Source of the DNA: Dehalococcoidia bacterium
GTDB lineage: Bacteria; Chloroflexota; Dehalococcoidia; GIF9; AB-539-J10
Length of the DNA: 19,015 nucleotides
Direction: 5' to 3'
Assembly: GCA_030612025.1 (NCBI GenBank)
Contig: JAUWOR010000014.1
Coordinates: 1-19,015 of the forward strand
In this document: piece by piece, positions 1 through 19,015 of the stretch
Position numbering within the stretch: position 1 is the first letter of the stretch
Layout of the letters: each line of letters starts with the position of its first letter
Notes under the pieces: generated by a model
Told to the model about the DNA's origin: nothing
Seen by the model: the letters and a program-made list of their open reading frames with translations, nothing else
Databases searched by the model: none
Made by a program: the position numbers and the translations under genes

Positions 1-273
1 GCATACGATATAAGGCCAGCAGCAGATTGGGATAAAGGTAAAGCAGTAGAGTTCATTGCTCAAAAACTTACTGGTGAGGATAAACCATTGATGCTATTCC
101 TTGGCGATGATGTAACCGATTACGATGGTTTTCGCACGGTAGAGAGGAATGATGGGATTTCCATTTATATAGGCGATGCCAGCACTAAGCCTCCGGCCCA
201 ATATTTCCTATATTCACCGAAAGAAGTATATCAATTTCTTGGGATGCTAAGAGAGGTTCTTAGCGTCCGATAA
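1..273 (+). CDS. otsB: Trehalose-6-phosphate phosphatase (HAD superfamily), C-terminal part; 5' end lies outside the window
   Basis: Frame 1 is open from base 1: AYDIRPAADWDKGKAVEF...LFLGDDVTDYDGF...AQYFLYSPKEVYQFL. The WDKGKA and GDDxTD motifs are typical of OtsB. Confidence 0.85.
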   Translation, partial: AYDIRPAADWDKGKAVEFIAQKLTGEDKPLMLFLGDDVTDYDGFRTVERNDGISIYIGDASTKPPAQYFLYSPKEVYQFLGMLREVLSVR

Positions 274-347
274 TTCCCTCAGGGCCAGGATTTGGTAATA
301 ATTCACATTACTTGCACATCTAATAAAATTTGCGGAGAAAAAGCCTC

Positions 348-590
348 CTATTTCAGTCCATCAATGAGTTCCTTCTTGGGAATATTATTCCAGAGGCTTA
401 CTCTATTAAGAATATCATTCAGCGTACCCTTAGCTAGAACCTTATGCATAGGTACCGTGATAGAATGCTCACCTGCGGGTGTGACTTTCTCTAACTGAAC
501 GTGGCTCCCACGTTGCCTAATAACCTGATACCCTAAATGCTGGAGGAGCCTGATTAGCTCATGGCCACTAACTTGTGGAAGCTTTGGCAT
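348..590 (-). CDS. hicA: HicA-family mRNA interferase toxin (type II TA)
   Basis: 80 aa basic protein with MPKLP.VSG.ELIRLL..LGY...RQRGSH and ITVPMH..LAKGTL..IL, the HicA signature including the catalytic His of GSH. Confidence 0.92.
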   Translation of the reverse strand: MPKLPQVSGHELIRLLQHLGYQVIRQRGSHVQLEKVTPAGEHSITVPMHKVLAKGTLNDILNRVSLWNNIPKKELIDGLK

Positions 591-780
591 TCGTTAGTTT
601 CACTTCAGACAAGGTTAAAATGGTAATAGGTTCATCTGTGTCACCGTAGTGAACAGATACTGCTTCTCTAATATTTTGGTACAACTCATCCAACGTGCTA
701 CCTTGAGTGAAGATGTCCTCTCCTATCCCTCGGGCACACCAAAATTCACCGTCGAAGTAAGTTTCTATCTTTACCAGCAT
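568..780 (-). CDS. hicB: Short HicB-family antitoxin (70 aa, no C-terminal DNA-binding domain)
   Basis: Start reassigned to ATG 780, which has GGAG upstream. FWCARGIGEDIFTQGSTLDELYQNIREAVSVHY matches the HicB TQG-T-E-NI-EA motif. The gene overlaps the hicA start. Confidence 0.85.
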   Translation of the reverse strand: MLVKIETYFDGEFWCARGIGEDIFTQGSTLDELYQNIREAVSVHYGDTDEPITILTLSEVKLTNAKASTS

Positions 781-807
781 ATTTAAGCTCCATCTGGAAT
801 TCAGCTC

Positions 808-816
808 ATTATACCA
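808..816 (-). promoter_or_regulatory. Extended -10 promoter for hicB-hicA
   Basis: Minus strand TGGTATAAT (TGn-TATAAT), 27 nt upstream of the hicB ATG. Confidence 0.6.
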
Positions 817-889
817 GAAAACCAAAAAACTGATTGCCTTCATTTCAACAAAGCCCAAGTTCGGGTTATTCGTATCTCTCCGGTTTAGA

Positions 890-930
890 AAAATAAGTTC
901 ACTCCCCGAGCTAGGGGAAATCCGACTTTT
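890..930 (-). terminator. Possible intrinsic terminator
   Basis: Minus strand TCCCC-tagctc-GGGGA hairpin with an outer AAGT/ACTT pair, followed by ATTTTT. Confidence 0.35.
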
Positions 931-1253
931 GCGCATGTGTGGCTCATCACAGTTTTAGTAAGGGAGGGACTATGCTTTCGCTATAATGCCTGAGTCTTAG
1001 CCACATTCTGCAATAATTAGAGCTATTGCCTTATAAACCTCAGAGCTTTTGAGACCCAGCTTTCCCACTACAAAGCCTCCACAGTGCGAACTTTGCGGTC
1101 AGCCGTTGTCATGCGCACTGAAGGTAATCGAGGAAGCCCCAGGGATTATTGCTCTCAGGATGGTGTTGGTTTAGACACCTCGGCAACAGCACCAAAAATT
1201 ATAAATATGGGGCTTAGTAGATTTAACTTTCCATGAACTTGGGGCTGACTTAG

Positions 1254-1595
1254 CTAAAGCTTCCCTAATTCATCCAATAGCTTGATCACCATCAAGGACT
1301 CAGCAACCCCGGTGGTACCACTCATGGCCACCTCCACTGAGGTGGTTTCTAAGATCTCATCCTTGGTGGCTCCAGCTTCTAATGCCCGCATAGTTTGGGC
1401 TAGAATGCAATTGGTGCATCCAGCCCGGAGTGCTATGCCTAGAGACATTAACCGTTTGACCTTAACACTAAGTGCCCCCTCCTTATATACCTCAGCCCTC
1501 ACAGAATCTTGGGCTACTTTCAAAGCAGGCAGTGCCTGTCCATACTTATCAAACAGCTTCATGCGCTCATCGTTAAGTTCTAATTGGCTTTCCAT
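1254..1595 (-). CDS. Carboxymuconolactone decarboxylase / AhpD-family protein
   Basis: EGALSVKVKRLMSLGIALRAGCTNCILAQ...ALEAGATKDEILE contains the CMD core with a CxxC motif. AGGAGG SD lies upstream. Confidence 0.9.
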   Translation of the reverse strand: MESQLELNDERMKLFDKYGQALPALKVAQDSVRAEVYKEGALSVKVKRLMSLGIALRAGCTNCILAQTMRALEAGATKDEILETTSVEVAMSGTTGVAESLMVIKLLDELGKL

Positions 1596-1797
1596 AATAG
1601 TAACCTCCTTATTTACTCTTTATTAGAGACTAAAATATTCTGACCAAACCTGCAATACCACACAACGTCTTTTTGATTGAACCTCCCTCATTGCCGAGTC
1701 GCATAATCTAAGTTTGGCTCATTTTGTATCCAATCAGGCTCGGATAAAGCAAAACAGCTCTCCTAGGTAGGATTCGAAATAATTCATATTTGTCCTC

Positions 1798-2143
1798 CTA
1801 GCTCTCGATAACCTCTTTCGTGCTGGGGACTCTGCCTGAAATCCGCTCGTCAAGGCGGGTGGCTGAATCTAAGGCTCTAGGGCGAGCCTTAAATAAAGCT
1901 TCAGCTTTGTGATGGTCGTTGATACCAGTGAGCACTTTGGCATGGAGCTTAATCTTAGCTTCAGAGGCAAAGGAAACAAGAAAGTGACGGATTAAGTCAG
2001 CACATAACTCACCTATGTTAACCCTGCCAAAAGATACTTCTACAACACTGTAGGCTCTGCCCCCTATATCCACCACTTCAGACAGAGCTTCATCCATGGG
2101 AACGATAGCATATGACATGCCCAATCTCTTATGAATTCAAGCT
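1798..2143 (-). pseudogene. hisB: 5'-truncated second copy of imidazoleglycerol-phosphate dehydratase (C-terminal half only)
   Basis: Aligns to the C-terminal ~106 aa of the intact HisB at 4724-5314 (about 23 differences counted by hand, ~78% identity, one codon deletion). It lacks the N-terminal DHLL and HHVVED metal-binding motifs. Homology fades at about 2143. Confidence 0.88.
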
Positions 2144-2175
2144 AAAATCATAGTAAACAGAGGCTTGTAAATAAT

Positions 2176-3867
2176 TTACATTCTACCATGCCTCAGTATT
2201 GAAATAAGCAGCCAAAAGCCCATTATGCCAGCCCCAAGAAAACCAATTATTCCAATGATAGGTATCCCATTCCACTTAGGTGGGATTCCTGACACAACGA
2301 TAAGAGAAGAGCCGATAACCAAAGAAGCTAAAACAATCGCGAATGCAATGCGATTGCTGATTTGGTCGCCTTTCCTGAGCGAGGGCTCCAGCCCTTTGTG
2401 CTCAAACTCTATCTTGAATTGTCCAACCTTGATTTGCTCAATTATATCCCTTATTTCTGAGGGAAGGTCACGAAGCAAAAGACTGAGTTCCGTAGCTGCC
2501 AAATATGTATCCTTTGCCAATCTGCGAGGACTTAGACGAGCTTTTAACAATTTTTGGGCAAACGGCTCCATATGTTTCACCATATTAAAATCCGGGTCCA
2601 ATACCCTACCTACACCCTCAATGCTCACCAAGGCTTTTACCAGCAAGTAAAGATTAGGTGGCATTTTCAGTTTGTAACCAACAAACAACTTAATCACTTC
2701 GTTCAACAATTGGCCCATATTTATGTCTTTTAGTGGTAAATAAGAATACTGGTCTACCAATTCACCTACTTGATATTCCAGTTGGTCAATGTTCTCAATA
2801 CGCCTGCTGTTTGATAATTGTAGGAAAGTTTTTGTTATTCTTTTTGCGTCTCTGTTAACTATTCCAACGATAATACTGCTGAGATATTCTCCGTGCTTAG
2901 GTAACAGCCTCCCCATCATACCGAAATCAATAAAGCAGATAATATTGTTATCCAACACCAGGATATTGCCGGCGTGAGGGTCAGCGTGAAAAAAACCATG
3001 TTCAAACACCTGCTTAAGAACAAGATCAGTCCCCCAGCTTGCAATAGTTTTAGGGTCATTCCCCGATTTTAACAATGCATCAATATTAGAGACTTTGATG
3101 CCATCAATAAATTCCATTGTGAGAATTTTTCTTGTAGTATAGTTTCTATAAACTTTTGGCACGTGGATAGTCTGAACTCTCCGAAAATTGCTGCCAAAAC
3201 GTTCAATGTGTGTGGCCTCAATAGTGAAGTCTATTTCCTTTCTGATACTGCGCTCAAATTCGTTAACTATGCCCACAGGATTTAATATATCCATCCCCTG
3301 CAGGTGTTTTTCCATCAGTGTAGCAAGATGAAGCATTATCTCTAGGTCAACTTCAATAATCTGTTCTATCCTTGGACGTTGAACTTTGACGACGACTTTT
3401 TCTCCACCCTGGAGTACGGCTTCATGGACTTGTGCTATTGAGGCTGAAGCAATAGGAGTATCCGTGAATTCATTGAAAAGTCCGGATATAGGTTTACCGA
3501 GTTCCTGTTCAACTGATCGCTTCGCTTCTTCCCCCGAAAAAGGAGGCACAGAATCCTGAAGTTTCTCAAGCTCAACAATAAGTTCGTGAGGCAATAGATC
3601 AGGCCTGCTACTCATTATCTGGCCAGCTTTTACAAAAGTCGGACCAAGTTCCTCCAGCACTATTCTCATCCGTTCCCAGCGGGAAAAAGATGCAATCTCC
3701 TTACCTCCTTTCCTTAGGAGGACTTTCTTACCAAGATCAACGTATTTCTCTAAATGAGTCCTAGTTATCAGATCTCCAAAACCGTACTTAACCAATACAA
3801 CAATTATTTCTCTGTAACGGTTAATGTGACGATATGAATGAGTTATCACCCGAACTCTACGAATCAT
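2176..3867 (-). CDS. ABC1/AarF/UbiB-family atypical protein kinase with C-terminal TM helices
   Basis: Motifs LGPTFVKAGQ, ASASIAQVH, VVKVQRP, FFHADPHAGN and IDFGMMG, plus two hydrophobic C-terminal helices. Confidence 0.93.
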   Translation of the reverse strand: MIRRVRVITHSYRHINRYREIIVVLVKYGFGDLITRTHLEKYVDLGKKVLLRKGGKEIASFSRWERMRIVLEELGPTFVKAGQIMSSRPDLLPHELIVELEKLQDSVPPFSGEEAKRSVEQELGKPISGLFNEFTDTPIASASIAQVHEAVLQGGEKVVVKVQRPRIEQIIEVDLEIMLHLATLMEKHLQGMDILNPVGIVNEFERSIRKEIDFTIEATHIERFGSNFRRVQTIHVPKVYRNYTTRKILTMEFIDGIKVSNIDALLKSGNDPKTIASWGTDLVLKQVFEHGFFHADPHAGNILVLDNNIICFIDFGMMGRLLPKHGEYLSSIIVGIVNRDAKRITKTFLQLSNSRRIENIDQLEYQVGELVDQYSYLPLKDINMGQLLNEVIKLFVGYKLKMPPNLYLLVKALVSIEGVGRVLDPDFNMVKHMEPFAQKLLKARLSPRRLAKDTYLAATELSLLLRDLPSEIRDIIEQIKVGQFKIEFEHKGLEPSLRKGDQISNRIAFAIVLASLVIGSSLIVVSGIPPKWNGIPIIGIIGFLGAGIMGFWLLISILRHGRM

Positions 3868-3899
3868 TCTTTTGCCATACGATAGCGTTTAATAGGGAA

Positions 3900-3908
3900 A
3901 GTATACCA
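3900..3908 (-). promoter_or_regulatory. Extended -10 element upstream of the ABC1 kinase gene
   Basis: Minus strand TGGTATACT about 33 nt upstream of ATG 3867. Confidence 0.4.
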
Positions 3909-4219
3909 TGTGAAGAGAACCGCTTCATGCATTAGAAAGAGAAAGGGGCAAAAGTTAAGCGAACAAGTGACTGAACTTCATACAAGAATGGCAAACTGAA
4001 AGGTATGCTCACTAAGGAGCAGGCAACAAATCGCCTTCTGTAAATGCTTATTAAATGATGCGCCGCAAAAGCCAACACCGACTAGAGAAGGTAAGTAGAA
4101 AGACTGGCAAATCTCTAAACTAGTTATACTACAGGAAGGCTAAAAACTTCCCCAAGCCTGCAGCACTGTAAGAAGACTTCTGGACCACGGGAACCAGACC
4201 ATTCGCAGTATACTTATTG

Positions 4220-4531
4220 TCAGGAACTGCTACCCCTCTTTTCCCTCAACTTTTCCAGTTCTTCTACACGACTTTCGAGTTTCTGCAAATCCTGACGTGA
4301 TGGAATATCCAGTTTCCCTAAAGCGCTCTTCACAACTTTATCAATTCGAGTTTCCAGATTTCGTTTGGCCTCCTCTGATTGGTTCAGCAGGTCTTTAGCT
4401 AACTTTCTACCCTCTTCCTCAGTGAGGTTGCTCTCTTCGCTAATTTTTTTCGCCACCTCCTCAATCTTATCCTTTGTCATATAGGCAAGGCCAATTCCTG
4501 TTAAAACCGTTTTTCTGAGTAAATCTACCAT
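4220..4531 (-). CDS. Phasin-like (polyhydroxyalkanoate-regulator-like) coiled-coil protein, a common upstream partner of ABC1 kinases
   Basis: Start reassigned to ATG 4531 after GGAGGAG. Sequence LRKTVLTGIGLAYMTKDKIEE...LTEEEGRKL...LDIPSRQDLQKLESRVEELE fits the family. Confidence 0.8.
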   Translation of the reverse strand: MVDLLRKTVLTGIGLAYMTKDKIEEVAKKISEESNLTEEEGRKLAKDLLNQSEEAKRNLETRIDKVVKSALGKLDIPSRQDLQKLESRVEELEKLREKRGSSS

Positions 4532-4582
4532 AACATCTCCTCCTTTGATTTTCATAAACCCTTTCTTAGTCTATCAAACATC

Positions 4583-4610
4583 ATTATAGCAAGAATATTT
4601 CAGATTGCAA
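4583..4610 (-). promoter_or_regulatory. Sigma70-type promoter of the phasin-like gene
   Basis: Minus strand TTGCAA-N16-TATAAT, with the extended TG (TGCTATAAT). Confidence 0.6.
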
Positions 4611-4723
4611 AGAACAGCCTCTAAATGAGAATCCCTATTCTCTCCTGCTTACAAACATCTTGGCATCATATGGACGCATGTCTTCCCAGAAGAGCTAGGT
4701 GTCCGCTGATTCAACCCCCTCCT

Positions 4724-5314
4724 CTAGCTCTCAATAATCTCTTTGGTGCTGGGAACTCTACCAATAATTCGCTCATCAATATGGGTGGCCGAATCCAGGG
4801 CTCGGGCTAGAGCTTTAAATAATGCTTCAGCCTTGTGATGGTCGTTGACGCCGGTGAGCACTTTGGCATGAAGGTTAATTCTAGCCTCGGAGGCAAAGGA
4901 AACAAGGAAATGACGGATTAAATCAGCTTCCAAATCACCTATGTTAGCCTCGCTGAAGGATACTTCTGTCACATTGTAAGTTCTCCCCCCTACATCCACT
5001 GCTACTGCTGCCAGAGCTTCATCCATGGGCACGATAGCATGTGCCATTCGGGTAATGCCTCGCTTTTCTCCTATTGCTTGATTCAAGGCTTTACCCATCG
5101 CAATAGCTACATCCTCGACTACATGGTGCTGGTCGGCACCTGTGGCTGAGAGTTTTATGTCAAATACTCCATGCTGAGCTAGTTGAGCCAGAAGATGGTC
5201 AAACATCCTTACGCCTGTAGTTATCTCGAATTGCCCACTGCCATCAACATTCAGCTCCACCCTGACATTCGTTTCCGCAGTTTCACGAGTTACTGTTGCT
5301 TTTCTTTCAGGCAT
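4724..5314 (-). CDS. hisB: Imidazoleglycerol-phosphate dehydratase
   Basis: RETAET, MFDHLL, DQHHVVED, NDHHKAEALFKA and VPSTK motifs. AGGAGG SD; last gene of the his operon. Confidence 0.97.
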   Translation of the reverse strand: MPERKATVTRETAETNVRVELNVDGSGQFEITTGVRMFDHLLAQLAQHGVFDIKLSATGADQHHVVEDVAIAMGKALNQAIGEKRGITRMAHAIVPMDEALAAVAVDVGGRTYNVTEVSFSEANIGDLEADLIRHFLVSFASEARINLHAKVLTGVNDHHKAEALFKALARALDSATHIDERIIGRVPSTKEIIES

Positions 5315-5332
5315 GGTTCAATTCCTCCTTTA

Positions 5333-5367
5333 GAGATTGCTTCGTCGCTTTGCTCCTCGCAATGACA
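5333..5367. repeat. TGTCA-tagged REP-like element, subtype A (intergenic, hisC-hisB)
   Basis: GAGATTGCTTCGTCGCTTTGCTCCTCGCAATGACA; 33/34 nt identical to 8858-8891. Confidence 0.85.
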
Positions 5368-5408
5368 AAGAGGGTAAGCGCACAATGACAAGAAGACATA
5401 TTGCTACC

Positions 5409-6587
5409 TTAACACATTCCTTTTAATGCCTCAATTAAGGCATCGGTGTCCTCAGGTTTACCCACGCTTATTCGCAGATAATTTCTTAATCGTGGGCTAT
5501 CAAAATAGCGGACAAAGATGCCTCTTTTTTGCAACAAACGCCAAATCTCTTTAGCCAGAGATTCTTCGCCGAGCTTACCCTGAGCGAGATTCTTCGGTCG
5601 CTGTCCCTTCCTCTTCACTTCTTTCAGAGTCAGGGCTTCGGCTAACCCCTCAGAATGACAATGTAAGGAGCAGAGGATAAAATTAGCACTGGAAGGATAG
5701 GGTTTTAGCCATTCTAGCTCTTTTAGTTTATTAAAAAGCCGTTCCCGTTCAGCAACTATTTTTGCTACATTGCCACGAAGATACTCTATATCTGACAGAG
5801 AAGCTAAGGCGGCTGCCTGTGCTGCGACATTAACATTATATGGTTGCTTAATCTTCATAAGGTAGCTGGCAATTTCAGTAGGGAAGATACCATAGCCTAT
5901 TCTTAAACCGGCTAGCCCGGCCCATTTGCTGAATGTACGCAGCACTATCAAGTTGGAATAGTTAGGCACTAAATTAGCCATAGTGACATTGCTAAACTCA
6001 AAGTAAGCTTCATCCACCATCACAATTTTCCCAGTGTTGACAAGTTCCATTATCTCCTGCTCAGTAATAATGTTGCCCGTAGGATTATTAGGTGAAGCAA
6101 CAGAGATAACCTTAGTCTTTTTATCCAATACACTCTTAATGCCAGCTAAATCGATAGCAAAATCTCCACCTCTAGGTACATCAACCACTTTACCACCACA
6201 CACCTCAGTACTAAAGGGATACATACCAAATGTTGGTGGACAATTGATAACCTTATCGCCAGGTTTAAGGAAAAGCCTCAGAACAAGATCAATTAGTTCA
6301 TCACTGCCGCTGCCACAAACAATGTGCTCACGATTTGAGCCGGTATATTTCTCTAAGGCTTGTCTAAGCCTTCTTTGTTCCGGGTCGGGGTAGATATAAT
6401 AGTAAGGGTAGTTAGCTAAAGCTTGATAGACTTTGGGGGAGCAACCGTAAGGATTCTCATTGCCATCGAGTTTAATTATCCTTTCTACAGATAATTCAGC
6501 CCGCTGGCTCAAAATATCCATTGGCTCAATAGGAGTGTAGCTTTTCATAGTTATCAATTCAGGCCTGATTAGTTCTTTCATATCCAT
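5409..6587 (-). CDS. hisC: Histidinol-phosphate aminotransferase with an in-frame ~34-codon repeat-derived insertion
   Basis: KLDGNENPYG, GSGSDELI, SPNNPTG, VDEAYFEF, LRTFSKWAGLAGLRIGY (PLP Lys) and LRISVG. Likely start is ATG 6587 or 6581 rather than 6623. Confidence 0.95.
   Translation of the reverse strand: MDMKELIRPELITMKSYTPIEPMDILSQRAELSVERIIKLDGNENPYGCSPKVYQALANYPYYYIYPDPEQRRLRQALEKYTGSNREHIVCGSGSDELIDLVLRLFLKPGDKVINCPPTFGMYPFSTEVCGGKVVDVPRGGDFAIDLAGIKSVLDKKTKVISVASPNNPTGNIITEQEIMELVNTGKIVMVDEAYFEFSNVTMANLVPNYSNLIVLRTFSKWAGLAGLRIGYGIFPTEIASYLMKIKQPYNVNVAAQAAALASLSDIEYLRGNVAKIVAERERLFNKLKELEWLKPYPSSANFILCSLHCHSEGLAEALTLKEVKRKGQRPKNLAQGKLGEESLAKEIWRLLQKRGIFVRYFDSPRLRNYLRISVGKPEDTDALIEALKGMC
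5558..5660. repeat. Composite REP-like element, subtype B, inserted in-frame inside hisC
   Basis: Two GAGATTCTTCG copies (5558-5568, 5586-5596), ACCCTGAGCG (5577-5586) and CTCAGAATGACA (5649-5660). These blocks are reverse complements of parts of the intergenic element at 16553-16617. Confidence 0.8.
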
Positions 6588-6607
6588 TTCAACTAAAACC
6601 AAATGGT

Positions 6608-6696
6608 AAAAATAAAAAATCAAAAGGACAACTCAAAATGTAAAACTTTTTATTTTTGCTCTGTATTTTTGCCTTTTGCATTTTAATCTTTTATTT
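6608..6696. repeat. AT-rich imperfect inverted repeat with ~7-nt periodic A/T tracts (hisD-hisC spacer)
   Basis: Left arm AAAAATAAAAAATCAAAAGGACAACTCAAAATGTAAAA faces right arm TTTTTATTTTTGCTCTGTATTTTTGCCTTTTGCATTTTAATCTTTTATTT. Confidence 0.6.
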
Positions 6697-6749
6697 AGCT
6701 CTCGTCCTTTTTCGTAGAGAGGCATCTCCCATTAAGGGAGAGCAAAATA

Positions 6750-8084
6750 TTACTTAAGATTTCCTTGCACTCTTATCCTTCTTTCTATTGCTTGAGCGTG
6801 GGCATCCAACCCCTCAGCTTTAGCTATTACCATGGCTGCTTGGCTTAGTTCTCGCATAGTCGCCTTGTCTAGAGCGACAATATTGGTAATTTTTAGGAAA
6901 TCCTCAACACCTAAAGAGGAGCTAAAGCGAGCACTGCCTTGGGTAGGCAATACATGTGATGGACCAGCAATATAATCCCCTAAAACCACTGGTGAATCTT
7001 CTCCAATAAAAATACAGCCCGCATTATGAATCTTGGGCATTATGGAGGAGGCATCAGATACCATGAGAGAAAGATGCTCTGGAGCATAAAGGTTGACCAG
7101 TTCGATAGCCTCATCAAAGTTATTGACCAATATAATCATTCCTCTATCAATAGCCTGGGTAGCGATAGAGCGGCGTTTCAGCTTCCCTAATTGCGCTACC
7201 ACCTCTCCATCAACTTGATTAGCCAGACCAGACGAAGTAGTAATCAAAATCGCCTGCGCTAAAGGGTCATGCTCAGCTTGAGCTAGAAGGTCAGCGGCGC
7301 AAAGTGAAGGGTTAGCTGTCTCATCAGCCACAATCACTATCTCGCTTGGTCCTTGAAGTCCATCAATAGCCACTGTGCCATAGACCATTTTCTTAGCCAA
7401 GGTCACAAAGATATTGCCGGGGCCACAGATTTTGTCCACTTTGGGTATTGACTCAGTCCCGAAAGCTAAAGCAGCGATAGCTTGAGCCCCGCCAACTTTG
7501 AAAATACGATCGGCCTTCGCAATATCAGCCGCTACCAATGTAGGTGCCGGGATGCTGCCATTTTTACCAGGTGGCGAAGCCACGATAATCTCCCTGACCC
7601 CAGCTATCTTAGCTGGTATGGCTGTCATTAGCACCGTAGATGGATAGGTGGCGGTACCACCTGGAATATATAAACCCACTCTATCTAGTGGCTGGACTTG
7701 CCTTGCTAAATATTGGTTAACAAATACAGTGCCACTCTTACAGGCACAAGCAAGATGGAAATCTCGTATTCTCTTAGCTGCTAATTCAAGTGCTGAGACA
7801 AGTCCCTTGCCTACTATATCGTAGGCTGCTGAAATTTCTTGCTTGCCTACCTCTAAGGAATCAAGTTCGACAGCATCTAACTTTTTAGCGTAATGGAAAA
7901 GAGCTTCATCACCTTTATCACGAACGTCACCAATGATACGTTCCACTACTTCTTTGGGGGAAAGTTCTTCTCCAAAGACGTGCTTTATTTGTGTTGCCAC
8001 TTGCGGCGAGACAATGAAAGATTCCAGAAAAGTTTTTCTGGTCAGCAATTGTCTTGCCTTATTAAATCCTTTGACTCTTATCAT
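6750..8084 (-). CDS. hisD: Histidinol dehydrogenase
   Basis: VGLYIPGG, YPSTVLM, GGAQAIAALAFGTESIPKVDKICGPGN, GPSEI, QAEHD, APEHL and GDYIAGPSHVLPT. Confidence 0.97.
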   Translation of the reverse strand: MIRVKGFNKARQLLTRKTFLESFIVSPQVATQIKHVFGEELSPKEVVERIIGDVRDKGDEALFHYAKKLDAVELDSLEVGKQEISAAYDIVGKGLVSALELAAKRIRDFHLACACKSGTVFVNQYLARQVQPLDRVGLYIPGGTATYPSTVLMTAIPAKIAGVREIIVASPPGKNGSIPAPTLVAADIAKADRIFKVGGAQAIAALAFGTESIPKVDKICGPGNIFVTLAKKMVYGTVAIDGLQGPSEIVIVADETANPSLCAADLLAQAEHDPLAQAILITTSSGLANQVDGEVVAQLGKLKRRSIATQAIDRGMIILVNNFDEAIELVNLYAPEHLSLMVSDASSIMPKIHNAGCIFIGEDSPVVLGDYIAGPSHVLPTQGSARFSSSLGVEDFLKITNIVALDKATMRELSQAAMVIAKAEGLDAHAQAIERRIRVQGNLK

Positions 8085-8094
8085 GATAATCTTT

Positions 8095-8151
8095 TCACCC
8101 TCACCTTAATCCTCTCCCGTCAAGGCAGAGGAGAATTGGCCCGCAATGACA
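8095..8151. repeat. Composite palindromic repeat: CCCTCACC..CCTCTCCC..AGAGG hairpin plus a CGCAATGACA end of subtype A
   Basis: TCACCCTCACCTTAATCCTCTCCCGTCAAGGCAGAGGAGA followed by CGCAATGACA (8142-8151) in the hisG-hisD spacer. Confidence 0.6.
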
Positions 8152-8165
8152 AAAGGGGGAGTTAA

Positions 8166-9593
8166 TCATGAGAGCCCTCTGCGTAATGTTTGAATAACAA
8201 ATTCAATCCCCTCCTTTTTACCAGGGAAGTCAAGGCTGCCTTTGTTTCCGATTAGACAGGCAGTGGATTTGAAAAGCACAGCGATAACTTTTAAGTCATG
8301 TTGCGCCAGTGTTTTCCCAGTTTGGGTATTGTCAATGAGCAAATCGGCATCCTCGGGCAGGAAAACTTCACTCGCCCCCCAAGTTGGGATTACCTTGTAT
8401 GGGTTGATATAGTTATCTCGAAGATACTTATCCGCGATGTTCACGTACTCTGAAGCTACTCTTAATAGAGTAAGTTTACCACTTTGAATAAGCGATCTTA
8501 AGTCAGCAACGTCGGTTATAGGCATATCTTGACTCACTGCAGCCACAATTTTAACCATACCAAAGCCCAGATCAAGCAACTCCTTCACTGGGCTTGAGGG
8601 GAAACGATAGAGGTGCTCCAGCAACCAATCCTTACCGGTTATGGCTAAATCGAAATTGCCATTAGCCACTTGAAGAGGCATATCCTGAGGTCTGATTACC
8701 TTAATGCCAAGCCAATCTAAATCGGAAGAGGGGCGACGGTTCAATACTTCCTCTGTATACCCCTGAATATTAAGTCCAGCTCGTTTCAAAAACTGCGCCG
8801 TAGGTAGTTGCTGATGTCCGTCAGGCAAAGCTAGCTTGATTTCCTTCGCTTGCCAATGAGATTGCTTCGTCGCTTCGCTCCTCGCAATGACCTTACTAGG
8901 GCTTGTAACAACATTATTCCGGCTTGCAATAACATTGCTAAAACAACTCAATATCTGGCTCAGATCTTTATTCTCTAAGCTTTCTCGGTTAGCGATTAGA
9001 AAGGCTGTGACCGGGAGTAACTTCATTAAGGGAACCAAACTTTGCTCCTTTATCTCATTTTCATTCCTTGCCCACAGTATTGCCAGATCAGCGCTATCTG
9101 GAGGATAAACTTCAGCAGCTCCCCATACCGGGAAAATCTTAAAGGCCTTCATCCTGAGATTTAAGGCAAAAGCTTGAGCTAAATTAGGATACTCGCTTAC
9201 TATGCGCCAGTTATTCCGCTTGGCTAACAATCCGTCAAGATTGGATATCCCTGCTTGGTAGCTGGCCACCGCATATACACCACCTTCACCGTAATTTAGA
9301 CTTGATATTTTTACTAAGGCGCTCGCTGGATACCTCGCCAAAAGTTCCTCAACCCAATCCAAGCTACATATTCCCAAGTCATAATTGCCTATGGCTACTT
9401 GTATGGGAATATCTTTCTCCTGAAATACCTTGGCCGAAAGCCAAGAGAACCTTCTCGATTGAAGGCGATATCTCCTCGTCTTATTGCTGTAGCCTTTAAT
9501 GCCCATCTCTACCCCTTTAAGCAAGTTAGCTGTAGACAGTAAGAACCTACCTTTAGGCAAGGCGAGTTTGATATGGCACGGTTGGTATTCCAC
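8166..9593 (-). CDS. hisG: ATP phosphoribosyltransferase made of two short-form HisG domains fused in tandem
   Basis: Two homologous halves: IKLALPKGR..KDIPIQVAIGNYDLGI..SEYPN..PVWGAAEV and IKLALPDGH..QDMPLQVANGNFDLAI..SEYVN..PTWGASEV..DNTQTG. GTG start, directly downstream of hisZ. Confidence 0.93.
   Translation of the reverse strand: MEYQPCHIKLALPKGRFLLSTANLLKGVEMGIKGYSNKTRRYRLQSRRFSWLSAKVFQEKDIPIQVAIGNYDLGICSLDWVEELLARYPASALVKISSLNYGEGGVYAVASYQAGISNLDGLLAKRNNWRIVSEYPNLAQAFALNLRMKAFKIFPVWGAAEVYPPDSADLAILWARNENEIKEQSLVPLMKLLPVTAFLIANRESLENKDLSQILSCFSNVIASRNNVVTSPSKVIARSEATKQSHWQAKEIKLALPDGHQQLPTAQFLKRAGLNIQGYTEEVLNRRPSSDLDWLGIKVIRPQDMPLQVANGNFDLAITGKDWLLEHLYRFPSSPVKELLDLGFGMVKIVAAVSQDMPITDVADLRSLIQSGKLTLLRVASEYVNIADKYLRDNYINPYKVIPTWGASEVFLPEDADLLIDNTQTGKTLAQHDLKVIAVLFKSTACLIGNKGSLDFPGKKEGIEFVIQTLRRGLS
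8858..8891. repeat. REP-like element, subtype A, in-frame in the hisG inter-domain linker (encodes VIARSEATKQS)
   Basis: GAGATTGCTTCGTCGCTTCGCTCCTCGCAATGAC; one mismatch to the intergenic copy at 5333-5366. Confidence 0.88.
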
Positions 9594-9601
9594 AGATTAT
9601 T

Positions 9602-10840
9602 TTACCTGCCCAGTATATTAAGAATCTCCGCCGCGGAGGCTACATCTCTTCGCTGCTTCTGCTGACGATCTATGAGCACAAGTGGAGATGGCTTCTTAGT
9701 AACTGCGATAACCCAGCGATAGTTAGATGGCTCTCGTTCAGTGAAGGCGATTTCCACTGTGCGCTTTGCCTCACGAAGCGATTGAGCTAGAGTGAAGCAT
9801 GTTCTCACTATCTCCAGAGTTGACTCCTCACCCTTAATTAAAATTCTAGATTCGGTGCCCTCTTTACTTCCTAATGAAAGCAATTTCATTATCGGGTCAA
9901 TATAAAGGGCAAAGCCGCAAGCAGGAATGTTTTTCCCGCTCATAAAGGGAATAAGGTCATCATACCTTCCTCCCCCACCTATTTTCTCCTTATCAGCTAA
10001 TAACTGGAAGCAAACTCCGGTGTAGTACTCGAACCCTCGTATTGCCGTGATATCAATTTCATAATTACAGCTCAGGCTGTCTAGCAATGTGGTGATGTTT
10101 ATGAAATCCTCCATACTAGACTTGAAATCCGATGAAACTTGCTGGCACAAAGCTTTTGTATTCTGCAAGAAGCAGCTGGATTTCCCCTTCAGGCTTAGAA
10201 GCAGAGATAGAGGTTTATCCAGTTCAGGTCTAGTTGCTTTTGCCTCCCTTAATGCTTGCCAATCTCCATCTAAAACACGGCTTGTTACTTTAGCCTCTTC
10301 GCCCGGGCCAAGCTTAAGTTCCTTAATCAATGCCTTCACCAAGCCAGCATGAGATAATTGTAATCTAATGTTAGCTAAGCCAAGTTTATGTACAACCTCT
10401 TTAGCCAATGAAATTGTCTCGACATCCGCTGCCAATTTAGTACCGCCTAAAAACTCAGCGCCGCACTGCCACCTCTCCCTGCTCTCCCGGCCTGTTTCTT
10501 CAAAGGCAAAGATATTAGTCACATAGAAAAGTTTAGCTATCTCGTGTTCACTTAGATTGTTAATATAAAGCCTGGCTACGGGAATAGTGCCGTCTGGTCG
10601 CAAGACCACTCTCTCACCACTCCAGCCATTCCAATCAAGAAAGGAATATACCTTGCCTAACATACTTGGAGTAAGCGTTCCCGTAGCCGTGAATAGATGG
10701 AGGTATTCTAAGGTTGGTGTTCTTACCTCTTGATACCCATACTTACCACAGCAATTTCGAAAGGCATCTTCGATATGCCGAAAGCGCACCATATCCTCAG
10801 GAAGCAAGTCCCGCATTCCTTTACATTTTTTGCTTTCCAT
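9602..10840 (-). CDS. hisZ: ATP phosphoribosyltransferase regulatory subunit (HisRS paralog)
   Basis: HisRS-like KGMRDLLP, LRPDGT, RGFEYYTG and GGGGRYD, but motif 2 is degenerate (FAFEE instead of FRYER). First gene of the his operon, next to short-form hisG. Confidence 0.88.
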   Translation of the reverse strand: MESKKCKGMRDLLPEDMVRFRHIEDAFRNCCGKYGYQEVRTPTLEYLHLFTATGTLTPSMLGKVYSFLDWNGWSGERVVLRPDGTIPVARLYINNLSEHEIAKLFYVTNIFAFEETGRESRERWQCGAEFLGGTKLAADVETISLAKEVVHKLGLANIRLQLSHAGLVKALIKELKLGPGEEAKVTSRVLDGDWQALREAKATRPELDKPLSLLLSLKGKSSCFLQNTKALCQQVSSDFKSSMEDFINITTLLDSLSCNYEIDITAIRGFEYYTGVCFQLLADKEKIGGGGRYDDLIPFMSGKNIPACGFALYIDPIMKLLSLGSKEGTESRILIKGEESTLEIVRTCFTLAQSLREAKRTVEIAFTEREPSNYRWVIAVTKKPSPLVLIDRQQKQRRDVASAAEILNILGR

Positions 10841-10864
10841 TTTTTTGACTTATTGAGTCGCTCT

Positions 10865-10893
10865 ATTCTACACTAAGCTACTTCTGCCTTCAA
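10865..10893 (-). promoter_or_regulatory. Sigma70 promoter of the his operon
   Basis: Minus strand TTGAAG-N17-TAGAAT, 24 nt upstream of the hisZ ATG. Confidence 0.65.
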
Positions 10894-10926
10894 TGATAAA
10901 TTTGAGGTCGTTTAACCATACCTACC

Positions 10927-10972
10927 TGTCATTCTGAGCGTAGCGAATAATCTCATACCGCTCAGGGTGACA
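10927..10972. repeat. REP-like palindromic element, subtype B (between the divergent hisZ and nfeD promoters)
   Basis: TGTCATTCTGAGCG-TAGCGAATAATCTCATAC-CGCTCAGGGTGACA; the 14-nt ends are identical to those of 16553-16617. Confidence 0.85.
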
Positions 10973-10990
10973 AAATAAATACCCTAAAAT

Positions 10991-11019
10991 TTGTTGCTTT
11001 TTGTTGCTTAGTTTATAAT
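10991..11019 (+). promoter_or_regulatory. Sigma70 promoter of the nfeD-stomatin operon, with a tandem TTGTTGCTT repeat
   Basis: TTGTTG-N17-TATAAT, followed by a GAGGT SD and ATG 11040. Confidence 0.55.
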
Positions 11020-11039
11020 TAATCTGAGGTTAAGCATAG

Positions 11040-12353
11040 ATGGGTAGAACTTTACTTAGGATTTTCTTTCTTGCCTTGTTTATAATCACAATAGTTGGGG
11101 CTTTGGCAGGCAGCATAATTAGCGCTTCCAGTCCAACGATTGAAATTCTTCATGTGGAAGGCACCATTGTGCCAGTGGTGGCTGATTACATTGATCGAGG
11201 TATTAGCCAGGCTGAAGATGAGAATGCTACTGTTTGCATTATTGAATTAAATACGCCAGGAGGGCTTCTCACCGCGACGGAGAAAATAGTCCAGAGCATT
11301 ATGAATGCTGACGTGCCTATCGTAGTTTACGTTTCCCCTAAAGGTGCCTGGGCTGCTTCAGCAGGAACTTTCATTACTTTATCCGCCCATATAGCCGCTA
11401 TGACGTCGGGCACCACTATTGGCGCTGCCCATCCCGTAGCTGCTGGAGGAGAGGAAATACCAGAAGAGCAAATGAAGAAGATAGTCGAGTTCTCAGCCAA
11501 GTGGATGAAGACCATTGCCGAGGAGCGGGGTCGCAATATGGAAGAAGCTGAGCTAGCCGTGACAGAAAGTAAATCCTTTACCGATGTTGATGCCCTGGAA
11601 TATAACCTTATTGATATGAGAGCTGATAATTTAGAAAGCCTTATTTCCCAAATCAATGGCTGGAAAGTTACTTTAGCCAATGGCGAGGAAGTTACTATTA
11701 ACACTACAGGCTACGAGACAATTAGAAATGAAATGAATGCCATTGAGCAGTTCTTGCAAGCCATCAGCGACCCAAATATTGCCTACATCCTGCTTACCTT
11801 GGCTACCATAGGGCTAATCACTGAGATTTCCAACCCAGGGTTGATTTTCCCCGGGATAGCCGGTGGCCTTAGCTTGCTCTTGGCTTTTTACTCCTTGGGA
11901 GTGCTTAATGCTTACTGGGGAGGTGTAGCACTTATCTTGCTTGCTATGGGGCTTTTTATCGCCGAGTATTTCACCACTAGTTTTGGGTTACTGACTGCCG
12001 GAGGCATAATCGCGCTGGTTATGGGCTCGCTAATCTTATTCAGCCATAGCCCAGGAATAGAGGTGAATCGTGGACTAATTGTCGGTGTCACAGTTGCCAT
12101 TGCCGCCTTCGCCATCTTCGTCATCGGTGCTATCATTAGAGGACAGAGACGTCGCAAGGCTACTGGCGCTGAGGGCATGATAGGGAAAATCGCTATAGCT
12201 AAAACACCCCTTGATCCCACAGGCACTGTTCTAGCTGAAGGCGAATTGTGGACAGCCACAGTTGAAGCGGGTAAAATAGAACCACGTGAGGAAGTGATTA
12301 TAACCAAAGTAGAAGAATTGAAATTGCGGGTGACAAAAAAATCTAAAGAATAG
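11040..12353 (+). CDS. nfeD: Long NfeD: membrane-bound ClpP-class serine protease with TM region and C-terminal OB fold
   Basis: Signal peptide, LNTPGG, WAASAGTFI (catalytic Ser), TIGAAHPV, a multi-TM segment and TGAEGMIG..GTVLAEGELWTA. Confidence 0.93.
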   Translation: MGRTLLRIFFLALFIITIVGALAGSIISASSPTIEILHVEGTIVPVVADYIDRGISQAEDENATVCIIELNTPGGLLTATEKIVQSIMNADVPIVVYVSPKGAWAASAGTFITLSAHIAAMTSGTTIGAAHPVAAGGEEIPEEQMKKIVEFSAKWMKTIAEERGRNMEEAELAVTESKSFTDVDALEYNLIDMRADNLESLISQINGWKVTLANGEEVTINTTGYETIRNEMNAIEQFLQAISDPNIAYILLTLATIGLITEISNPGLIFPGIAGGLSLLLAFYSLGVLNAYWGGVALILLAMGLFIAEYFTTSFGLLTAGGIIALVMGSLILFSHSPGIEVNRGLIVGVTVAIAAFAIFVIGAIIRGQRRRKATGAEGMIGKIAIAKTPLDPTGTVLAEGELWTATVEAGKIEPREEVIITKVEELKLRVTKKSKE

Positions 12354-12362
12354 GAGGGTAGT

Positions 12363-12773
12363 TTGCTATTCATGGAATCGCCCTTTGTCGAATCATTACC
12401 TGAAGAGTTAGAAGCACTATTTAAGGCGTTGTCTAAAGCGTTATTTAAAGTATCAGAAGCACTATCTGTGGGAATAACAGGGCCTGTTATTATAGTCACA
12501 ATTTTTGCTGTTGCTTTTATTGCCTTTGTCATTTTTGCTATCATTAAAGATCAAAGACGAAAACTCGCTACCGGCACAGAGGACATGATAGGTAAAGTGG
12601 CTGTAACGGAAACAGAGCTCAATCCTAGAGGCACAGTTCTGGCTGAAGGCGAGCTTTGGACAGCCATAGCTGAAGGGAGTAAAATAAAGGCTGATGAGGA
12701 GGTGATCATAACTAAAGTAGCAGGCTTGAAATTGTGGGTAACAAAAAAATCTAAGGAAAAGGAGGACAAATAA
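12363..12773 (+). CDS. Short NfeD-like protein (one TM + OB fold), paralogous to the 3' end of the preceding gene
   Basis: AFVIFAIIKDQRRKLATGTEDMIGK..GTVLAEGELWTA..EEVIITKV..LKLWVTKKSKE. GGAGG SD lies before TTG 12363; ATG 12372 is an alternative start. Confidence 0.82.
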   Translation: MLFMESPFVESLPEELEALFKALSKALFKVSEALSVGITGPVIIVTIFAVAFIAFVIFAIIKDQRRKLATGTEDMIGKVAVTETELNPRGTVLAEGELWTAIAEGSKIKADEEVIITKVAGLKLWVTKKSKEKEDK

Positions 12774-12774
12774 C

Positions 12775-13542
12775 ATGGTAACGGGTTGGGTTTTTTACAT
12801 TATTATCGCCCTAGCAGTAATACTACTTCTGTCAAATGCTCTCAAGGTCGTTCAAGAATATGAAAGGGGAGCTGTTTTCCGGCTGGGCAGATTTGTTGGC
12901 CTCAGGGGGCCGGGGCTTGTCGTGATTATACCTTTCATTGAGCGTATAAGGAGGGTTGACCTTCGTGTAATCACTATGGATGTTCCGGAGCAGGAATGCA
13001 TGACTGTGGACAATGTTACCGTCAGAGTTGATGCCGTAGTTTACTTTCGAGTGCTTGATGCGGCAAGCGCCATTCTTAAGGTAAACAACTATATCAAGGC
13101 GACCCACTTACTGGCCCAGACTACCTTACGGAATGTCGTCGGGCAATCCGAATTAGACGAGTTATTAGCTCATCGAGAGCGACTTAATGAAAAGATGCAA
13201 AAAATCGTTGATGAAGGCACAGACCCTTGGGGGATAAAAGTAAGCATGGTAGAAACTAAAGAGGTACAATTGCCCGAAAATATGAAACGGTCTATGGCGG
13301 CACAGGCTGAAGCCGAGCGAGACAGAAGAGCTAAAGTCGTCCATGCCGAGGGGGAATACCAGGCAGCTGAAAAGCTAGCTAAAGCTGCTGAAGTCATGTC
13401 CAGGCAACCCGCAGCACTACAGCTTCGCTATCTGCAAACACTAACAGCTATTGCTACGGAAAGAAGCAATACCATTCTTTTCCCCTTACCTATGGACTTG
13501 CTAACCGCCTTTTCGAGTAGAGGTAACCCAGAAAAGAAATAG
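12775..13542 (+). CDS. SPFH / stomatin-like (slipin) protein
   Basis: N-terminal TM, QEYERGAVFRLGR, VDLRVITMDVP, LAQTTLRNVVG, DPWGIKV, AEAERDRRAK and ALQLRYLQTL. AGGAGG SD. Confidence 0.95.
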   Translation: MVTGWVFYIIIALAVILLLSNALKVVQEYERGAVFRLGRFVGLRGPGLVVIIPFIERIRRVDLRVITMDVPEQECMTVDNVTVRVDAVVYFRVLDAASAILKVNNYIKATHLLAQTTLRNVVGQSELDELLAHRERLNEKMQKIVDEGTDPWGIKVSMVETKEVQLPENMKRSMAAQAEAERDRRAKVVHAEGEYQAAEKLAKAAEVMSRQPAALQLRYLQTLTAIATERSNTILFPLPMDLLTAFSSRGNPEKK

Positions 13543-13549
13543 GCAGATG

Positions 13550-13579
13550 CTCCGGCCTGGCTAACCGGTTGGGCCGGAG
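13550..13579. terminator. GC-rich hairpin between the convergent stomatin and pyrD genes (probable bidirectional terminator)
   Basis: CTCCGGCC (13550-13557) pairs with GGCCGGAG (13572-13579); U-tracts are weak. Confidence 0.6.
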
Positions 13580-13594
13580 TAAATCTTCCGGTAA

Positions 13595-14533
13595 TTAAAC
13601 CTGAGCAACACCAATCAGCTCAGCTAAATTGTGGATTCCTTTATCGCTCATAAAATGCTTTATCCCTTCCAATATATTGAGGCTGGCATGAGGGTTGGTT
13701 AAATTGGCGCTACCAACTTGCACTGCGCTAGCCCCACACATAATGAATTCTAAGGCATCTGCAGCACAACCAATCCCACCGCAACCTATCAACGGGATAT
13801 GCACGACCTTAGCTACTTCATACACCATATAAAGTGCTATGGGTTTGATAGCCGGACCAGAAAGTCCACCAGTAATATTCCCTAAGCACGGTTTTCTTTT
13901 ACTTATGTCAATCGCTATCCCTTTCACCGTGTTAATCAAAGATATGGCATCAGCTCCAGCACTTTCCACTGCTAAGGCAATTTCCTTAATATCAGTTACA
14001 TTAGGGCTTAGTTTTACCATGGCGGGCAAGCTGGTCACAGCTTTAACCGCTGAAGTAACTTCAGCGGCAAGTTTTGGGTTTACTCCAAACTCAATTCCAT
14101 CCGCTGAAATATTAGGGCAGCTAATGTTTAATTCAATGCCGCTTACCCCAGGTATGCCATCCAACCTGGCCACTACACTAGCATATTCATCAATTGTTTC
14201 TCCGGCAATGTTAACAATGACAGGAACTCGCCAGCTTGCCCATATGGGGGCTTTATCCCTGATCACAGCATCAACGCCAATATTCTCCAAACCTACAGAA
14301 TTAAGCAAGCCACCCACTGTTTCCACCAGTCGTGGCTGAGGATTGCCCCTCCTTGGCATAAGAGTAGTGCCTTTACAAACAATTGCCCCTAGCTTCTGTA
14401 TGTCAATAAGCCCGCTATATTCCGTGCCATAACCAAAAGTGCCCGAAGCTGTCATCACTGGATTATCCAGCATTAACCCTTTAGGATGACGCGGAGCCAG
14501 CTGAACACGAAGATTTAACGAATTAGTTCTCAC
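13595..14533 (-). CDS. pyrD: Dihydroorotate dehydrogenase, family 1B catalytic subunit
   Basis: NPVMTASGTFG, GNPQPRL, LNSVGLEN, ELNISCPN (catalytic Cys), VKLSPN, LINT and GGLSGPAIKP. GTG start. Confidence 0.95.
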   Translation of the reverse strand: MRTNSLNLRVQLAPRHPKGLMLDNPVMTASGTFGYGTEYSGLIDIQKLGAIVCKGTTLMPRRGNPQPRLVETVGGLLNSVGLENIGVDAVIRDKAPIWASWRVPVIVNIAGETIDEYASVVARLDGIPGVSGIELNISCPNISADGIEFGVNPKLAAEVTSAVKAVTSLPAMVKLSPNVTDIKEIALAVESAGADAISLINTVKGIAIDISKRKPCLGNITGGLSGPAIKPIALYMVYEVAKVVHIPLIGCGGIGCAADALEFIMCGASAVQVGSANLTNPHASLNILEGIKHFMSDKGIHNLAELIGVAQV

Positions 14534-14546
14534 AGCTATAATTTTT

Positions 14547-14555
14547 ATTATAGCA
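14547..14555 (-). promoter_or_regulatory. Extended -10 promoter of pyrD
   Basis: Minus strand TGCTATAAT, 13 nt upstream of the GTG start; no SD. Confidence 0.55.
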
Positions 14556-14594
14556 GGGTAGCCTCTGAAGCGATATGCCTTGTATCACCAGCTA

Positions 14595-14603
14595 TGTTAA
14601 AAT
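14595..14603 (+). promoter_or_regulatory. Extended -10 promoter of rimI (leaderless spacing)
   Basis: TGTTAAAAT lies exactly 7 nt before ATG 14611; no SD. Confidence 0.55.
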
Positions 14604-14610
14604 TTAACCA

Positions 14611-15282
14611 ATGCCAGAAGTAGCTTACCTTATTCGCCCTATGGTGGACGAGGATATTCCCCAGGTAACTGAGATTGACCGTGAGGCTTTCCCTGGCGAG
14701 TCACTGTTTCGTCCCTACACTTCATACAAGCAGGAGATTCACAACTCATTAGCTCATTACATAGTAGCTTGTATTGAGAAGGGGACTGGACCAAAACCAA
14801 ACCGGGAAGATAGGCAAAAGAAGTCCTGGCTCAAACGCCTTTTGGGCCATCACCATTTAGCTATTAGCACGAGTGCGGAACGAAACCACCGCTATAGTAA
14901 AGAATACATAGTTGGCTTCGCTGGCTTCTGGACTATGCTAAATGAGGCACACATCATCGCTATTGCGGTAAGAAATAATTATCGCTGCAAGGGAATAGGC
15001 GCAGGACTGCTCATTTCAGTTATTGAGGTGGCTAGCCAATTACATGCCAATGTAATCACCTTAGAAGTGCGTGCTTCTAATGTGGTAGCACAGGCACTTT
15101 ATAAGAAATATGGATTTCGAATAGCGGGCAAGCGCCCAAGGTATTATTCAGATAACGGCGAAGACGCTGTGTTTATGAGCACAGATACTATTACTTTGGC
15201 CCCCTTCCAAGCTCACTTCCAGCGACTGAAAGAAGCTCATAGCCAGAGGTGGAAAAAAATCTTCACAACTCAATTAGCTTGA
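14611..15282 (+). CDS. rimI: RimI-like ribosomal-protein N-acetyltransferase (GNAT) with an internal insertion and C-terminal extension
   Basis: IRPM..EDIPQV.EIDREAF, IVGFAGFW..NEAHIIAIAV...YRCKGIG, TLEVRASN..AQALYKKYGF and RPRYYSDNGEDA. Confidence 0.9.
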   Translation: MPEVAYLIRPMVDEDIPQVTEIDREAFPGESLFRPYTSYKQEIHNSLAHYIVACIEKGTGPKPNREDRQKKSWLKRLLGHHHLAISTSAERNHRYSKEYIVGFAGFWTMLNEAHIIAIAVRNNYRCKGIGAGLLISVIEVASQLHANVITLEVRASNVVAQALYKKYGFRIAGKRPRYYSDNGEDAVFMSTDTITLAPFQAHFQRLKEAHSQRWKKIFTTQLA

Positions 15283-15361
15283 ATCGAAATAGGTTGCTAA
15301 ATTCTGCTCCCCTGCTTTACGACTCTACTAATGACATCTGAATCTTCGCAGCCGTCTTATG

Positions 15362-16519
15362 TCAACTATACTTGCTCAGGATAGCCTTGAAGGAATCTAT
15401 GACAAAAACTAGCTGTTCTTTATCAGCGGCAAAGGTAGAAAGTTTAAAAGCTTTTGTCAGACCTGGCTGCAGCCCCCAAATGCCTCTGCCCTTAAGCTCC
15501 TTGTACAGGAAATATCCCCTCTCTCGAACACGCTTGGAGATGTCATAGAGCATCGGAGATTCAAAGTGCAGTAAGTCATGTCTATGCGGTCTTTCCCCCA
15601 ATTGCTTGAATCCCAATTTCTCCAGTTCACCGGAAAACCATTGTGCTTTTGCTACTTGCTCATCCCAATGGTTAATCCTTTCTTTCACCTGGGGGAAGGA
15701 AGCCATGAGCGTAATCAGTGGGACACCCCTCAAAGTACAACCGAGAGGCTCAACTTCTTTGTTATCAAATAGTTCGGATTTCCTCAATATAATTTCTTCC
15801 CACCTCTTTTTCATTCCCAATACACCGCAAGGCCCGGCAGAAGCCATGCTTTTATGACCGCTGCCAATGATGAAATCAGCACCAACATCACTCAACTTTA
15901 CAGGCATTCTGCCCACTGCATATGCACCATTAAGGATATAAGGGATACCATATTCTTGAGCAATTTTCCCCAGCTTTGTGGCATCAGGAAGATTTCCATA
16001 ATTGCCATCGGGGTAGGTTAATAAAATTAGCTTCGGATTATGCTTCTCCATAAGTGGTATATAATCGTTAACGTCAATCCTGAATTCTGGATAGCCAGAG
16101 TGAGACACCTCAATTACATCTAACCCTACCCTTTCAGCAGCAACAATCGTGGTGTAATGCCTGTTACCATCAACAATAATTGAATCACCTGGCTTGGTTA
16201 AAGAATGCATCACCATAAATATGCCATCTCTTGCTCCATATGTTATGGTGGCAACATCACAGCCTAAGAATTGGGGTAGAAGTTCATGCACAAACTCCCG
16301 GATAGGAGGATTTGTTATATCACACAGGCTGCCAAGGCAAAAATCGCACACTGAATACCCATCTCCAAACTCTATTAAAGCCTCCCTAGCAGCATCAGTG
16401 AGAATGCCACCCGTTTGTAGAGGCATGATATTTATAAGACCTTTGTGTAATCTGTGTAATGCACCAAGTTTCTGTAATGGTTTGTTCTTTGCTTGCTTCG
16501 CCAGCTTTTCCTTTTGCAA
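15362..16519 (-). CDS. pscS: Sep-tRNA:Cys-tRNA synthase (SepCysS, PLP-dependent)
   Basis: PLQTGG.LT..AREALIEFGDGYSVCDFC (CxxC), HYTT, PDGNYGN, GSGHKS (PLP Lys), LGCT (third Cys) and GLTK..KLSTF. TTG start with GAGGGGTGA SD. Confidence 0.95.
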   Translation of the reverse strand: MQKEKLAKQAKNKPLQKLGALHRLHKGLINIMPLQTGGILTDAAREALIEFGDGYSVCDFCLGSLCDITNPPIREFVHELLPQFLGCDVATITYGARDGIFMVMHSLTKPGDSIIVDGNRHYTTIVAAERVGLDVIEVSHSGYPEFRIDVNDYIPLMEKHNPKLILLTYPDGNYGNLPDATKLGKIAQEYGIPYILNGAYAVGRMPVKLSDVGADFIIGSGHKSMASAGPCGVLGMKKRWEEIILRKSELFDNKEVEPLGCTLRGVPLITLMASFPQVKERINHWDEQVAKAQWFSGELEKLGFKQLGERPHRHDLLHFESPMLYDISKRVRERGYFLYKELKGRGIWGLQPGLTKAFKLSTFAADKEQLVFVIDSFKAILSKYS

Positions 16520-16552
16520 CAGTTCACCCCTCGTTCAAAATTCTTTGCCCTC

Positions 16553-16617
16553 TGTCATTCTGAGCGTAGCGAAGAATCTCCGAGGTTTTTAGACCCTTCG
16601 CTTCGCTCAGGGTGACA
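16553..16617. repeat. Full-length REP-like palindromic element, subtype B, between sepS and pscS
   Basis: TGTCATTCTGAGCGTAGCGAAGAATCT...AGACCCTTCGCTTCGCTCAGGGTGACA forms a long imperfect hairpin. Confidence 0.88.
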
Positions 16618-16625
16618 AAAGGAAG

Positions 16626-18143
16626 CTAACACTCTCTTATGGGCTGCGCCTTTATGGTTACAAATACAGCACCACTAACCCCTATCTTCTTCTGCTGCCC
16701 TTCGATATACTCCCGTATAGCTTCTGGAATTTGCAGATTGAGGTCAGAGAGATGCTTTATTGTTTTCACCTGGTAGGTTAAGCTTTCGTCGCTGCTTTCT
16801 ATTAAAGCTGCTGCTCCCATTGCTATAGCACGCATGTAATTTATGCCTGTGTATGTTCCTGAGGGGATAACATCGCTATAAATGTTGCCATTGGCTACGC
16901 AAATCTCGTTAAAACCAGCAGGGCCAATCAGCCTCTTGCCTGCTTCTTTTTCCACGACTTTTACCTGTATGGAGTCATCCTCCCAGGCCAAAAATTCACA
17001 TGGGGCAATCTCATCTTTACACTTTTGGGCCGTTTCCTCGATTGCCTTGGCTATCTTTTTCCCTCTGGCAGTCTTGGGACTTGTTATATAGGTAATGGCC
17101 CCGGCTATATCGTCATCCGCATATTCAGCTACAGAAAATTGAGGATATGCCAGTTTCCTCATATCATCTACTTCGTATAGAATCATCGCTAGTCGCTCAA
17201 TTCCCAAGCCAGCATTAAATACCGGATACCTAATGTCAAAGTTCGCCAAGGATATTGGAGAGTACATGCCAATATCAGCAACTTCAAGCCAATCCCCTTT
17301 GTAGTTAATGAAAACCTCTTGCTCCTGGCCGGGCGCATAATACTTAGATGTTGCTGTCTTTGTCTCAAATTTGATATCTACAAAGCCATATTGCTGTATG
17401 ATGTCTTTGGTTATTTCCCTCCCGGCATCCAAGGACACTTCGGGGGCCATCACTACGACCGATGCTGAATGATGAACACGTAGATGGTGAGCATCTTCCC
17501 TTTGCTCATTGCGATATCGAGGCCCTACCGAAAATAAGGCCAGTGGAAATTCAGCTTTGTCCTGCAACGCTGCTAAAGTGTGAAACCATGTAGCTGTCAT
17601 ATGGCTTCTTAGAGTCTTATTAGAAGGTAACGGTCGTAGCTTTCTTAGCTCAGGAAAAACCTTGTCTAGAAGCCCTGTAGCTTGTTTATCAGTGATATCC
17701 AGTCCAGCAATGAGTTCCTCAATGAGGTTATCGGCCTCGATTTCCCCCTTCTTATACCTTCTAAGAATTGACCTCAATTTCTCAGTTTCAATTTCTCCTG
17801 CTATCTCCTTTATTTGAGCTATTTTTTGGGCGCTCAACCCAATCTCAGGGCGAGGTAATTCAGCCAAATAAAAAACTCTGTCAAGGATAACTCGAGCCTC
17901 TGGGCCATACTGTTTAGAGACATCGTAATCGGGCAAAATTGTAGGATTCTCAACTTCATCAAAGCCAAGATTTAACAGGATTTCCCTCGATTGTTGAATC
18001 AATTGGCGCACAAGATGAGGTTTCCCTTTCCTTTCTAGAGAGATTTTGGTACCCTTTGGAATAAGTTTTCCTGTTGATACCCAAGCCTCGGTAAAATTCT
18101 TTTTTGCTTGCGACTTTATTTCGTTTAAATCAAACCTTGCCAT
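16626..18143 (-). CDS. sepS: O-phosphoseryl-tRNA(Cys) synthetase (SepRS, class II)
   Basis: GKPHLV, QYGPEA..ILDRVFYLA.LPRP, TLRSHMT..WF, EQRED..HL..HSAS, SKYY, GMYSP.SLA, VFNAGLGIERLAMIL and EKE...LIGPA. Adjacent to pscS. Confidence 0.95.
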   Translation of the reverse strand: MARFDLNEIKSQAKKNFTEAWVSTGKLIPKGTKISLERKGKPHLVRQLIQQSREILLNLGFDEVENPTILPDYDVSKQYGPEARVILDRVFYLAELPRPEIGLSAQKIAQIKEIAGEIETEKLRSILRRYKKGEIEADNLIEELIAGLDITDKQATGLLDKVFPELRKLRPLPSNKTLRSHMTATWFHTLAALQDKAEFPLALFSVGPRYRNEQREDAHHLRVHHSASVVVMAPEVSLDAGREITKDIIQQYGFVDIKFETKTATSKYYAPGQEQEVFINYKGDWLEVADIGMYSPISLANFDIRYPVFNAGLGIERLAMILYEVDDMRKLAYPQFSVAEYADDDIAGAITYITSPKTARGKKIAKAIEETAQKCKDEIAPCEFLAWEDDSIQVKVVEKEAGKRLIGPAGFNEICVANGNIYSDVIPSGTYTGINYMRAIAMGAAALIESSDESLTYQVKTIKHLSDLNLQIPEAIREYIEGQQKKIGVSGAVFVTIKAQPIREC

Positions 18144-18160
18144 GTTCAGGCTTCCACTTT

Positions 18161-18190
18161 ACTATAAATACTATCCCTTATTGTTTGCAA
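18161..18190 (-). promoter_or_regulatory. Possible sigma70 promoter for sepS-pscS
   Basis: Minus strand TTGCAA-N18-TATAGT, 17 nt upstream of the sepS ATG. Confidence 0.4.
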
Positions 18191-18221
18191 CCAACCGGAC
18201 TTTGCTTCTCCCTAACTAGAA

Positions 18222-18737
18222 CTAGCCCTTTTTCAGCTTGCTGATGCATTGTACTAGGTATTGCCTCAATATACTTAACGCTGCCTCGGTAACCTCTCTC
18301 TTGTTTTCCTCTCGATTTCCCCGAAAGATATATTTTTGGCTCAGGCTACCGTCTTTAGCTGCTATGCCAATGTGAAATAGCCCCACAGGTTTCTCAGAGC
18401 TACCACCTGAAGGTCCAGCGATCCCAGTATTAGAAACACATATATCTACATCTAATAGCCTTCTACCACCTTCAGTCATCTCTATGGCTGTTTGCGAACT
18501 AACCGCCCCATAATTTTCTATAGTTTCCTTTCTCACTCCGAGAACATTGATTTTTACCTCATTGCTATATGCTACCAAAGAGCCTTTAAAATAGTCGGAA
18601 CTACCGGGCACGTTGGTTAACCTATCAGCTATCCTGCCACCAGTAGCTGACTCGGCTGTACCAATGGTAACTAACTTTCCTGTTCTGGCTTGGCATTCTT
18701 TTATCAGGTCTGCAATCTCTATTTCCGGTTTTTTCAT
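18222..18737 (-). CDS. pncC: CinA C-terminal domain protein / nicotinamide mononucleotide deamidase
   Basis: TAESATGG, VPGSSDYF.G..VAYSNEVK, GAVS, TGIAGPSGG..EKPVG and F.GNRE. Confidence 0.9.
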   Translation of the reverse strand: MKKPEIEIADLIKECQARTGKLVTIGTAESATGGRIADRLTNVPGSSDYFKGSLVAYSNEVKINVLGVRKETIENYGAVSSQTAIEMTEGGRRLLDVDICVSNTGIAGPSGGSSEKPVGLFHIGIAAKDGSLSQKYIFRGNREENKREVTEAALSILRQYLVQCISKLKKG

Positions 18738-18804
18738 ATGCCACCTACTACTTAAGAACCTTGGCTTATTTTAACACAGTTACACAATAGAGCCTGAGTT
18801 TTCC

Positions 18805-18813
18805 TGCTATAAT
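18805..18813 (+). promoter_or_regulatory. Extended -10 promoter of the MBL-fold gene
   Basis: TGCTATAAT, 11 nt upstream of ATG 18825; no SD. Confidence 0.55.
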
Positions 18814-18824
18814 TTGGCCTACAA

Positions 18825-19015
18825 ATGGCTGAATTATCTGATGTGATAACTTTTCTTGGCACTGCCGGCGCTAGATTTGTAGTTACCCGCCAATTTCTAG
18901 CTTCCGGCGGTGCCTGGCTTAGCCTTGGCAACACTCAAATACTTCTCGATCCCGGCCCTGGCAGTTTAGTTCAAGCTGCTAAGAGAAAACTTGACCCCTC
19001 TAAGCTAGAAGCTAT
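18825..19015 (+). CDS. Metallo-beta-lactamase-fold hydrolase, N-terminal part (runs off the window; not in the ORF track)
   Basis: Manual translation MAELSDVITFLGTAGARFVVTRQFLASGGAWLSLGNTQILLDPGPGSLVQAAKRKLDPSKLEA. ITFLGT.G and LDPGPG are typical MBL N-terminal motifs; the HxHxDH motif would lie just past the edge. Confidence 0.82.
   Translation, partial: MAELSDVITFLGTAGARFVVTRQFLASGGAWLSLGNTQILLDPGPGSLVQAAKRKLDPSKLEA

What the first reader, a model, noticed from the sequence alone, without database searches (positions are those of the whole stretch)
15362..18143. Intact archaeal-type tRNA-dependent cysteine system (SepRS + SepCysS) in a bacterial chromosome
Seen: adjacent co-oriented sepS and pscS. 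SepCysS keeps CxxC, the PLP Lys and the third Cys. SepRS keeps the phosphoserine-binding SHMT, HSAS and Asn (VFNAG) positions and the ExE anticodon-contact motif. The flanks are bacterial (sigma70 promoters, SD sites, hisZ operon), and a host-type repeat sits between the two genes, so the pair looks long-resident rather than a contaminant. Established: Sep-tRNA(Cys) to Cys-tRNA(Cys) conversion is the methanogen/Archaeoglobus route and has been reported in only a few uncultured bacterial lineages, including Chloroflexi, so it is rare but not wholly new. Inference: acquired horizontally from archaea and used for Cys-tRNA formation or cysteine synthesis in a sulfidic anaerobe. No SepCysE scaffold gene or tRNA-Cys is in the window.
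Basis: partly seen in the sequence, partly recalled or inferred. Interest (0 to 1): 0.8.

Follow-up and report, generated by a model that had tools for sequence, protein, structure and literature searches.

The report
Known bacterial SepRS-SepCysS cysteine operon
Two neighbouring genes in this uncultured Dehalococcoidia bacterium encode the "archaeal" two-step route that builds cysteine directly on its tRNA; the route was already described and tested for this bacterial group in 2017, but here it seems to be the cell's only way to charge cysteine tRNA.

Summary
ORF 16626-18143(-) is an O-phosphoseryl-tRNA synthetase and ORF 15362-16519(-) a Sep-tRNA:Cys-tRNA synthase. Both score above NCBIfam's curated cut-offs and keep all catalytic residues.

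The host is a Dehalococcoidia bacterium, not an archaeal contaminant. The block cinA-sepS-pscS-rimI-pyrD recurs in 74 related loci. A genome-wide hairpin repeat sits between the two genes. Contigs from three other runs bridge both outer junctions.

This operon was published and assayed in vitro for Chloroflexi by Mukai et al. 2017 (PMC5424206). This scan also met it before in at least four other Dehalococcoidia genomes. It is therefore a new member of a known kind.

- The 95.6%-complete genome has no cysS, so the pair looks like the sole route to Cys-tRNA.
- Among 301 sampled genomes of the class, SepRS occurs in one family only.
- In that family, 65 of 119 genomes have SepRS only, 22 have both enzymes and 23 have CysRS only.
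- One relative carries cysS in the very slot of sepS-pscS, and another keeps a decayed sepS-pscS relic.

I found none of these additions in the main texts I searched.

The parts
16626..18143 (-). sepS, O-phosphoseryl-tRNA(Cys) synthetase (SepRS), 505 aa
   Evidence: TIGR00470 scores 461.6 bits against a cut-off of 380.65, covering model positions 3-531 of 533. It aligns end to end with A. fulgidus SepRS 2du3 at 387 bits. It is 61-98% identical to proteins at 74 Dehalococcoidia loci.
15362..16519 (-). [quoted passage not shown]
   Evidence: TIGR02539 scores 521.3 bits against a cut-off of 365.25. It matches A. fulgidus SepCysS 2e7i at 471 bits, with the CxxC pair, the PLP lysine and the third Cys aligned. 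The start region was read.
16520..16625 (.). Intergenic copy of a genome-wide inverted (hairpin) repeat, inserted between the two genes
   Evidence: Copies lie on many contigs. The core has 30 matches on 14 of 19 contigs against 0 in a shuffle, and the predicted RNA hairpin is -44.3 kcal/mol. The insertion is shared with the 98%-identical relative L017. It is absent in L018 and L021, where the genes overlap or abut. A depth spike appears at this place in metagenome contigs.
18222..18737 (-). cinA/pncC-type gene, the conserved co-oriented upstream neighbour (context only; no functional link shown)
   Evidence: PF02464 CinA at 173.5 bits. It lies upstream on the same strand in 63 of 74 related loci.
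14611..15282 (+). rimI-type acetyltransferase, the convergent downstream neighbour that bounds the slot (context only)
   Evidence: TIGR01575 rimI at 109.2 bits against a cut-off of 86.4. It lies downstream on the opposite strand in 57 of 67 loci that hold both genes.

Best explanation
The pair is a working member of the bacterial (Dehalococcoidia) SepRS-SepCysS operon. SepRS loads O-phosphoserine onto the genome's single tRNA-Cys (GCA anticodon, A37, U73). The phosphoserine is made by the serA gene and the class-V aminotransferase gene next to it. SepCysS, a PLP enzyme with three conserved cysteines, then replaces the phosphate with sulfur to give Cys-tRNA(Cys). No cysteinyl-tRNA synthetase gene is detectable, so this is most likely the cell's only way to charge tRNA-Cys. 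Shown here: gene identity, conserved residues, genomic context, and cysS not found. Inferred: activity, by analogy with the Chloroflexi enzymes assayed in 2017, the sulfur donor, and true absence of cysS.
For: - Family scores are above the curated cut-offs, and both proteins align over their full length with solved archaeal enzymes.
- The Asn-X-Gly motif (NAG), the SHMT and SAS positions and the Glu-x-Glu anticodon pair are kept.
- The 8-residue gap that removes the Ile444 (m1G37) motif fits the A37 tRNA-Cys. Mukai 2017 describes this gap for bacterial SepRS.
- cysS was not found in the genome. The best TIGR00435 hit is 22.8 bits against a cut-off of 340. tblastn with three Dehalococcoidia CysRS proteins gave at most 44 bits.
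- cysS was found in 0 of 4 other genomes of the genus.
- In the family, 65 of 119 genomes have SepRS without CysRS. Among high-quality genomes the figure is 25 of 41 (my tally of the rows).
- The two systems are interchangeable. G014 has cinA-cysS-rimI-pyrD, with cysS in the same slot. G083, which has CysRS, keeps a truncated, frameshifted sepS-pscS relic.
- Phosphoserine supply is encoded: serA scores 464 bits and has a class-V aminotransferase gene directly upstream.
- Chloroflexi SepRS and SepCysS were active in vitro (PMC5424206, passages read).
Against: - There is no biochemical or expression evidence for these exact proteins.
- The genome is 95.6% complete in 19 contigs, so absence of cysS is not proven. 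A clean flank-to-flank deletion test failed because synteny around cysS is not kept.
- A CysK-type cysteine synthase is present, at 344.3 bits against a subfamily cut-off of 344.15. The pair therefore need not be the only route to cysteine itself.
- Pfam's SepRS_C domain (PF18006) was not detected at E <= 0.001.
- A -44 kcal/mol hairpin now separates genes that overlap or abut in relatives, with unknown effect on pscS expression.
- 'SepRS-only' and 'both' calls in draft metagenome genomes can be distorted by incompleteness and contamination.
Confidence: 0.85

Rival explanations
1. The pair is functional but redundant. A canonical CysRS exists in the unassembled 4% of the genome, and SepRS-SepCysS serves mainly for cysteine synthesis, as in organisms that hold both routes.
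For: 22 of 119 family genomes do hold both enzymes (my tally). The genome is a 19-contig draft. Cysteine auxotrophy of transsulfursome mutants in organisms with both routes is cited in PMC8762117.
Against: cysS was not found by HMM or by tblastn. It was also not found in any of the 4 other genomes of the genus. 25 of 41 high-quality family genomes have SepRS without CysRS. The 'both' state is concentrated in two other genera, g10 and g16.
Confidence: 0.1
2. The contig is an archaeal contaminant or a chimeric join wrongly binned with a bacterial genome.
For: The window is a whole short contig of 19 kb. The nearest large protein clusters for SepRS are archaeal.
Against: The same gene order recurs at 74 Dehalococcoidia loci, some on contigs of 250-750 kb. 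The host's dispersed repeat lies between the genes and again at 10926-10975. GC content is even along the window. Contigs of runs X3, X5 and X9, from three studies, bridge both the pscS/rimI and the sepS/cinA junctions. The gene beyond cinA in relatives matches the end of contig C16.
Confidence: 0.01
3. The SepRS homologue is a repurposed SepRS-like or PheRS-like enzyme with another amino-acid specificity.
For: Degenerate SepRS-like proteins exist in Thermoplasmata and putative Deltaproteobacteria (PMC8762117). Pfam sees only the class II core.
Against: The Asn-X-Gly motif that is altered in those SepRS-like proteins is intact here as NAG. pheS scores 92.3 bits against a cut-off of 237.45. In a 48-row tree the 43 SepRS-type rows split from 5 PheRS-like rows with 100% SH-aLRT support. 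The gene is coupled to a canonical SepCysS.
Confidence: 0.02

Closest known systems
Chloroflexi/Dehalococcoidia SepRS-SepCysS operon (Mukai et al. 2017, mBio, PMC5424206; for example Chloroflexi bacterium RBG_13_51_36)
   Same: The gene order is sepS then pscS. SepRS is 77% identical to the RBG_13_51_36 locus L044. The m1G37-recognition motif is lost. SepCysS lacks the loop at A. fulgidus residues 144-147 and has no insertion at 234/235. All three Cys are kept. The methanogen-type homocysteine genes co-occur: HcyBio plus a NIL-ferredoxin.
   Different: Here a dispersed hairpin repeat separates the two genes by 106 bp. The genome has no cysS and no PylS. The paper's main text, in the passages I read, does not discuss CysRS loss in these bacteria.
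Archaeoglobus fulgidus SepRS (PDB 2du3) and SepCysS1 (PDB 2e7i/2e7j)
   Same: Both align over their full length, at 387 and 471 bits. The Sep pocket, the Glu418/Glu420 equivalents, the PLP Lys209 equivalent and the three Cys are conserved.
   Different: The bacterial SepRS has an 8-residue deletion that covers Ile444 and the helix behind it. The bacterial SepCysS has a 4-residue deletion at 144-147. The host tRNA-Cys has A37 rather than m1G37.
Methanocaldococcus jannaschii transsulfursome (SepRS-SepCysE-SepCysS; PDB 5x6b, 5x6c, 3wkr)
   Same: It carries out the same two catalytic steps. SepRS and SepCysS match these chains at 358 and 397 bits.
   Different: No SepCysE or SepCysSn gene is seen at the locus. 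The SepCysS N-terminal extension is only 22 residues before the conserved core, against about 48 in the M. jannaschii chain. According to Mukai 2017, SepCysE is known only from class I methanogens and a few other archaea.
'Ca. Parcubacteria' DG_74_2 SepRS-SepCysS operon (Mukai et al. 2017)
   Same: It is a bacterial operon for the same pathway, and it also lacks dependence on m1G37.
   Different: The Parcubacteria SepCysS lacks two of the three conserved Cys. The protein here keeps all three.

Membership tests
SepRS (O-phosphoserine--tRNA ligase, TIGR00470) | Whole-protein score above the curated equivalog cut-off, over the full length of the model | tested here: met
   461.6 bits against 380.65, covering model positions 3-531 of 533.
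SepRS (O-phosphoserine--tRNA ligase, TIGR00470) | Phosphoserine pocket: the Thr of SHMT, the two Ser of SAS, and the Asn-X-Gly motif | tested here: met
   All are present and aligned with 2du3. Asn-X-Gly is named as a SepRS motif in PMC8762117. The roles of the other residues are recalled, not taken from a call.
SepRS (O-phosphoserine--tRNA ligase, TIGR00470) | Glu-x-Glu pair that reads the GCA anticodon (A. fulgidus Glu418/Glu420) | tested here: met
   VVEKE aligns with VVEEE of 2du3. The 2du5 chain differs at exactly these two positions. The role of the residues is recalled.
SepRS (O-phosphoserine--tRNA ligase, TIGR00470) | Attaches O-phosphoserine to tRNA-Cys | not testable with these tools
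   Shown in vitro for another Chloroflexi SepRS (PMC5424206), not for this protein.
SepCysS (TIGR02539) | Whole-protein score above the curated equivalog cut-off | tested here: met
   521.3 bits against 365.25. It is the only such gene in the genome.
SepCysS (TIGR02539) | PLP-binding lysine and three conserved cysteines | tested here: met
   GHK aligns with Lys209. CDFC and LGCT align with the A. fulgidus cysteines.
Bacterial (Chloroflexi) SepRS-SepCysS operon lineage of Mukai et al. 2017 | sepS directly followed by co-oriented pscS | tested here: met
   Seen in the window. 67 of 74 related loci show it, and the other 7 end at a contig edge.
Bacterial (Chloroflexi) SepRS-SepCysS operon lineage of Mukai et al. 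2017 | SepRS lacks the m1G37-recognition motif (Ile444 and the helix behind it), and the host tRNA-Cys has A37 | tested here: met
   An 8-residue gap with Asp following it. This is the shortest loop among 43 SepRS-type rows. tRNA-Cys has A37 and U73.
Bacterial (Chloroflexi) SepRS-SepCysS operon lineage of Mukai et al. 2017 | SepCysS of clade I type: no loop at A. fulgidus 144-147 and no 8-residue insertion at 234/235 | tested here: met
   There is a 4-residue gap at that loop and an ungapped alignment across 210-312.
SepCysE-dependent transsulfursome (class I methanogens) | A SepCysE scaffold gene, or a SepCysSn/SepCysSN N-terminal module | not testable with these tools
   I knew of no family model to search with. 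At the locus there is no extra ORF between or beside the genes, and only a 22-residue N-terminal extension. Genes inserted between sepS and pscS in relatives are unrelated: cation efflux and DUF3147-like.
PheRS alpha subunit (TIGR00468) | Score above the pheS cut-off | tested here: not met
   92.3 bits against 237.45. The real pheS lies elsewhere, at C8:106817-107266.

The most novel reading that the evidence does not exclude
In this one Dehalococcoidia family the acquired SepRS-SepCysS pair has displaced CysRS as the only route to Cys-tRNA in most members, this genome included. CysRS has since displaced it back at least twice. One case is in the very same chromosomal slot (G014). The other left a decayed relic (G083). 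That would make the family a living bacterial example of reversible non-orthologous displacement of an aminoacyl-tRNA synthetase, all on an unchanged tRNA-Cys.
Probability: 0.7. Interest if true: 0.5.

Novelty: new member of a known kind. Interest (0 to 1): 0.32.

Why it matters
The system itself is known, so the locus alone adds one more example. The family context is more useful. It holds free-living bacteria that appear to depend wholly on tRNA-dependent cysteine formation. Their close relatives have both routes, or have gone back to CysRS. This gives a natural series for three questions: why one route wins, whether the pathway works without SepCysE, and how a bacterial A37 tRNA-Cys serves both enzymes. 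It also matters for annotation. A 'missing' cysS in these genomes is not an assembly gap.

Tried and rejected
- **Promoter and terminator scan of 15200-19015.** It found 9 sigma-70-like sites against 6.7 +/- 2.4 in shuffles, and no intrinsic terminator. It says nothing about the host or the operon.
- **Rfam, gathering thresholds, whole window.** No match, so no T-box or riboswitch is seen.
- **PylS in the genome.** None was over the cut-off. The best hit is SepRS itself at 28.5 bits, so the SepRS/PylRS co-occurrence reported for some Dehalococcoides-like lineages does not apply here.
- **serB.** No hit was over the cut-off. I draw no conclusion from this.
- **Clean-deletion test for cysS.** The genes that flank cysS in the 'both' genomes G072 and G076 lie 80 kb apart on contig C4 of this genome, so the test is uninformative.
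- **Ancestral position of cysS.** In 4 of 4 outgroup cysS loci and 5 of 5 outgroup pyrD loci, neither cinA nor cysS lies at the rimI-pyrD slot. The G014 layout is therefore not the ancestral state of the order.
- **RNA evidence.** No RNA holder is listed. Run X20, labelled RNA-Seq, is flagged by the tool as probably DNA.
- **The sepS-pscS spacer.** It is not bridged by any listed contig piece, and contigs break at the repeat. Adjacency of the two genes therefore rests on the assembly itself and on related loci.
- **Taxon-labelled SepRS phylogeny.** The tree therefore shows only that the protein sits inside SepRS, next to its own 50% cluster (P0003), and far from PheRS-like rows.
- **Atlas structure search.** Not run by the tool, because it holds no model.
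- **Variable-loop differences in tRNA-Cys.** They differ between SepRS carriers and CysRS-only genomes, but G024, G071 and G083 break the pattern. I read this as phylogenetic signal, not as identity elements.
- **Label error.** L090 was labelled 'noSep' by my coverage filter, but it does hold a partial sepS at its contig start.
Full report
**What is there.** The window is the whole of contig C9 of a 1.40-Mb, 19-contig genome that is 95.6% complete with 1.7% contamination.
- The first, 16626-18143, scores 461.6 bits on NCBIfam's sepS equivalog (cut-off 380.65), against 92.3 bits on pheS (cut-off 237.45).
- The second, 15362-16519, scores 521.3 bits on the SepCysS equivalog (cut-off 365.25), against 41.7 bits on SufS.
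- Each is the only gene of its kind in the genome.

**Residues.**
- SepRS aligns from residue 3 to 500 with A. fulgidus SepRS (2du3, 387 bits). The SHMT, SAS and N-A-G positions are kept. VVEKE lies on the Glu418-x-Glu420 pair, which are the two positions at which the 2du5 chain differs.
- An 8-residue gap removes Ile444 and the residues behind it, with Asp following. This is the trait Mukai et al. 2017 report for bacterial SepRS, which does not read m1G37. Among 43 SepRS-type representatives, this protein and its own cluster have the shortest loop at that place.
- SepCysS aligns with A. fulgidus SepCysS1 (2e7i, 471 bits). It keeps CDFC, the PLP lysine and the third Cys. It shows the 4-residue gap at 144-147 and has no insertion at 234/235. 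These are again the published bacterial traits.
- The catalytic roles of the SepRS pocket residues are recalled from the structural literature, not taken from a call. The Asn-X-Gly motif is named in PMC8762117.

**Host and integrity of the contig.**
- The neighbours are bacterial housekeeping genes: CinA/PncC, RimI, bacterial-type PyrD, a Band7/NfeD pair, HisZ, HisG, HisD, an aminotransferase and IGPD.
- A scan of one genome per species found 74 loci encoding a SepRS 61-98% identical. All are titled Dehalococcoidia, Dehalococcoidales, Chloroflexi or Chloroflexota, and some lie on contigs of 250-750 kb.
- In 67 of the 74, pscS follows sepS on the same strand. The other 7 end at a contig edge. 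cinA precedes sepS in 63 of 74, and rimI follows on the opposite strand in 57 of 67.
- The 106-bp spacer holds a hairpin repeat. Its 24-nt core has 30 matches on 14 of 19 contigs, against 0 in a shuffle, and a second copy lies at 10926-10975.
- The insertion is shared with the 98% relative L017. It is absent in L018 and L021, where the genes overlap or abut.
- Contigs of three runs from three studies bridge the pscS/rimI junction (records 13, 22, 31) and the sepS/cinA junction (records 16, 24, 32).
- The stretch is held by cold-seep, marine-sediment, subsurface and vent-sediment metagenomes from six studies, by the tool's count.

**Role in this genome.**
- No cysS was found. The best TIGR00435 hit is 22.8 bits against a cut-off of 340. 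tblastn with three Dehalococcoidia CysRS proteins gives at most 44 bits.
- There is one tRNA-Cys among 47 tRNA genes, with GCA anticodon, A37 and U73.
- Phosphoserine supply is encoded by serA (464 bits) with a class-V aminotransferase gene directly upstream.
- cysE was not found. A CysK-type synthase is present at the subfamily cut-off, so cysteine itself may also be made off the tRNA.
- No IscS-, NifS- or SufS-type enzyme appeared among the class-V aminotransferase hits.
- The methanogen-type homocysteine pair is present: HcyBio at 509.6 bits plus a NIL-ferredoxin. Mukai 2017 notes the same for SepRS-bearing Chloroflexi.

**Distribution.**
- In 301 genomes sampled across the class, SepRS over the cut-off occurs in 8, all in family f1. 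It occurs in 0 of 292 genomes from 77 other families.
- In four other families of the order, 0 of 16 genomes have SepRS and 16 of 16 have CysRS.
- In family f1 (119 genomes, E <= 1e-20), 87 have SepRS and 45 have CysRS. My tally of the rows gives 65 SepRS-only, 22 both, 23 CysRS-only and 9 neither.
- Among the 41 genomes at least 90% complete and at most 5% contaminated, the tally is 25, 11, 4 and 1.
- In the window's own genus, 0 of 4 other genomes show cysS.

**Interchange of the two routes.**
- In G014 (87% complete, no sepS found) the layout is cinA-cysS-rimI-pyrD-band7-nfeD. cysS starts 27 bp after cinA, in exactly the slot of sepS-pscS.
- Of the 45 CysRS-bearing family genomes, G014 is the only one with cysS beside cinA.
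- In a tree of PyrD+Band7+NfeD (18 rows, 985 columns, rooted on two outgroup families), G014 falls among SepRS bearers with 0.82 support. The deeper SepRS-bearing clades branch outside it. A secondary replacement of sepS-pscS by cysS is thus the most economical reading.
- In G083 (95% complete, CysRS present, no SepRS hit), a relic lies downstream of cinA. SepRS residues 4-72 run into SepCysS residues 158-284 with a frameshift.
- tRNA-Cys keeps GCA, A37 and U73 in all 25 sequences from 23 genomes, whichever enzyme is present.

**Comparison with what is known.**
- Mukai et al. 2017 (abstract and passages read) reported SepRS-SepCysS operons in Chloroflexi, 'probably Dehalococcoides'. They named RBG_13_51_36 (here L044, 77% identical) and showed that a Chloroflexi SepRS and SepCysS work in vitro and in E. 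coli.
- The 2022 survey (PMC8762117; passages read) extends the bacterial clades.
- Three literature searches found no other paper that links SepRS or CysRS with Dehalococcoidia or Chloroflexi in this sense. In the passages I read, neither paper's main text discusses loss of CysRS in these bacteria. Their supplements were closed and may bear on this.
- Earlier notes of this scan record the same operon in at least four other Dehalococcoidia genomes, one of them alongside CysRS. All were judged ordinary.

**Phylogeny.** The representative library holds 80 relatives at E <= 1e-30. The protein's own 50% cluster is 80% identical, and the next ones are 43-48% identical. In a 48-row tree, the SepRS-type rows split from PheRS-like rows with 100% support, and the window groups with its own cluster at 99%. 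Taxon labels could not be obtained. 'From archaea' therefore rests on the one-family distribution, on archaeal nearest clusters and on the literature.

**Verdict.** This is a real, intact and long-resident member of a known and biochemically validated bacterial operon. The added points give it modest extra interest but do not make it a new kind of system. They are sole-route status in this genome, restriction to one family, the mosaic of three states, the in-slot cysS swap and the relic.

Noticed in passing
window 8166-9593 (-): The 'hisG' ORF is 475 aa long and holds two HisG domains in tandem, at 74 and 129 bits. The double form is conserved at 61% and 55% identity in L056 and in the outgroup locus L129. 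In the window, the linker between the domains contains an in-frame copy of a dispersed repeat (8858-8891), which translates as VIARSEATKQSH.
   Followed up: partly
window 5333-5367, 8858-8891, 10926-10975, 16552-16620: There are two related kinds of short GC-rich hairpin repeat, with cores of the GTCATTGCGAGG... and GTCATTCTGAGCG... types. In metagenome contigs their depth is 10-20 times that of the flanks, and hundreds of unrelated contigs end there. The motif therefore seems to be shared by many organisms in these sediments. Its nature is unexplained.
   Followed up: partly
L117 (G014:C22) 3209-6836: This relative has cysS in the exact slot of sepS-pscS, giving cinA-cysS-rimI-pyrD. It is the only such case among the 45 CysRS-bearing genomes of the family.
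   Followed up: yes
L161 (G083:C67) 7103-7622: A decayed relic of the operon in a CysRS-bearing relative. The first ~72 codons of sepS are fused to the middle of pscS, with a frameshift and a truncated end.
   Followed up: partly
L123 (G072:C52) 3471-6521; L124 (G076:C42) 15358-18406: In two genomes that hold both routes, cysS lies 10-14 kb from sepS, in a small cluster with a second CysK-like gene that is 42-43% identical to this genome's CysK-type gene.
   Followed up: no
L034, L038, L039 (7.5-12.8 kb); L082, L085, L124: In some relatives unrelated genes are inserted between sepS and pscS. These are a cation-efflux transporter, a SpoIIM-like gene, and a 110-aa membrane-like ORF with a faint DUF3147 hit. 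The pair is therefore not always contiguous.
   Followed up: partly
G000 whole genome; C4:21794-23500: No IscS-, NifS- or SufS-type cysteine desulfurase and no cysE were found. A methanogen-type HcyBio plus NIL-ferredoxin pair is present. Together these suggest sulfide-based rather than cysteine-based sulfur trafficking.
   Followed up: partly
window end (18738-19015) and G000 C16:21725-22441: The gene that follows cinA in relatives matches the very end of contig C16, so C9 and C16 are probably neighbours on the chromosome.
   Followed up: no
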